DNA of 64,000 nucleotides from Thermoplasmata archaeon. Lineage in GTDB: Archaea > Thermoplasmatota > Thermoplasmata > GCA-020350865. Shown here one piece after another: positions 1 through 64,000 of this stretch. Location: assembly GCA_020348445.1 (NCBI GenBank), contig CP070751.1:2549252-2613251 (forward strand), written 5' to 3'. Under the pieces are notes generated by a model. It saw only the letters and a program-made list of their open reading frames with translations. It did not search any database and had not been told where the DNA came from. The position numbers were made by a program, and so were the translations under genes. Within the stretch, counting starts at the first letter, position 1. Each line of letters opens with the position of its first letter.

Positions 1-103
1 CATGGTATAATGATTCTCGTTACCATATGGGCATATCTGATTTTCCAAATGAACTATATAACAACCATTTCGATGTTACCTATGTCCCTTGACATTACAT
101 ATC

Positions 104-118
104 CCAAAAATATATAAA
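104..118 (+). promoter_or_regulatory. BRE/TATA-like promoter for the multiheme cytochrome gene
   Basis: CCAAAAATATATAAA about 90 nt upstream of the GTG at 207; AGGAGG RBS at 193-198. Confidence 0.5.
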
Positions 119-206
119 TTAAAAAAACAATTTCCCCATTGTCTTCGTTTGTTCGAAAAACGATAAAACGAAGACGGAAAGGCACAAGGTTTAGGAGGGA
201 AAGAAA

Positions 207-2480
207 GTGAGAATCACAAAATTGAATTTATTGGTATTTTTACTGGTATTAATCGGTGTTGTGATAATTGTGCAGACTGCAATGGCTTGGAACGAAAAAC
301 CTGTTGCTGAGGATCATACTGTCTTCATGCCTGGAACACAACCTGGTAATGCAGGGACATTTCAGACTGTTGATAAATGCGATAATTGCCATGGGGGATA
401 CAATCCAGGTGTGGAACCAGCTCATACCTGGAGAGGTTCCATGATGGCCCAATCCGCAAGGGATCCATTATGGCTAGCATGCCTGACCGTCTCAGGTCAA
501 GATGCTATATGGGCAGTGGGCAATCCAAATGCACAGGATATCTGCATTAGGTGCCACTCGCCTGTTGGGTGGCTTGAGGGAAGAAGTGAGCCCACGAACA
601 CAGCAGGTCTTCAAGGCAAGGATTATGACGGAGTTCAATGCGATTTCTGTCACAGGATGGTGGATCCATTGGCCGGATTGAGGCAGCCTGATGTGCCAGC
701 CGAGATTCCGGGGACCACGGCCTATACAATGGCAGAGGAAACCTACCAAAGAGACATAGAGGTTCTTAGTAACCATAGACTATATGATGCAACTTCTTAT
801 CTTAATCCATCAACAAATCTTCCCACTTATTATGGTGATGGAAGCCTACCAAATTATATAGAGGCTACATCAGGACAGTATTTTGTCGATCCATCAGCAA
901 ATAACAAACGGGGACCTTTCTCAGATCCCAAAGCTAGGCACGGGGTTTATTACTCGCGTTTTCATCAAAGCAAGAGTTTTTGCGCAACGTGTCATGATGT
1001 TTCAAATCCGGTGTTAGCAAGTGCACTTATTGGACCTGATGTACCTGAAAAACAGGCTGCTGCATCCTATTTCCATGTTGAGAGAACCAATAGCGAGTTT
1101 CTATTAAGTGATTATGGAAGTGGAGGGTCTGCAACTAATATACCTGGAGTACCATGGGCAGATACATGTCAGGACTGTCACATGAGGGATGTGACTGGAA
1201 TGGGCTGCAACAAGAAAGGAGCACCCACAAGGGACGATCTACCCCTACATGATCTCACAGGTGGTAATGCATGGATTTCAAATATTCTGGCAACAACCGA
1301 CCAAAGCGGGCCTGTGTATGACCCATATAACTACGCTATTCTCTCAGGTCAGAAGTACCAGGGAGCACAGATAGATGTTACGGGACTTCAAGGACACGGT
1401 CAGGCTCTTGTCGATGGCTCGAATAGGGCAATCCAGCAGCTTGAAATGGCAGCTAATCTTAGTATAGTTTCCGAGACCGACACCAAAGCTACGATTAGAG
1501 TTCAAAACAACGGAGGCCACAAGCTCATTTCAGGTTTCCCAGAAGGTCGAAGGATGTTCCTAAATGTTAAGTTCTATGACGTAAATGGAAATCTTATTAG
1601 TGAAATCAATCCCTACGAATCTCTGGTAACCACCCAAGATGGCAGCGGAAACGAGGTTTATGTTTCAGGGGGAGTCCTTACAAAAACACATGAAGAACTC
1701 GTATGGGAATGTGAAATGTCAAGTAACCTTACAGGTGAGACAAAGTCATTCCATTTTGCACTGGCTACAGACCGCTATAAAGATAATAGAATTCCTCCAA
1801 AGGGATTCGACACATCCGGTATGTATGATAGGCATGCACAGCCCAGATGGGAGGGGCAGGATGCTCCCGATTACTTCACAGCAGCTGAATACGCTGGGGG
1901 TTATGATGAAGTAACAGTGATCAAACCTACAGGCACGGTCACCTGGTACGCGACACTCTATTATCAGACAACATCAAAAGAATATATCGAATTTTTGCGT
2001 GATGAGATTAACGGTGTGGGTGGTACACTCGTGGGTAATGGGGCAGGTGGAGATCCGCCATACATCATACAAACCGATCCCTTCTTTGCAAATCTAAAGG
2101 GATGGGGTGATGCGATATGGGACCTTTGGCTTCATAATGGAGGAGCTGAGCCTGTTTTGATGGAACAGGTTGGGCAGGTTCCAGCACCCCCATGCACCAT
2201 TGATCCACCTACAGAATTATCGGCAAAATATGTGAAGAAGGGCGGGGGGTCCATCGAGCTCACCTGGATACCTGTGGATGATGCAGAAGGATACAATGTA
2301 TATTACTTTCAGAATGAAAAATATACATTCATAGCCAGTTCAACTTCGATAAAATACCTTGATAAGAATGTAATAAAGGGACAGACCTACACGTATGTAG
2401 TGACATCGTACAAGACATGCCCAGACGGCTCAACTGTAGAATCGGACTACAGCAACACAGCATTTGCAACTGCCGGATAA
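207..2480 (+). CDS. Secreted pentaheme c-type cytochrome with C-terminal fibronectin type III domain
   Basis: N-terminal signal peptide; five CxxCH motifs (CDNCH, CIRCH, CDFCH, CATCH, CQDCH); FN3-like tail (PPTELSA...LTW...GYNVY...YTYVVTSY); adjacent to ccm operon. Confidence 0.88.
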   Translation: MRITKLNLLVFLLVLIGVVIIVQTAMAWNEKPVAEDHTVFMPGTQPGNAGTFQTVDKCDNCHGGYNPGVEPAHTWRGSMMAQSARDPLWLACLTVSGQDAIWAVGNPNAQDICIRCHSPVGWLEGRSEPTNTAGLQGKDYDGVQCDFCHRMVDPLAGLRQPDVPAEIPGTTAYTMAEETYQRDIEVLSNHRLYDATSYLNPSTNLPTYYGDGSLPNYIEATSGQYFVDPSANNKRGPFSDPKARHGVYYSRFHQSKSFCATCHDVSNPVLASALIGPDVPEKQAAASYFHVERTNSEFLLSDYGSGGSATNIPGVPWADTCQDCHMRDVTGMGCNKKGAPTRDDLPLHDLTGGNAWISNILATTDQSGPVYDPYNYAILSGQKYQGAQIDVTGLQGHGQALVDGSNRAIQQLEMAANLSIVSETDTKATIRVQNNGGHKLISGFPEGRRMFLNVKFYDVNGNLISEINPYESLVTTQDGSGNEVYVSGGVLTKTHEELVWECEMSSNLTGETKSFHFALATDRYKDNRIPPKGFDTSGMYDRHAQPRWEGQDAPDYFTAAEYAGGYDEVTVIKPTGTVTWYATLYYQTTSKEYIEFLRDEINGVGGTLVGNGAGGDPPYIIQTDPFFANLKGWGDAIWDLWLHNGGAEPVLMEQVGQVPAPPCTIDPPTELSAKYVKKGGGSIELTWIPVDDAEGYNVYYFQNEKYTFIASSTSIKYLDKNVIKGQTYTYVVTSYKTCPDGSTVESDYSNTAFATAG

Positions 2481-2547
2481 CTATTCCTTTTCCTAATATT
2501 TCTTAAAATGAATACTTTAACCCAGGTGTTTAATAAGTAAAAGAAAA

Positions 2548-3078
2548 TCAATATTTTGAAGGGCAGCCAACCTGAATTTTTGTTGATATAATGGTAAGCC
2601 CAAATTCACCTTCCTCGAGCTTCCCCTCCACCACGACCACCTTACCTTCCGCAAATCCTTCGGGCATTGCCTTTTCATGGACAACAAATATTGCGAATGA
2701 CGCATTTTTATCATCCACAAGTGTGAAGTTCTTACCTCCAGTCCAATTGCCCACCTTTCCCTTCACTGTGACCTCATCACCTAGGTATTTACCTCTATTT
2801 TTTACGATATCCCTTACCTCGTCATAATCAGGTGGTGCGGCACCCCATAGAACCACTATCAAGGCAATTGCCACTATGGCCACCACGATAAGAACCTTGT
2901 TTCTTCTGGAAAAGAACCGTTTTCGCTTGGGTTTTGTCTCTTTCTTTGGTTCTTCTTGGGTATCCTCCCCTACTTCCTCATGTGATTCATCCTCAGGCTC
3001 TTCCCCAGATTCTTTTTGGGAGTCATGCGCGGTTTCATCCTCGGTAATTTCCCCTTCTTGCTTCGTACTTACATTCAT
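2548..3078 (-). CDS. ccmE: Heme chaperone CcmE, CxxxY (System I*) type
   Basis: Single TM followed by an OB-fold; ends in GCPSKY (CxxxY heme-binding motif); downstream of ccmABC. Confidence 0.88.
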   Translation of the reverse strand: MNVSTKQEGEITEDETAHDSQKESGEEPEDESHEEVGEDTQEEPKKETKPKRKRFFSRRNKVLIVVAIVAIALIVVLWGAAPPDYDEVRDIVKNRGKYLGDEVTVKGKVGNWTGGKNFTLVDDKNASFAIFVVHEKAMPEGFAEGKVVVVEGKLEEGEFGLTIISTKIQVGCPSKY

Positions 3079-3218
3079 TCTTTTTTCACCATCTCTTCAA
3101 GTAACTTCAGTTCATTTGCTAGTTTTACCTGTTTCATATGAAGATATACAAGATATCCAAAAAGTCCCAACCATATGATCGAATAGCCAATATACAAAGC
3201 CTCAAGTTCACCCATCAT
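3075..3218 (-). CDS. ccmD: CcmD-like small membrane protein (47 aa, not in ORF track)
   Basis: Hand translation MMGELEALYIGYSIIWLGLFGYLVYLHMKQVKLANELKLLEEMVKKE; ATGA overlaps with both the ccmC stop and the ccmE start; TM plus charged helix. Confidence 0.8.
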   Translation of the reverse strand: MMGELEALYIGYSIIWLGLFGYLVYLHMKQVKLANELKLLEEMVKKE

Positions 3219-3919
3219 ATCCCTCCAATCTTTTCCTTTAAATCCTCAATTTTTGAGGCCATTTCTTGAATTGCTATGCGTTTTCTCAACATGAACATAT
3301 ACAGAAATGAGAAAGCTACAACACCAACTAAAAGACCGATTCCTGTTTCAGAAGACATGGACCCCTCACTTGTTGCCACAACATTTGGATGCATGCTCTG
3401 CCATATCCTTGAAGATATGAACGACAAGGGAACACATGCAAAACCAATGATTCCGAAAACAGCTGCAAGCCTGGCTTTATTCTCGCTTTCCACACCCCCT
3501 CTCAGTAATAGATATGCCAAGAAAATCAGCCATAAAACGAACGTTATAGTGAGCTTGGTGTCCTCCCACCTCCAGTAAACACCCCACTCTGCTTTTCCCC
3601 ATATTGGACCTGTTACAATGGCAAGGGTGCAGAAAACAACACCGATTTCGGCAGAGGCAAATGCTATGGTATCCCATTTTCTTAAGCTGTTTTTAAGATA
3701 TAGTACTGACATTATGAAGACCACTCCGAAAGCCAAAAACGATACCCAAGCTGCTGGAACATGAAAGTAGAAGATTTTCTGTGCTTTTGGCGCACTCCAG
3801 CCATCTTCTTCCCTGACCTCAGGGGTATAGATCAGAGCTGTATATATTGAAAGCAAGACAAAGAATACTGTGAGAATCAGAATAACTGTCTCCAACCTTT
3901 TATCGAACTTCATCATCAT
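3215..3919 (-). CDS. ccmC: Cytochrome c biogenesis protein CcmC
   Basis: IFYFHVP His, WWD-like motif GPIWGKAEWGVYWRWED, second His (MHP), 6 TM. Confidence 0.92.
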   Translation of the reverse strand: MMMKFDKRLETVILILTVFFVLLSIYTALIYTPEVREEDGWSAPKAQKIFYFHVPAAWVSFLAFGVVFIMSVLYLKNSLRKWDTIAFASAEIGVVFCTLAIVTGPIWGKAEWGVYWRWEDTKLTITFVLWLIFLAYLLLRGGVESENKARLAAVFGIIGFACVPLSFISSRIWQSMHPNVVATSEGSMSSETGIGLLVGVVAFSFLYMFMLRKRIAIQEMASKIEDLKEKIGGI

Positions 3920-4599
3920 TCCTCTAAGACAAAATCGAACAGGAGATATGCGATTGCGATGTATATTACAGCAAACACTCCCAATATCCTCAACTCGGGT
4001 ATTGCATCTATAATATCGCCCTCTAAAGCCTTCGATGTGGCGTTTACAGAAGGCATTAACACTGTTAATAGGATAATAGGTATTAATAATATTGGTATCA
4101 ACACACCCCTAATATCCTGGGCATTTACCGCAATTCCCGAAATGAGGGTTCCTGAAACGACAAAACAAAAAGTACCCAGAAACACCACCACTAGGACTGG
4201 GAGTAAATTCCCGTTAAAGTCATATGAAAAGAATAAAACAAAGAAAATCAACGCAAAGATGTCAACAAGAAGTATTAGAAAGTAATTGGACAAAACTTTA
4301 CCGAAGTATATTGCCGACCTGTCCATGGGACACAACATAAGACCCTCCAATGAACCCCGGTCTTTTTCTTTTGAAAACGAGGTGAGAAGGCCGAACATTC
4401 CCGCGAAGAAAAATGTAACCCATAATATGGGTGAAACAAGAGGTTCCAGGGCCTCTGACGAAAGAGAATAGAAGTAAAATGCAAAATAAAAGGCTACCAT
4501 GACGAATAACGAAAACACAAGCATGGAGAATACCATCTCCTTTGTCCTGAATTCGGTTTTTATGTCCTTAATGGCTATTGCCAGGCCCTGAGACATCAT
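3916..4599 (-). CDS. ccmB: Heme exporter permease CcmB (start revised to 4599)
   Basis: KDIKTEFRTKE, KEKDRGSLEGL...IYFGK motifs; ATGA overlap with the ccmA stop. Confidence 0.88.
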   Translation of the reverse strand: MMSQGLAIAIKDIKTEFRTKEMVFSMLVFSLFVMVAFYFAFYFYSLSSEALEPLVSPILWVTFFFAGMFGLLTSFSKEKDRGSLEGLMLCPMDRSAIYFGKVLSNYFLILLVDIFALIFFVLFFSYDFNGNLLPVLVVVFLGTFCFVVSGTLISGIAVNAQDIRGVLIPILLIPIILLTVLMPSVNATSKALEGDIIDAIPELRILGVFAVIYIAIAYLLFDFVLEE

Positions 4600-5306
4600 T
4601 TTTGAGCCCCCATAAGGCCATGGTACTTCCCCTTGAAAGCCTCTATATCCATATTCTTCTTCTCGCATTCAAAGGCAACCTTTCCATTGACAAGTATCGC
4701 CAGTCTTTCTCCGATTCTATGGCCAAGTTCAACATTGTGAGTTATCAAGAATATGGTTTTACCCTCCTCATGGAACTTCCTAAGAATGTCTGTCAACATC
4801 TCCCAAGCCTTATAATCAAGGCCGGTGTAGGGCTCGTCTAATAGGAGAACCGGGGGATTATGAAGAATTACTCTTGCAACAGCAGCCCTTTGTTTCATAC
4901 CTCTAGAGAATTGACCCACCCTATCATTCATTCTATGTAATAATCCCACCTCATCAGCCAAGGTTTTTAATGTTTTCTCATCCTTTTTTAATTTGTACAT
5001 CCTTGAATAGAAAATCAGATTCTCCTTTAAGGTGAGATCATCATAAAGAAATGGATTGTGGGACAAAACACCTATTGTGCTTCTCACTTCCATTGACTCC
5101 TCTTTGATGTCAAATCCATTTATGATCACATTTCCGGATGAGGGTCTTGAAAGAGTGGATAGAATCTTGATAAGAGTTGTTTTTCCAGCACCATTTGGTC
5201 CAAACATAACAAGGAACTCACCAGATTCGGCTTCCAAGTTCAAGTCGCATAAAACCTTCTTTCTTCCAAATCTCTTTTGGAGGTTTTTGATTTCTATTGC
5301 GGGCAT
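4596..5306 (-). CDS. ccmA: Heme ABC exporter ATP-binding protein CcmA
   Basis: Walker A GPNGAGKT, signature FSRGMKQR, Walker B LLLDEP; operon context. Confidence 0.9.
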   Translation of the reverse strand: MPAIEIKNLQKRFGRKKVLCDLNLEAESGEFLVMFGPNGAGKTTLIKILSTLSRPSSGNVIINGFDIKEESMEVRSTIGVLSHNPFLYDDLTLKENLIFYSRMYKLKKDEKTLKTLADEVGLLHRMNDRVGQFSRGMKQRAAVARVILHNPPVLLLDEPYTGLDYKAWEMLTDILRKFHEEGKTIFLITHNVELGHRIGERLAILVNGKVAFECEKKNMDIEAFKGKYHGLMGAQK

Positions 5307-5512
5307 TACCGCGTAATCTACGGATTGCCTTAAAATGTTTTGGATTTTTAAAATGGCTTATATTTTCCGGCTCTTCTTGTTTATAATAATTTTTGGGCGG
5401 GAGGTGGGGATTTTGGCGGTGGGGGTTTTGTGGTGGTCAATATAATTACATAAATGAAGAGATAAAGATTATAAACCATAATTGTATCATTACTCCCGAG
5501 GATTGAATTTCC

Positions 5513-7648
5513 ATGTCCGAGAACCTAGATGCCATATTCAAACCACGCTCAATAGCGGTTGTAGGCACATCAAGAAAAGAAGGTACCATTGGAAGGGAGG
5601 TACTCCATAACCTAGTGGCCTACGGCTTCAACGGGCCCGTATACCCAGTGAACCCTAAAGCTGAGTATGTCAACAGCATAAAGTGTTACCCCAATGTATC
5701 CACGATCCCCGACGGAGTGGATTTGACCATCATAGTTATTCCAAAGGAAAATGTCCTCTCCGTTGTTTCCGAATGTGGAGAAAAGGGAGTAAAAGGCATC
5801 GTGGTAATTTCAGCGGGATTCAAGGAGATAGGGGAAAAAGGAATTCAGCTTGAAAAAGAACTTGTAGGTTTGATTAAAAAATATGATATGAGGCTAGTTG
5901 GCCCGAACTGTATGGGCGTAATTAACACAGCCAAGGATATCAGGATGGATGCCACATTTGGATCCACATTACCTCTCGACGGGCATGTGGGTTTCATGTC
6001 CCAAAGCGGTGCCCTGGGCAACATTATCCTGGAATACGCAGACGAGCTTAAAATCGGATTCTCGAAATTCATCAGCATGGGAAACAAGGCTGATGTCTCA
6101 GGCAATGACATGTTGATGGACCTGGAGAATGATGAAAACACGAACATAATTCTCATGTATTTGGAGAGTTTCGGCAACCCAAGGAAATTCGTTAAGATTG
6201 CAAGGAGGCTGACCAAGAAAAAGCCCGTTATCGCGGTCAAGGCAGGCAGAACCAGGGCAGGGGCAAAAGCCGCCTCTTCCCATACCGGGGCCCTTGCTGG
6301 CTTGGATGTGGCTGTTGATGCACTTTTTGAGCAATGCGGGGTTCTGAGAGCCACCTCAATTGAAGAGCTGTTTGATTATGCGCTGGCCTTTTCCAATCAG
6401 CCATTACCTGAGGGAAAAAGGGTGGCAATAGTTTCAAATGCAGGTGGGCCAGGTATAATCGCCACTGATGCATGCGTCAGTCTTGGCCTTGATATGAGCA
6501 CATTCGAGGATGAGACATACCAAAAATTGAAAAATGCGCTGCCCGAGGAAGCCAGCACCCAAAATCCTGTTGATATCCTTGGAGATGGAGGGCCAGAGCG
6601 TTACGAGAAGGCCTTGGATGCCGTATTAAAGGATAAGAACGTTGATGCAGTAATTACCATATTTGTACCGCCTTTAATGAGCAGAGCATTGGATGTCGCA
6701 TTAGCCATATCAAATGTGAGTGCAAAATATCATAAACCAGTCCTTGGCTGCTTCATGGGTCGAGAGGAGGTGCTCACAAGCATCCAGGAACTTGAAAAGA
6801 ACAACATCCCTGCCTACCTTTTCCCCGAATCTGCGGCAAAATCAATAGCAGGCATGTATAAATTCAACGAATACAGACGCAGAAGGGAGGGGGATATTAG
6901 GCAGTTTGATGTAGATAAGGAAATGGTCCAAAATATCATCTCGAAGGCAAAAGACGCGGGGAGAACATATCTTTCTCAAAACGAGGTGAAGGAGATTTTA
7001 ATTGCCTATGGATTCAGCTTCCCGCAATCGCAATTGGCGAAAGGTGAGGATGAAGCGGCAAACATCGCAAAGCGTATTGGATTCCCAGTGGCTTTAAAGA
7101 TCGCCTCCGATGAAATCATACATAAATCAGATGCCAAAGGCGTGGCTTTAGATCTTAAAGACGAGAAAGAGGTAAGAGAGGGTTATAAGCAAATCCTCAA
7201 GGAGGTGGGACAAACTACTTCTGCAACAAAGATAGATGGCATCGTGGTTCAAGCCATGGTAAAAGGCGGTAAAGAAACGATATTGGGTATGAGTCTCGAT
7301 CCCAATTTTGGACCATTGATCATGTTCGGTTTAGGCGGCATATATGTGGAAGTTCTCAAGGATGTGACCTTCAGGATAGCTCCGATTACGGATTTGGATG
7401 CCCAGGAGATGATCAAGAGCATAAAGAGCTATCCTTTGCTCTCAGGAATCAGGGGCGAGGAGCCAGCAGATATCGATTCCATAGAGGAGTATATTCAAAG
7501 ACTTTCCAGATTGGTGGAGGATTTCCCAGAGATAGAAGAACTGGATGTCAATCCCCTTGTCGTATTCGAGAAAGGAAGATGCTGTAATGTCGTTGACGCC
7601 AGGATAAAGATTGGTCCTTCATATGAGCTAAAAAGGTACAAGTTGTGA
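5513..7648 (+). CDS. acd: Acetate/acyl-CoA ligase (ADP-forming), fused alpha-beta chain
   Basis: CoA-binding N-terminus (AVVGTS...VNP), GPNCMG, SQSG, phospho-His SSHTGALAG, ATP-grasp C-terminus (ELDVNP). Confidence 0.93.
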   Translation: MSENLDAIFKPRSIAVVGTSRKEGTIGREVLHNLVAYGFNGPVYPVNPKAEYVNSIKCYPNVSTIPDGVDLTIIVIPKENVLSVVSECGEKGVKGIVVISAGFKEIGEKGIQLEKELVGLIKKYDMRLVGPNCMGVINTAKDIRMDATFGSTLPLDGHVGFMSQSGALGNIILEYADELKIGFSKFISMGNKADVSGNDMLMDLENDENTNIILMYLESFGNPRKFVKIARRLTKKKPVIAVKAGRTRAGAKAASSHTGALAGLDVAVDALFEQCGVLRATSIEELFDYALAFSNQPLPEGKRVAIVSNAGGPGIIATDACVSLGLDMSTFEDETYQKLKNALPEEASTQNPVDILGDGGPERYEKALDAVLKDKNVDAVITIFVPPLMSRALDVALAISNVSAKYHKPVLGCFMGREEVLTSIQELEKNNIPAYLFPESAAKSIAGMYKFNEYRRRREGDIRQFDVDKEMVQNIISKAKDAGRTYLSQNEVKEILIAYGFSFPQSQLAKGEDEAANIAKRIGFPVALKIASDEIIHKSDAKGVALDLKDEKEVREGYKQILKEVGQTTSATKIDGIVVQAMVKGGKETILGMSLDPNFGPLIMFGLGGIYVEVLKDVTFRIAPITDLDAQEMIKSIKSYPLLSGIRGEEPADIDSIEEYIQRLSRLVEDFPEIEELDVNPLVVFEKGRCCNVVDARIKIGPSYELKRYKL

Positions 7649-7740
7649 AGAACTGACCTGGGAACTGGAGATTTGTAGATAATATAGTTTTTTTTACTAA
7701 ACTCGAGAATTATTTAATTATTTCGCAATTAACACCGTAT

Positions 7741-8697
7741 ATGTTATATACCAATTCAATTAATAACCTCCGAGATCATGTGCCTGGTGATAGTTTGAGA
7801 AAGCCAACGATTTTATTTTATGTCATTGTGGTGAGTATCTTTCTGATGCCCTATTCCACCCAAACTGCATTTTCTGATGCAGAATTACCCCAGTGGAAGG
7901 TGGGATACAGGTGGGATTATAAAGGTCAGGAGCAGAACACCACAGTCAATCTCACTGTCAAGGTTATTGAAATAACTACTATAGAAATGAATGGAATGGC
8001 TTATGATGTATATGTTGTAAACATAACATCCATTGCGATGATAAATCAAGTTCAAGATCAATTTCAAGTCATTGATCAAAAAAATAAATACATTCAAACG
8101 AGCAATTTAGCCACTGTAAAAGAGGAGATTTCCCATATTGCTCCTAATAGAAATATTAATGGGAATAACACTTACACACCTTTAAAGAAGGAATACGATT
8201 TCCCTATTCTGGTTGGCAAGAAATGGACCTCTTCCTACACCAAGAATGTAAGTTTAGAAGGGCTGGGAACCTACCTCATCTCAGAAAGTATTAATTATTC
8301 TGTTATAGCTGAAGAATCAGTTACAGTTGCCGCAGGTACATTTGATTGCTATAAAATCGAAATAGACGTTGGCACAGGTGTAATAGACCAATTCTGGTAT
8401 TCTGAGAAAGTAAAAAACATAATCAAGACAACTCGCTTCTCAGAAGATATATTTTATGAAATGAACCTTACCGCCTATTCATTTAAGGAAGAAGAGGATG
8501 GTGATTCCGATGATATCACCACAGAGGACCTTTTGCCTTATATATTAATTCTGATCATCGTGATTTTGATAATTGTAGTTATCGTGGCAAGAAAAAGGAA
8601 AAAGAGCAAGAAGAAAAAGAAAAAAAAGAAGAAGAAAAAGACCATACCTGATGAGGACAAGAAGGTAGAGGAGAAAGAGGAAGAAAAATCTGAATGA
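7741..8697 (+). CDS. Membrane-anchored extracellular beta-rich protein with poly-Lys cytoplasmic tail; start uncertain
   Basis: N-terminal hydrophobic segment, VTVAAGTFDCYKI motif, C-terminal TM followed by RKRKKS plus 11 Lys. Confidence 0.65.
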   Translation: MLYTNSINNLRDHVPGDSLRKPTILFYVIVVSIFLMPYSTQTAFSDAELPQWKVGYRWDYKGQEQNTTVNLTVKVIEITTIEMNGMAYDVYVVNITSIAMINQVQDQFQVIDQKNKYIQTSNLATVKEEISHIAPNRNINGNNTYTPLKKEYDFPILVGKKWTSSYTKNVSLEGLGTYLISESINYSVIAEESVTVAAGTFDCYKIEIDVGTGVIDQFWYSEKVKNIIKTTRFSEDIFYEMNLTAYSFKEEEDGDSDDITTEDLLPYILILIIVILIIVVIVARKRKKSKKKKKKKKKKKTIPDEDKKVEEKEEEKSE

Positions 8698-8741
8698 ACC
8701 TGAATCTTGCCTACGCCCACTGATTATCTTAGTTTATTGAT

Positions 8742-10067
8742 CTATTCCCCTCTCAATTCCTTCATATGCTCGATTCTTTTCTCTATTAACTCCTTCTTGC
8801 CAATGTCGTGCCTCATGAAGACGTTGCCTTTTACATGGGAAAGCGCATTTTCGGCGATTTTCTCTGCATCGAATATACTGTCATCGATGCCCACTACAGC
8901 CAATGACCGTGAAGAGGTCGTATAGATCTGGTCATCCCTCTGATTCACAGATGCAAAGAAAAGCTCTGCACCGCTATTTTCGATTTCGGCCTCGTCTACT
9001 ACCACTTTCTCTCCCACAAGTGATTCTACACCGTAACCCTTTGGAACGATGTACTTGCAGACACTGGCCTTGTTTGCGAACATAGCCTTTTTAGACGCCA
9101 AATTACCATCGATAATTCCGCTGCAGATTTCTGCAAAGTCCGAGGTCAAAAGCGGAAGGACATTCATGGCCTCTGGGTCCCCGAACCGTGCATTGCACTC
9201 CAGCACCTTTAGTCCTTTGGTTGTGAGGATGAACTGGCCATAGAGGATGCCCTTGTATGGCGTTCCTTCTTCCTTCATGGCATCTATTATGCTCTGCATT
9301 ATATCCACGCAATTATCGTATTCCTCTTTTGTCAGAAAGGGTAACAGACCATCTTCCTGAGAATAGGAACCCATACCACCAGTATTGGGCCCGATGTCGC
9401 CTTCATATGCCCGCTTATGATCTTGCACTGCTGGCATTGGTAACAGGTGGCTTCCATCGCAAAATGCCTGGAGCGTGAGTTCCTCTCCAACCATCTTCTC
9501 CTCGATTACAAAGCTCGATGAGCCCCCAATTTTATTTTCATTGATTTCCCTGCAGTAATCCAAAACACCCTCCATGTTCAACAAATGCTCGCCCATGATC
9601 TTCACGCCTTTGCCACCAGTAAGACCTATGGGTTTTACCACAACCTCTTTGTTGTAGTCCTTTAAAAATGTCTCTGCCTCTGATACATTATCGAAAACCC
9701 GATAGTCAACCATCCCAGGGAGGTTGTGCTTTGCCATCAAATCCCGCATGTACTGCTTTGATATCTCTATCTGAGATGCGCTCTTGCTCGGACCTACACT
9801 TGGAATGCCCGATTTCTCAAGTTCATCCACGATTCCCACACCCAAAGGTGCCTCGGGTCCGATAAACGCAAAATCAACCCCCTTGGACTTTGCCCATTCT
9901 GTAACTTTCTCAACTTCTGTCTCTTTTTCGTACAACGTGTCCTTACTCAGCTTGGCAATACCAGGATTACGGTTCTTCATAACCGAATATATCTCGGTAT
10001 TGGATTTTACTAAGGCTTTTACTATCGCATGTTCTCTTGCTCCGCCTCCAACACTTAGAACTTTCAT
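8742..10067 (-). CDS. purD: Phosphoribosylamine--glycine ligase
   Basis: GGGAREHA, GPEAPL, QDHKRAYEGDIGPNTGGMG, ECNARFGDPE motifs. Confidence 0.97.
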   Translation of the reverse strand: MKVLSVGGGAREHAIVKALVKSNTEIYSVMKNRNPGIAKLSKDTLYEKETEVEKVTEWAKSKGVDFAFIGPEAPLGVGIVDELEKSGIPSVGPSKSASQIEISKQYMRDLMAKHNLPGMVDYRVFDNVSEAETFLKDYNKEVVVKPIGLTGGKGVKIMGEHLLNMEGVLDYCREINENKIGGSSSFVIEEKMVGEELTLQAFCDGSHLLPMPAVQDHKRAYEGDIGPNTGGMGSYSQEDGLLPFLTKEEYDNCVDIMQSIIDAMKEEGTPYKGILYGQFILTTKGLKVLECNARFGDPEAMNVLPLLTSDFAEICSGIIDGNLASKKAMFANKASVCKYIVPKGYGVESLVGEKVVVDEAEIENSGAELFFASVNQRDDQIYTTSSRSLAVVGIDDSIFDAEKIAENALSHVKGNVFMRHDIGKKELIEKRIEHMKELRGE

Positions 10068-10221
10068 ACCTTGCCCTCCTTATATGGGGGTAATAGACTT
10101 AGATATGGTTATACCTTTTGGTGGTCCTTGGATTTATGTAATCCAGTGTGATAAAGAAGGGAACAATTTTATATCTTGACAATAATGTAGGAAATAGTGA
10201 AGATGATATTGAGGGAGAATC

Positions 10222-11223
10222 ATGGAAAATAAAACACAGATGGGATTGTTATTGATTATAATAGGCATGTTGCTCGCCATCTTTTCAACTCTGGGAAGCA
10301 TCGCAGCATCCAGTTTGGGAGGTTCAGGCCTTTCACCGGGGGCGCTAATACCAGGAATCCTGGGTTTCTTTGCTTTCATTCTCATGCTGGCAGGATGGAT
10401 CCTCATGATCACTGGTAGGAGGGAGTTCGGTGATAAACACTCCCAATTTGTTGTTTACTCAATAATTGCCCTTATAATTGGTTTTTTTATAGTGATAGTT
10501 GGATCGATGATATCTGCATTTGCTGGAATCTCAAGCGGTGTGGAGAACGGAGAGGCAGAAGTCACATTTGATTACATTGCCATGGCCAAAGCCATGAAGA
10601 CAGGGATGATCATTTCATTTGTAGGTAGTTTATTGATTACCATTGGGTCAATTTTACTTGTATACAATCTCGAGAATGACATTGGTAAGAAAGTCCTCTA
10701 TATCGCTTTCATCGTTTCAATTGTAGTCTCGATAGCGGTGATTATTTATACCCTACCATTATTAGATGACCTAGCCGAAAAACTGGAAGGTACGCCAGAA
10801 GATGATCGAGAGGACGAATTCTACGAAGGTATTGGTGACATCAGTTTGATAGAGGGCCTAGGTGTTATAGGCTCAGTAATTCTTTTAATTGGATATTTCA
10901 TCCCTTATAATCGTATAAAGAAAGGGGAGTTAGAACCTGTCCCACCGCCCACCGACACCCAAGGAATGCCTCCATATCCATCGTACCCATACCAACCATA
11001 TCCGCCTTATCAACCATCCCCAGGACAGCCCCCTGGTGCCCCCGTGGAAGGTGAGCCAAAACCCGATGGAGAGGTTACACAGCCTGAGCCCACCCCTGAT
11101 GGTGCAGTACAACCAAAAGCCGTTACGCCGGAGCCGATAGAGACAAAGTATTGCAGATTTTGTGGAACTCAGATTCCAATGGAAAGCACTGTATGTCCTG
11201 TTTGTAATAAAACTCTGACATAA
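10222..11223 (+). CDS. Multi-pass membrane protein with Pro/Tyr/Gln-rich linker and C-terminal zinc ribbon
   Basis: About 6 hydrophobic helices, PPYPSYPYQPYPPYQP linker, CRFC...CPVC. Confidence 0.7.
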   Translation: MENKTQMGLLLIIIGMLLAIFSTLGSIAASSLGGSGLSPGALIPGILGFFAFILMLAGWILMITGRREFGDKHSQFVVYSIIALIIGFFIVIVGSMISAFAGISSGVENGEAEVTFDYIAMAKAMKTGMIISFVGSLLITIGSILLVYNLENDIGKKVLYIAFIVSIVVSIAVIIYTLPLLDDLAEKLEGTPEDDREDEFYEGIGDISLIEGLGVIGSVILLIGYFIPYNRIKKGELEPVPPPTDTQGMPPYPSYPYQPYPPYQPSPGQPPGAPVEGEPKPDGEVTQPEPTPDGAVQPKAVTPEPIETKYCRFCGTQIPMESTVCPVCNKTLT

Positions 11224-11268
11224 AGCATTACCGAATGCAAACATAAAATAACATAGGGCGGGGGAAGG

Positions 11269-11378
11269 GTGTGTCCGAGATTAAGATTAAAGTTGAATAA
11301 TAACATAACTCGGACACACAGCCATTTTGTGGTGTCTGAGCTTAAGACAAAATTGATGTATTAGTATAACTTGAACAC
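11269..11378. repeat. Two tandem ~50-bp palindromic units (period ~61 bp)
   Basis: Perfect 11-bp inverted repeat GTGTGTCCGAG (11269-11279) / CTCGGACACAC (11309-11319); degenerate second copy at 11332-11378. Confidence 0.8.
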
Positions 11379-11418
11379 AAGTCCCCCGCATCGCATTCAA
11401 TTTAAAAATAATTTAAGG

Positions 11419-11544
11419 TGCGGGGGAAGGGATTCGAACCCTTGAACCACTTCTGGACAGGATGTCCAAACAAGGCGCGTAAATTGAACCCTTACACCTA
11501 GGATCTTAAGTCCTGCGCCGTTGGCCATGCTTGGCTACCCCCGC
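11419..11544 (-). tRNA. tRNA-Leu(UAA) with 41-nt insert/intron (nominally 37/38, 11464-11504)
   Basis: GCGGGGG/CCCCCGC acceptor stem, CAGGA-CTTAAGA-TCCTG anticodon arm after removing the insert, CCA-GAAG-TGG variable arm, GGTTCGAATCC T-arm. Confidence 0.9.
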
Positions 11545-11891
11545 ATTTAAGCGGATTCCACCTGAGGGGGTAGCCAAGTTCACTTCCCAAGGAAACCAAA
11601 GCATTTATCATCGAATTGTGGTTTCCTGGGCACAGAGGGGTCTGAAGGACAACTCTAGTGGGCTACCCCTGCATTATGGCAGCACAACCAAAAGGTATAA
11701 GCATAGAGGTTTTTTGTTTTTTCTATTCGAGAGGGATTTTCAGGGATGTTTAAATGCCAGATTTGACCATGTGAACCTGGAAAAAACCCAAAAAAACCAA
11801 AAATTAATGTATATGTTCGGGTATAATAAGATGTTTAAGATATCAATCTGGAGGTATTTACGTAAGCGATATAACCCAAGCTCTCTCAAAT

Positions 11892-12641
11892 GTGGCGTAT
11901 CAAACCTATGAAAAGAGGCTACTTAAGGAGGTCCAAGAGGGACCTATCCCAAAACACATAGCCATTATAATGGACGGCAACAGGAGGTTTGCCAGGGAAT
12001 TGGGTATTGAACCAACAGATGGGCATCTTAAGGGTAAGGATAAACTGGAGGAGGTAACTGATTGGTGCCTGGAAGTAGGGGTTAAGATCCTCACTGTATT
12101 TGCATTCTCCACAGAGAATCTGAAGAGAAAGACCCAGGAAATAGACAAGCTAATGGCGCTATTTACAGAAAATTTTCGAAGGGCCGGTGATGATGAAAGG
12201 GCTCATAAACATGGAATAAGAGTGAGAGCCTTGGGACAGAGGAACCTATTACCAAAAGAGGTCCAGGATGCCATAGCCTATGCCGAGGAAAAAACAAAGG
12301 ATTACGATAATTACTTCTTCAATATCGCCGTGGCCTACGGTAGCAGGGAGGAGATATTAAGGGCCATCAAAAACATTGCAGATGATGTAAAGAACGGAAA
12401 CCTGAATTCCGATGATATTGATGAGAAGGTATTTTCTTCTTATCTTTATACAGCTGATCTACCAGACCCTGATCTTGTGCTTCGGACATCTGGTGAGGAG
12501 AGGGTATCAAACTTCCTTTTATGGCAGTTGGCATACTCAGAACTGTATTTTGCTGACATATACTGGCCTGGATTTAGAAAAGTAGAGTTTCTTAGGGCGA
12601 TTAGATCTTACCAGAAGAGACAGAGAAGATTTGGTACGTAA
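11892..12641 (+). CDS. uppS: cis-prenyltransferase (polyprenyl diphosphate synthase)
   Basis: HIAIIMDGNRR, FSTEN, RTSGEERVSNFLLWQ, RRFG C-terminus. Confidence 0.96.
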   Translation: MAYQTYEKRLLKEVQEGPIPKHIAIIMDGNRRFARELGIEPTDGHLKGKDKLEEVTDWCLEVGVKILTVFAFSTENLKRKTQEIDKLMALFTENFRRAGDDERAHKHGIRVRALGQRNLLPKEVQDAIAYAEEKTKDYDNYFFNIAVAYGSREEILRAIKNIADDVKNGNLNSDDIDEKVFSSYLYTADLPDPDLVLRTSGEERVSNFLLWQLAYSELYFADIYWPGFRKVEFLRAIRSYQKRQRRFGT

Positions 12642-12716
12642 ATTGTCCATCAATTTTCATCCCATGACAGTTTTTTTTTATCTTTGTCAATCGCAATATC
12701 CCAAAATATGGAGTTT

Positions 12717-14801
12717 CTAACTCACGATCTGGAAAAGATTCCTTTTCAAAAAATTTCCAAGATCTTTTTGACAATACCCGCATTCTGTAATTCCCTCCTC
12801 TATTGAATTGTGTAAACAATGTACGTGATAAGGCTTTTTGCATTGAATGCAGGGCATCTCGCAAAGGTCCTTGGTTTCCACAACAGGTTGCGTTAAAAGA
12901 GGAAGGCCACATACTGGACATTCTTTTTGACCGCATATTAAACATTTGAACAAGGATGTATTCCATAAAGATAAAGAAAGCCTATTTATTGCATCAACTA
13001 AAAACATACTGGGGGCCCAAGATTTCAATATATCAGTAAAAAAGGCTTTTACAGATTCCTTAAGTTCTAGATCACCAATATCGACTAAAATCTCGGGGGG
13101 AACAAGTGGGTAGGCCTGTGGGACCTTGATATTTAACTGGATCCGTTTAATTTTGGGTGCTGCTTCCCCTAAAATATCTCCCGTAGACGAGGGAACTGGT
13201 ATTGTAACCTTATATCCACCATCCACTACCTCAAAATCTTCAGTAACCAATCTCAGTAGTAATTCTTCGAACTCTCTTCTATATATATTATTTATGACCT
13301 GGGAGAGGTTCCGAAGAACATCCATTATCCTCTTTTGCGGTTTCTTGGGCCATTTTTTGATTCCCTCCAGTTCCTCTATATCCAAGCCTTTCAGTTCTTT
13401 AGGTAAAGTTACCACAGGGGGAGAGGGGTATCCTCTTAAATCCATATCGATATCGATAAATTTCGGTCCATATGTTGATATCCTTATAAGGAACCTGTTC
13501 TTGCTCAATCTTTCGGCTCGATACTCCCTTTTGATGACCTCGAATTCACTTTCTATCATGGAATCCTCCACCAGCCTAACCTCTATACCCTGTAGAATAT
13601 CCACGAGATTAGGTGTAAACACATCCTCCCAGTGCTTCAATTTCTTGAAGATTTCTTCAATACCGCGGATCCTGATCAACAGATCATCAGTGAAGGTTAT
13701 GGATGGTTTTTTCGGGAACTCCTTATAATTTATGGTAACGGGATAGATGTTGTAAATCCCAGCATCCAGACATGAAAGGTAGACTACTACATGATACATT
13801 TTATCTCCGACCAACTCCAAAGAGAAATTGTTGGAAAGGTCCAGATACTGCGAAATCGCCTCCTCGTTCTCGAAGGAATCTTCAGTGGCTTCTGCATCTG
13901 GTATCTCAAAATCGTAAGATGGCTCAATTTCAAAAAATGTTTCAGGAAGAACCTCCTTTACCTCAAACACCTCTTCTGAATCGATATCTGAGGATTGTGG
14001 AGTTACCTCGATAAATTCCCCCTCAGGTAGAACCTCGACAACCTCTTCATTTTTCTCTTCACTTGACTTTTTACCATTTTCAATTTCCTTTACCTCGGAT
14101 TGCTTATCCTCCCTCTCAGGATCTTCTTCCTTTATTTCTTCAGATGGTTTTATCCTGGATTGTATATTATAAAGCACATCCACAAGTCTTGGAGGGGACT
14201 TGGGATCCCAGTTGTTCAGATTTTCAAGCAATTCATCTAAACCGTCGATATTCACAAGGAGCTCATCAGTAAAGGAGAAGGTTGGCTTTTTTGGGTAATA
14301 TTCAAAATCTATATTGACAAAGTACTGCTCACCGTCTGGCGAGTTTAAAAACACCGAGATGTCCCTGATGCTGCCGTCGATTAAAGCCAAAGAGAATTCA
14401 TCACTTAATTCAAGATACTGGTTGTAGATCTCTTCAGGTATCAGGCTGACCTCTACAGCGGTCTCTTTACCAGGCTCGAGATCTAAAGGAACGGGAATGT
14501 AGCAATGGGGGCATATTCTCTCTGCACCGTCGACACCAGATATGGCATTAAAATACTGCTCGATGCAACCCTTATGGAAGGCCACACCGCATATATGTTC
14601 GTAATCGGCACCACCCCGCCTGCAGATAGCACATTCTTTTGTTTTTTGCACAACAGTTCTTAGTTTGTGCTGGAATCCGGATTCCACGTCCTTTTCTGAT
14701 GATCGAGAAAATTTATTTTTTGGTACCCATATGGGAATCATAGGTATAAGAAATGACAAAGCGCAAATTTTTTTAGATAACAAGGATGGGAAACCTATCA
14801 T
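12717..14801 (-). CDS. Putative RING E3 ligase: RING-like / four UBC-like (RWD/UEV) repeats / C4HC3 RING (FANCL-like)
   Basis: N-terminal CxxC...HxC-x4-HxxC...CxxC; four (Y/F)P..P plus W..L.D(V/I)L repeats without a catalytic Cys; C-terminal CPVC...CIQCKKPYHVHC...CGYC; exact start uncertain. Confidence 0.8.
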   Translation of the reverse strand: MIGFPSLLSKKICALSFLIPMIPIWVPKNKFSRSSEKDVESGFQHKLRTVVQKTKECAICRRGGADYEHICGVAFHKGCIEQYFNAISGVDGAERICPHCYIPVPLDLEPGKETAVEVSLIPEEIYNQYLELSDEFSLALIDGSIRDISVFLNSPDGEQYFVNIDFEYYPKKPTFSFTDELLVNIDGLDELLENLNNWDPKSPPRLVDVLYNIQSRIKPSEEIKEEDPEREDKQSEVKEIENGKKSSEEKNEEVVEVLPEGEFIEVTPQSSDIDSEEVFEVKEVLPETFFEIEPSYDFEIPDAEATEDSFENEEAISQYLDLSNNFSLELVGDKMYHVVVYLSCLDAGIYNIYPVTINYKEFPKKPSITFTDDLLIRIRGIEEIFKKLKHWEDVFTPNLVDILQGIEVRLVEDSMIESEFEVIKREYRAERLSKNRFLIRISTYGPKFIDIDMDLRGYPSPPVVTLPKELKGLDIEELEGIKKWPKKPQKRIMDVLRNLSQVINNIYRREFEELLLRLVTEDFEVVDGGYKVTIPVPSSTGDILGEAAPKIKRIQLNIKVPQAYPLVPPEILVDIGDLELKESVKAFFTDILKSWAPSMFLVDAINRLSLSLWNTSLFKCLICGQKECPVCGLPLLTQPVVETKDLCEMPCIQCKKPYHVHCLHNSIEEGITECGYCQKDLGNFLKRNLFQIVS

Positions 14802-14915
14802 GAAAGTGCCTCTTCTTTAATCAAAATAACCGCATAAGCGCAATAAAAAGTTTTCCATTGGATTTTACTGCTGTGTTTTAAATATCAGATATAAATTCTT
14901 ATCTCAAATAAAAAA

Positions 14916-16082
14916 TCAAAGTTCTATCCCGCAGTTTGCGCAGCTTGAATCACCTGGCATTATGGAATCATATCCACAGAATTCGCATTTAGCGGCTTTC
15001 TTGCGCTTTTCCTTCTTATGATCCTTTTTTAGCTTATCAATTGCCTTGTCCGTGGATTTTTGGTGCGACTCCAGTTTAATGCCCACAGATTGCATATCTT
15101 TTTGTATCTTCTGGACGAACTTACCCATTTCATCGATGGTCTTCTCCAGATTCTCCACCTTTTCAGTTAAAACGTGTTTCGGCCTCGCGTATTCCTCCTT
15201 GTACTCAAGAACCAATGGATAGCCCTCAGCAAGAAGCATTGTAGCTTCCACCATACAATCCAATACATCCTGTATGATATGCTCTACCTCAACATTCTCT
15301 ATCTCGACAAACTCCGATTTCTCCCCCAACTCAGGTGATTTTAACCTGAAAATCTTCAGATATTCATTGAGTTGAATTCCTTCTTTGAATTTAGATGGAT
15401 CAAAGACTATTGCCACGGCTTTGGGATTCAAGGATTGGTAGCCAGAGTGATTGACCCTGTCCACAGGGGATAAAAACAGCCCATGGCCTGGGTGCGTGTG
15501 ATACCATCCAACAATCCAGTTTTCATCTGTCAGGTCTTGGTTTATCTCGTCGGCTTTGGCATAGTGCTCATTTTGGAATTCTACCTCAACCAAACTACCG
15601 TGAACAATGGGAATTGCATCCATTATCTGTACTTTGGAATCGTCCACATTCCCAACGAGAAATCCCATGCATTCCACCCAATCCTTTCGTGGTGCCTTGG
15701 GATTGGAAAACCTCATTCCATGCCTAAGCACTTTGTTCAAGGCCCTATAACTGATTAAAACCTTTTCCTTTTCTTTTGGGGGGATCTCCTCCTTTTCCTC
15801 TAATGCCCCTTTCATAGCAACTTCTTGTATATCAGTTTCAGCCAGTTCATCAAGCTCTGATAGATAATCGTCTATTTCTTTCTCTTTCTTTTCCTCCATT
15901 TCCTTGGGCCTTTGCTCGATTTTCTCTTCTTTCTTTTCCTCGATTTCTTTGGGCTCTTTTTCTATCTCTTCCTCAATTTCCCTGGGTTCTTTTTCTATTT
16001 CTTCCCTCAATTGGGAGGACTCCTTTTTGAGCTTCCTTTTAGATTTCTTTCTTTTGACCTTAATCCTCTTTTTCTTAGGCAT
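14916..16082 (-). CDS. JAB/MPN+ (JAMM) metalloprotease, Rpn11-like (start revised to MPKKK at 16082)
   Basis: E..MGFLVG plus GWYHTHPGHGLFLSPVD (E-xn-HxH-x7-S-x2-D); charged N-terminus; coiled coil plus CxxC-CxxC C-terminus. Confidence 0.92.
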   Translation of the reverse strand: MPKKKRIKVKRKKSKRKLKKESSQLREEIEKEPREIEEEIEKEPKEIEEKKEEKIEQRPKEMEEKKEKEIDDYLSELDELAETDIQEVAMKGALEEKEEIPPKEKEKVLISYRALNKVLRHGMRFSNPKAPRKDWVECMGFLVGNVDDSKVQIMDAIPIVHGSLVEVEFQNEHYAKADEINQDLTDENWIVGWYHTHPGHGLFLSPVDRVNHSGYQSLNPKAVAIVFDPSKFKEGIQLNEYLKIFRLKSPELGEKSEFVEIENVEVEHIIQDVLDCMVEATMLLAEGYPLVLEYKEEYARPKHVLTEKVENLEKTIDEMGKFVQKIQKDMQSVGIKLESHQKSTDKAIDKLKKDHKKEKRKKAAKCEFCGYDSIMPGDSSCANCGIEL

Positions 16083-16611
16083 AATTCTGTGTCCACTCCT
16101 TGGCCTTATTATCGAATTCATCTTTATTGTATTTATACTGGGCTCCAGCCTCTCTGTTTAGGGGATCGTCCGGATTGAAGAAAGGAGGATAGCAATGTAT
16201 CATGAGTTTCAGACATTCAATGAGCATGGACAAATCTTTTGTGGGTGTCCATCCCATGGTTTTACTCTCGGGATCCACCTTCCCTATCCTGTCCGGGTTA
16301 ATGATATCAAAACATACATTGTCCTTCCAAAAGCTCTGTGTCGGAGGGGCTCTGTTGATGTCTATATTGGGATGCCATATTCTGGTATGGCAGAACACGC
16401 CTGGTGGATAGAACGGGTAATTGTTGAAGGTCTTGATCTCGAAAACGAACCTTCCGTCTTCATAGGGTGTTTCCTCTGCGCCATAAATCGTAACCTTCAA
16501 ATGACCAACGAAAGACGCCCCAGGCCAAAGCTCTATTATAACGTATCTATCATTCTGAAAGCGTTGCAAGGCTTCAAAATAATCCCTCTCTATGCGCTCG
16601 AAATCCGCCAA
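16075..16611 (-). CDS. Ubiquitin-conjugating enzyme E2 (UBC)
   Basis: TPYEDG.F...YPFYPP...TRIWHPNI...VCFDII...WTP...PDDPLN.EA, canonical E2 motifs with catalytic Cys. Confidence 0.95.
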   Translation of the reverse strand: MADFERIERDYFEALQRFQNDRYVIIELWPGASFVGHLKVTIYGAEETPYEDGRFVFEIKTFNNYPFYPPGVFCHTRIWHPNIDINRAPPTQSFWKDNVCFDIINPDRIGKVDPESKTMGWTPTKDLSMLIECLKLMIHCYPPFFNPDDPLNREAGAQYKYNKDEFDNKAKEWTQNYA

Positions 16612-16613
16612 TA

Positions 16614-17849
16614 CTAGCCCTCCATCTCAATAATGAACTCAGCTTGTTCTCGCTTCAGTTTGCCGTTTTCATCGACAGATGTGTATGTGGCTCTGAGTAT
16701 ATCACGATTTTGGATTGGTAGATCAGACAATCTACTTCCCATGATGTCTTGGCCGGGAGCTGCGATCACTGATCCATCTATGATCTTGGTGATCAAGACC
16801 GTCTCTTTCAAATCCACTCCTTCTTTTTTAAGCGATGATAACATATCAGCAAAAGTAGAATCACTCTTCATTTTAAGGCTCAATTTCACCCTTTCCTTTC
16901 CGCATACAGCACAATTCTCATCCTTGGAGATTTCCACAGGGGTGAATATCCCGTAAGAAGAGCTATATTCAAGATATGAGGGTGACATTATCTCACCAAT
17001 ATTAAGGCCCGAAAGGCGGTGAAGGATTTTCAGCACCTCATGGGAGACTATAGCCGATATGACCGCATTGACAGTCAATATGGAAGGGATTTTGTTCTCT
17101 ATTATATTCTCCACCTCATGGGGCATGAATTCTTCGGCCTTCGTATGCGGGGATTCCTTTGAAAGCCTGGATGCGATTTTCGCAATCATATCAAGTTCCT
17201 TGTCTGAATATTCTTTATGAATACCATGCTCTTTTACGAACTCGTCCTCAGCCTTGAGTATACACTGCTCCCGGCTTCGGGGTTCGCCTGGGATAGAACA
17301 AGCAACGTACACCTTTTCATCTGCTGGAGGTATGGGAAAGAAGCATCGAAGACAGGGAGTTGCATCTTTTAAGAGAGGATCACCTTCCGGGATTATCACC
17401 TGGACATTTCCCTTGAAACCAGTTGCAGCTCCATCAACATATGGCTTGCACAATTCATGTGCCAACCTGTTTAAAGCGAACCTTGCGGAAAAAGAGTCCA
17501 GGCCTCCTGCAATGAGATCCACACCCTCGAATACACTCATTGGTAAATCTTGAAATTTTTGGGTATAGGTTTCGATACTAACATCCGGATTTAGAATCTT
17601 CAGTTTTTCTTTGGCTACCTCAGCTTTGAGTCTGCCTCTATCATTGTCAGTAAAAAGCATCTGCCTCGAAAGGTTCGAGGTCTCGATAGTATCCATGTCT
17701 ATCAAAATTAGATTCCCAACACCCACTAAAGCAAGGTTCTTTGCAATCTCACAACCCAATGCCCCTATACCAACGATTAGCACATGGGAAGAAGAAATGA
17801 CGTCTTGGTCCCAACCCTCAAGGGAAAGATGTCTGGCATACCTTGCCAT
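16614..17849 (-). CDS. Ubiquitin-activating enzyme E1, Uba3/Uba2-like single chain (start revised to MARY at 17849)
   Basis: YARH, GIGALG, DMDTIETSNLSRQMLF, CLRC and CAVC Zn pairs, catalytic CSIPGEPRSREQC, C-terminal UFD-sized domain. Confidence 0.93.
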   Translation of the reverse strand: MARYARHLSLEGWDQDVISSSHVLIVGIGALGCEIAKNLALVGVGNLILIDMDTIETSNLSRQMLFTDNDRGRLKAEVAKEKLKILNPDVSIETYTQKFQDLPMSVFEGVDLIAGGLDSFSARFALNRLAHELCKPYVDGAATGFKGNVQVIIPEGDPLLKDATPCLRCFFPIPPADEKVYVACSIPGEPRSREQCILKAEDEFVKEHGIHKEYSDKELDMIAKIASRLSKESPHTKAEEFMPHEVENIIENKIPSILTVNAVISAIVSHEVLKILHRLSGLNIGEIMSPSYLEYSSSYGIFTPVEISKDENCAVCGKERVKLSLKMKSDSTFADMLSSLKKEGVDLKETVLITKIIDGSVIAAPGQDIMGSRLSDLPIQNRDILRATYTSVDENGKLKREQAEFIIEMEG

Positions 17850-17859
17850 ATCTTTTTTA

Positions 17860-18135
17860 TCACTGGAAAATCCAACCACCCGCTTGTTGAGTAATGATGG
17901 TAATGGTATCCTTTTCAGGTTTGTGGCCCAGATCATTCAACTTCTTTGAAAACACATCATTATCGGAAATGGGCTGGCCCTTATAGATTAGCTGAATCAC
18001 CAAAGCCTGGTGAATCTTATAGGCATTTCTTAGGAGGTTCTTTGTGTCCTTGCATGATGCTTCCTTCGGCACGTTTACAGATTTCGTGCCCTGGTTTGGC
18101 GGCAAACCCATCATCCTAAACTTGTATCTTGGCAT
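17860..18135 (-). CDS. Ubiquitin-like protein with GG followed by a 4-aa propeptide (WIFQ)
   Basis: 91 aa; QLIYKGQPISD aligns with ubiquitin RLIFAGKQLED; DTITII aligns with STLHLV; GG at 17875-17880; first gene of the E1-E2-JAB operon. Confidence 0.9.
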   Translation of the reverse strand: MPRYKFRMMGLPPNQGTKSVNVPKEASCKDTKNLLRNAYKIHQALVIQLIYKGQPISDNDVFSKKLNDLGHKPEKDTITIITQQAGGWIFQ

Positions 18136-18269
18136 GGTCTCACCTTGATGTTGAATGGGGATAATGATAGATTAAGGTGTCGGTTGGGTGTTTTTCCCAC
18201 CTATCTATTATTCTTTGGATGAGGATAAAACCGATATCTGATCGTATAAAATAAGCGGTTCTTTTGCCT

Positions 18270-18989
18270 TTAGAACTCAGTTTTCTCAGTAATAACCCTT
18301 GTTACCTGAAACTCTCCATCACCATAAAGCAGGGTGTAATAATCTGGACTGTGGTTGGTACTCCTCATCTTAACGCATCTAATTCTTCTTTGTATTGTAA
18401 CGCCGTCCACGTTCTCCATTGTCAGGTGGATTATACCATCAGCCAGAAAATCCTCGCCGTATTTCCCGAAGTCCCTTGCACTCTGACTCATTTCTGAGAT
18501 TAGGATTGTGGTTGAGTCCAGTTCCTTTAGCCATTCAAAGAGGTGGAAAAGGTCGTTTCTCGGCTCCGCAAAGTTCGCCAAAAGCTCCAAAACGGGTAAG
18601 GTGTCTAGGACCAATATATCGTAATCCATGTTCTTTTTGAGATTCTGGGCGTACATCTTGAATATTTGAGCCCAGGTCTGCTGTCCCAGTTTATCCAGAT
18701 TCTTCCTAATCAGCGATAGATCCACCAAACTGATATTATCCTTCACCTCGTTGAAATTTAGTCCCATGGTTGCTATGTGATCCAGAAGACCCTCTCTGCT
18801 TTGCTCTAAAGTTATGTATGCACCTTTTAAGTTGTTCATTTGAGCGTTTTTGAATATTATGTAAAACGCTACCGAGGATTTCATGGTGCCAGGTTCACCC
18901 AAAATGAGAATATTGTGGCCCCGTGGAATCCCGCCATTCATCTTTTCATCAAATCCCTCAATATAGGTCTTGATACGCTCTTGCACCAT
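18270..18989 (-). CDS. KaiC/RAD55-family RecA-type ATPase
   Basis: GGIPRG, Walker A GEPGTMKS, YITLEQ, ILVLD, RRIRCVKMRST.H. Confidence 0.9.
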   Translation of the reverse strand: MVQERIKTYIEGFDEKMNGGIPRGHNILILGEPGTMKSSVAFYIIFKNAQMNNLKGAYITLEQSREGLLDHIATMGLNFNEVKDNISLVDLSLIRKNLDKLGQQTWAQIFKMYAQNLKKNMDYDILVLDTLPVLELLANFAEPRNDLFHLFEWLKELDSTTILISEMSQSARDFGKYGEDFLADGIIHLTMENVDGVTIQRRIRCVKMRSTNHSPDYYTLLYGDGEFQVTRVITEKTEF

Positions 18990-19195
18990 AGAGAATCACC
19001 CGCGAGGTCGGTAAATTAGATAATAGCTTATAAAATTTATGCAAAAAGAATCAAATAGTAAAAGGAGGGGGGGATTCGAGCCGTCGTAGGTGACCTTTGC
19101 TCAATGATACTGTTATGTGGCCTCCTACTGGTTCGAATCTCCATCAATTTAACGTTGCTTTTAATCCTCAGCTCTACTTGAATAAAAATGAAAAA

Positions 19196-19311
19196 CGCTG
19201 AGGAGGAGATTCGAACTCCCGCGGTGCAGAGCACCACCGGCTATCAGGGTCTTTTTCGTTTCGTTTGAACTCTCAAGGCCGGCGCCGTAAGCCTGGCTTA
19301 GCTACCTCAGC
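19196..19311 (-). tRNA. tRNA-Ser(UGA) with 29-nt intron at 37/38 (19243-19271)
   Basis: GCTGAGG/CCTCAGC acceptor stem, CCGGC-CTTGAG|A-GCCGG anticodon arm, GGTGC-TCT-GCACC variable arm, TTCGAAT T-loop, G discriminator. Confidence 0.92.
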
Positions 19312-19401
19312 ATTAAGCGAATCTCAGTCTGGGGGAGATAAGCCCAGGGCAAGTGGGGGCCAAAGGCCACCACGGGGACCTGGCTTAGCTACCTCAGCAT
19401 T
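19292..19401. repeat. 23-bp perfect direct repeat of the tRNA-Ser 5' end (19292-19314 and 19379-19401)
   Basis: CCTGGCTTAGCTACCTCAGCATT occurs twice, 87 bp apart. Confidence 0.92.
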
Positions 19402-19499
19402 CCTGTGCACTTTCAGCCATATATGGTGGATTGTTATCAAGTTTTCGTTTTTGAAGGAGAGAACCAAAAAACATATTTTCTTAAGGAAGGATTAAAATA

Positions 19500-21146
19500 T
19501 CATTCTCTATTTCTATGAACCATTAATTTCTCAACATCCAACTCGAATGCAGAAATGGGACTCGACAGATCAAAATTAGTAATGACCTGTGGGTGCAATT
19601 CACCGAAAAATCCCAAGGTCTCATCCCCAATTTCAACAGATGCACATCTTCCTTCTATGTAACTACCCCTATAAAGCGGATTAATGGTGTAAGGAATCCC
19701 CAAAGGCCTTAATATCCCCTCAACAAGGGATTTCACCTCAGTAAAACTGGCCTTTGGGTGTATTGAGACACCGGCCAGCTTGTACACATTATGTTCTTCT
19801 GGGACAGTTATTCCAACTTCAAAAATTTTTTGAGGAAGATCCCTGTGTCTATTGGCCTGTAGAGTTCGTAGGAGGCTAGGAAGCAAGGAAACCCTAAGGC
19901 AGCTGTGTTCCTCTGTTAGAGGGTCGTTGGCCAGGGCAACATCAATTGGCTCTACTCCCATTTTTTCGAACTGCTCCTTTATACTAGAGAGGGTGAGGGT
20001 CAGCACCTCGAAGAATCCATAGCCCACCATTATCATCCTCAATTTCCTACAAAATTCGATTATCTCCATGGGCCTTCCAAATGTCATAGCCGAGGGCAGC
20101 TCAGGCTCAAATTTCATGTAGCCATAACTAATGGCGATATCCTCCACCAAGTCGATAGGATGTAGAATATCACCCCTGTATGCTGGTACAAGGGTAGTTA
20201 TTATATCACCTTTTTTCTCTGCACCAAAGCGCATCTTTTCAAGATGTGAGGCCGCTTCATCCACAGAAATATTAATGCCCAGCATAGAATTGACATATCC
20301 CAAATCAAGGTCCATTTTCTCTGGTTCTAAGTTTGGGGTATTGATGCTCTCATCCTGATAAACAACCTCAACCTTCTCAATTTTTCCTCCCCGTTCAGCC
20401 AGTGCAGTTGCTATTATGTTCAATGCCTGGTTTACTGCATTCATGTCGGTGCCTGTTAGGTCTAAGAAGATATCCTTTGTGTCTTCGGTCACTGTAGTCA
20501 GAGTGCCATTGATTATGGGTGGAAATGAAAGGACCTCGTTGTTAGAATCTAGGATTATGGGATAGCGAGCAAAACCCTCCAATGTCCAGGCATAGTCCCG
20601 GCCTTTTTCGTGTTTTCTCAGAATCTCCTCCAAATCCATGGTCTCATTCTTTCCGAGGGGTACGAACTGGATGCTCTCAGGATCAACAGCCTTATAGGTG
20701 AATGGCGGGGTGATATCCCGATAGTCGTGGACCCCTATTGCCATCTTGGCTCTCTTTCTTCCCAAAGTGAGGTGCAGTTTCTCCTGCATATCCATTAAGG
20801 ATGTAATAAAAAAGTCTGTCATGGTTACGTCGCGAACAAGGCCGCTTACAATATAGGGTCTCACCTCATTTACAGTTGGATCAACTATGAGCTTGACATC
20901 AGACTCACCAATTGGATACTTCTTGAGTCCGGTCTCTAGTTCCAGATATCCTCTTAATGCTCTGGCCACTCCTTCCACAGAATATAAATCTGGCCTGTCA
21001 GGAAAGAATTCGATATCCATCTGCGTGTAATCTATCCTCCCAATATCGGCACCCATCATCGGGATGATTTCCTGGAGCTTCTCCATCTCGATTTTGGTGC
21101 CGAGAAGGTCTATTAGATCGTCGTATTCGATGGATATCACTGGCAT
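19500..21146 (-). CDS. pheT: Phenylalanine--tRNA ligase beta subunit (archaeal type)
   Basis: PDRPDLYSVEG.ARA, QEKLH...GR.R, FPPIING, YR.DILHPIDLVEDIAI.YGY. Confidence 0.96.
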   Translation of the reverse strand: MPVISIEYDDLIDLLGTKIEMEKLQEIIPMMGADIGRIDYTQMDIEFFPDRPDLYSVEGVARALRGYLELETGLKKYPIGESDVKLIVDPTVNEVRPYIVSGLVRDVTMTDFFITSLMDMQEKLHLTLGRKRAKMAIGVHDYRDITPPFTYKAVDPESIQFVPLGKNETMDLEEILRKHEKGRDYAWTLEGFARYPIILDSNNEVLSFPPIINGTLTTVTEDTKDIFLDLTGTDMNAVNQALNIIATALAERGGKIEKVEVVYQDESINTPNLEPEKMDLDLGYVNSMLGINISVDEAASHLEKMRFGAEKKGDIITTLVPAYRGDILHPIDLVEDIAISYGYMKFEPELPSAMTFGRPMEIIEFCRKLRMIMVGYGFFEVLTLTLSSIKEQFEKMGVEPIDVALANDPLTEEHSCLRVSLLPSLLRTLQANRHRDLPQKIFEVGITVPEEHNVYKLAGVSIHPKASFTEVKSLVEGILRPLGIPYTINPLYRGSYIEGRCASVEIGDETLGFFGELHPQVITNFDLSSPISAFELDVEKLMVHRNRE

Positions 21147-21311
21147 TAATATCGGATAAGGAAAAGGCTTGATGGTATATTTTTGTTTTGATTAAGGGCT
21201 TTAATCTTCAGAAACAAGGGAATAACTCCTCATTCCCCCAATTTTTAAATATTTTAAATGTGTTAATCATATAGGTCTTATAAAACCCAAACTCTACGGG
21301 GAGGTAATTCT

Positions 21312-23849
21312 ATGGGACGGATAGGTAAGAAATTATATGGTACACAAGATATCAAGCAAGCAAATAATAATTTTCAAATATGGATTGTAATATTTTTGGT
21401 TGTATTAAGTTCAATATCCACTCATTGTTTAATAACAAAATCAAAAGCTGCCCCTATCATAATCGATGAGGACAGCAATGGATATTGGGAGGATTATTTT
21501 GAGGATAACAAAGGGATCGAAACATGGGATAACATAGAACTGAATATGGGTGAGATTCGACTGATGGATATGTTATATGAGAATTTTACAGGACCTACCG
21601 GAACATACCCTGATGATAAAAAATGGGATATCATCCATCAAGGTGGAACTTTTGAAATAAACAATAACCGCATGAGATCCTCTGATTCCCCTCCCTATGG
21701 AACCTGGCACAATATGAAGGTCCAGACAAAATCGGATTTTAAACTGCCACACACCCTCACATGGAGGCAGCAGCTTCAGACCGTTGGAGGTGGTATGTAT
21801 TATCATTTCCGCGTTCAAAATGCATCAAGTGGTAATTCATTGTTGGGTATCTATCAGAATTATTTGGGAAATTACGGAGTTTATAATTACTATACCTCAA
21901 GTGGAACTTCGATGGGTTCTTCAGTCTCTGGCTGGCACGATTACAAGGTTACCTTCAATGGTGGTTATTTAGAAATTTATATGGATGATGTATTAAAATT
22001 TTCTTATGACTATTTTGATGTGCAATCGGTTAGGTATCAAATCGGTATGGATATACTAGATCCAGCCTCTGCAACAATTTATACTGATGATATTCAAATC
22101 ACTTCAGGTATCACATCTGGCAATCTAACCTCCACAGAAATCGTAATCCCAAAGGATCAGACATGGGAATCCTTGGAGGTCGATAAACTGGAACCGGTAA
22201 ATGGAAATACTATTAATGTGTCGGTTCTTGATGGCATTACCTTCCTTGCAATTCCGGGATTTGATAATCTCAATGCATCTACTATTAATTTATCCTCAAT
22301 TGACCCGACAACCTATCCCACCATACGGTTAAAAGCCCATTTTACAGGATACGACAATCGCACACCAGTTCTTTATGGGTGGAAGGTTACATGGGCCGAT
22401 ACCATAGCGCCCTCGCCTCCTTCAGGTTTGACTGTAAATGATCCTTATTCTGGTGATTCACTTAATATCAGTTGGGACCCCAACCCGGAGCCTGATGTTG
22501 TATATTATTATTTGGATTACAGCACCGACAATGTTACATTTTATAGACTTGCCAATATCGATAAGAACACATTCTCATTCATTCATTCAAACCTCTTAAC
22601 CGGAATTGAATACTATTACAAAATTGCAGCTGTAGATGAGATACCGAATCAGTCACCGTTTTCAGAGGTGAAGAGCACCATCTTAGACATCGATTCAGAT
22701 GGGGATGGTATTGGCAATAGAATCGATGACGATATCGATGGCGATACAGTACCAAATTCCATTGATGAATACCCTTATAACGAAAATGAGTGGATTGACT
22801 CGGATGGTGACGGTATCGCTGACAATGCAGATTTGGACGATGACAATGACAGTTATGATGATACCATCGATGATTTTCCATTCAATTCAAGTGAATGGAA
22901 GGATACTGATTGCGATGGTATAGGAAATAACGCTGATCTCGATGATGATAACGATGGAATCCCTGATATCTCTGATATGTATCCCTTCAATGATGCAAAT
23001 GATATTGAGGAGAGAATCGATGATCTTTCAGCAGAACTTACCAGCGTAAATGACTCCCTTTTTAATAGGATATCTGAGACCGAAATCAACATATTGAATA
23101 GGTTGGATAACCTCAACTGGAGCCCTATACTGAACTATATCGAAGGGATGAATGATTCTTTATCTTCAGAGATCCAGGATATACTGAACAGTATAACAGA
23201 TGACGTAATCGAATTGAACTCTTCTCTTTCAGATGAATTAACTATGCTCCTTGACAGTCTGAAAAACGATAACGATGCTTTAAGAGCATGGCTTGAATTG
23301 GTAACCAACGAATTGAACTCCCAGTTGACTGCTGCAAGCGATATCCTTTATAACCAATCGAATGAACTGGATGACTCTGATAATAATATTGAAATAATCA
23401 ACAACACCCTGGCGAATCTAACAAAGCTTGATAACATATTATCACAGCTTCTTGATCTTGACAGTGCATTGAAGGATGTTAACGATGATTTAAAGACAAA
23501 GGCAGAGGATAAATCAAAAGAAGAGGAAATAGAGGATAGGATTCGATTATTGGAATTTTTCATTTTCATTGTGCTTTTATTATTGATCGTTAATTTAGTA
23601 GTGACATCTATCAGTTTATTAAGAAAGAAAATCCAAAAAGATACCAAGATTTCTGAGAGTTATAACAAAGTCGAACCTGAGCCTTTAGAGTCCTTTACCC
23701 TGGCATCAGAACCTGAGGAACCTAAAGAGATTATCAAGGAGAATAAAATCAAAGAAGAGGAACCTACACCACAAACACAATCTACACCCCCTTTTCCACC
23801 TCCCCCACCTCCTCCTCCACCACCTCCAAATGAAGAGGTGATAGAATGA
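21312..23849 (+). CDS. Single-pass surface protein: beta-sandwich, FN3, thrombospondin type 3-like Ca-binding repeats, coiled coil, TM, polyproline tail (paralog 1)
   Basis: Signal region; PSPPSGL...W...YYYKIAAVD FN3; repeated DxDGDGIxxxxDxDDDxD; Leu/Ile heptads; TM; PPFPPPPPPPPPP. Confidence 0.8.
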   Translation: MGRIGKKLYGTQDIKQANNNFQIWIVIFLVVLSSISTHCLITKSKAAPIIIDEDSNGYWEDYFEDNKGIETWDNIELNMGEIRLMDMLYENFTGPTGTYPDDKKWDIIHQGGTFEINNNRMRSSDSPPYGTWHNMKVQTKSDFKLPHTLTWRQQLQTVGGGMYYHFRVQNASSGNSLLGIYQNYLGNYGVYNYYTSSGTSMGSSVSGWHDYKVTFNGGYLEIYMDDVLKFSYDYFDVQSVRYQIGMDILDPASATIYTDDIQITSGITSGNLTSTEIVIPKDQTWESLEVDKLEPVNGNTINVSVLDGITFLAIPGFDNLNASTINLSSIDPTTYPTIRLKAHFTGYDNRTPVLYGWKVTWADTIAPSPPSGLTVNDPYSGDSLNISWDPNPEPDVVYYYLDYSTDNVTFYRLANIDKNTFSFIHSNLLTGIEYYYKIAAVDEIPNQSPFSEVKSTILDIDSDGDGIGNRIDDDIDGDTVPNSIDEYPYNENEWIDSDGDGIADNADLDDDNDSYDDTIDDFPFNSSEWKDTDCDGIGNNADLDDDNDGIPDISDMYPFNDANDIEERIDDLSAELTSVNDSLFNRISETEINILNRLDNLNWSPILNYIEGMNDSLSSEIQDILNSITDDVIELNSSLSDELTMLLDSLKNDNDALRAWLELVTNELNSQLTAASDILYNQSNELDDSDNNIEIINNTLANLTKLDNILSQLLDLDSALKDVNDDLKTKAEDKSKEEEIEDRIRLLEFFIFIVLLLLIVNLVVTSISLLRKKIQKDTKISESYNKVEPEPLESFTLASEPEEPKEIIKENKIKEEEPTPQTQSTPPFPPPPPPPPPPPNEEVIE

Positions 23850-26293
23850 TAGGCAATATAAATAACAAGAAATCAATGGCAATTGGTGTTCTTTTATTAC
23901 TCGGTTTTTTAAGTTTGTCATGCATAACCAATTTAGCAAAGGGAGTACCAGTTATCCATGAGGAGGACAGCTATGGAAGTTGGGAGGATACCTTCAATGA
24001 TACAACAGGAATAGCCCTGTGGGATAATATCGAAACCTGCGGGTATGGTCTTAAATTGATGGACATGTTCTACGATAACTTCACAGGTTTGGAAGGAGAT
24101 CCACCAGACGCCTTGAAATGGGATATTTTCGATGAAGGATATGTACTATGGAAAAGTGGTAATATACTGAGGGTTGAGGCTAATCCCCCGGGATCATCCT
24201 GGAGAGCTGAGATGATTCAAACCAATGATTCCTTTACAGAAAATCATACCCTCACATGGTCCCAGGTTCTTCAAACTGTAACCAGCGGGATGTACTACCA
24301 TTTCTATATTTCTAATGCCACTGATGGCAGTTGGCTTCTTTGCCTCTATCAGAACTCAGCAGGACAATACATGGTCTGGAACAACATCACATCATCAGGT
24401 GTGCAAATAGGAACCAGTGTTACCGGATGGCATGATTACAAAGTGGTTTTCACTGATGGTTTCATTGAATTCTATTATGATGGTGTAAAAGAGCACGAAT
24501 ATGATTTCCAGGTGGATTCTGTCAGATACCGTTTCGGGATTCTTGTGCAGAGTGCCTGGACCAGATCTCCTCTAGACGAGATCCATATAAGCTCGGGCAT
24601 CACAACAGGGAATCTGACATCATCTGAAATCACCCTGCCTTCGGGCTATACCTGGGACTCTCTCTATTTAAATAAAACTGTCATTGGAGATGACAATTTC
24701 CTGAATGCGACAATTTTGGATGGAGTAACATATCAGCCAATTTTAGGATATGAACATCTCACTGGAGCAAATATCGACATCTCTGGGATTGATGAGGGGG
24801 TGCACCCTACCATACGATTAAGAGCGCATTTTGTTGGCAACGGTACCCACTCGCCCTATCTTTCTGGATGGAAGGTATTATGGACAGATACCATAGCCCC
24901 GGAAAAACCAACTGGTTTTACTGTATCTGATCCAAGGACCGGAAATTCCCTTATTCTTGATTGGAATCCAAATATCGATCCCGATATTGTAAATTATGTT
25001 TTGTATTACAGTTTAGATAATTCAACATTTATCTGGCTTGCTAATGTTATCTTGGGATCGGAATCATTCACACACTACGGACTTTCCACCCATACCACCT
25101 ACTATTACAAGATCGCAGCAGCTGATGAGATGCCCAATCAATCACCGTTTTCTGATGTGTCATCAGGAATCCCCGATATCGATACCGATTGTGATGGCAT
25201 AGGTAACCTCATGGATGGCGATGATGACGGTGATACAGTTTTAGATTCTAATGATGACTTTCCATTAAATCCCAATGAAAATATCGATACTGACGGTGAT
25301 GGAATAGGAAATCATGCAGATTATGATGATGACGATGATAGTTATTTGGATGTGAACGATGAATTTCCATTAAATGATACAGAATGGCTGGATACAGATC
25401 ATGACGGTGTGGGTAACAATATGGATCCAGATGACGACAATGACGGCGTACCCGATATATCAGATCCCAACCCGCTCAGCAATATCAATGACCTAGATGC
25501 AAAAATCGATGCCCTTCTTTTACAAATTTCCACCATCAATGCATCCCTTCAAAGCGAAATCTTGGGTGCTGAGTCAGATATCCTGGGTAAAATAGATGAA
25601 ATCGATAATGCGGACATACTTACCCATTTGAAAGAAACGAATGTTACATTGTATTATGAGTTGCAAAATCTACTGGATAGCATTACAGATGAAGTCATAG
25701 AAATAAATAATTCACTTTCCCACCAACTTACAGCACTTTTGTTAAACATGACTGATGATAATGATGCACTGAGAATATGGCTTGAAATCATCCTGAACGA
25801 GTTAAATACCAATTTAACTGCAACAAATGATTTCTTGGACAATCAGCTGAAAGATATCCAGGATTCGAATCAAAGATTAAGTATTATCAGGAATACTCTG
25901 GATGATCTTCTAAAATTGGATAATATTCTTTCGAACATAACATTACTAACTCAAACATTACAGGATGTAAACGATGATCTGTCCGAATCCATTGAAGATA
26001 AATCCAAGGAGGAGGATATCGAGGATAGGGTACAGTTTTTGGAGTTGTTAATAATCCTGGTTCTGATCTTAGGTAGCGTTAATCTGATACTTTCTGTCCT
26101 GGTTGTGATGCTTAAAAAATCCGAACCCAAAGATTTGGCATTAAATAAGGGACCGAAAGAAGGAGAACAAACTCAGAAAAAGGATTTAGAAACATCGAGA
26201 GAAACAAGCAAATCATCAGAAAAGATAATTGAAGAGGACAGTCCACCACCTCCACCACCTCCACCACCTCCTCCACTGATAGAATGGGAATGA
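23846..26293 (+). CDS. Tandem paralog 2 of the TSP3-repeat surface protein
   Basis: Same domain order; shared motifs (SGITxGNLTSxEI, PTIRLxAHF, AxDExPNQSPFS); ATGA overlap; P10 tail. Confidence 0.8.
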   Translation: MIGNINNKKSMAIGVLLLLGFLSLSCITNLAKGVPVIHEEDSYGSWEDTFNDTTGIALWDNIETCGYGLKLMDMFYDNFTGLEGDPPDALKWDIFDEGYVLWKSGNILRVEANPPGSSWRAEMIQTNDSFTENHTLTWSQVLQTVTSGMYYHFYISNATDGSWLLCLYQNSAGQYMVWNNITSSGVQIGTSVTGWHDYKVVFTDGFIEFYYDGVKEHEYDFQVDSVRYRFGILVQSAWTRSPLDEIHISSGITTGNLTSSEITLPSGYTWDSLYLNKTVIGDDNFLNATILDGVTYQPILGYEHLTGANIDISGIDEGVHPTIRLRAHFVGNGTHSPYLSGWKVLWTDTIAPEKPTGFTVSDPRTGNSLILDWNPNIDPDIVNYVLYYSLDNSTFIWLANVILGSESFTHYGLSTHTTYYYKIAAADEMPNQSPFSDVSSGIPDIDTDCDGIGNLMDGDDDGDTVLDSNDDFPLNPNENIDTDGDGIGNHADYDDDDDSYLDVNDEFPLNDTEWLDTDHDGVGNNMDPDDDNDGVPDISDPNPLSNINDLDAKIDALLLQISTINASLQSEILGAESDILGKIDEIDNADILTHLKETNVTLYYELQNLLDSITDEVIEINNSLSHQLTALLLNMTDDNDALRIWLEIILNELNTNLTATNDFLDNQLKDIQDSNQRLSIIRNTLDDLLKLDNILSNITLLTQTLQDVNDDLSESIEDKSKEEDIEDRVQFLELLIILVLILGSVNLILSVLVVMLKKSEPKDLALNKGPKEGEQTQKKDLETSRETSKSSEKIIEEDSPPPPPPPPPPPLIEWE

Positions 26294-26329
26294 TAACTAC
26301 ACTCGGTCTATTAAAAGTTTAGGGATGGT

Positions 26330-26887
26330 TCATCCCCATCTCTCGAATAACTCGTTCTCTATACCCATCACATCCAATACCTTCCCAAGAACATGACTCA
26401 CCATGTCATCAATGGATTTTGGCTGTGAATAAAAGGAGAGCACAGGTGGTAAAATAACACCTCCAGCCTTTGTCACACGAGACATGTTCTTTATATGTAT
26501 CAGGCTCAAAGGGGTCTCCCTTGCCACCAAAACCAGCTTCCTTCTCTCCTTCAAGCATACATCCGCTGATCTTAACAAGAGATTGTCAGAATATCCTGAT
26601 GCGATTCCAGCCAGGGTTTTCATGCTGCAAGGGATTATCACCATTCCATCTGTTTTAAATGAGCCTGATGCACAGGGTGCAAACAAATCCTTATTGTCAT
26701 AAGCATATGTGGCCAGTTTTTTTACATCCTCAACCTTGTACTCGGTCTCGTGAGTAATGAGACTTTCAGCTGGGAGGGTGATGATCAAGTGCGTCTCATA
26801 GTCATTATCCTTTAAAAATTCTAGGAGTCTGATTCCCAGGATAGCTCCCGAACTTCCTGAGATACCAACAATAAGGGTCTTACCCAT
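26330..26887 (-). CDS. ubiX: Flavin prenyltransferase UbiX (start MGKT at 26887)
   Basis: VGISGSSG, ASGSF, PCSMKTLA, LKERRKLVLVARETPL. Confidence 0.95.
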   Translation of the reverse strand: MGKTLIVGISGSSGAILGIRLLEFLKDNDYETHLIITLPAESLITHETEYKVEDVKKLATYAYDNKDLFAPCASGSFKTDGMVIIPCSMKTLAGIASGYSDNLLLRSADVCLKERRKLVLVARETPLSLIHIKNMSRVTKAGGVILPPVLSFYSQPKSIDDMVSHVLGKVLDVMGIENELFERWG

Positions 26888-27263
26888 GCTCAACTGTCCC
26901 CTCGTCAGCATTTACTTTCAGCTTGTCTCCAGATTTTATTTGCTCGATATCGATACCATCCACGCATGGAATACCAGCAAGGATAACTCCCGTGGCCACT
27001 ATTGTCTCTGTTTCCTTGTTTACGATGGCCTTTGGAGCAACACCGTTTTTCTTTAGACCGTATATCACATAAGAACCCACGGTTGAGCCCTTGCCCATAG
27101 GGAATACAAGTATCTTGTCCTTGACATTCTGCCCTTCGAGCTCGTGCCCTTTTTCTATGACATCCCCTGTTTTGGCATCAATTCCACCGTAGAATCCAAT
27201 GGGCTCTTTAGATACAATGGCCTCCCCTTCTACTGTACCTGGATAAATTGTCCTTCCCTTCAT
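26880..27263 (-). CDS. Phosphomevalonate dehydratase small subunit (AcnX swiveling domain; start MKGR at 27263)
   Basis: GEAIVS..PIGFYGGID..TG, GKILVFP.GKGSTVGSY. Confidence 0.9.
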   Translation of the reverse strand: MKGRTIYPGTVEGEAIVSKEPIGFYGGIDAKTGDVIEKGHELEGQNVKDKILVFPMGKGSTVGSYVIYGLKKNGVAPKAIVNKETETIVATGVILAGIPCVDGIDIEQIKSGDKLKVNADEGTVEHG

Positions 27264-28447
27264 TTTAACGCCCCCTGAATCAGAATATCGATGTCGCGAA
27301 ATATCACTTCTTGCTTGCAAAAGCCAGGAAGGTAATTTGCAGCCTTGCCCGAATTAACTCCAGTGGTTTTATATCCCATTTCCTCGATAGGAGAGACAAC
27401 ACAGCAGGTATCGGCCACTATTTTTCCCCCTGCCTTTTCAATTGTATCGTTGAATCCCATTCTCTGGGCAGCCTCCTTGACCATCCTGGATGTGCATATC
27501 CAAACTGGTTTTGTCAGGTTCTTTCCTTCCACCTTATCTGCCAATGTGGATATCTCTCTAAGGGAGGCATGGGGACAACCCATGATCACTATATCTGGTT
27601 CCTTGCCGGTGTTGAGCTTTTCATACGTTTCATCAAGGTTTTTCTCACCGACATCAATGGTCTCTAGGCCATTGATATCCTGCTGATTGGCCTCAGGAGT
27701 TTGATCTTCCACATAATAAAGTGCCACTGCACCAGAGGCGGCCATGGCAGCCCCAAGAGCTTTCAGCTGATCTGTGTTTGCATTAGAGAGACCCTTAAAC
27801 AACGGTATCGCCTTCTTAACCTGTTTCCCAACATGGTAACCCAGGGCACCGTAATTGGAATTGTACTTTAGATCGGCATCCACGTTTATCACAACACTGG
27901 GCTTTCTGTTTTCATCAAGATGCAATCCATAGTTGGGGGTCACACCGCATAGTGCAGCTGCAAGTGCAGATGGACCTCCTTCGCGGTTTGTCCTTGCCCC
28001 AATTACAGAATTTGCAAATGACACAGCCGAGGATTCTGACCATGCAATATGCTCCCTGAACCTAGGAAGGTTTCCAGCCAGATAAGGTGTGCACGTGGAA
28101 GTAACCACAATTCCCATTTTCTTGAATGCGTTCATAATCCTGGTCTGCTTTTCTGCAAATTCCTTTGGAAATCCTAGCTTGTCCCAGTCCTCTAAATCCA
28201 TTCCAGCGGGATTCAGATATGTCAGAACCTGGACCTTGGCACCTTTTCCTGCAAAGTCCTCCAGAAACTCCAGTCCTGGATCACCTATTGACTTAAATGA
28301 TACACCTGCCACCTGAACCGAGCCTACAGGTATCATCTTGTCAGCACCATAGATATCTCCCAATCGTGTCAAGAGCCTGAACATACGTTCAAGCACCTCT
28401 CCCTTCTCACCCTCAAGAATCTTTTCCTCATCCTTTGTTAGATACAT
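27260..28447 (-). CDS. Phosphomevalonate dehydratase large subunit (AcnX)
   Basis: TCTPY, WSESSAVSFANSVIGARTNREG, GCPH, DTCCVVSP Fe-S ligands. Confidence 0.92.
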   Translation of the reverse strand: MYLTKDEEKILEGEKGEVLERMFRLLTRLGDIYGADKMIPVGSVQVAGVSFKSIGDPGLEFLEDFAGKGAKVQVLTYLNPAGMDLEDWDKLGFPKEFAEKQTRIMNAFKKMGIVVTSTCTPYLAGNLPRFREHIAWSESSAVSFANSVIGARTNREGGPSALAAALCGVTPNYGLHLDENRKPSVVINVDADLKYNSNYGALGYHVGKQVKKAIPLFKGLSNANTDQLKALGAAMAASGAVALYYVEDQTPEANQQDINGLETIDVGEKNLDETYEKLNTGKEPDIVIMGCPHASLREISTLADKVEGKNLTKPVWICTSRMVKEAAQRMGFNDTIEKAGGKIVADTCCVVSPIEEMGYKTTGVNSGKAANYLPGFCKQEVIFRDIDILIQGALK

Positions 28448-28755
28448 TCTGCCAACTCCTTACAATTTTTTACCAATATATCAATTTCATCTTTGGAGGC
28501 CTCATCCACATGAACACCTCCAACAACCACGACTTTTGTATTGTATTTTTCACATGCCTTCTTAGCAATTGGTTCCAGGACAATGTGATCGTAGTGACCC
28601 TCCAATTTGATGGTCTCGGGCTCCTTCCCTGGCTCCATCACCACCACCCCGCCAATATGTGGTCTTTCCCCTCCTCCAAGAATAAACAGTAATTCACCCG
28701 AAAGGATCTCCTTTTTCAACCAAACTTTATATTTACCGCTACCTGCAGTAATCAT
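28438..28755 (-). CDS. LpdD-like putative prenylated-FMN chaperone
   Basis: GGGERPHIGG, GHYD and GGVHVD motifs resemble LpdD (GGxxPHIG...HKD...GIHV); overlaps both ubiD and acnX. Confidence 0.65.
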   Translation of the reverse strand: MITAGSGKYKVWLKKEILSGELLFILGGGERPHIGGVVVMEPGKEPETIKLEGHYDHIVLEPIAKKACEKYNTKVVVVGGVHVDEASKDEIDILVKNCKELAECI

Positions 28756-30046
28756 TTAAATCTACTTCCTTGTATTGAACCTTCACATATTTACTGGGAT
28801 CCACATGTGATGGTATTGTTGCATCCAATCCCACCTTCGTGGTCTTCGTTTTCTTACCAGAATGATCCCCACTTGGATCCAATGAAGAGCCTGGTTGGTC
28901 GGTTAGCATCACAACATCTGTGTGGGCCTGGAATCTGGTTGCGAGGGCCCATTCCAGGGCAATGGGATCGTATATATCCACATCTACATCCACGATGGTG
29001 ACATGCTTCATGCTCTTATGACCCTTCATCGCCGCCTCGATGGCCTTCTTTCCGTCATCTGCATGCTCCTTTTCAATTTGGACCACACCATGCAACCACG
29101 AGCCGCCGCCCATTGTGACGAGCACGTTCTTGCACTTGCAAACCTTGCTAACCTCATCATAAATTGTAGGCTCCTTTGGCATACCCATAAGCAATTTGTG
29201 CTCCATCCTTCCAGGAATCAGTGCCTGGTACATAGCGCCATTCCTGTGTGTTATGCAGTCCACCGCGAACACGGGCTCCTGTCTTTCAAAATCTCTTGTT
29301 TCAGTCAAATCCACAAAAGGACCTTCCCTGTCAACCTCCCTTGTTATCCTGCCCTCTAAGACTATCTCTGATTCAGCTGGAACCTCCAAATCTTTTGTTA
29401 CACACTTAGTCAACTTCGTCTCCATCATTGCATTTGCAATGGATAGCTCATCCACACCTGAAGGAGGTCCCAAAGACGCTGCAACCATCACTGGAACCGA
29501 ATTTCCGATGCAAACTGCCATCTCCAAATCCCCTTCTGTCTTATCGTAGGTTGTCCTGGTCTGCCGCTTTGGTATCAAACGGGCACTGCATCTATTCTTT
29601 CCGAGCTGCATTAGTCGGTGGTAGCAGGCATTTCTGCCTGTCTCTGGATCCTTTATTATGGCAACTGTTGCTGTCGCATATTTTCCACCATCACCAGGTA
29701 GATGCATGAGAATTGGGAGCTTATCCAAATCCGGTTCCTTGTTCACCACTTCCTGACAAGGTGGATTCTCTACGATCTCAGGCTCCTTTGGATTGCGCAA
29801 TGATTCAACCAACGCAAAGAGCAATTTCTCCCTTGTGGTGCCAAGACCCGTTGCTATTACATCCCTAGTTGATGTTATTCCACTGAATACTGGAAATTCA
29901 TACCCCTTCACGTTCTCGAAAATAACTGGTTGCTCGCAAAGTGTGTTTATCACGTTGGCAATCTCATATTCTGTGCTCACTTCTCTTTTTATTCTAAATA
30001 ACTTTCCTACTTCCTCCAGCTTATTTAAAAATTCACGCAAATTCAT
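28739..30046 (-). CDS. UbiD-family decarboxylase, likely anhydromevalonate phosphate decarboxylase
   Basis: RN..YHRL, E.VLEG, EGPFVD, EH...G.PKEP, K.V.IVD.DVDI, SLDPS; operon with mvk, acnX and ubiX. Confidence 0.9.
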   Translation of the reverse strand: MNLREFLNKLEEVGKLFRIKREVSTEYEIANVINTLCEQPVIFENVKGYEFPVFSGITSTRDVIATGLGTTREKLLFALVESLRNPKEPEIVENPPCQEVVNKEPDLDKLPILMHLPGDGGKYATATVAIIKDPETGRNACYHRLMQLGKNRCSARLIPKRQTRTTYDKTEGDLEMAVCIGNSVPVMVAASLGPPSGVDELSIANAMMETKLTKCVTKDLEVPAESEIVLEGRITREVDREGPFVDLTETRDFERQEPVFAVDCITHRNGAMYQALIPGRMEHKLLMGMPKEPTIYDEVSKVCKCKNVLVTMGGGSWLHGVVQIEKEHADDGKKAIEAAMKGHKSMKHVTIVDVDVDIYDPIALEWALATRFQAHTDVVMLTDQPGSSLDPSGDHSGKKTKTTKVGLDATIPSHVDPSKYVKVQYKEVDLNDYCR

Positions 30047-30057
30047 GTTACCACTTC

Positions 30058-30987
30058 CTATACACCTATTTCTGTCCTCAGGGCTTCAAATCCCTCCTTC
30101 TCGATGGCCCTCGCAACCCTCTCCTGTATTTCCTCGCCTGGTGTCAAAGCCACCATGTATCCACCCAAACCCCCCCCTGTCATCTTTGCACCGTATGCAC
30201 CCTGCTCCCTTGCAACCTCCACCAAAAAGTCCAGCTCTGTTGAGGACACCTCTATACTCTGTAAAAGTTCATGATTCTTATCCATTAACTTTCCCACGGT
30301 CTCAAGATCGTAGGATACCAATGCAGATCTTGCATATTTTGCCAGTTCATTGGCTGCACCAAAGAGTCTATCGTATTTTACTGGATCTTTTTGTTTTCTG
30401 TCTCTAACACCAGCAACAGCTTCTTTGGTGTTTGCTACGATGCCGGTATTACCCATAACTATCTCCACAGGTTGCTTTAAAGTCAATCCCTCCATAATAT
30501 TGGGTACACCTTTCTTGAACCATATAAGACCACCGAAAGTTGCTACGGTGTTGTCTATCCCTGATGGAGTACCATGATACCCCTTCTCGCCTTCAAATGC
30601 GATCTCGTTGATCTTCTCATCCAAAAATCCCAGTTTGAATTCTGCAGATAGTGCCCTTGCAATGGCGGCGCAAGAAGCAGCACTTGCTCCAACCCCACTT
30701 GCTGCCTTCAGGTCCCCCACAAGATAGATATTGATAGGGGTTTGATTCACATCGATTGCAGCGGCCTTAAGAATCCTTTCAATTGAATCTCTCTGATGCT
30801 CCATCTTCTCCTTTTTATATCCTGGTGTTGCAGGTCTATCATCATCTAAGGACCATCCCTGGCCTTCGATTTGCTCTACCTTTGCAATGGTTTTTGAACC
30901 TATTGCAGATGCTATGGCTGGTATACCATACACCACAAAGTGCTCGTTAAATAAAATCACCTTACCATATCCTGAACCTTCACCCAT
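30058..30987 (-). CDS. mvk: Mevalonate kinase
   Basis: GKVILFNEHFVVYGIPAIA, GVGASAA ATP loop, HGTPSGIDN, GAKMTGGGLGG. Confidence 0.93.
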   Translation of the reverse strand: MGEGSGYGKVILFNEHFVVYGIPAIASAIGSKTIAKVEQIEGQGWSLDDDRPATPGYKKEKMEHQRDSIERILKAAAIDVNQTPINIYLVGDLKAASGVGASAASCAAIARALSAEFKLGFLDEKINEIAFEGEKGYHGTPSGIDNTVATFGGLIWFKKGVPNIMEGLTLKQPVEIVMGNTGIVANTKEAVAGVRDRKQKDPVKYDRLFGAANELAKYARSALVSYDLETVGKLMDKNHELLQSIEVSSTELDFLVEVAREQGAYGAKMTGGGLGGYMVALTPGEEIQERVARAIEKEGFEALRTEIGV

Positions 30988-31177
30988 GGGATTACCCCCC
31001 AGAACTTTTATTTAATCAAATTTCAACTACACTAAAGAACCTGTTTTCTTATCCAGGTTTCGTAATATATTATGAATATATTAAGATTGTGTCCGTCATT
31101 TGTCGATAAAACTGGACTATATTCTGGATTCATTAAATCAAAACTTATAAAACCATTAAAACACAATCCACACTTCA

Positions 31178-32263
31178 ATGCAAATCAAGAAATTGGAGAA
31201 GGGCTCCAAATACACTGGTGAACTTCCTGAGGGCTGCAAGTTCTGCAGACAGGGAAGAAAGATGGTTATGTTGGTAACAGGCCTTTGCAAACTATCATGT
31301 TTCTACTGTCCTCTTTCTGCCAAGAAAAAGGGCAATGATGTAATCTACGCAAACGAGAAAAATGTGGAATCGGACGAGGATGTGATTTATGAGGCAAAAA
31401 CCATAGATGCCCTTGGAACTGGAATAACTGGTGGGGATCCTCTTGAGGTTCTCGATCGGACATTACATTACATAAAAATCCTGAAAAACGAATTTGGGGA
31501 TGATCACCATATTCACCTTTACACTGGCTACACATCCGACTCAAAAACCTTAGTCAAACTCCAAAATACAGGTCTTAACGAGATCAGGTTTCATATCCCA
31601 TTCAATTTCTGGACCAAATTCCAAGACTCCAAATATGAAAATACAATTAATGAAGCCCTGAAAACCAACATGACTGTTGGGGTGGAGCTTCCTGCACTTC
31701 CAGATCTAAAGGAGGAATTGATAGCCCTCACACTCCAACTGGATAACCTGGGTGTGCATTTTCTCAATCTTAACGAGCTGGAATACTCTGAGACAAACTG
31801 GGAAGAGCTGATAGGGAGGCATTATGAAATCAGGCATGAGACATCAAATGCCATAAAAGGCAGCCAGTGGGTGGCAGATGATATCTTAAAAAGGCTTGAT
31901 ACAACAATGGCACTGCACTATTGTTCGTCCAGATTCAAAGACGGCGTTCAGTTGAAGCGAAGGATAAAAAGAAGGGCCAAGAACACGAAACGTGAAAGCG
32001 ATATTGTAACTGAAGAAGGGCTTTTTATCAAAGGTATTGTAGAATGTGACGATCTCGGGGGAGTTTACGAACAACTTAAGGAGAGGTTCAAGATTCCAGG
32101 TGAACTCATTTATATCGACAAAGAAAAAGAAAGATTGGAAATCGCACCTTGGATCCTCGAAGATATCCACGAAAAGATCGATTACCCCTGTTTTATAGTG
32201 GAGGAATACCCCACAGCGGACAGGCTGGAGGTGGAGAGAAGGCCCCTAAAATGGCCACCATAA
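31178..32263 (+). CDS. Radical SAM Fe-S protein (conserved archaeal family, function unknown)
   Basis: CKLSCFYC motif; GITGGDP; HIHLYT; LNLNELE. Confidence 0.85.
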   Translation: MQIKKLEKGSKYTGELPEGCKFCRQGRKMVMLVTGLCKLSCFYCPLSAKKKGNDVIYANEKNVESDEDVIYEAKTIDALGTGITGGDPLEVLDRTLHYIKILKNEFGDDHHIHLYTGYTSDSKTLVKLQNTGLNEIRFHIPFNFWTKFQDSKYENTINEALKTNMTVGVELPALPDLKEELIALTLQLDNLGVHFLNLNELEYSETNWEELIGRHYEIRHETSNAIKGSQWVADDILKRLDTTMALHYCSSRFKDGVQLKRRIKRRAKNTKRESDIVTEEGLFIKGIVECDDLGGVYEQLKERFKIPGELIYIDKEKERLEIAPWILEDIHEKIDYPCFIVEEYPTADRLEVERRPLKWPP

Positions 32264-32358
32264 AATACGTACTATATTGGGATAAGGTGTCAACCAGTCA
32301 AAAATTAATAATCTTTTTAGAAATTGGAGGAAGGGCGGGTGGAGGGGGATAGGAGGTG

Positions 32359-32465
32359 GGAAGAGGGAAAGGGAAAAGAGTAAGAAAATGGAGAGAAGAG
32401 GGTGGGTGGAGGAAGACAGGGGGTAGGAAGAGGGAAAGGGAAAAGAGTGAGAAAATGGAGAGAAG
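32359..32465 (+). repeat. 40-bp direct repeat (39/40 identical, period 67 bp) in a purine-rich tract
   Basis: GGAAGAGGGAAAGGGAAAAGAGTRAGAAAATGGAGAGAAG at 32359-32398 and 32426-32465. Confidence 0.9.
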
Positions 32466-32602
32466 GGGGCAGGTGGAAGGGGAAGGATGACAGAAATTTG
32501 GTAATAGGGAAGAGAGAAGGAGCATACTACATCTCTTTCTTGGGAACAGAAAAACTATTTTACTGCTATTGGGTATATATGTCCCTTTGGATGGTTGTAT
32601 TT

Positions 32603-34687
32603 ATGAAAGGCAGCATAAAAAAATGGGCGTTGATTTTGTTTACATCCTTTGCTCTTGTCACCTTTGATACTATAAGTTTAATAATCGAATTATCAATGAC
32701 AAGCCAGGGGGATATTATTGGGGATTTTCCCCCCTCTGATGATAGTGAATGGATTATCACCCAAGACACTTATGTTTCAAATGAAAATATCACACTACAT
32801 GGGAATATAATCATCAATGATGGAGGCATCCTTACATTGGATAATACAGTCTTAAATATCAACGCTAGTAACTATGGAAACGCCATGATTGATGTGAAAA
32901 ATGGCGGTGAGCTGAACATAATCAATGATTCCAGGATCAATCAGGGCCAAACCAAGATTAACTACGATTTCTGGTTTGAAAATGGAAGTGTTGGATTAAT
33001 TCAAAACAGTACCATTAGGGACTGCGGCTGGGATGACGGACAAACAGGCCAGAGCTCCAATGGGATTTTGATTGAATCAAATGACGTGATAATAGAGAAT
33101 TCCACGCTCACCAAAAACTACATAGGGATAGTGGCTCTCAGATCATCTCCTATAATAAACAACAACTTGATCCAGGATAACAGGCTCTACGGTGTGATTC
33201 TGATAAATAGCTCAGCACAGCTTACTGGCAATTACATCTCAATCAATCCTGTTGGTGTAATCTCCTATTTCTCTGAGCCCACTCTTTTAGACAATGAGAT
33301 TGTTGATTGCGGGGATGGGGCAAGGTTCTATTTCTCACATATTCATATTAGCGGTGGTAAGGTATCATCCAACAGCCCAAACGACTGCAGTACGGGAGCA
33401 TGCAGTGCCGAAGAGAGCGGAAAAGGTATATATGTAAGTGCCTCGAACCTGTCAGTTAAGAATGTGAACATATCAGAGAACAGCGGTGGTATAATTGCCA
33501 TTTACTCGAGTCTCGATGTTCGCAGTTCATTATTCTTGAATAATTATGATGATGGTATCATGGGAGAATACTCTGAAATCGTTCTCCTAAACAATATTTT
33601 CACAAGCAATGAGGACTACGCCATAAGATGGAGATACACTACTTTTTCAGTTGATGAAACAAATGAATTCATTCAGAATGACGGCCTTGGCAGGGCAATT
33701 GTGGAATGGGGAGTACAAATCAATGTAACAGACAGCTATGGTGATAAGGTTGCCGGCGCAAATGTGCAATTGGATAATGATGGTGATTCTGACATATCAC
33801 AGACCACAGATCCCTCGGGAATTGTATTTGTAGAAGTCCCTGAATATGAAATTTCCAACGACGGCACCCCTAAAAATTACAATCCTTTTACTGTAACTGC
33901 ATCCAAAACCGCGCCCTGGGACGGCGTGACTTACAGTAATTCTACACAAATCGAAGTAAAAGATAATTATGCCACAGACCTGAGAATCCCCCTTGTAAAA
34001 CCCGATCTAAAGGTTGAGGAAATTGGTTTTTCTGAGGACCCAAGAGTTGAGGACGAGGTGAAGATAAAGGTTATAATATCGAACATAGGAGAAGCAAGAG
34101 CCAATAATTTCATGGTAATAATCTCACAAAAGAATCCCCTTAACAAAACCTTCGTTATCCACAACACTACCATATCTCTTGATCCCAACAACTCCACCGA
34201 GATTTCAGTCTCCTGGACACCGGAAACTGAAGGCGATTCCATTATAAAGGTAAAAATTCAGACCAGTTATGACGAGAAAGATAAGGCCAACAACTTACTT
34301 GAGAAAAACGTAAATGTTAAGGAGAAAGCCCTTTTATTTTACGAAGAGCCATATTTTATGGCGACTCTCGTATCTATATTGATTATTTTATTAGGAATAG
34401 CAATCTATACCCGTACTTTGAAGAAAAAAGAGGTGGGGGAAGGAGAGGAACCTTATGATGGTGACAAAGGAGAATTCGAAAGCGGGGAAACCGAGGATCA
34501 TTATGAGGATGAAGAAGGCGGAATGAAAAGTGGGGAATCTGAGGTTCATCATGAGGGTGAAAAAGGAGGACTCGAAAGTGGGGATTCTGAGGAACATTTT
34601 GGTGGTGAAGAAGGCTTAATTAAGGATGAAAAAGCAAAAGTTCAAAATGAAGGTGAGGATGTTAAACACGTTGAGAGGGAAGGTTAA
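32603..34687 (+). CDS. Surface protein: right-handed parallel beta-helix, CARDB domain, TM, acidic repeat tail (start revised; ORF-track N-terminus spans the low-complexity repeat)
   Basis: Signal-like MKGSIKK...; NxIxxNxxGI repeats; KPDLKVEEI...ISNIG...W.P CARDB; TM; three ESG..E.H repeats. Confidence 0.78.
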   Translation: MKGSIKKWALILFTSFALVTFDTISLIIELSMTSQGDIIGDFPPSDDSEWIITQDTYVSNENITLHGNIIINDGGILTLDNTVLNINASNYGNAMIDVKNGGELNIINDSRINQGQTKINYDFWFENGSVGLIQNSTIRDCGWDDGQTGQSSNGILIESNDVIIENSTLTKNYIGIVALRSSPIINNNLIQDNRLYGVILINSSAQLTGNYISINPVGVISYFSEPTLLDNEIVDCGDGARFYFSHIHISGGKVSSNSPNDCSTGACSAEESGKGIYVSASNLSVKNVNISENSGGIIAIYSSLDVRSSLFLNNYDDGIMGEYSEIVLLNNIFTSNEDYAIRWRYTTFSVDETNEFIQNDGLGRAIVEWGVQINVTDSYGDKVAGANVQLDNDGDSDISQTTDPSGIVFVEVPEYEISNDGTPKNYNPFTVTASKTAPWDGVTYSNSTQIEVKDNYATDLRIPLVKPDLKVEEIGFSEDPRVEDEVKIKVIISNIGEARANNFMVIISQKNPLNKTFVIHNTTISLDPNNSTEISVSWTPETEGDSIIKVKIQTSYDEKDKANNLLEKNVNVKEKALLFYEEPYFMATLVSILIILLGIAIYTRTLKKKEVGEGEEPYDGDKGEFESGETEDHYEDEEGGMKSGESEVHHEGEKGGLESGDSEEHFGGEEGLIKDEKAKVQNEGEDVKHVEREG

Positions 34688-34708
34688 AATTAACTATTTT
34701 ATCTAATT

Positions 34709-36724
34709 CTACTGGTCTTCAGCACCGTTGTGCCATGGATCGTAACTATTTGCGCCCGGACTGTTTTGGGAGGGCATAAAGGCTGGATCTCCGTAACAAA
34801 CGAACATTGAAACCTCTTTCCAATCCACTGATGTACCCTGATCAAATGGAGAGGTCTGGGAGGCTTTATTTGGATTGTTGATGTACCTGTTCTCTGCCCA
34901 TTGATGGGCCTTTCCAATTGTACCATATTCCTCTTCATGGTTGATTAAGCCGTCCAATGGGAAAGCGTACCAGCAGTTGTTGTTGTCCCACTGGTGATTG
35001 TCTTCCTCAAAAATAAATCCCATTGCATACTCACCTATAAGCGAATCTTTATCCTGAGCTAATTTGCTGTAACTTACCTCGGTGGCGGCAATTAGGCCCA
35101 CACCACCCGAATAAAAATAATTGGTGACCCAGAGCATCTCCATATCCAGAACGCCGCCCCACCAGTGGGTTCCCTGGATTTTGGCATTTTCGCAGCATAC
35201 ACTCACAAATACCTGGGGAGGTAGATAATAATCATATACGCTGTCGGGATGGGTATCATCATGGCCCTCCAACCTTGATTTCCCCTGTGGATCTTCTGCT
35301 TCTTCCGGTTCCCATACATAGAAGGTGGCATGCCAGCTACCATGGCCTCTGTATGCCATTATGCTGCTTGATTCAACAATTGGTTTCATCTCAGTCTCTT
35401 TCAAAGTCTCTGTGGCTGAACTGGGATTTTGGACACTTCCCCAAATACCTTCGTTGCCTGTGGTCCTCATGTATTCTGCAACAAAACCCTCATCTTTGAA
35501 ATCCTCAACTGCGAACTTGCCAGGTGTCATCTGCCCTCTTTGATCCGCGACCTCGAAGCCGTTCCATGCAGAGGCGTGGTTTCTCCAGTTTACTATCTGG
35601 GTTCCCGAATATGAATATGATACCTCTACCTCGTCTACTATCAAGTCATAGGCAAAGGTCCTAGCAATTTGATTGGATGCTCCTTGGACGTTCTTGTTTA
35701 TTATCCTGCCAACTGCGGAGTCCATGAAGTACTTGTCGTCACCCAGAAAACCATAAATAGCGTCGCATTCAACTATATGGTCCCCTTCTACAGAGGCTGG
35801 ATCTGAACTTGATTCGTCAGGCAGCTTGAACTGGGGAACAGCCTCAGCACTTCCAACTAGACAGATGTACTCTGTAGGACCATATTCCTGGTACACTTCC
35901 TTCAACTTGAGATAGAGACCTATTGCCCTGGAATTTACCTCGGTATCCATGTATCCAATTTCTTCGAAACTGGGCTCGTAATGGGTAAGAACATAGGCCT
36001 GATGAAAGGCAGCCATCTCTGCAGCCACAGCAGACAAACTGGGGATATGGAATGTTGCATTAAAAGGTGTCCCCTCTGAGGGCTCACCATCATCTTTATA
36101 ACTTGTGCCCTCTGAATAGAATATGTCTGTAAGATAATCCTCGGGATTTGTAACGATAACATAATTTGCATCCACGCCTTTGCTTGCCAGCTCGCCCCAT
36201 ACATCCTCCTGATATTTGTAGGTGGATTTACCCATGGTGATCATCTTATTCTCAACATTCGCCAAAGGAGCTACCCAAAGTGCTTCCTCGTAGGAGCCAA
36301 CACTGATTGTACCGTCAAATCCCTTGAAGTCCATTAGAACATAATTAGTTCTTTCGTAAACCTCCACGTTGTCCAGTTGGTTGGAGACGGCAGACGAAAC
36401 ACCCTCTGAATTTGTAAAAAGTAGCTTTGGCACATCCTTGATTGTCATGTGCTCTATTGTCCACAGCTGACGGTCATCTAGACCCTCCTCTCCTATTATG
36501 AACATGGGATTGTAGTTATCGCGTACAACCAGTGAGGACAAAGCTGCAATGAACATCAAATCCTCCTCGTTTTGGGGCTCATCCACAAGTACCATGTATT
36601 GGGAAGGAAGATCCACTGTGGGAATATGCCTCTTTTTTTCCTCCTCGCCCATTAACAGGTAGGCTAATATTGCAATGAGCAATAACGAGGTGACCACACC
36701 TGCGAAAACCTTCTTTCTGTCCAT
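34709..36724 (-). CDS. Membrane-anchored peptidase family C25 (gingipain-like)
   Basis: YICLVGSAEAVP, AVGRI, catalytic-like YRGHGS and VSVCCEN, GDPA; N-terminal TM. Confidence 0.75.
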   Translation of the reverse strand: MDRKKVFAGVVTSLLLIAILAYLLMGEEEKKRHIPTVDLPSQYMVLVDEPQNEEDLMFIAALSSLVVRDNYNPMFIIGEEGLDDRQLWTIEHMTIKDVPKLLFTNSEGVSSAVSNQLDNVEVYERTNYVLMDFKGFDGTISVGSYEEALWVAPLANVENKMITMGKSTYKYQEDVWGELASKGVDANYVIVTNPEDYLTDIFYSEGTSYKDDGEPSEGTPFNATFHIPSLSAVAAEMAAFHQAYVLTHYEPSFEEIGYMDTEVNSRAIGLYLKLKEVYQEYGPTEYICLVGSAEAVPQFKLPDESSSDPASVEGDHIVECDAIYGFLGDDKYFMDSAVGRIINKNVQGASNQIARTFAYDLIVDEVEVSYSYSGTQIVNWRNHASAWNGFEVADQRGQMTPGKFAVEDFKDEGFVAEYMRTTGNEGIWGSVQNPSSATETLKETEMKPIVESSSIMAYRGHGSWHATFYVWEPEEAEDPQGKSRLEGHDDTHPDSVYDYYLPPQVFVSVCCENAKIQGTHWWGGVLDMEMLWVTNYFYSGGVGLIAATEVSYSKLAQDKDSLIGEYAMGFIFEEDNHQWDNNNCWYAFPLDGLINHEEEYGTIGKAHQWAENRYINNPNKASQTSPFDQGTSVDWKEVSMFVCYGDPAFMPSQNSPGANSYDPWHNGAEDQ

Positions 36725-36833
36725 TTTATCACCGGGCTTGATTCTGGCTGATGCTGGATATATTCGTCAAACCTATTAATGCTCTTGTAAATATATAAAT
36801 ATAACTATTTACAGGCAAATTTGGGCTATGCCT

Positions 36834-37382
36834 TCATCTTGCCACAAAAATATGATATTTCTGATGGGCATCTGAAAGTTCCAGCTCTATTCTCTTGGCC
36901 AGATGCTTTTCAGGATGATGCATTGTACTTACTCTCTCCTCCAAGTCATCGAAACTCTTAAACGGGCCCTTTTTTCTCTCTTCGATGATGGCCCACATGG
37001 TTTTTTTGCCAAGACCTGGTATCAGCTCAAGCATGTGCAGTCGTGTCGTGACAGCCTGGGCCTCGTTGTACACCTTTAAAAACCTCTCTGGATCGGCTTT
37101 GATGATCTCCAGGAGAATAAAGGGTAATTCGCTATGGGCTGCATTTGTCAAATCGTTGTATCCGATTCTCCTTTTTACATGGAGTATCTTGTGCCTTTTT
37201 TTGGCGTCCTTACCAATGTATACCTTTTCACCCACCTGAAGCGTGACATCGGGTTTTGGGCTCAGTTCAAGGAGTTTGAATTGGTAGTTACCGATACCGT
37301 ATGCCACAGGTCCTCTTTTATATCTCTTCTCATCAGGCAGTCCTTGTGGTAAGTAATCCAAAATATATGCATAATCCTCCAA
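36834..37382 (-). CDS. DUF655 family RNA-binding protein (helix-hairpin-helix)
   Basis: EDYAYILDYLP.G, RLHMLELIPGLGKK; conserved position after rpoF. Confidence 0.92.
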   Translation of the reverse strand: MEDYAYILDYLPQGLPDEKRYKRGPVAYGIGNYQFKLLELSPKPDVTLQVGEKVYIGKDAKKRHKILHVKRRIGYNDLTNAAHSELPFILLEIIKADPERFLKVYNEAQAVTTRLHMLELIPGLGKKTMWAIIEERKKGPFKSFDDLEERVSTMHHPEKHLAKRIELELSDAHQKYHIFVAR

Positions 37383-37394
37383 TGCACTTCCCCC

Positions 37395-37718
37395 TCACCG
37401 ATATTTTTCCACAATATCCAGGATCTTCTTAATCTCTTTATCCTCTAAAGTGAATCTTTCCTTTGCAAATATTGCCCGTACTTCCTCTGGGTGCATTGGG
37501 AGAATATCCACGATCTTATAGGCGAAAGGTTCGGTTATTCTCTCGATTTCTAGTAGCTCTTTGGCCATCTGTTTCGTTTTCGTTACTCCGATTTGTGCAA
37601 AATGCTTGGCATGTTCCAAGGCCAGTTTTTGCTCATAGGTGAGCTCCCTTTTCTTCTGCTCCTTTTCTAGAAGATTTTTGACCTCGGATAATGATACGTA
37701 CCTGACCTCTTCTTCCAC
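37395..37718 (-). CDS. rpoF: DNA-directed RNA polymerase subunit F (Rpo4)
   Basis: ELTYEQ..ALEH, KIVDILP....EVRAIFAKER. Confidence 0.93.
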   Translation of the reverse strand: MEEEVRYVSLSEVKNLLEKEQKKRELTYEQKLALEHAKHFAQIGVTKTKQMAKELLEIERITEPFAYKIVDILPMHPEEVRAIFAKERFTLEDKEIKKILDIVEKYR

Positions 37719-37727
37719 AAAATCACC

Positions 37728-38024
37728 TTATGCCAACTGTTTTCTTAGATGTTCAGGCCTTACAATCAGGGTCTTTTTTTTATTGCCGCATTTCACATCC
37801 AACAGGTAAGCTTCTCCCTGTTTTCCAACGATGGTGCCTGTTAATCCATAGAACCTTCTGTGTGGCTGACCCTTATGTATGCTGGGATCGATTATTATAC
37901 TGGCCTTCTCCCCCTCTTCGAAGGTCTGTAGTATTCTAGTGGTTGGGGGTTGCCCCCTTTCTCTGGGCCTCTTTCTGAGTACCTGTCTTGTTTTCGAGCG
38001 TGTGCCCTTGGATCTTCTCACCAT
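37728..38024 (-). CDS. rpl21e: 50S ribosomal protein L21e
   Basis: SKG.RSKTR..L, IDPSIHKGQPHRRFYGLTG, RPEHL. Confidence 0.97.
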   Translation of the reverse strand: MVRRSKGTRSKTRQVLRKRPRERGQPPTTRILQTFEEGEKASIIIDPSIHKGQPHRRFYGLTGTIVGKQGEAYLLDVKCGNKKKTLIVRPEHLRKQLA

Positions 38025-38026
38025 TT

Positions 38027-39286
38027 CTATTTGCCTCCATCCTCATCATGGATATGCATAACATCCAAAGTTTTTATATTACATTTTACATCCAGGTATT
38101 CCGCGATACTGGGTTTTGTTCGTCCCTCATCCCCGTGTACCAACTCCTTCACATAGATGCCGCTTTCACCTGTAATTGTGAATTTTGCCTTTTTATCATC
38201 AACAGTTTCAATATCAATATCTTTTACCATTCTCTTTCTTGTTTTGTCAGCTCTTCTGTGCAGAACTCTTTTTGGGGTTTTTTGCTCGATAGTCCTATCC
38301 TTGAATGCACGAACTACCTCTTTAAGTTTTGCATGTTTTATGGGCTCTGCAAATTCAACCTCCACATCGTACGTTTTTAACACTTTTGCGTCTTTGATGG
38401 CTACAACTTCTTCCTTCGAGGACTTGCGTATATCTGATACCTCCACCATTCCTTCCGAATGTAAATTGATACGTTTTTCAAGCTTTTTAAGTTCAAGATG
38501 ACGTTTTATTGGGATTTTTATTTCAAGTATGAAAGGTCTTCCATTTCCCAGCATCCTTGCATCTATATCCTCCCTACCCATCCCGTGAAAACTGTGGTCA
38601 GCTCCCTTTGTATCGTCCATTACCACCTTGGCTATGATCTCCTCAATACTGGTATCGTACATCTTGCCCGTGTAGTTGCATTTTTCGCATCCTTTTCCCC
38701 AGCAGTCCTTGCAGTCCCACCGCGTCTGCGGTATTCCTCTTATCAATTTTTTGTACCTACCATAAAGGAATAAGGGTGTGATTTGCAGTTCCACAGAATC
38801 GAATCTCGTGTCAATTACAGCCGTGATATCAGGATTTTCGAAATTGACTGTTTTTTTGACCTTGGCCTCAACGAGTTTACCCACCTCTCTATTGATTTCC
38901 GCCTTGATGGGTTCATAGTGTTGGTTTCCCAGTTCCCCCCAGAGCCTCTCTTCCCTATCCATTATCTCGGCGTCTATCTTGGAGCCTATGAGGAATGTAT
39001 CGTATTGATATGGATCAAGTTTTTTTATAACAATCTCCGAAAATTTCGGAAGCTCGTTAAAAAGGCCACTGCAGAGCCAGCACTCAGAGGGTTCCCGAAC
39101 CACCTTCTGCTTGGCTGATTCATCCGCAAGATGAGAAATCAGTGCATTTCGTAGATAAAAGCCTCTCTCCTTGTTGCTCATGCCATGGCCATGTTTTGCG
39201 AACTGGCGACCCAAACAATGGTAGCATAATCCCTTGGAGGCTGCCTTTTCAGCCAGATCTAGGTCCACCAAATCCGATATTTCCAT
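38027..39286 (-). CDS. pus10: tRNA pseudouridine(54/55) synthase Pus10 (start revised to MEISD at 39286)
   Basis: CYHCLGRQF, GRYKKL.RGIPQTRW, FHGMGREDIDARMLG.GRPF, SG.YVKELVHGD.GRT.PS. Confidence 0.95.
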   Translation of the reverse strand: MEISDLVDLDLAEKAASKGLCYHCLGRQFAKHGHGMSNKERGFYLRNALISHLADESAKQKVVREPSECWLCSGLFNELPKFSEIVIKKLDPYQYDTFLIGSKIDAEIMDREERLWGELGNQHYEPIKAEINREVGKLVEAKVKKTVNFENPDITAVIDTRFDSVELQITPLFLYGRYKKLIRGIPQTRWDCKDCWGKGCEKCNYTGKMYDTSIEEIIAKVVMDDTKGADHSFHGMGREDIDARMLGNGRPFILEIKIPIKRHLELKKLEKRINLHSEGMVEVSDIRKSSKEEVVAIKDAKVLKTYDVEVEFAEPIKHAKLKEVVRAFKDRTIEQKTPKRVLHRRADKTRKRMVKDIDIETVDDKKAKFTITGESGIYVKELVHGDEGRTKPSIAEYLDVKCNIKTLDVMHIHDEDGGK

Positions 39287-39476
39287 AGATTCACCTATAT
39301 TTGTAAGTTGAAGGGAAAATGTTGCCAGTATAAGAGGTTTGCGGGAGTGTAATGGCTTTTCGGTTGGTAGATGACCATTAATAATCGGTTTTTGAGCAAT
39401 TATTAAACTTAGTGATTGTTGACAATTATAAGAAATCAAAACCAAGTTGTAAATTGAAATGCCCAACATACAAATC

Positions 39477-39608
39477 TTAGGGAAATCGTTTTCGATTTCG
39501 TAAAATCTCACCTATGTATGCGATAGCACATTTCTCATCAAGATACCAGGCACAATCAAGGGGATTGCATTTTTCAGGCTTACCAGAGGAAAAGGTCATG
39601 GGGCACAT
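39477..39608 (-). CDS. 43-aa four-cysteine small protein (not in ORF track)
   Basis: Hand translation MCPMTFSSGKPEKCNPLDCAWYLDEKCAIAYIGEILRNRKRFP; GGAG and AGGTGA RBS-like sequences upstream. Confidence 0.6.
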   Translation of the reverse strand: MCPMTFSSGKPEKCNPLDCAWYLDEKCAIAYIGEILRNRKRFP

Positions 39609-39806
39609 CCTATTCTCCAATTTATCACCTGCAACTAATACACCGAATATCGGTATATAAGAATTTATTTCAGAAATTATTCATTATTGATAATTTTGAT
39701 GATGAAAAGATACCAGGTAAATTTGATGGAAAATATTAGATTAGCCTTAAATATTGATATAAGAGGTACGGTAATCAGCATAATCATCCAAAAGGTGTGT
39801 GTTATC

Positions 39807-40817
39807 ATGAACACTTTAATACAAAAATTGATAGATAAACTTGAGGAAGCTCCATCACGTGAATTCAAAATCGTTGTTATGCCCCACTTTTGCATAGATA
39901 ACTTCATAGAATATGGAGGAAGTTATGAATCATTTATAGAGATGTTTGGGAAAATCGCGAAACAAGGGGGAGGGAACCTCACAATCTCCCAAACATTCCA
40001 CATGGGAGGTAAGGCAGCAAACTGTGCTAGCGCCCTGGCGTCTTTGGGAATCCAAACGTATCTTGTCGCAAGGACAAACGAACTGGGCCTTAAATTAATG
40101 GAATATTTTACCAAAGAGAAGAATATGGATCTTACTCATGTAGGCGCTTTAGGGAAATTAGCTTACACTACAACAATTGAGCTTGAGGGTGCTAATGTCA
40201 TGATAAGTGACCCAGGTTCCCTTTCCAAATTTGGCCCTGATTATCTCTCAGAAGAAGATATAAAATTGATTAGAGAAGCAGATATTGTCTATATCTCGGA
40301 TTGGGGATTGAATGAAAAGGGTACAGAACTGGCACAGTATGTCTTCGGCTTTGCCAAGGAAAATAAGGGATGTAAAACCTTCTTTGATCCAGGAGACCCA
40401 TCCCCTAAGAGGGAGAGGGAAAAGGAAGATATTGCCAGATTAAAACAAGATGTATTTGATAAAGGTCTCGTGGATATAATCAGTTTGAATCTGGATGAAC
40501 TCAGAAGATACGGTGATTTAGAATATCTTCGCAAGGTGGCAAGGGTGGATTTACATACATATAGATATGCAAGATGTTATTTTAAGGTTGAAGAAACTGA
40601 AAAAATACCCACTTTTAATGTAACACCAAAAAGACTCACCGGAGCTGGTGATGCGTGGAATGCCGGCGATATATATGGTAAGGTATTGGAGTCTACCCCT
40701 GAGGAGAGCCTCCTACTTGCGAATGCAAATGCTGCATATTATATATCAAATTCTGAATCAAGACATCCCCAAAGACAGGATTTGATAGAATTCTTAAAGG
40801 ATAAATTGACCATATGA
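39807..40817 (+). CDS. PfkB/ribokinase-family carbohydrate kinase (start revised to MNTL at 39807)
   Basis: GGKAANCA, FFDPGD, TGAGDAWNAG anion-hole motif. Confidence 0.88.
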   Translation: MNTLIQKLIDKLEEAPSREFKIVVMPHFCIDNFIEYGGSYESFIEMFGKIAKQGGGNLTISQTFHMGGKAANCASALASLGIQTYLVARTNELGLKLMEYFTKEKNMDLTHVGALGKLAYTTTIELEGANVMISDPGSLSKFGPDYLSEEDIKLIREADIVYISDWGLNEKGTELAQYVFGFAKENKGCKTFFDPGDPSPKREREKEDIARLKQDVFDKGLVDIISLNLDELRRYGDLEYLRKVARVDLHTYRYARCYFKVEETEKIPTFNVTPKRLTGAGDAWNAGDIYGKVLESTPEESLLLANANAAYYISNSESRHPQRQDLIEFLKDKLTI

Positions 40818-40978
40818 ATTCTCTTCAATGGATCATCATGTTCAGGAGGAAGAAGGGGAATTTATGGACCATTATCTCGGTTTTCCGAAAGACATGTGAT
40901 CTTCTAATTTAATCTTAGAAAATTTCATATAACAAATATGCGATAACATATCAAAAGCATATTGTGGGAGGTAAGTAA

Positions 40979-41338
40979 ATGAAAAAGCATTCAGTATGTC
41001 ATATAGAATGGTCTTGCACAGATTTAGAGCGAACCAAAACGTTTTTATCGAGCCTATTTGGATGGAAATTTACTCCCTGGGGAGATGACTACCTGCTTTT
41101 CAACACCCCGGAGGGACCCAATGGAGGCATCATGAAGGTGGATTCAGTTATTCCTGGGAAATCTCCGTATATCTATATCGAGGTGGATGAAATCGAGCCG
41201 TACCTTGAAAAGGCCAAAGAAATGGGCGGAGGTATAGATACACCAAAAAAGGAAATCCCCAAGGTAGGCTGGTTTGCCCATATCACTGATCCAGACGACA
41301 ATATCATCGGTCTTTTTGAAAGCCCGAAAAAAGAATAA
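40979..41338 (+). CDS. VOC/glyoxalase/bleomycin-resistance family protein
   Basis: CHIEW...D.ER...F...LFGW, YIEVDEI, G.FAHITDPDDN.IGL. Confidence 0.9.
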   Translation: MKKHSVCHIEWSCTDLERTKTFLSSLFGWKFTPWGDDYLLFNTPEGPNGGIMKVDSVIPGKSPYIYIEVDEIEPYLEKAKEMGGGIDTPKKEIPKVGWFAHITDPDDNIIGLFESPKKE

Positions 41339-41438
41339 GACCTGGGATCACTCTGATATTTGAGTAGAATTCGCAAAAGCCAAGTTCAATGCGAACAATA
41401 AAGAAAGATTTAATAAACAAAAAGGGTTTCTTAAAAAT

Positions 41439-42272
41439 ATGAGAATCAAGATTTTAGGGTCTGGACAGGATGCAGGCATACCGCATACTGGTTGTAATTG
41501 TGAGGTCTGCGATAAAGCAAGGGATCATAACGAGAATCGAAGATTGGGACCCTCGATAGCAATCCTAGATGACAATGGGGATTTTTGCTACCTAATCGAT
41601 GCATCACCTGATTTTAAATATCAATTGGATATGATCAGAGGGGAGATAAACGAGAAAAAGAGAAATGGAAGATTGCCCATAAGCGGAATATTATTAACCC
41701 ATGCCCATCTCGGTCATTTCTCTGGACTATGGCAGCTTGGCAGAGAGGCTGTAAATGAAAATGAACTTCCCGTGTTTTGCACTCTTAAAATGAAACATGT
41801 TCTTTTGGATAATTATCCGTTCAATCTCCTAATCCAAAATAAGAATATAGAAGTTGTGGAAATTCACCTCCAAAAAGAGTTCAAATTAAATGGATTGACG
41901 GGCATACCAATTAAGGTTCCTCATAGAGACGAGGTTGGCGATACAGTTGGATATATTTTCCAATCAAAGAAGAGAATTATCTATATACCAGACATTGACA
42001 GTTGGACAGATGAGGTATTAAATGAAATTAGAAATTCCGATATTGCTATAATCGATGGAACTTTTTATTCAAAGGGTGAAATACCTGAACATGATGAGGT
42101 TCCACATCCTTCTATTCTCGAAACAATTACGTTATTGGGGGATATCAGAAATGAAATTTATTTCACCCATATCAACCATACAAACCCAATAAACATAAAG
42201 GGGCAGGAAAGAAAGGAACTCGAAAGAAAAGGTTATAAGATCGCATACGACGGTATGACAATAGAAATATAA
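41439..42272 (+). CDS. PqqB-like metallo-beta-lactamase-fold hydrolase
   Basis: GSGQDAG.P...CNC..C, LIDASPD, THAHLGH, PHR, YIPDID, DGTF, THINHTN. Confidence 0.88.
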   Translation: MRIKILGSGQDAGIPHTGCNCEVCDKARDHNENRRLGPSIAILDDNGDFCYLIDASPDFKYQLDMIRGEINEKKRNGRLPISGILLTHAHLGHFSGLWQLGREAVNENELPVFCTLKMKHVLLDNYPFNLLIQNKNIEVVEIHLQKEFKLNGLTGIPIKVPHRDEVGDTVGYIFQSKKRIIYIPDIDSWTDEVLNEIRNSDIAIIDGTFYSKGEIPEHDEVPHPSILETITLLGDIRNEIYFTHINHTNPINIKGQERKELERKGYKIAYDGMTIEI

Positions 42273-42308
42273 AATTCCAAGTTTGGAATCTCAGTGAAGG
42301 TAATTGAG

Positions 42309-43028
42309 ATGCAGGACATAAAATCGAAAATAGAAAAGATCATACAGCGCAACACTAAAAATGAATACATTATAGATTTTTCATTTTTGGAAGGCTTAGT
42401 ACCTAAGAAATTTAAAAAATTGAAATATGGTATCACAATCGGTATCAAATTGGATGATAGAATCGTAGATGATATCGCATCCGGCCCCACCTTGGAATAT
42501 GCTGAACATTATCACCAGCTAAATACTACGCTGAACAAGATCGCAGGTAATACAAAAAATATGTTAAAAAGACAAGGATATGAAGCCGAAGTTATCAAAT
42601 CCACTCTTAGAACAAAGGAGGAGAAAAAATATCCTAACTACTTTAAGACATTAGCGGTCGAGTTCCCCCACAAAACAGCGGCAACAAGAAGCGGTCTTGG
42701 TTGGATAGGAAAGAGTGCACTTTTTATTTCGTACGAATTCGGCCCTCGAGTGAGACTTGTAACTGTGCTAACAAATAAATCCTTGGATTGTGGTCAACCA
42801 ATTAAAACCGGTTTGTGCGGAACCTGCGACATCTGTATAAAAAAATGCCCTGCAAAAGCCTCAAATGGAAGAACCTGGACTGCGGGTATGAAAAGGGAGG
42901 ATTTTTATGATGCGCATAAATGCAGAGAAACAGCCAAAGAATTGTCAATGGTGCGTATGGGAATAGACGAGATCATGTGTGGAATCTGCATTGCCGCATG
43001 TCCTATTGGAAAGAGGGAGGGTGGGTAG
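42309..43028 (+). CDS. QueG/reductive-dehalogenase-like 4Fe-4S protein
   Basis: FPHKTAATRSGLGWIGKS, GPRVRL.TVLT, CGTCDICIKKCP, CGICIAACP. Confidence 0.85.
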   Translation: MQDIKSKIEKIIQRNTKNEYIIDFSFLEGLVPKKFKKLKYGITIGIKLDDRIVDDIASGPTLEYAEHYHQLNTTLNKIAGNTKNMLKRQGYEAEVIKSTLRTKEEKKYPNYFKTLAVEFPHKTAATRSGLGWIGKSALFISYEFGPRVRLVTVLTNKSLDCGQPIKTGLCGTCDICIKKCPAKASNGRTWTAGMKREDFYDAHKCRETAKELSMVRMGIDEIMCGICIAACPIGKREGG

Positions 43029-43030
43029 AA

Positions 43031-43489
43031 GTGGAAATTTCAAAGGGGGATCAAAAGGATATTGATTCCTGTCTTTCTATTGCCAAGGAACTTAAACAAT
43101 ACTTTACTGAAGAAGCGATTTTGAAAATGGGTGAAGACCTGAAATCCCATGTATTATATGTCGCTCTGGATTCAGTTGCGGTTGTGGGTTTCGTCACTAT
43201 TTATAATAAAAACAAACATGTAGCAGAGATATCATGGATTGGTGTTAAACTAGATTTTCAGCATCAGGGAATTGGTTCTGCATTGATTGATCATATTACC
43301 TTTGATCTAAAATCTCAAGGAATCAAACTTCTGGAGGTAAAGACACTTGCAGAGGATGGAAAATATAAACCCTATGAGATAACACGAAGGTTCTATGAGA
43401 AGATGGGATTTGTACATCTGGATACCATAGACCATTATCCTGGATGGGGGCCTGAAAATCCCTGCGCAATTTATATCAAGGTTTTGTAG
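43031..43489 (+). CDS. GNAT acetyltransferase (probable GTG start at 43031)
   Basis: EISWIGV...QHQGIGSALI, RRFYEKMGF. Confidence 0.88.
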   Translation: MEISKGDQKDIDSCLSIAKELKQYFTEEAILKMGEDLKSHVLYVALDSVAVVGFVTIYNKNKHVAEISWIGVKLDFQHQGIGSALIDHITFDLKSQGIKLLEVKTLAEDGKYKPYEITRRFYEKMGFVHLDTIDHYPGWGPENPCAIYIKVL

Positions 43490-43608
43490 TGCAATCTTTC
43501 CTGAGAGAAGCATTTTTTGGGTCATTAATTCATTAAACCCATATCCACTAAATTCATATACCAGCACACCAATACCAGTAATTAGTGACGAAAGGGGAGA
43601 GGACCCCC

Positions 43609-44298
43609 ATGAAACATGATGCAGTCATCTTCGATCTATTTGGTACACTTGTGGACAACTTCTCTTTCCAAGAGCACCTGGATGTCCTTGAAGAAATGGC
43701 AAAGACTCTTTCTGTTCCATCGGAAGATTTTATGAGCCTATGGCTTTATACCTTCGATGAACGGGTTAAAGGTGTGTACAAGAATCCTGAGTCAAATATT
43801 GTATATATTTGCAAAGAACTCGGGATTAAGTTAGATAAACAAAGAATTTTAAAAGCCGGTAAGATAAGACGCAACTTCACACGCCGCACCTTAAAACCAC
43901 GGCAAGATGCTGTGAAAACCATGGAGCAACTGAAGGTAAAAGGATACAAAATCGGATTGATAACAGATTGCTCCTCAGAGGTACCATCCTATTGGAAAGA
44001 CCTGCCCTTTGCCAAACTGGTGGATGTTCCAGTATTCTCATGCTTAACAGGATTAAAGAAGCCAGATCCACGAATATACAAGCTCGCCTGCAATCGTCTG
44101 GGTGTGAGCCCTGAAAAATGTTTTTATGTGGGCGATGGTAGCAGCTATGAACTGTCTGGAGCTTCCAAAGTTGGCATGAAACCAGTTCTGATTCATACGC
44201 CTTCCGAGGATGAAAACGATTCCTATCAGGTAAATCCAGAAAGATGGTATGGGGATAAGGTTACAGGATTAAAAGAAATCCTGAGTCTTATCGAATGA
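43609..44298 (+). CDS. HAD-superfamily hydrolase
   Basis: DLFGTL, ITD, KKPDP.IY, YVGDG...EL.GA..VGM. Confidence 0.92.
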   Translation: MKHDAVIFDLFGTLVDNFSFQEHLDVLEEMAKTLSVPSEDFMSLWLYTFDERVKGVYKNPESNIVYICKELGIKLDKQRILKAGKIRRNFTRRTLKPRQDAVKTMEQLKVKGYKIGLITDCSSEVPSYWKDLPFAKLVDVPVFSCLTGLKKPDPRIYKLACNRLGVSPEKCFYVGDGSSYELSGASKVGMKPVLIHTPSEDENDSYQVNPERWYGDKVTGLKEILSLIE

Positions 44299-44404
44299 CA
44301 CTATTTTTCAGAGGCGTATCTTCCATATCTTTAGGTCATTTCCCTTCCAAAAACTTCGTATAGTAAAAAATACAATATATATTATCAGATAGGAGGATAC
44401 GTCC

Positions 44405-44773
44405 ATGAAAGGCAGATTATACTTGATTCATTGGCACCCCTTTGAAGCGCAGGAATACGCTATAAATCTACGTGCTGAAGGATGGCAGGTTGATGTTGAA
44501 TCCAAGGACGGAGCCCAGGCAGGTAGAAAGATATTATCGGAAATACCAGATGCAGTTGTTATTTACCTGTCACGTTTACCTTCCCACGGATGTGTTACTG
44601 CTCGCAGCCTAAGGGCATATAAGGAAGGCCGAGACCTACCCATTGTTTTCGTGGATGGAAAGGAGGAAGCCATAGAAATGACCAAGATTAAGGTTCCTGA
44701 TTGTGTATTCACCACCTCAGATGAATTGGAAAATGTTTTATCGAGGGTCTCAAAGATCGGGAAAATAGAATGA
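44405..44773 (+). CDS. Standalone receiver-like (CheY-fold) protein lacking the phospho-Asp
   Basis: L..EGW.V, PDAVVIYL (Tyr at the Asp position), LPIVFV. Confidence 0.6.
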   Translation: MKGRLYLIHWHPFEAQEYAINLRAEGWQVDVESKDGAQAGRKILSEIPDAVVIYLSRLPSHGCVTARSLRAYKEGRDLPIVFVDGKEEAIEMTKIKVPDCVFTTSDELENVLSRVSKIGKIE

Positions 44774-44898
44774 GCACTCATTCATGACTTCATGAAAATA
44801 TGTATCACAAATTTTCTATAGCACTATGTCTTTTCTCATATACGCATTGTTATGCATTAGAAAATATATCATATAGGTGGTATTATTTGATAAGGAGA

Positions 44899-45318
44899 GT
44901 GAAAATACAAGATCATTCTGAGATTATAACATTGCTAAAACAATTATGGCCAAATGCTCCACCGAATCCCGAAGAACTTGGTGGCTTGGTTGACCAGTAC
45001 ATCCAAAACGAGAATTATGATATTTACTGTTATGAGGAAGATAAAATATTGGGAATCATTACCTTTAGCAAAAGACATGCTTTCTTCTATCAGGGGAAAG
45101 TGGCCATCATCGAGGATCTTGTAATAGATGAACCACACAGGGGAAAGGGAATAGGAAAGGAGCTTGTGGAATACGTTGAGGAAGAACTTAAGAGGCAGGG
45201 GATACTGAACATTGAGTTATCATCTGATTTACAAAGAACCGGTGCCCATGAATTCTGGGAAAAGATGGGATATACAAAATCAGGTTATCATTTCAGAAAA
45301 ATCTTCAACAACAGGTAA
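44899..45318 (+). CDS. GNAT acetyltransferase (probable GTG start after AGGAG)
   Basis: IEDLVIDEPHRGKGIGKEL, AHEFWEKMGY. Confidence 0.9.
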   Translation: MKIQDHSEIITLLKQLWPNAPPNPEELGGLVDQYIQNENYDIYCYEEDKILGIITFSKRHAFFYQGKVAIIEDLVIDEPHRGKGIGKELVEYVEEELKRQGILNIELSSDLQRTGAHEFWEKMGYTKSGYHFRKIFNNR

Positions 45319-45327
45319 ACAGGGATT

Positions 45328-46371
45328 ATGATGATACACACAAAACATTCAAAGGCAAGTAAAGTAAGCAATTGGAAATCATTTTTAAAAAACGATCCTG
45401 TACAATGGTTGCTGGAACCCGATAATCCATCAGTCAGATATTTTACCCTACGGGATATTCAAGGAATATCAGATAAGAATAAAGATGTAATTACTGCTAA
45501 AAAAGAAATAATGACAGAAGGACTGGTTCCCAAAATCCTGGCCAAGCAAAAGGCTGGAGGTTATTGGGGAAAACCTGAAGATTTCTACGAGAGATCGAAG
45601 TACAGGGGTACAGTATGGAATTTCATAATACTAGCGGAGTTAGGTGCGGATGGGAATGACAAGCGTATAAAATTGACGAGTGAGTTCATTTTAAAATGGT
45701 CCCAGGACAAAAGAAGTGGGGGATTTGCCCATCAGGGGTCAAAGTATAATGGTGGACAACATAGCGGGGTTATTCCATGTCTTACCGGTAATTTGTTATG
45801 GAGCCTCATCCGGTTCGGCTACCTAAACGATCCCAGGATCAAAAAAGGTATCAGGTGGATCACCACCTATCAGAGGTTCGATGATAAGATAAAGGTGGCA
45901 CCAACCGGGTGGCCCTATGACAGGTGGAAGAACTGCTGGGGAAGGCACTCATGCCATATGGGAGTTGTCAAGATAATGAAAGCACTTGCCGAGATTCCGA
46001 AAAGTAAAAGGACCAAAGCGGTAAATAGAACAATCGAGGAGGGGGCAGAGTATCTTTTAAAACACCATATCTACAAGCGTAGCCGCAACCTTAAAAAGGT
46101 CTCTAAGCCTCAATGGGTAAAATTCGGTTTTCCCTTGATGTACCAGTCTGATGCCATGGAAGTCATGGGAATATTGACAAGATTGGGTTTTCGGGATGAT
46201 AGAATGCAGGAGGCCTTGGATCTTATACTTTCCAAACAGAATGAAGAGGGCAAATGGAATCTTGAGAATACCTTCAATGGACGCTATTTAGTGAATATCG
46301 AACACAAGGATAAACCAAGCAAATGGGTCACCATGAATGCAATAAAGGTTTTGAAGCAGTATTACGGATAG
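45328..46371 (+). CDS. Prenyltransferase/terpene-cyclase-like alpha/alpha toroid protein (paralog 1)
   Basis: QW-type repeats (KQKAGGYW, QDKRSGGF, KQNEEGKW), WLLEPDNPSVRY, K.SKWVT. Confidence 0.75.
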   Translation: MMIHTKHSKASKVSNWKSFLKNDPVQWLLEPDNPSVRYFTLRDIQGISDKNKDVITAKKEIMTEGLVPKILAKQKAGGYWGKPEDFYERSKYRGTVWNFIILAELGADGNDKRIKLTSEFILKWSQDKRSGGFAHQGSKYNGGQHSGVIPCLTGNLLWSLIRFGYLNDPRIKKGIRWITTYQRFDDKIKVAPTGWPYDRWKNCWGRHSCHMGVVKIMKALAEIPKSKRTKAVNRTIEEGAEYLLKHHIYKRSRNLKKVSKPQWVKFGFPLMYQSDAMEVMGILTRLGFRDDRMQEALDLILSKQNEEGKWNLENTFNGRYLVNIEHKDKPSKWVTMNAIKVLKQYYG

Positions 46372-46392
46372 AACTATACATTTGGCCGAGGA

Positions 46393-47577
46393 TTGGATAA
46401 TTTGATAGAAATCAATGAGGGGAAAATAAACAGTTTCTGTTTAAAAAAGCAACATCTTACTGACGACTCGAAAATCAATGACATAGTAAAAATCACAAAG
46501 GACATTGGCGGTTTACATGCCACTTCATCTGCCACAACCTACCTATCACTTTTTGTTAGGACAAATAAATTTCAAAGAGATTACCTAAATAAAGAATTAT
46601 ATGTAAAGAGAAACCTGGGGAAGGTAAGATATGTGAGGGGAACTATTTACGTTCTTCCGAAAGATAAGATACCTTTTGCATATTCGGCCATACGAAGCTA
46701 TATTTATCCTCTTTCCTGCAAATATGCAGAATATCATGGGATATCTGATGGGGATTACAGAAGAATATCTAAACAGATTTTAAAAGCCCTTGACAGAAAA
46801 GCCATGACCGCCAAGGAAATAAAAAAGGCCGCGGGAATAAAATCCAAGATCTCACAAATTCTAAATCTCATGTGTGATGATGGACAATTGATCCGCGCAA
46901 AACCAAAAGGAGAATGGAAAAGCAATCTGCATACCTACTGCAGAATGGACCAATATTTTCCTGGCCTTGAACTTTTTACTCTGGATGAATCAGAAGCAAA
47001 GAAACAGGTGATACTACAGTACATCAATTCCTTTGGACCTGTGACCTTAAATGATATAACGTGGTGGACAAAATTTCATAAGACGAAGATAAGGGCGATA
47101 TTGCCAGATATTGAAGATGAGATAATCCAGGTAAAAGTTACGGAAAATAATGAACCTCATTATATCTTGACCACCCAAAAAAAAGCTCTCCAATCAACGA
47201 GAGTCAAAAAGAAACCCATGGTAAATCTGCTCCCTACTCTCGATACATATATAATGGGCTATAAAGACAGGGAAAGATACATTGATTTGGAATATTATGA
47301 TTATGTGTTCGACCGGTCTGGAAATGGAGTATCTTCTATTTTCATCGATGGAAAGATACATGGAGTGTGGGATTTTGCAGAAAAACCTGAACCCATTGTT
47401 AAACTATTCTACTTTAAGGATGTAAAAAAGGTACACGAAAAACAGATTCAATCAAAAGCAAAAAATATTGGAAAATTCATAGCGGGATGCGAAGTAGGAA
47501 TTAGAAAATGTAAACACATGGCCCCATTATCAAAAAGGACTGCTGGGGGCTTTATGTCACCCCTTAAGGATTGTTGA
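46393..47577 (+). CDS. AlkZ-family (HTH_42) winged-helix DNA glycosylase
   Basis: GGLHAT.....YLSL..R, VRGTIY, YI.SFGPVT..DI.WW, LLPTLD.Y.MGY..R, G.IHG.W. Confidence 0.85.
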
Positions 47578-47602
47578 GTTAACACATAGGAAAGGGATTT
47601 AT

Positions 47603-48076
47603 ATGGAAAAAGCCATGTTTGGAGCAGGATGTTTCTGGGGAGTGGAAGCAGCATTTCGCAAGGTAAAAGGCGTGGTATCCGCAGCAGTGGGCTACATGGG
47701 GGGAACTTTGGAAAATCCAACATACAAGGATGTGTGCACAGACAAAACCGGTCATGCCGAGGTTGTCCAAGTTGAGTTCGATCCTAAAGTGATTTCATAT
47801 GAGGAGCTTTTGAAAGTGTTTTGGGATATACATGATCCTACCCAGTTAAACAGGCAGGGACCTGATTTCGGCACCCAATACAGGTCCGTTATCTTTTACC
47901 ACAATGAGGAGCAGAATAAATTGGCAATTGCTTCAAAGGAGCAACTTCAACAATCTGGAAAATATGAGGGGGAAATTGTAACAGAAATAACTCCTGCTAC
48001 TGTATTTTACAGGGCCGAAGAGTACCATCAAAGATACCATGAAAAACATGGGATTGATAGTTGCGGTATTAGGTGA
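47603..48076 (+). CDS. msrA: Peptide methionine sulfoxide reductase A
   Basis: [14 protein letters not shown]...NPTY..VC...[13 protein letters not shown]. Confidence 0.97.
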
Positions 48077-48576
48077 GGTATGTGAATTCCGATTATATCT
48101 ACGAAGAAAAGATATTTGCCAAGGTAATCGGAGGTTTACTTGGTGGGATTTCGGTTATAATGCTGATCATATTACTCTATCAGATTACGGTGAGCCCACT
48201 TGGTGATGATCCAACACCTACAATCTTCTTCTTGATTATGTTCATTATCTTCATTATACTTACGCTCATGTTCTCCAGACTTATTATAAGAATATCATTT
48301 CAATCCATTACAGTTGGATTTGGCATTATAAAAAAAAGAATTCCCTTGGAAAATATCGAGAACTGCGAAATTGATAAAACATCTGCCATAAGATATGGAG
48401 GAGCGGGCATACGCACAGCCAGGGTAAAGGGAGAATGGGTATTGGTCTACAATGTTGTTGGAGGGGCAAGATGTGTGCTAAAGTTAAAAGAGGGGAGATT
48501 TAAAAAGTTCGTGTTCTCCACAAAAAATCCCGAGGAAATTGTAAATATTGTCAAAGGACAACTTGCTTTGGGATGA
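48073..48576 (+). CDS. Two-TM membrane protein with PH-like cytoplasmic domain
   Basis: Two hydrophobic helices, then YGGAGIR...[10 protein letters not shown]. Confidence 0.7.
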
Positions 48577-48780
48577 ATCCTAAATAGGAGATGAAAAATA
48601 GTTAAACCGTCAGTTTTCGACACATAATTGATGGGTAATATCGGCTTTTCGAAATATCTTTATTTATTCATCAAAAGTCCCTTTCCAATTCGATGACTAA
48701 AATTACAAGGGCATTTTTAAAAATTTAATATATTTACTTTATAAATGAACTAATAAATTTTAATTAGTTTTATTGTTCTC

Positions 48781-49722
48781 TTATCCATAATTGGAATAGC
48801 CTTTAGTGCTCGATTGAAATACCCAATCGCTATCTGAATCTGTATCAGCACCATCAGGAATTCGTTGCCATGTATTATCATCATCGTAACTATCTGTTTT
48901 AACAAGAGTTGAATCAACTTCAAAAGAAGAAGGATTCATGAGAATTACTTTTTCCTTTGAGTTATTTAGCCATTCACCACTTAATAAAATAATCTCATAT
49001 CCTCCAGGATCTATTGATCCGGCTAGTGAAAGACCATTATCATCTTTATTCAATAAATACCAACTAGTAAAATTTATGGAGTTATTAGTCGGATTAAAAA
49101 GCTCTACCCATTCGTTATCACTATCCGAACCAGTAGGGTTGAGTTCAATTTCATTGATTATTAATCGACCTTGTGATTCGTTATTCGAACGTCCTCTTGT
49201 ACCATGGACGAATGCCCAATCACTATCTGAATCAGTATCCATTGCATTTGGTATTCTTGACCAAGTGTAGTGATTATCTGAAATGTCTGTTAAGATTGGA
49301 GTGGAATCTATTATCACACGATTCTCATTTAAAAGGATCAGCCTTTCGGCACTATTATCAAGCCATGGACCTGAAATAAACCACACCACATAACGATAAG
49401 GAGATATTGTAGATGAGAGTGAATGACGATCCCCCTTATTATTTTGTATAGCCCAATCCATTACCCATAAAGTTTGGTTCGTTGGATTATAAAGTTCGAC
49501 ATATTCATTTACACTATCTGGACCCTTAGGATTAGGTTCAAATTCATTGATTATTAATTGGTTTTCTGGGTATTTTGCTGGGGGTTTCTCAGTGGATTCA
49601 TCTGAACTAGATTCATCTTTATTATATCTCTCATCAATAACAAAATACAAACCTAATACACCAATCAAAATGAAACAAACAATTAATAATACTAATATAA
49701 TTTTCTTTATTTCCCTCGACAT
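48781..49722 (-). CDS. Membrane-anchored protein with two lamin-tail (LTD) domains
   Basis: Two copies of LIINE.E.NP.G.D..NE.VEL.NPT...W.RIP...DTDSDSDW; N-terminal TM. Confidence 0.85.
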   Translation of the reverse strand: MSREIKKIILVLLIVCFILIGVLGLYFVIDERYNKDESSSDESTEKPPAKYPENQLIINEFEPNPKGPDSVNEYVELYNPTNQTLWVMDWAIQNNKGDRHSLSSTISPYRYVVWFISGPWLDNSAERLILLNENRVIIDSTPILTDISDNHYTWSRIPNAMDTDSDSDWAFVHGTRGRSNNESQGRLIINEIELNPTGSDSDNEWVELFNPTNNSINFTSWYLLNKDDNGLSLAGSIDPGGYEIILLSGEWLNNSKEKVILMNPSSFEVDSTLVKTDSYDDDNTWQRIPDGADTDSDSDWVFQSSTKGYSNYG

Positions 49723-49968
49723 ATTTTTGGGGCCTCCCTGTTAATGCATTTTTTTAGAGTTTGAACCGCCCTTCACATCCGAAGCTTAATTTTCTACAAT
49801 TTTAGATTGAATTATTGACATATAAACCTTTTCTTAATGGATGTTACCCTATATTTCCCATTTAAGTTAACTATGATAAATAAAATTCAAATATTTTCAT
49901 TTCAAAAAATTATTTAATCTTCAACCCCTTACAATGTATTACTAACTATCCAATAATGGAGGTATATC

Positions 49969-50865
49969 ATGCTAACCCAAATTCACTTTCTTCTGACCTA
50001 TCTATGCAATATGGAATGCGACCATTGTTTTGTATATAGTAATCCAAATGCAAAAGGTACCTTTTCTCTAAATCAGATTAAAAATGTCCTCGATGAGCTG
50101 GATAAAATCGGAACAATTGAATGGGTGTATTTTGAAGGTGGAGAACCATTTATGTTCTATCCCCTTATGGTGGAGGGGATTAAACTAGCAAAAAACAGAG
50201 GATATAAGATTGGAGTGGTGACAAACGCATACTGGGTGACATCAGAGGAAGATGCTTTACTTTGGTTAAAACCACTTCATGAACTGGGAATATCTGATTT
50301 GAGTATCAGCGACGATGAATTCCATTATGAGAATGAGAAGGACAATTTCACCAAACTCGCGTATGCTGCCGCAAAAAACTTGGGAATGCCTGTTGGGTCA
50401 ATATGCATAGATAAACCGGAAGTTCATACAGAAATAACAAGATCCAAGGGGGAGTCTGTAGTAGATGGAGGAGCACTACTTAAAGGAAGAGCAGTAGAAA
50501 AACTGACAGAAAATCTTCCCAGAAGAAAAAGCGAGGAGTTCACAGAATGTCCTGAGGAGGATTTAAAAAATCCAAAGAGAGTTCATGTGGATCCATACGG
50601 ATATGTTCACATATGCCAGGGATTGGTAATGGGCAACATGTGGGAGACACCCCTTTCTGAAATGGTGAAGAACTATGATGCAGAGACCCATGCAATTTGC
50701 GGCTCTTTGCTCTCAGGCGGGCCAGCACTATTGGCTAAAAAGTATGATGTTGAACATGAAAAAGAATATGCCAGCGCATGTCATTTTTGCTATGAAGTGC
50801 GAAAAACTCTCTTGGATAGATTCCCAAAATATCTTGCACCGAGGCAGATTTACGGATTAGAATAA
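49969..50865 (+). CDS. Radical SAM protein
   Basis: CNMECDHC, FEGGEPF, VVTNAYW, SISDD..H; Cys-rich C-terminus (HVDPYG.VHIC, CHFC). Confidence 0.88.
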   Translation: MLTQIHFLLTYLCNMECDHCFVYSNPNAKGTFSLNQIKNVLDELDKIGTIEWVYFEGGEPFMFYPLMVEGIKLAKNRGYKIGVVTNAYWVTSEEDALLWLKPLHELGISDLSISDDEFHYENEKDNFTKLAYAAAKNLGMPVGSICIDKPEVHTEITRSKGESVVDGGALLKGRAVEKLTENLPRRKSEEFTECPEEDLKNPKRVHVDPYGYVHICQGLVMGNMWETPLSEMVKNYDAETHAICGSLLSGGPALLAKKYDVEHEKEYASACHFCYEVRKTLLDRFPKYLAPRQIYGLE

Positions 50866-50931
50866 TAAAGGATTGTCACATTAAATCATTAAACAAAAGC
50901 AGGGATATCATAAGATTTAGGGGGACAGGAA

Positions 50932-51609
50932 GTGCAATACAAAGAAGTTATGAAAAAATTAGAATCTCTTTCAAATCCAGATTCAGTTAGGGGGATGGCA
51001 AAGTACGGGATCAACTCAAATAACAATTTGGGAATAAATGTCACAACTTTGAGAAAGCTGGCAAAAGAAATTGGATGCGATCATGAACTTGCCCTTAAAC
51101 TTTGGGCTTCAGGAATCAGGGATGCACGTTTTCTTGCAGCCACAATCGATGATCCCGAGAAAGTTACAGAAGAGCAACTGGAGAGCATGGTTCTGGATCT
51201 GAATTCCTGGGATATCTGCGACCATTGTGCAAGTGATATCTTCCTTAACAGCAAATTCGCGTATAAGAAGGCGGTGGAATGGAGTGCAAGGGATGAAGAA
51301 TTCGTTAAAAGGGCTGGTTTTTCTTTGATGGCAAGATTGGCTGTCCGTGACAAAAAAGCAGAAGATAGAAAATTCGAGAGATTCCTCCCAATAATCAAAA
51401 GGGAGGCTTGCGATGAGAGAAACTATGTTAAGAAGGCTGTGAATTGGGCATTGAGACAGATAGGAAAACGAAACCTTCACCTTAACAAGATGGCCATCAA
51501 GACTGCAAAGGATATTCAGAAGATGGATTCGAAGAGCGCAAATTGGATAGCCTCAGATGCCTTACGGGAATTGACAGGTGATAAGATACAAAAGAGGTTT
51601 AAAAAATGA
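50932..51609 (+). CDS. AlkD-like DNA alkylation repair glycosylase (HEAT-like repeats)
   Basis: GI....LRKLAKEI, W.ICD, W..RDEEFVKRAG, DER.YVKKAVNWALRQIGKR. Confidence 0.9.
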   Translation: MQYKEVMKKLESLSNPDSVRGMAKYGINSNNNLGINVTTLRKLAKEIGCDHELALKLWASGIRDARFLAATIDDPEKVTEEQLESMVLDLNSWDICDHCASDIFLNSKFAYKKAVEWSARDEEFVKRAGFSLMARLAVRDKKAEDRKFERFLPIIKREACDERNYVKKAVNWALRQIGKRNLHLNKMAIKTAKDIQKMDSKSANWIASDALRELTGDKIQKRFKK

Positions 51610-52580
51610 AGAGCCAGAATAAAGAAATCATAGATAGAATGCTCGATTCAGGGGAGCCCTCGATTCGTTTCAAGATTCTGACCAAAGTTCTTGGAAGGAG
51701 CTTAGAATCATCTGAAGTTAAAGAAATTCAGGAGGATATAAAGTCATCCAAGAGAGTAAAATTACTTCTTTCAGAAAGAAAAAAAGACGGAAAAATACAC
51801 CATAGACCATATGCAAAATGGTATGGAGCTCATTGGGTGTTAACATATCTTGCTGACAATGGCTATCCACCAGGGGATGATTCACTTGTCCCACTCAGGG
51901 AACAGGTTTACGAATGGCTGTTTTCAGAGGAGCATGAAAAGAAGATCATATCCATATCCGGGCGAACGAGAAGATGCGCGTCCCAGGAAGGGAATGCCCT
52001 TTATTATCTTCTTGCCCTCGGTCTTGCTGATGATGGAACTGAAAAGTTGGCAAAACGGCTCTCTTCTTGGCAGTGGCCAGACGGGGGATGGAATTGTGAT
52101 AAGAAATCCGATGCCGTAAATTCCTCTTTCTTCGAGAGTCTTATTCCCCTTCGGGGATTGACGCTACATGCTAAATTGACTGGTGATAAGAATTCCAAAG
52201 AAGCGGCAAAACATGCTGCTGAGATTTTCTTAAAACGGAGATGTTATAAAAGCCAAAAGGATGGAAGTACAATAATGGATGATTTTGTGAAGCTGCATTA
52301 TCCATGCTATTGGCATTACGATATACTATTTGGATTGAAGGTCTTGGCTGAAGCTGGATTTATTAAGGATAAACGTTGTCATGATGCCATGGATATACTG
52401 GAATCAAAGCGTTTGCCTGATGGGGGGTTCCCAGCAGAAAAGAAGTATTATCGACTGGCAAATGAGAAAATATCTGGGCGCTCTCTTGTTGACTGGGGAG
52501 GGGCCAGCAAAAGGAAAATGAATGAGTTCGTAACTGCAGATGCTCTGTTTGTACTTAAAAAATCAGGACGACTTAATTGA
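51606..52580 (+). CDS. Prenyltransferase/terpene-cyclase-like alpha/alpha toroid protein (paralog 2)
   Basis: S.EPSIRF, QWPDGGWNC, YP.YWHYD.L.GL, KRLPDGGF; ATGA overlap with alkD. Confidence 0.75.
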   Translation: MKSQNKEIIDRMLDSGEPSIRFKILTKVLGRSLESSEVKEIQEDIKSSKRVKLLLSERKKDGKIHHRPYAKWYGAHWVLTYLADNGYPPGDDSLVPLREQVYEWLFSEEHEKKIISISGRTRRCASQEGNALYYLLALGLADDGTEKLAKRLSSWQWPDGGWNCDKKSDAVNSSFFESLIPLRGLTLHAKLTGDKNSKEAAKHAAEIFLKRRCYKSQKDGSTIMDDFVKLHYPCYWHYDILFGLKVLAEAGFIKDKRCHDAMDILESKRLPDGGFPAEKKYYRLANEKISGRSLVDWGGASKRKMNEFVTADALFVLKKSGRLN

Positions 52581-52665
52581 TATGGGGAAATTGCAGAAGC
52601 CTGTCGAAAATTTCTTTTATATGAAAGACGTTATGCTATCAGTTCTTAAAATAAGGGGGAGAGGT

Positions 52666-53421
52666 ATGGACATGATAAATGTAGAACATCACGAAAAAGT
52701 GGCAATATTGAGATTAAACAATGGTGTAACAAACCCATTGAACCTTGAATTTCTAGAAGAAATTTCCAAAAATCTGAAAAAATTGAAACAGGATCCTTCT
52801 GTACGCAGTGTGGTTGTGACCAGTGCAAACGATAAATTCTTTTCAATAGGCTTTGATATCCCAAAACTCTACGATCTTTCCCGGGAGGAGGTTAGCATCT
52901 TTTACCAGGCATACAACCGTGTTTGCATGGATCTGTATACTTTTCCTAAACCCACTATCGCAGCGATAACTGGTCATGCGATTGCAGGGGGTTGCATTTT
53001 AACGCTTTGCTGCGATCTGCGATTCATTGCCGAGGGGAAAAAACTAATGGGACTTAACGAGATCAAACTTGGAGTGCCAGTTCCATATCCTGGGGATCGC
53101 ATTTTAACACAACTTGTGGGAACCAGATACGCCAGTGATATTATGAACTCAGGTGAGTTTTATTCTACAAGCGAGCAACTTCGAATGGGTATGGTGGATT
53201 TCGTTTTACCCCTCAAACAGGTGGTGCCCGAATCTATTGATAGGATTAGAATAATGGGTGCAATGCCCAATGAGGGTTTCAGAATGATAAAACGTAATAG
53301 AGTGGAGCCAGTGGAAGAGCAGGTTTTTGCAAACTTGGCAGAAAAAGAGCAGTACTTCTTAGGATGTTGGTTTTCGGATGAAGCCCGAAAAAGATTAAAA
53401 GAGGCTATATCGAAGTTCTAG
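52666..53421 (+). CDS. Enoyl-CoA hydratase/isomerase family protein (start revised to 52666)
   Basis: FFSIGFDI, PKPTIAAITGHAIAGG, GLNEIKLG. Confidence 0.9.
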   Translation: MDMINVEHHEKVAILRLNNGVTNPLNLEFLEEISKNLKKLKQDPSVRSVVVTSANDKFFSIGFDIPKLYDLSREEVSIFYQAYNRVCMDLYTFPKPTIAAITGHAIAGGCILTLCCDLRFIAEGKKLMGLNEIKLGVPVPYPGDRILTQLVGTRYASDIMNSGEFYSTSEQLRMGMVDFVLPLKQVVPESIDRIRIMGAMPNEGFRMIKRNRVEPVEEQVFANLAEKEQYFLGCWFSDEARKRLKEAISKF

Positions 53422-53423
53422 TT

Positions 53424-53957
53424 TTGATGGGAGGATATCCCTTGAGCCAGATATTACAAAAACTCAAAGGAGGAGATCTCCGATCCATTGGTAGGGCAGA
53501 TGAGGTTGTAGAGGATATTCTAAAGAATCCGTCCCTTTTTGGAGAGGTATTCAAAGGTATGAGCCACGATGATCCAAAAGTGCGGATGCGAAGCGCCGAT
53601 GCACTGGAGAAGGTATCATCCAAGCATCCTGAGTACCTCCAGCCCTATAAAAAAAGGCTCATTTCTGAGGTATCGGTAAGTGATCAGCAGGAAGTGCAAT
53701 GGCATGTGGCCCAGATGTTTTCTTATTTAAAACTTACAAGAAAAGAAAGGGAGAAGGTCGTTTCGATTCTTTTTTCCTATATTGATGGTACCAAGAGCAA
53801 CATCGTCAAGGTATTTTCCATGGAAACGCTGACCGAGCTTGCAGAAAGTGACGATAACTTAAAACCTAGGGTCATAGGAAAGATAAAAAAGGAAATTAAA
53901 AGCGGAAGTTCTGCTGTAGTAAACAGAGGTCGGAAACTGATCAAATTATTGGAATAA
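53424..53957 (+). CDS. HEAT/ARM-repeat protein
   Basis: DDPKVRMRSADALEKV, EVQWHVAQM, SNIVKVFSMETL. Confidence 0.7.
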   Translation: MMGGYPLSQILQKLKGGDLRSIGRADEVVEDILKNPSLFGEVFKGMSHDDPKVRMRSADALEKVSSKHPEYLQPYKKRLISEVSVSDQQEVQWHVAQMFSYLKLTRKEREKVVSILFSYIDGTKSNIVKVFSMETLTELAESDDNLKPRVIGKIKKEIKSGSSAVVNRGRKLIKLLE

Positions 53958-53984
53958 AAATAAACAACCCAAGGAGGTATTTAC

Positions 53985-55154
53985 CTGAGAGAAATATATG
54001 CAGTTTTAGGTGCTGGACGACAGGGAGTAGCAGCAGCATATGATCTGGCAAAATTCGGAGATGCCAAGGAGATCAGATTGGTAGATTTGAATGATGAGCT
54101 GGCAAAAGAGTCTTCAAAATACGTTAATAACCTTATTGACAGGGATGTTGTCATTCCGGTTCAGGCAGATGTTGAAAATGAGAAAGAGTTGGACTCATTT
54201 ATTGAGGATATCACCACTATAATAAGCGCGGTCCCTTACAATTTCAACCTAGCTCTGACAAAAACGGCTGTGAAAAATGGAGTGAATATGTGTGATTTGG
54301 GGGGCAATACAGCCATTATCAAACAACAAATTGAATTCGACTCAGAGGCAAAATTAAAAGGAATAACCATTGTTCCTGACTGCGGTATGGGACCGGGCAT
54401 GAACATCTCACTTGCCGTTTATGCAATGTCACTTCTTGAAAAACCACAGGAGATTTATATATGGGATGGCGGTCTTCCTCAAAATCCCAAACAACCTTGG
54501 AATTATGTTTTAACCTTCAACATCGGTGGCTTGACCAATGAATACTATGGCAAGGCTCACTTCCTTCGAAATGGAAAGATCTCCGAGGTTCCGTGCTTTG
54601 ATGGATACGAAGAACTTGACTTTCCTCCACCACTCAACAAACTGGAGGCCTTTGTTACCTCAGGGGGACTTTCCACCATGCCCTGGTCCTTTGAGGGAAA
54701 ACTAAAATGCCTTGAAAATAAGACTTTGCGGTATCCTGGCCACTGGGCGCAATTTAGGGCCTTCTCAGAACTTGGTTTATTGGGACTTGAACCCATAGAA
54801 GTTGGTAATGTCAAGGTTACACCAAGGGATTTCTTTCATGTCCTTCTTGAACCAGAACTTACACAGGATGATGTACGCGATGTTGGGTTGATTAGGGTAA
54901 AGTGCATAGGAGAGAAAGAGGGAAAACATACTGAGGTAATTGTTGATCTAATGGATTATTACGATGAGAAAATAGGTTTTACAGCAATGCAAAGAATGAC
55001 AGGCTGGCATGCCTCCATCGTAGCTATCATGGCATCACAGGATAGAATTCGAAAAGGAGTTGTTCCTGTGGAGTTTATCCCAGGCGCTGCAGTGGTTAAA
55101 GAGGCGCGAAGAAGAGGATTTGTAATTGAGGAAAAGGTTGAGGTGAAGGAATAA
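53985..55154 (+). CDS. Saccharopine/lysine 6-dehydrogenase family protein; probable CTG start at 53985
   Basis: In-frame YAVLGAGRQG Rossmann motif upstream of ORF-track start 54078; CGMGPG, GLTNEY, KTLRYPGH, MQR.TG. Confidence 0.85.
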   Translation: MREIYAVLGAGRQGVAAAYDLAKFGDAKEIRLVDLNDELAKESSKYVNNLIDRDVVIPVQADVENEKELDSFIEDITTIISAVPYNFNLALTKTAVKNGVNMCDLGGNTAIIKQQIEFDSEAKLKGITIVPDCGMGPGMNISLAVYAMSLLEKPQEIYIWDGGLPQNPKQPWNYVLTFNIGGLTNEYYGKAHFLRNGKISEVPCFDGYEELDFPPPLNKLEAFVTSGGLSTMPWSFEGKLKCLENKTLRYPGHWAQFRAFSELGLLGLEPIEVGNVKVTPRDFFHVLLEPELTQDDVRDVGLIRVKCIGEKEGKHTEVIVDLMDYYDEKIGFTAMQRMTGWHASIVAIMASQDRIRKGVVPVEFIPGAAVVKEARRRGFVIEEKVEVKE

Positions 55155-55239
55155 TAGAGAACATTTTGTATCATGATGGATTAATTTTCTTAAAAGCTAA
55201 TATCTTTATAAACCACAGCGAATATACACCATATAGAGG

Positions 55240-56262
55240 ATGATGATGCAAAAGAAACAAGTAAGCAGATATTCCAGACATATCATACTTGAGGAGATCG
55301 GGGAGATTGGGCAGAAACTGCTTCGAGAATCCACTGTCGCTGTCGTAGGCTGTGGAGCCCTAGGCAATGTTATTGCCAATCACCTTGTAAGGGCAGGCAT
55401 TGGAAGACTGAGGATAATAGACAGGGATTTAGTTGAGCTCGATAATCTTCAGAGACAGATATTGTTTGACGAGCAGGATGTGGGATCTCCCAAATCCTTA
55501 GCTGCACAGAAGAAACTGGAGAATGTCAACTCGGAAGTTGAAATTGAAGGTGTGGTAAAGGATTTGAATCCCAACAATGCAGAGAAAATTCTAGGTGATG
55601 TGAACCTCATCCTCGATGGAACCGACAACATGGAGACCCGATATCTCGTAAATGATGTTTGTGTTAAGAAAAACATTCCATGGGTGTACGGCGGAGCTGT
55701 ATCAACATATGGAATGAGCATGAATATCGTCCCACAAGATACGGCCTGCCTAGTTTGTGCCTTTCCATACCTGCCAAGAGCGGGTTCCCTTCCAACATGC
55801 GATACAGTTGGCGTCCTTAACACTGTGCCGAGCATAATAGCCTCCATTCAAACCACCGAGGCATTGAAGATACTTATGAAAAAAGAGTACAACAAGGAAT
55901 TGATCGTATATGACGTCTGGAACCATGATTTTAAAAATATCAAGCTAAAAAGAAATTCTCAATGCAAATGTTGTACAGATAGAAACTTCGAATATCTAAG
56001 TGCGAAAAAATCAGAGCGCACCACGGTATTGTGCGGCCGAAATTCAGTTCAGATAATCCCAGCTTTAGAAAGTGATATCGATCTGCAACACTTGGCGGCC
56101 CGCCTTAAAAAAGTGGGCAACGTGAAGCTAAGTCCTGTTCATCTGGTCTTCGAGACAAAAGAAGCGGCAATCAATATATTCAAGGATGGAAGAGCCATTG
56201 TTAAAGGAACAGACAACGAAACCCAGGCTCGAACAATATATGCAAAATATATAGGCAACTAA
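55240..56262 (+). CDS. moeB: ThiF/MoeB-family adenylyltransferase
   Basis: RYSRH, GCGALG, DRD.VEL.NLQRQ, CLVC, TCDTVGV, CKCC, LCGRNSVQI extension. Confidence 0.85.
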   Translation: MMMQKKQVSRYSRHIILEEIGEIGQKLLRESTVAVVGCGALGNVIANHLVRAGIGRLRIIDRDLVELDNLQRQILFDEQDVGSPKSLAAQKKLENVNSEVEIEGVVKDLNPNNAEKILGDVNLILDGTDNMETRYLVNDVCVKKNIPWVYGGAVSTYGMSMNIVPQDTACLVCAFPYLPRAGSLPTCDTVGVLNTVPSIIASIQTTEALKILMKKEYNKELIVYDVWNHDFKNIKLKRNSQCKCCTDRNFEYLSAKKSERTTVLCGRNSVQIIPALESDIDLQHLAARLKKVGNVKLSPVHLVFETKEAAINIFKDGRAIVKGTDNETQARTIYAKYIGN

Positions 56263-56445
56263 TAGAAGTTTAAGTTGATTAAACATTTAAGATAATACAT
56301 GTTAACTACTTTAAAACGTTTGAATTTTACCCAAATATTAATGAATAGCTTCTTATATGGTTCTATATATATAGGAAAATAACAACCCACAGTGAGCACT
56401 CTTGTACTTGACCTTGAGGTTAGTACGGACGATTGGGGGGAGTGT

Positions 56446-59400
56446 ATGAAAGCAATTCAGAAATTCAGTTATGGAATTATACAGAATATTAGTGTAATGA
56501 GCCTGGCCCTGATTATGGTAATGGCCAGCTTTGGTGGAACCATCGAGAACACCATGAACGTCACACAGCACGAAGGTGCGCAGGTATTATCCACAGGGAC
56601 GGATTATTCTGCATTTCCTGATGAGGATCCGGACAGCGGAAAATTTTTAGGTGTTGCTGGTTCAGGAACCCTTGTCAATGTTCCAATAATATGTCATATC
56701 GGTGTTCCTGCAGATGAGGATAGCTTCGAGGTTGACATATTCGACGGCGACCTTGGCGGACATTGGGATCAATACTATGATAACAGCGATTACATGGATT
56801 TTAAACTCTATGAGGATCCGAAAAAAGATGGCACTGGAACCTCCCTTGTTGCCTCTTGGACACATAGTGTCATGAGCGATGATAATTGGTATCACCGTGT
56901 CTTTAATACAACATCTGGAGCAAAGGCGCTCAGCGGCAACTACTTCTACAGAATGACTGTCCAGTGGCGAAGTCCTGGGACATCTTCAAGCAATAACTAT
57001 TTCAAGATCCGAACAACAGGTCAAATAAGTGTTGCCAAGGGAAACCAATTTGCTTTAATGGCAGGTCCACTGAGGATCCCTTACCCAAGCAACTACGGCC
57101 CCAAACCCTGGGAAAGTAAGAATCTCGATCCTCCAGAATGGGCAGGGGATAGTGACCCAGATACCAATAATGTTGATGCAAATTCCTATGATGGTGACTG
57201 GAATTTCTATTTCTATGTTCCCAAAACCCGCAACATGGTTTCCTTCAAGGACGGTGATGCAGATATCGTAGTAGACGATGATGATGCAAACACTCCTTTT
57301 CCCGAGGGGATAAGTCACGGTGCTCCAAAAGATGGTCCCAGCCCCTACAATGGTTGCGATGTGGCGCCCAACGTCAAGTACACCATCACAGATCCTGATG
57401 GTAACTCCTATGTAAATTCGAATCCCTCAGGAAATCTGGAATGGGAAAATTTCATCATCTCCAAGGATTCTGCTGATAATCCCGATCATCTGGTGAGTTA
57501 CGACCTTTCCGCAGGTTTATGGAACATGCATATCCAAGGACTTGACTCCCACAATATGTATTTTATCGAGGCATCATTTGAGATCTTCACAACAACCAAA
57601 CCACCACTTCCTGTGAGTCCACCACCAACACTGGTTCCACCTTTGGCTGCATCTGTATCTCCCGGAACGAATGTGAACTATGCCCACAAGCTCACCAACA
57701 AGGGCTTAAGTGATGTTTTTGATTTGAGTGCAATTTCCAGTCGCGGATGGACGACGAGGATCTATCACGATGCCGACGGCGATGGTGCACTGGATTCCTC
57801 GGAAGTAACAGCTGGTGAAATTTCTGATACAGGTACCCTTGCCAAGGATGAGGCTTTTGATATGATAGTGCAGGTTGAGGTTCCTTCTAGTTCGAAAGAT
57901 GCAATAGATTATACGAAGGTGACAGGGGCTTCACAGACAGAATGGAACATTCAAGCCTCCCTGACTGACACGACAACTGTGAAGTCAAATCAACCTCCTG
58001 TTGCCGATGCCAATGGACCATATTTTGGAGATGAGGGCAGTACCATACAACTCGACGGATCCGGTACACAAGATCCCGATGGGGACTACTTGTGGTACTT
58101 CTGGGATTTGGATAATGATGGATACTACGATGATTCCACAGATATCAAACCAAAATATTTCTGGGGTGAGGACGGAATTTACCCTGTTAAACTTGCTGTT
58201 TATGACGGAGAAGTGTACGATTTTAATAGTACGACCGTGTATGTTGGAAATCTAGCACCCGAGATTTACTCCACCAGCTACGTATACACACTCACACAAG
58301 GAAGCAATAGCTGGACCATTCCCGCAGTAGAGAGCACCCTCTCACCAAAAGACTTCTACAATTACTACAGCGCAAGTGCACATACAGGTTTTGAGATACC
58401 ATATCAGAGCTTCTTGTATTTGTATAGGGACATAGATGATCCCTCAAACGAAGTGGGCCTTTTCATTATCCATGATATCGACGGTGATATTGGTCCGCCG
58501 TACGGTTCTCCAGATGCACAATGCTGGATGGACCTTTCAGGTATTCCCTCTGGAACATACCTTGCCCAAAGTGATGATCCCGGTGAGTTCAAAATCAATT
58601 ATCCAAGTGCAGGTAAGGCCCGGGGCAGATGGCACTGGTGGTACAACACAGATGGTGGTGCCATCGGAGGATTGTCAACCACAAGTTCCTGGGCAATCAC
58701 AATCGAGCCTCTTTTTTGGGACGATGTAAGCACATGGGCCTACTACTACGCTGGTGGGAGTAATATCAACTTGAACATGAACCAACCCATCACAATCTCG
58801 TACTCTGCACAAACAGAGCCTACCACCGTCTCAACGAACGAGGGGACATCTATAACATTGGGTGCGTTTGCAAGGGATTGGGGTCTTGATGATGAACCTT
58901 TGGGTTATAAATTCTATTGGAATGATCCATATGATCCTGGAGCCTCAAGCACAGGTTCCACCCCCTGGGATACTCTATTTACGGCATCACATACATACTA
59001 CGAGAATGGGGCATATTCCCCACAATTGACTGTTACAGACAGCGACGGTGCAACAGACACCCTTACCTTTACTGTGAACGTCGCTAATGTGGCACCTAAT
59101 GTTGATGCAGGATCAAACCAAGTGGTCAATGAAGGAACACCTGTCAGCGTTTCAGGTACATTCTCTGATCCCGGTGCTTACGATTCTCATTCTGCAACCT
59201 GGAGTTGGGGTGATAGTAACACAAGTCCTGGCTCAGTTTCCGAGGAAAATATACCTCCCTATTCCACAGGAACGGTATCAGGCTCTCATATCTACATGGA
59301 CCAGGGAACATACATTGTGATTTTGACTGTAACAGATGATGATGGTGATTCAGGTAAGGATAGGTTGACTGTTACAGTTTTAGACTTGGCCCCAACTGCA

Positions 59401-61782
59401 GAGTTCAGCTGGTCCCCACCTCTCCCTGATGAAGGAAAACCCGTACAATTTACTGACCTTTCCTTCTCATATCCCGATCTCCTTTCGTCATGGGCCTGGG
59501 ACTTCGGGGGGCTAGGAACCAGCATCTCACAGAATCCAAAGTTCATCTTTATGGATGATGGTACTTACACTGTTTATTTGACTGTAACCGACGATGATGG
59601 CTCAACAGATTCGATTTCCCACGATATAGAAATCCTAGATCTTGCTCCAATAGCCAATTTCTCTTGGTCGCCTGATCCTCGATATGAAGGCTCACCTGTG
59701 CAGTTTACAGACTTATCTTATTCGTACCCTGATGCAATCGTGAGTTGGGATTGGAAATTCGGAGATGGTGGTACAAGTACATTTCAGAATCCAAGCCATA
59801 CCTACGGTGATAACGGGGATTACAATGTGACCTTGACTGTAAAAGATGATGACGGCTCCGTCAGTGTTATCACATATACCGTTACAATTCTCAACGCAGA
59901 TCCCATAGTGAATGCAGGAAATGACCAGTCAACATATGAGGGTACCAGTGTATCGTTCTCGGGAGCCTTTACAGATCCTGGTTGGCTGGATACCCACACC
60001 ATCGAATGGGACTTCGGTGATGGAGGCAAAGCCTACGGTACCTTGACACCCACGCACACATACGGCGATAACGGGGATTTTGTTGTAACCCTCAAAATAA
60101 CAGATGATGACGGTGGTGTTGGATACGATTATCTTACTGTCCATGTCGAAAATGTCCCACCAATGGTAAGTCCTGCTGATGATCAGGTAATAGACGAGGG
60201 AACCACTATCTCCCTTGTGGTTGCTACCTTCGTTGATGTAGGTTGGCTGGACACCCATACAGCAACCATTGACTGGGGAGATGGAACAAACGATGCCGGT
60301 TCAGTTACTGAAACAAATGGCAGCGGTTCTGTCTCAGGAAGCCATACATACGGTGACAACGGTGTTTATACAGTCACAGTAACTGTCACAGATGACGATG
60401 GTGGCGAAGGCTCAGCACAATTCAATATCACTGTGAACAACCTGGCACCTGAAGTTGAACCATTGGAGCCTGTGATAATAGATGAAGGAGCACCATTTAC
60501 CTTGACAGGAATTGCAGAGGATCCAGGCAGTGACGATCTGACATTTACCTGGAAATTCGAATTTGGACCAACACTGGTTACCATATATTACAACAATGGC
60601 CTGACACCAGATCCATATCCAAGCTCTTGGGGGGCATTTCCCTTTGCTGCAACTGATGTTGTTACCCACACATACGGTGATAACGGAAATTATACTGTCA
60701 CTTTGACTGTAGAGGATGATGACGGTGCAAAGATCGTGGTTACCACATATGTCATCGTGAACAATGTTGCGCCTTCAGTTGATCTAGGTGGACCTTATAT
60801 TGTTAATGAAAATTCGCCTTTGGTTTTAAATGGACACGCAACAGACCCGGGAAGTGATGATCTGACATTTTCTTGGGTAATAGAATATGGACCCATTGTG
60901 ACAACCATCTATTATAATGATGGTGAAAATCCTGATCCATTTCCAAGTCCAGAGGTAAATCCAAGGGATATAATCGATAATGTTGCTCATACCTATGGTG
61001 ACAACGGAGTGTTTACTGTTACCCTCACAGTGACTGATGATGACGGGGCGACAACAACAGTGACCGTAAATGTTACAGTGAACAATGTGGCCCCAACAGT
61101 GGTGAACCTTGAGGCCTATATGTATGTGAACTTTTCATTGAGGGTTGCGGGAGAGAAATGGCATTCTGTTGGAATCCTCCTTCTTGAAGATGATAAGCAG
61201 ATATGGGCTGATACAATCACAAGATATCCCGGAAGTCCGGATGAACAGATGGCCACAAAGGCAAATGTCAAGGTTGACATGACAAAAAGCTATACTGCGT
61301 TGGTTGATTATTTGCCCAATGATCCAAGGGTAAACGGCAATGTTTGGGGTGGAAATCCCGTTTGGATAATAATGACGTTTGAGGACGGTTCAGAGACACG
61401 ATTGCATCACACTTTTAATGTAAGACAATCTGATTGGAACAGCGACCACTGGAATCACATCGATCCATGGGAAGTTGAATTTGCACCATATCTTGGAGGG
61501 CACAACATAACCTTTGAGGCACATGCCGAAGATCCCGGCAGCGATGATCTCACCTTTTTCTGGAATTTTGACGACGGCAACTTCTCTGGACCAAATATTT
61601 ATTACAATAACGGATTAAGCCCGGATCCATTCCCAAGTACAGAGATCAATCCAATGACTGCAACTGAAACAACAGTTCACAGATATGCTACATCTGGCAC
61701 TTATACGATAACACTAACAGTAACGGATGATGATGGTGGAACAGTAACTGTCACATTATCACTTGCGGTGGTTGTGGGCTAA
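56446..61782 (+). CDS. Giant secreted protein with about 10 PKD domains (start revised to MKAIQ at 56446)
   Basis: Signal-like N-terminus; repeated W.FGD...H.YGDNG.Y.VTLTVTDDDG; Ca-binding DxDxDG loops. Confidence 0.85.
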   Translation: MKAIQKFSYGIIQNISVMSLALIMVMASFGGTIENTMNVTQHEGAQVLSTGTDYSAFPDEDPDSGKFLGVAGSGTLVNVPIICHIGVPADEDSFEVDIFDGDLGGHWDQYYDNSDYMDFKLYEDPKKDGTGTSLVASWTHSVMSDDNWYHRVFNTTSGAKALSGNYFYRMTVQWRSPGTSSSNNYFKIRTTGQISVAKGNQFALMAGPLRIPYPSNYGPKPWESKNLDPPEWAGDSDPDTNNVDANSYDGDWNFYFYVPKTRNMVSFKDGDADIVVDDDDANTPFPEGISHGAPKDGPSPYNGCDVAPNVKYTITDPDGNSYVNSNPSGNLEWENFIISKDSADNPDHLVSYDLSAGLWNMHIQGLDSHNMYFIEASFEIFTTTKPPLPVSPPPTLVPPLAASVSPGTNVNYAHKLTNKGLSDVFDLSAISSRGWTTRIYHDADGDGALDSSEVTAGEISDTGTLAKDEAFDMIVQVEVPSSSKDAIDYTKVTGASQTEWNIQASLTDTTTVKSNQPPVADANGPYFGDEGSTIQLDGSGTQDPDGDYLWYFWDLDNDGYYDDSTDIKPKYFWGEDGIYPVKLAVYDGEVYDFNSTTVYVGNLAPEIYSTSYVYTLTQGSNSWTIPAVESTLSPKDFYNYYSASAHTGFEIPYQSFLYLYRDIDDPSNEVGLFIIHDIDGDIGPPYGSPDAQCWMDLSGIPSGTYLAQSDDPGEFKINYPSAGKARGRWHWWYNTDGGAIGGLSTTSSWAITIEPLFWDDVSTWAYYYAGGSNINLNMNQPITISYSAQTEPTTVSTNEGTSITLGAFARDWGLDDEPLGYKFYWNDPYDPGASSTGSTPWDTLFTASHTYYENGAYSPQLTVTDSDGATDTLTFTVNVANVAPNVDAGSNQVVNEGTPVSVSGTFSDPGAYDSHSATWSWGDSNTSPGSVSEENIPPYSTGTVSGSHIYMDQGTYIVILTVTDDDGDSGKDRLTVTVLDLAPTAEFSWSPPLPDEGKPVQFTDLSFSYPDLLSSWAWDFGGLGTSISQNPKFIFMDDGTYTVYLTVTDDDGSTDSISHDIEILDLAPIANFSWSPDPRYEGSPVQFTDLSYSYPDAIVSWDWKFGDGGTSTFQNPSHTYGDNGDYNVTLTVKDDDGSVSVITYTVTILNADPIVNAGNDQSTYEGTSVSFSGAFTDPGWLDTHTIEWDFGDGGKAYGTLTPTHTYGDNGDFVVTLKITDDDGGVGYDYLTVHVENVPPMVSPADDQVIDEGTTISLVVATFVDVGWLDTHTATIDWGDGTNDAGSVTETNGSGSVSGSHTYGDNGVYTVTVTVTDDDGGEGSAQFNITVNNLAPEVEPLEPVIIDEGAPFTLTGIAEDPGSDDLTFTWKFEFGPTLVTIYYNNGLTPDPYPSSWGAFPFAATDVVTHTYGDNGNYTVTLTVEDDDGAKIVVTTYVIVNNVAPSVDLGGPYIVNENSPLVLNGHATDPGSDDLTFSWVIEYGPIVTTIYYNDGENPDPFPSPEVNPRDIIDNVAHTYGDNGVFTVTLTVTDDDGATTTVTVNVTVNNVAPTVVNLEAYMYVNFSLRVAGEKWHSVGILLLEDDKQIWADTITRYPGSPDEQMATKANVKVDMTKSYTALVDYLPNDPRVNGNVWGGNPVWIIMTFEDGSETRLHHTFNVRQSDWNSDHWNHIDPWEVEFAPYLGGHNITFEAHAEDPGSDDLTFFWNFDDGNFSGPNIYYNNGLSPDPFPSTEINPMTATETTVHRYATSGTYTITLTVTDDDGGTVTVTLSLAVVVG

Positions 61783-61820
61783 ATAAAACTCTTTATACCC
61801 AAAATCCATTAGCTCGTAGT

Positions 61821-62444
61821 ATGAAATTGATTTCTCTTATCTCAGGTGGTATAGATTCACCTGTTGCGACACAGATGATGTTGGACAGGGGAGCTGATGT
61901 TGTTGTCCTTCATTTTGACAACAGGCCATTTACAGGCGAGGGTCAAATAAATAAAATGAAGGCTCTTATCGCTCATCTGGAGAAATTAAACAAAAGGGAC
62001 ATAGAAGCATACGTTGTTCCCCATAAGGACAGCCATATCGCATTTACCCAGAACTGCATTCGTAATCTCCATTGTGTTCTATGTAGAAGGATGATGCTGA
62101 GGGTTGCTGAAAAGCTCGCTCAAAAAGAGGGGGCAGAGGCCTTACTTACAGGAGAATCATTGGGTCAAGTGGCATCCCAAACCCTAAGGAACATAAAAAC
62201 AGAATCTGAGGCAGTAAATATCCAGATATTGAGACCTTTGATCGGAATGGACAAGTTAGAGATCGAGGGCATAGCAAAAAAAATAGGCACCTACGAGATT
62301 TCGATTCTCCCTGGAATGTGCTGTGAGATAGTTCCTAAAAGACCCTCGACATATTCTAAGTTGGAGATTATTTTAGAGGAAGAGAAGAAGGTTGACATAC
62401 AGGAACTTGTTGATAAAGCCATAAAAGGTCTAAAGAGATTTTAA
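61821..62444 (+). CDS. thiI: ThiI-like PP-loop sulfurtransferase lacking the THUMP domain
   Basis: SGGIDSPVA, CVLCRRMM, TGESLGQVASQT, RPLIG.DK.EI, C-terminal Cys; only 207 aa. Confidence 0.82.
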   Translation: MKLISLISGGIDSPVATQMMLDRGADVVVLHFDNRPFTGEGQINKMKALIAHLEKLNKRDIEAYVVPHKDSHIAFTQNCIRNLHCVLCRRMMLRVAEKLAQKEGAEALLTGESLGQVASQTLRNIKTESEAVNIQILRPLIGMDKLEIEGIAKKIGTYEISILPGMCCEIVPKRPSTYSKLEIILEEEKKVDIQELVDKAIKGLKRF

Positions 62445-62538
62445 TTACGTTCCAGATTTTAGTTTCCAAATAAATATAACGCCGTTAAGTTTATAAGGTA
62501 AGACCCTAATTATCTTTATTGAAAGAGGTGATTATAAC

Positions 62539-62931
62539 TTGAAACCGCCTTGCGAAATCGTGGTAAGCAAGATGCTCCCCCACCTAAGAGCAGGAATAGT
62601 AAAGAGCCTAATTCAGGACCACAATATGAAGCAAATAGAAGTGGCAAAGAGATTGGGTATTACCCAGGCCTCGGTAAGCCAATATCTCTCCTCGACAAGA
62701 GGGGAAGATGAGGAATTCCAAAAACTCTTTCCTGAGATAGGTGAATATGCAAAATCCATTGCCGAGAAAATCGCATCAGGGGAGGATAAGGAGCATCAAG
62801 TGGCCCTATTATGCGAGATGTGCTCCACGATTAGGGAAGAGGGTAAATTCTGTGAATACCACAGGAATTTTCTGCAGATTGACGAATGCGGCATATGCCT
62901 CAAAACCTCAACCGACAAGGCGGATCCTTAA
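62539..62931 (+). CDS. HTH transcriptional regulator with Cys-rich C-terminus
   Basis: KPPCE...LP..RA, MKQIEVAKRLGITQASVSQY, C..C...C..H..C..C. Confidence 0.88.
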   Translation: MKPPCEIVVSKMLPHLRAGIVKSLIQDHNMKQIEVAKRLGITQASVSQYLSSTRGEDEEFQKLFPEIGEYAKSIAEKIASGEDKEHQVALLCEMCSTIREEGKFCEYHRNFLQIDECGICLKTSTDKADP

Positions 62932-62960
62932 GAAATATTACAAAATTATGGAGGGGTAAT

Positions 62961-64000
62961 TTGGCTGGTGTGGACGCCTTTGATTTACATTTACTTCTAC
63001 CAAAATTCGATTGCGGCCTTTGCGGCAATCCGATATGTATGACCCTGGCAAGAAATATATTGAGTAACATACAAAAGCCCGTGGATTGTCCATTCATAAC
63101 TTTAGAAAATATGAAAAAAATAAATGAACTTATACCCACAAAGGATGTGGTGAGAAAACATCCACATCCAAATGTAGAAGATGACATAATCGAGATACAT
63201 CCCTGCACAGAAGATGGTAAGGTAACGTTGGAGACTCAGCTTAAATCAAAAACCATGAATAGAGATTTTTACAGCGATATTTTCGATTCTCTCCAACTGT
63301 GTAAATCATTATCTGAAGTTGAGATATTTGATAACAGGAACTGCTCCAAAAGAATGGGCTACGGTCTTGTTGAGATAAAAGGGAAAAGGGTGCACATCTT
63401 TAAAACAGGCAGAATAATTATGAGGCGGGCCGATGACAGGGAAGATGCTCTGGGGACATTCTCAAGGCTATCGAATTTATTATTACCTGCAAGAATATGC
63501 TCGTGCGGTAACATCCTGGCAGATTGCTTTGGCGGTTCATGCGAAACCTGCTCAAAGGATGTTTGCGCAGCCCATCTTGACCATCTTGAGATGACCGAAG
63601 CAAAGGACGGAATAATCACAGCAGAGAAAATCTTGGATAAATATGATAATAAGAAAAACGAAAAACTTGCTAATAATTTCGAGGATCTGCGAAATATCGT
63701 TGACATCATCAGAAATATCCATGAAGAACTAAATGCTGGCCATGAAATTGACAAGGAATCGTACAAAGAAGAAATCGACAAAATCGCAGACAACATAAAT
63801 AAAATATGCATGGAAAATATCCTGAATAACAAAGAAAAAGATGAAACTGAAATTGCCCTCATACAGTACGGTCTTGCTAGGGATCTGATCAGAGCTAGGG
63901 ATGGTTTTCTAAGTCTAGAATCCATAGAAGATAATAAAACTTACAAAACCGCAGCAGAGCTGTTCTTCGATTCCTATGAGGCCTTTGAGAAAAAAGATGT
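62961..64000 (+). CDS. Fe-S-binding domain protein, partial (runs off window; absent from ORF track)
   Basis: TTG after GGAGGG; LLPKFDCGLCGNPICMTLA...CP; KRVHIFKTGRIIMRRADD; CSC..C...C..C; no stop before 64000. Confidence 0.75.
   Translation, partial: MAGVDAFDLHLLLPKFDCGLCGNPICMTLARNILSNIQKPVDCPFITLENMKKINELIPTKDVVRKHPHPNVEDDIIEIHPCTEDGKVTLETQLKSKTMNRDFYSDIFDSLQLCKSLSEVEIFDNRNCSKRMGYGLVEIKGKRVHIFKTGRIIMRRADDREDALGTFSRLSNLLLPARICSCGNILADCFGGSCETCSKDVCAAHLDHLEMTEAKDGIITAEKILDKYDNKKNEKLANNFEDLRNIVDIIRNIHEELNAGHEIDKESYKEEIDKIADNINKICMENILNNKEKDETEIALIQYGLARDLIRARDGFLSLESIEDNKTYKTAAELFFDSYEAFEKKD

Follow-up and report, generated by a model that had tools for sequence, protein, structure and literature searches.

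A candidate ubiquitin ligase with two RING-type fingers and four inactive UBC/RWD folds, in FANCL-like domain order, at the end of an archaeal ubiquitin operon

Introduction

Elaborate substrate-binding E3 architectures are taken to be eukaryotic inventions. The ubiquitin E3s characterised from archaea are, in the literature that we found, RING proteins, namely the small RING finger protein srfp, encoded by the ubiquitin operon of Caldiarchaeum subterraneum (PMC5654768), and a RING E3 from Helarchaeia. RWD or UBC-like domains have not been described for characterised archaeal E3s in that literature. In a 64,000-nucleotide stretch of DNA from a Thermoplasmata archaeon (the window), the last gene of a ubiquitin operon had been read, in an earlier note made from the sequence alone, as an E3 with a RING finger at each end and four UBC-like repeats between them, an architecture for which the literature searched holds no description in archaea. 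The locus raises the question of whether this protein is the E3 of the cascade encoded beside it, and how it is related to eukaryotic ligases of similar build.

Results

The reading frame and its conservation

The ORF (12717..14801) is uninterrupted and lies on the minus strand, as do all features described below. It encodes 694 residues that are arranged as an N-terminal finger (RING-N), a first UBC-like repeat (U1), an acidic linker, three further repeats (U2, U3 and U4) and a C-terminal finger (RING-C). The annotated gene call for the genome begins at residue 39, which gives a protein of 656 residues. On sequence grounds the longer start is favoured because residues 14-30 are conserved among homologues and the ATG at 14801 is preceded, at a distance of ~9 nt, by GAGG. 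The conserved, hydrophobic and Pro-rich motif near this start (residues 12-30, 14712..14768, consensus L.PMIP.WVPK) is the hydropathy maximum of the whole protein and was modelled with low pLDDT, while the AlphaFold2 model has pLDDT of about 90 over all six domains.

All of the motifs quoted in the earlier note were found in this ORF. They are not chance occurrences, since 24 homologues (40-62% identity) share the Zn ligands with little or no variation; in the same set every repeat has a conserved Trp and conserved YP..P prolines. A search of NCBIfam returned no match to the protein. No RNA datasets were listed with this stretch; the listed runs that contain it are sediment-metagenome DNA only.

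The two fingers

The two fingers contain 16 of the 18 Cys residues of the protein, and each has cross-brace spacing (C-x2-C ... C/H-x-C/H ... C-x2-C) with eight conserved Zn ligands. In RING-N (residues 54-110, 14472..14642) the CAIC, H-x-C-G-V-A-F-H-K-G-C and CPHC elements of the proposed zinc finger were located at residues 57-100. The ligands C57, C60, H69, C71, H76, C79, C97 and C100 (C2-H-C-H-C3) are invariant or nearly so in the 24 homologues, and the finger shows a C-x4-H-x2-C core, Ile in CAIC and Pro in CPHC. RING-C (residues 616-685, 12747..12956) has C4HC3 ligands C628, C631, C651, C654, H659, C662, C674 and C677; CPVC, CIQCKKPYHVHC and CGYC sit at residues 628-677, and the extra CLIC pair that had been noted ahead of the finger is at residues 620-623. 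Those eight ligands together with C620, C623 and C647 are invariant or nearly so in the same homologues, and the three additional Cys residues (possibly with H661) could form a putative third Zn site. RING-N and RING-C showed no significant similarity when compared as possible duplicates (BLASTP E 0.22; hhalign probability 20%).

Judged by profile searches, the RING matches of the fingers are weak but consistent. RING-N matched Pfam zf-RING_2 with an E of 4.8e-3 (17.6 bits, under the 27.3-bit cut-off), and a profile search of PDB sequences matched RING-N to the NSE1 RING (E 3e-3) and RING-C to RBX1 (E 0.02). Across the family, zf-RING_2 matched 25 of 47 members at E <= 0.1 (best E 8e-5) and the best Prok-RING_1 match had an E of 3.8e-6. 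In many active RINGs a 'linchpin' Arg or Lys follows directly on the last Cys. Here the residue directly after the last Cys is Tyr101 in RING-N and Gln678 in RING-C, and RING-C has Gly where Pro is usual, after the seventh ligand; we counted the missing basic residues and this Gly against an E3 reading.

Four UBC/RWD folds without catalytic residues

The turns quoted for the four repeats are YYPKKP in U1 (residues 118-220, 14142..14450), EFPKKP in U2 (residues 308-412, 13566..13880), GYPSPP in U3 (residues 420-505, 13287..13544) and AYPLVPP in U4 (residues 506-615, 12957..13286). The proposal that they are UBC/RWD folds was borne out by the AlphaFold2 model, in which all four are built as a helix, a beta-meander and further helices, with pLDDT of about 90. 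Each U domain aligned with E2s or RWD domains at VIA Z of about 10; matches to E2s and to the RWD domains of GCN2 and RWDD1 spanned about 97-114 residues (2.5-3.6 Å), with Z of 10-12.7 across GCN2, RWDD1 and E2 structures. U1 aligned with the E2 2h2y_D at Z 10.1 (96 residues aligned, 3.0 Å). Neither an HPN motif nor a catalytic Cys was found in any of the four. U1, U3 and U4 contain no Cys, and the sole Cys of U2 (residue 344) precedes the turn and interchanges with Ser among homologues.

U1 and U2 are 39% identical (BLASTP E 3e-24), from which we infer that U1 is a duplicate of U2; hhalign gave 99.8% for U1-U2, 95% for U1-U3 and 94% for U2-U3. Between the two lies the acidic linker that had been described between repeats 1 and 2 (residues 221-307, 13881..14141), which is disordered, consists of 87 residues of which 38% are Asp or Glu, and carries the conserved short motifs VEV.PE, VEVT and LPATFFE. 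U3 and U4 form the first and second halves of a double RWD: residues 426-615 aligned with the double RWD of Knl1 (Z 10.2, 168 residues, 5.1 Å) and residues 413-617 with the central domain of FANCL, 3zqs_A (Z 9.1, 173 residues, 8.1 Å). U4, which matched Pfam RWD/UQ_con as well as PDB sequences of E2s, is the repeat whose sequence comes closest to that of a true E2 (at best E 2e-7 for the family profile against true E2 cores), yet it has neither HPN nor Cys. RWD matched 41 of the 47 family members (best E 1.6e-10) and UQ_con 34 of them; the 694-residue protein itself scored 19.2 bits against RWD, under the 22.8-bit cut-off. That its own Pfam matches fall below curated cut-offs was counted against an E3 reading, as was the occurrence of UBC/RWD folds and C4HC3 fingers in known non-ligase scaffolds (kinetochore, Mediator, BRE, PHD readers).

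The ubiquitin operon

The gene is the final one of an operon that encodes, on the same strand, a ubiquitin-like precursor (17860..18135), an E1 of the ThiF family (16614..17936), an E2 (UQ_con; 16075..16611) with HPN at 80-82 and Cys100, and, as the immediate upstream neighbour, a JAB/MPN metalloprotease (14916..16121; Pfam JAB E 9e-15). The precursor has 91 residues and ends in GG plus four residues, and its match to Pfam ubiquitin (E 5e-3) is below the cut-off. Gene order is the same in three related MAG contigs. No second RING gene was found in the cluster of Ub, E1, E2 and JAB genes, where the 694-residue ORF is the sole RING-bearing gene. The Caldiarchaeum operon likewise combines a RING protein with Ub, E1, E2 and Rpn11/JAB genes and encodes a ubiquitin-like precursor with residues beyond GG; its RING protein is described as a small RING finger protein (PMC5654768). 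Ours is 694 residues long, with two fingers and four dead E2 folds.

Coral E2 T-like proteins in a word-indexed search had suggested that the operon E2 might be UBE2T-like. We discarded this lead, as a profile search against PDB sequences ranked UBE2K, UBE2D2 and UBE2T equally, at an E of about 1e-18. Complex prediction for the E2 with RING-N plus U1 (residues 54-222) or with U2 to RING-C (residues 305-694) gave a median of 0.27 against a mark of 0.32 and is uninformative on binding.

Likeness to FANCL

FANCL, a human DNA-repair E3 that belongs to the Fanconi anaemia core complex, was the top solved structure for the whole AlphaFold2 model in Foldseek (7kzp_L, E 3.6e-8), followed by 9a0j_L, 7kzp_M and 3k1l, with the multi-UEV scaffold BRE as fifth-best match. 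The likeness is colinear: residues 316-629 of the model, which comprise U2-U3-U4, aligned with the ELF and double RWD domains of FANCL (2-297), so that U2 takes the position of the ELF domain. For a 366-residue relative, P0053, which also shows three UBC-like folds and a C4HC3 RING in FANCL order, FANCL was likewise the best PDB match (E 5.7e-9 in Foldseek), and a search independent of Foldseek aligned residues 6-366 of this relative with 2-370 of FANCL. The likeness to FANCL lies in domain order and fold: three non-catalytic UBC/RWD folds and, at the C terminus, a C4HC3 RING whose core is C-x4-H-x2-C. It does not extend to the predicted rigid three-dimensional arrangement of the domains (TM 0.15-0.27, rmsd > 13 Å) or to detectable FANCL-specific sequence. 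Features that FANCL lacks are the N-terminal RING, the fourth UBC-like domain, the acidic linker and the additional conserved Cys C620, C623 and C647 ahead of and inside RING-C; the archaeal protein is also prokaryotic and encoded in an operon.

FANCL-specific Pfam models did not match the 694-residue protein, and the signal among relatives is at best marginal. FANCL_d1 matched two of the 47 (best 21.7 bits against a cut-off of 23.8, E 2e-4) and FANCL_C two (best E 0.015), in no case reaching the cut-off, and FANCL_d2 and FANCL_d3 were not among the 25 Pfam families listed for the relatives. FANCL was also absent from the best 60 profile matches to PDB sequences. With no FANCL model reaching its cut-off, and with an E2 that shows no preference for UBE2T over UBE2K or UBE2D, orthology to FANCL is not demonstrable from these data.

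Listerin (LTN1) and RNF25, both of which are among the ESM Atlas look-alikes of the protein, are also E3s with an RWD fold beside a RING, and the RWD-RING of listerin aligned with U4 plus RING-C of the 366-residue relative (Z 8.8, 152 residues, 9.0 Å). They differ in having a single RWD and one RING, according to the cluster domain sets, and are otherwise unrelated proteins that are eukaryotic only.

Distribution

Each of the five genomes in the window's genus carries the full form; it was not found in a further 296 sampled genomes of the class, taken as Thermoplasmata from record titles. Three further genera within the phylum have a shorter double-RING form, RING-U-U-U-RING. Forms that lack the N-terminal RING, some of them FANCL-sized, bear Promethearchaeota or Lokiarchaeota labels; the multi-RWD RING family was found under these labels and in a few Thermoplasmatota lineages. 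Among the forms without RING-N, the hypothetical 'RWD domain-containing' proteins P0041, P0043, P0046, P0088 and P0089 are true sequence relatives (E 1e-26 to 1e-34, 23-29% identity). They are arranged as U-U-U-RING or U-linker-U-U-U-RING and likewise carry the additional Cys pair ahead of the finger, and differ in lacking RING-N and in a linker that is Pro/Gln/Ser-rich, not acidic.

All eight tested genomes with the protein also have an E2 (the query was the window's E2 for G000-G004 and UQ_con for G302, G313 and G323), and G005, the sole genome of the order without the protein, gave no E2 match. As background, UQ_con was found in 95 of 401 genomes of the phylum. One member of the genus and three further lineages carry the gene without E1/E2 beside it, which was counted against an E3 reading.

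Discussion

We consider it likely that the protein is the E3 of the adjacent ubiquitin cascade and that it belongs to an undescribed archaeal multi-RWD RING family with a FANCL-type core of three inactive UBC/RWD folds and a C4HC3 RING. This builds on what was observed of the domain make-up, sequence conservation and fold, the absence of catalytic residues, the link to the operon and the joint occurrence with E2; E2 binding and ubiquitin transfer are inferred. In such a cascade the JAB protease would cut the ubiquitin-like precursor back to its GG end, and the E1 and then the E2 (through Cys100) would load it. The E2~Ub may dock on one or both fingers, and the catalytically dead UBC/RWD domains may serve as binding platforms, with substrate held by the U3-U4 double RWD and ubiquitin by U1 and U2, which correspond to the ELF domain of FANCL. 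The acidic linker might provide reach for the RING-N-U1 module.

The same domains could instead make a non-catalytic ubiquitin receptor or scaffold, in which dead E2 folds bind ubiquitin or conjugates, as in UEV/Tsg101, Mms2 or BRE, and read or organise conjugates, the zinc fingers being structural or bound to another ligand. Single U domains score about as high against UEV/Tsg101, Vps37A and Mms2 (Z 8-9) as against E2s, BRE stands high among the Foldseek matches, the RING matches are sub-threshold, and the fingers combine PHD-like C4HC3 spacing with the absence of a basic residue after the last Cys. We nevertheless think a receptor unlikely. Both fingers are conserved cross-braces, and one shows the CAIC and CPHC elements typical of RINGs that bind E2s; the operon has no other RING, true E3s (FANCL and listerin) are the best whole-chain matches, and the gene occupies the slot of the small RING E3 in characterised archaeal operons (PMC5654768).

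The Mms2 likeness also bears on a ligase that builds chains: a dead UBC domain would pair with the active E2 and position the acceptor ubiquitin, as in Mms2/Uev1-Ubc13, with one RING holding donor E2~Ub and the other bringing a second E2. A single chain with four E2-like folds and two RINGs would suit this, as would the sequence likeness of U4 to true E2 cores and the alignment of U1 and U4 with Mms2/Ubc13 and Uev1 entries (Z 8.1-8.4). It rests on analogy alone, however, with no interface predicted or measured, and FANCL, listerin and RNF25, which share these folds, are not known to use them in this way; we regard it as improbable. Still harder to sustain is a true FANCL orthologue that acts in DNA-damage signalling through site-specific monoubiquitylation of a DNA clamp-like substrate. 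The shared domain order and top structural match speak for it, and ESM Atlas places FANCL clusters among the nearest eukaryotic look-alikes (score 0.88, graded by the tool as a lead only), but the marginal Pfam signal, the absence of FANCL from the best 60 PDB profile matches, an E2 as close to UBE2K and UBE2D as to UBE2T and the lack of any DNA-repair context among neighbouring genes make it very improbable.

The family may have a bearing on where such ligases came from. FANCL's RWD domains have been proposed to have arisen during eukaryogenesis, with a single Asgard RWD-like sequence seen (PMC6601020, the only paper we found with both 'FANCL' and 'Asgard'). We suggest, only tentatively and as a rather doubtful extension, that the archaeal family is a prokaryotic antecedent of the RWD-RING ligases (FANCL, perhaps also listerin and RNF25), that the ELF-DRWD-RING arrangement is older than eukaryotes, and that the Thermoplasmatota double-RING form is a self-contained two-site ligase, with donor E2~Ub at one finger and with substrate and acceptor ubiquitin on the dead E2 folds. 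A conserved archaeal family with the full FANCL domain order in a working-looking ubiquitin operon would push that origin back. Its occurrence in Thermoplasmatota and under Asgard labels bears on the spread of eukaryote-type ubiquitylation among archaea, and the compact, operon-defined system of one Ub, E1, E2, DUB and E3 would allow a direct test of what dead E2 folds contribute to an E3.

Gene cluster and gene start

The E3 candidate, an ORF of 694 codons (12717-14801, minus strand), closes a cluster of genes that all run in one direction. On the same strand lie a 91-aa ubiquitin-like ORF (17860-18135; Pfam ubiquitin E 5e-3, below the cut-off) with GG and four further residues at its end, a ThiF family E1 (16614-17936), a UQ_con E2 with HPN at residues 80-82 and Cys100 (16075-16611) and a 401-aa JAB/MPN protease (14916-16121). 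The cluster is bounded by a convergent undecaprenyl-diphosphate synthase gene, and the order Ub-like/E1/E2/JAB/E3 candidate was seen again in three related MAG contigs (L001-L003). Translation of the E3 candidate probably begins at the ATG at 14801 rather than at the GTG further in, where the present annotation starts the gene, because residues 14-30 are conserved and a GAGG precedes this ATG by about 9 nt. Residues 12-30 (14712-14768, minus strand) carry a conserved hydrophobic, proline-rich motif, L.PMIP.WVPK, with basic residues on either side. It has the highest hydropathy of the protein (2.26, 15-residue window), was not confidently modelled and might serve in docking or in membrane association.

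In the JAB protein, residues 119-233 are the only part covered by the JAB domain. The alignment with relatives starts at about residue 121, so the N-terminal third is variable. Seventeen residues separate HPN from the catalytic Cys100 of the E2, compared with about 7 in canonical E2s, and this stretch is conserved in 13 of 13 aligned relatives.

Fingers and repeats

The motifs quoted in an earlier note, which had proposed a dual-RING E3 with four UBC-like/RWD repeats and a FANCL-type C4HC3 RING, are all present in the ORF. The two fingers, RING-N (residues 54-110) and RING-C (616-685), contain 16 of the 18 cysteines. A search of a large protein collection yielded 32 proteins, mostly full-length and 40-62% identical, of which 24 were aligned. 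In this alignment the ligands of the N-terminal finger (C57, C60, H69, C71, H76, C79, C97, C100) and of the C-terminal finger (C628, C631, C651, C654, H659, C662, C674, C677) were invariant or nearly so, as were three extra cysteines (C620, C623, C647), and the prolines of every YP..P turn and the tryptophan of every repeat were conserved. Both fingers have a PHD/RINGv-like C-x4-H-x2-C spacing; in the N-terminal finger the third Cys is replaced by His.

As judged from sequence comparison, the four repeats (U1-U4) are statistically real. U1 (118-220) and U2 (308-412), separated by a linker (221-307) that is 38% Asp+Glu, are 39% identical (E 3e-24), profile comparison joins U1, U2 and U3 at 94-99.8% probability, and U4 is tied to RWD and genuine E2 cores through Pfam and PDB sequences. 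None of the four keeps HPN or a Cys after the YP..P turn.

Predicted structure

An AlphaFold2 model computed from 47 sequences had a mean pLDDT of 76.9, with values near 90 across the two fingers and the four U domains; only residues 1-53, 112-119, 223-308 and 541-546 fell below 50. Each modelled U domain consists of a helix, a beta-meander, the YP..P turn and helices. FANCL was the top Foldseek match in the PDB (7kzp_L, E 3.6e-8, then 9a0j_L, 7kzp_M and 3k1l_B), followed by BRE, listerin, Mediator subunits, Knl1 and CENP-O. With a second structural aligner, single U domains matched E2s and RWD domains at Z of about 10 (residues 508-611 vs 8adl_C: Z 10.5, 98 aligned, 2.8 Å; residues 122-220 vs the E2 2h2y_D: Z 10.1, 96 aligned, 3.0 Å), and U3-U4 matched the Knl1 double-RWD unit (Z 10.2, 168 aligned, 5.1 Å) and the central double-RWD domain of FANCL (Z 9.1, 173 aligned, 8.1 Å). 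Whole FANCL chains are colinear with U2-U4 (316-629 vs 2-297) at an rmsd above 13 Å. Thus the modelled protein shares fold and domain order with FANCL but differs in its predicted rigid arrangement. The model of a 366-aa relative, P0053 (pLDDT 87.8), again had FANCL as its best Foldseek match (E 5.7e-9); in a search independent of Foldseek, its residues 6-366 aligned to FANCL 2-370, and listerin RWD-RING scored Z 8.8. The predicted folds, the Foldseek ranking and the conserved fingers support the architecture proposed in the earlier note.

Family forms and relation to FANCL

A HMMER search, exhaustive over 1.84 billion representatives, returned 52 clusters, and domain parsing with profiles cut from the close-homologue alignment distinguished four forms. 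The first (RING-N, U1, linker, U2, U3, U4, RING-C; 650-723 aa if complete) is that of the window's clade. The second (RING-N, three U domains, RING-C; 433-495 aa) includes P0036, labelled 'Thermoplasmata archaeon', and P0038. The third lacks RING-N (U, linker, three U domains, RING-C; 571-634 aa) and the fourth (three U domains, RING-C; 350-460 aa) has the size and order of FANCL. Labelled members of the third and fourth forms come from Promethearchaeota, Lokiarchaeota or Sigynarchaeota MAGs, and both forms have the same extra Cys pair in the C-terminal finger. In the ESM Atlas, the nearest clusters to the core were two from Promethearchaeota, one of 54 members (score 0.92) and one of 84 (score 0.90), followed at 0.88 by eukaryotic FANCL, RWD+RING and listerin clusters, which we regard as leads only.

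That the E3 candidate is FANCL itself was not shown. FANCL-specific Pfam models scored marginally at best, and in just 2 of 47 relatives, FANCL was not found among the sequence-profile matches listed for the PDB, and the operon E2 is equally like UBE2K, UBE2D2 and UBE2T; our claim is therefore that the protein is built like FANCL, not that it is FANCL. In the full-text literature, which here did not extend to papers behind subscription or to supplementary tables of Asgard surveys, no archaeal protein of the multi-RWD RING type was found described; prior mention therefore cannot be excluded. The sole paper found with both 'FANCL' and 'Asgard' reported a single Asgard RWD-like sequence and suggested that the FANCL RWDs arose during eukaryogenesis (PMC6601020). 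A Thermoplasmatota E2 clade was noted in a 2023 preprint (10.1101/2023.07.25.550441).

Distribution and co-occurrence with E2

The DNA derives from sediment metagenomes, and records of close relatives are labelled as Thermoplasmata or Methanomassiliicoccales MAGs. Among reference genomes the full form was present in all five species of the window's genus and was not found in the order's one other genus; nor did a search of the other 296 genomes sampled from the class detect it, two of these giving a single-domain match only. A shorter double-RING form occurs in three further genera of two families (sample of 401 phylum genomes). The gene lies away from E1/E2 in these three genera and in one member of the window's genus, Methanomassiliicoccales archaeon bin396 (CP070739, closed genome), where it sits between sugar-modification genes and the prenyltransferase gene, with the E2 some 185 kb away; operon linkage is thus not universal within the genus. 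At a locus from a different class of the phylum (L026, G313:C101), the short double-RING form adjoins the phenylalanyl-tRNA synthetase beta gene. The window's operon has this gene beside it too (19500-21146), either by coincidence or as a remnant of common ancestry of the locus.

An E2 was present in all eight tested genomes with the E3-candidate protein, and a genome of the other genus without it (G005) gave no E2 match. This co-occurrence is suggestive, not decisive, since the relatives are not independent and UQ_con domains that pass the Pfam cut-off occur widely across the phylum (95/401 sampled genomes; most of the ORFs 160-200 aa). Multi-RWD RING proteins were far fewer (4/401).

Elsewhere in the window's own genome, a further and distinct Ub-like cassette (G000:C1:2151000-2161000; L018:1830-5528) encodes a ThiF E1, a Ubl-E2 fusion of 229 aa (ubiquitin domain at residues 11-72, UQ_con at 137-216) and a JAB protease that is joined to Ig-like (Big_7) domains. 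The cassette is reminiscent of bacterial Ubl/E2/JAB/E1 sets, and no RING gene was seen among its five scanned ORFs. Also outside the window, two 348-aa ORFs (L019:2928-3974 and L020:1812-2858, both plus strand) have weak RING/PHD-like fingers (zf-RING_2 E 1.7e-3 with C1_1; PHD E 6e-4, with a TPR protein as neighbour), so the operon E3 may not be the genome's only RING-like protein.

Proposed function

In FANCL, ubiquitin binding resides in the ELF domain, substrate binding in the double RWD and E2 binding in the RING. By analogy, and without binding data, U1/U2 would bind ubiquitin and U3-U4 substrate. The linker has conserved hydrophobic-acidic motifs akin to SUMO-interaction-type strands which, speculatively, might also bind the Ub-like protein. 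Either finger could engage the E2: RING-N is the more canonical in its features, with an Ile in CAIC and a Pro in CPHC, RING-C is common to the whole family, and both lack a basic residue after the last Cys. The E3 candidate is the only gene in the operon with a RING, the structural relatives of its whole chain are E3s, and it holds the position that a small RING E3 occupies in characterised archaeal operons (PMC5654768). For these reasons the most economical reading, inferred without an assay, is that it is likely to serve as the E3 ligase of the adjacent cascade.
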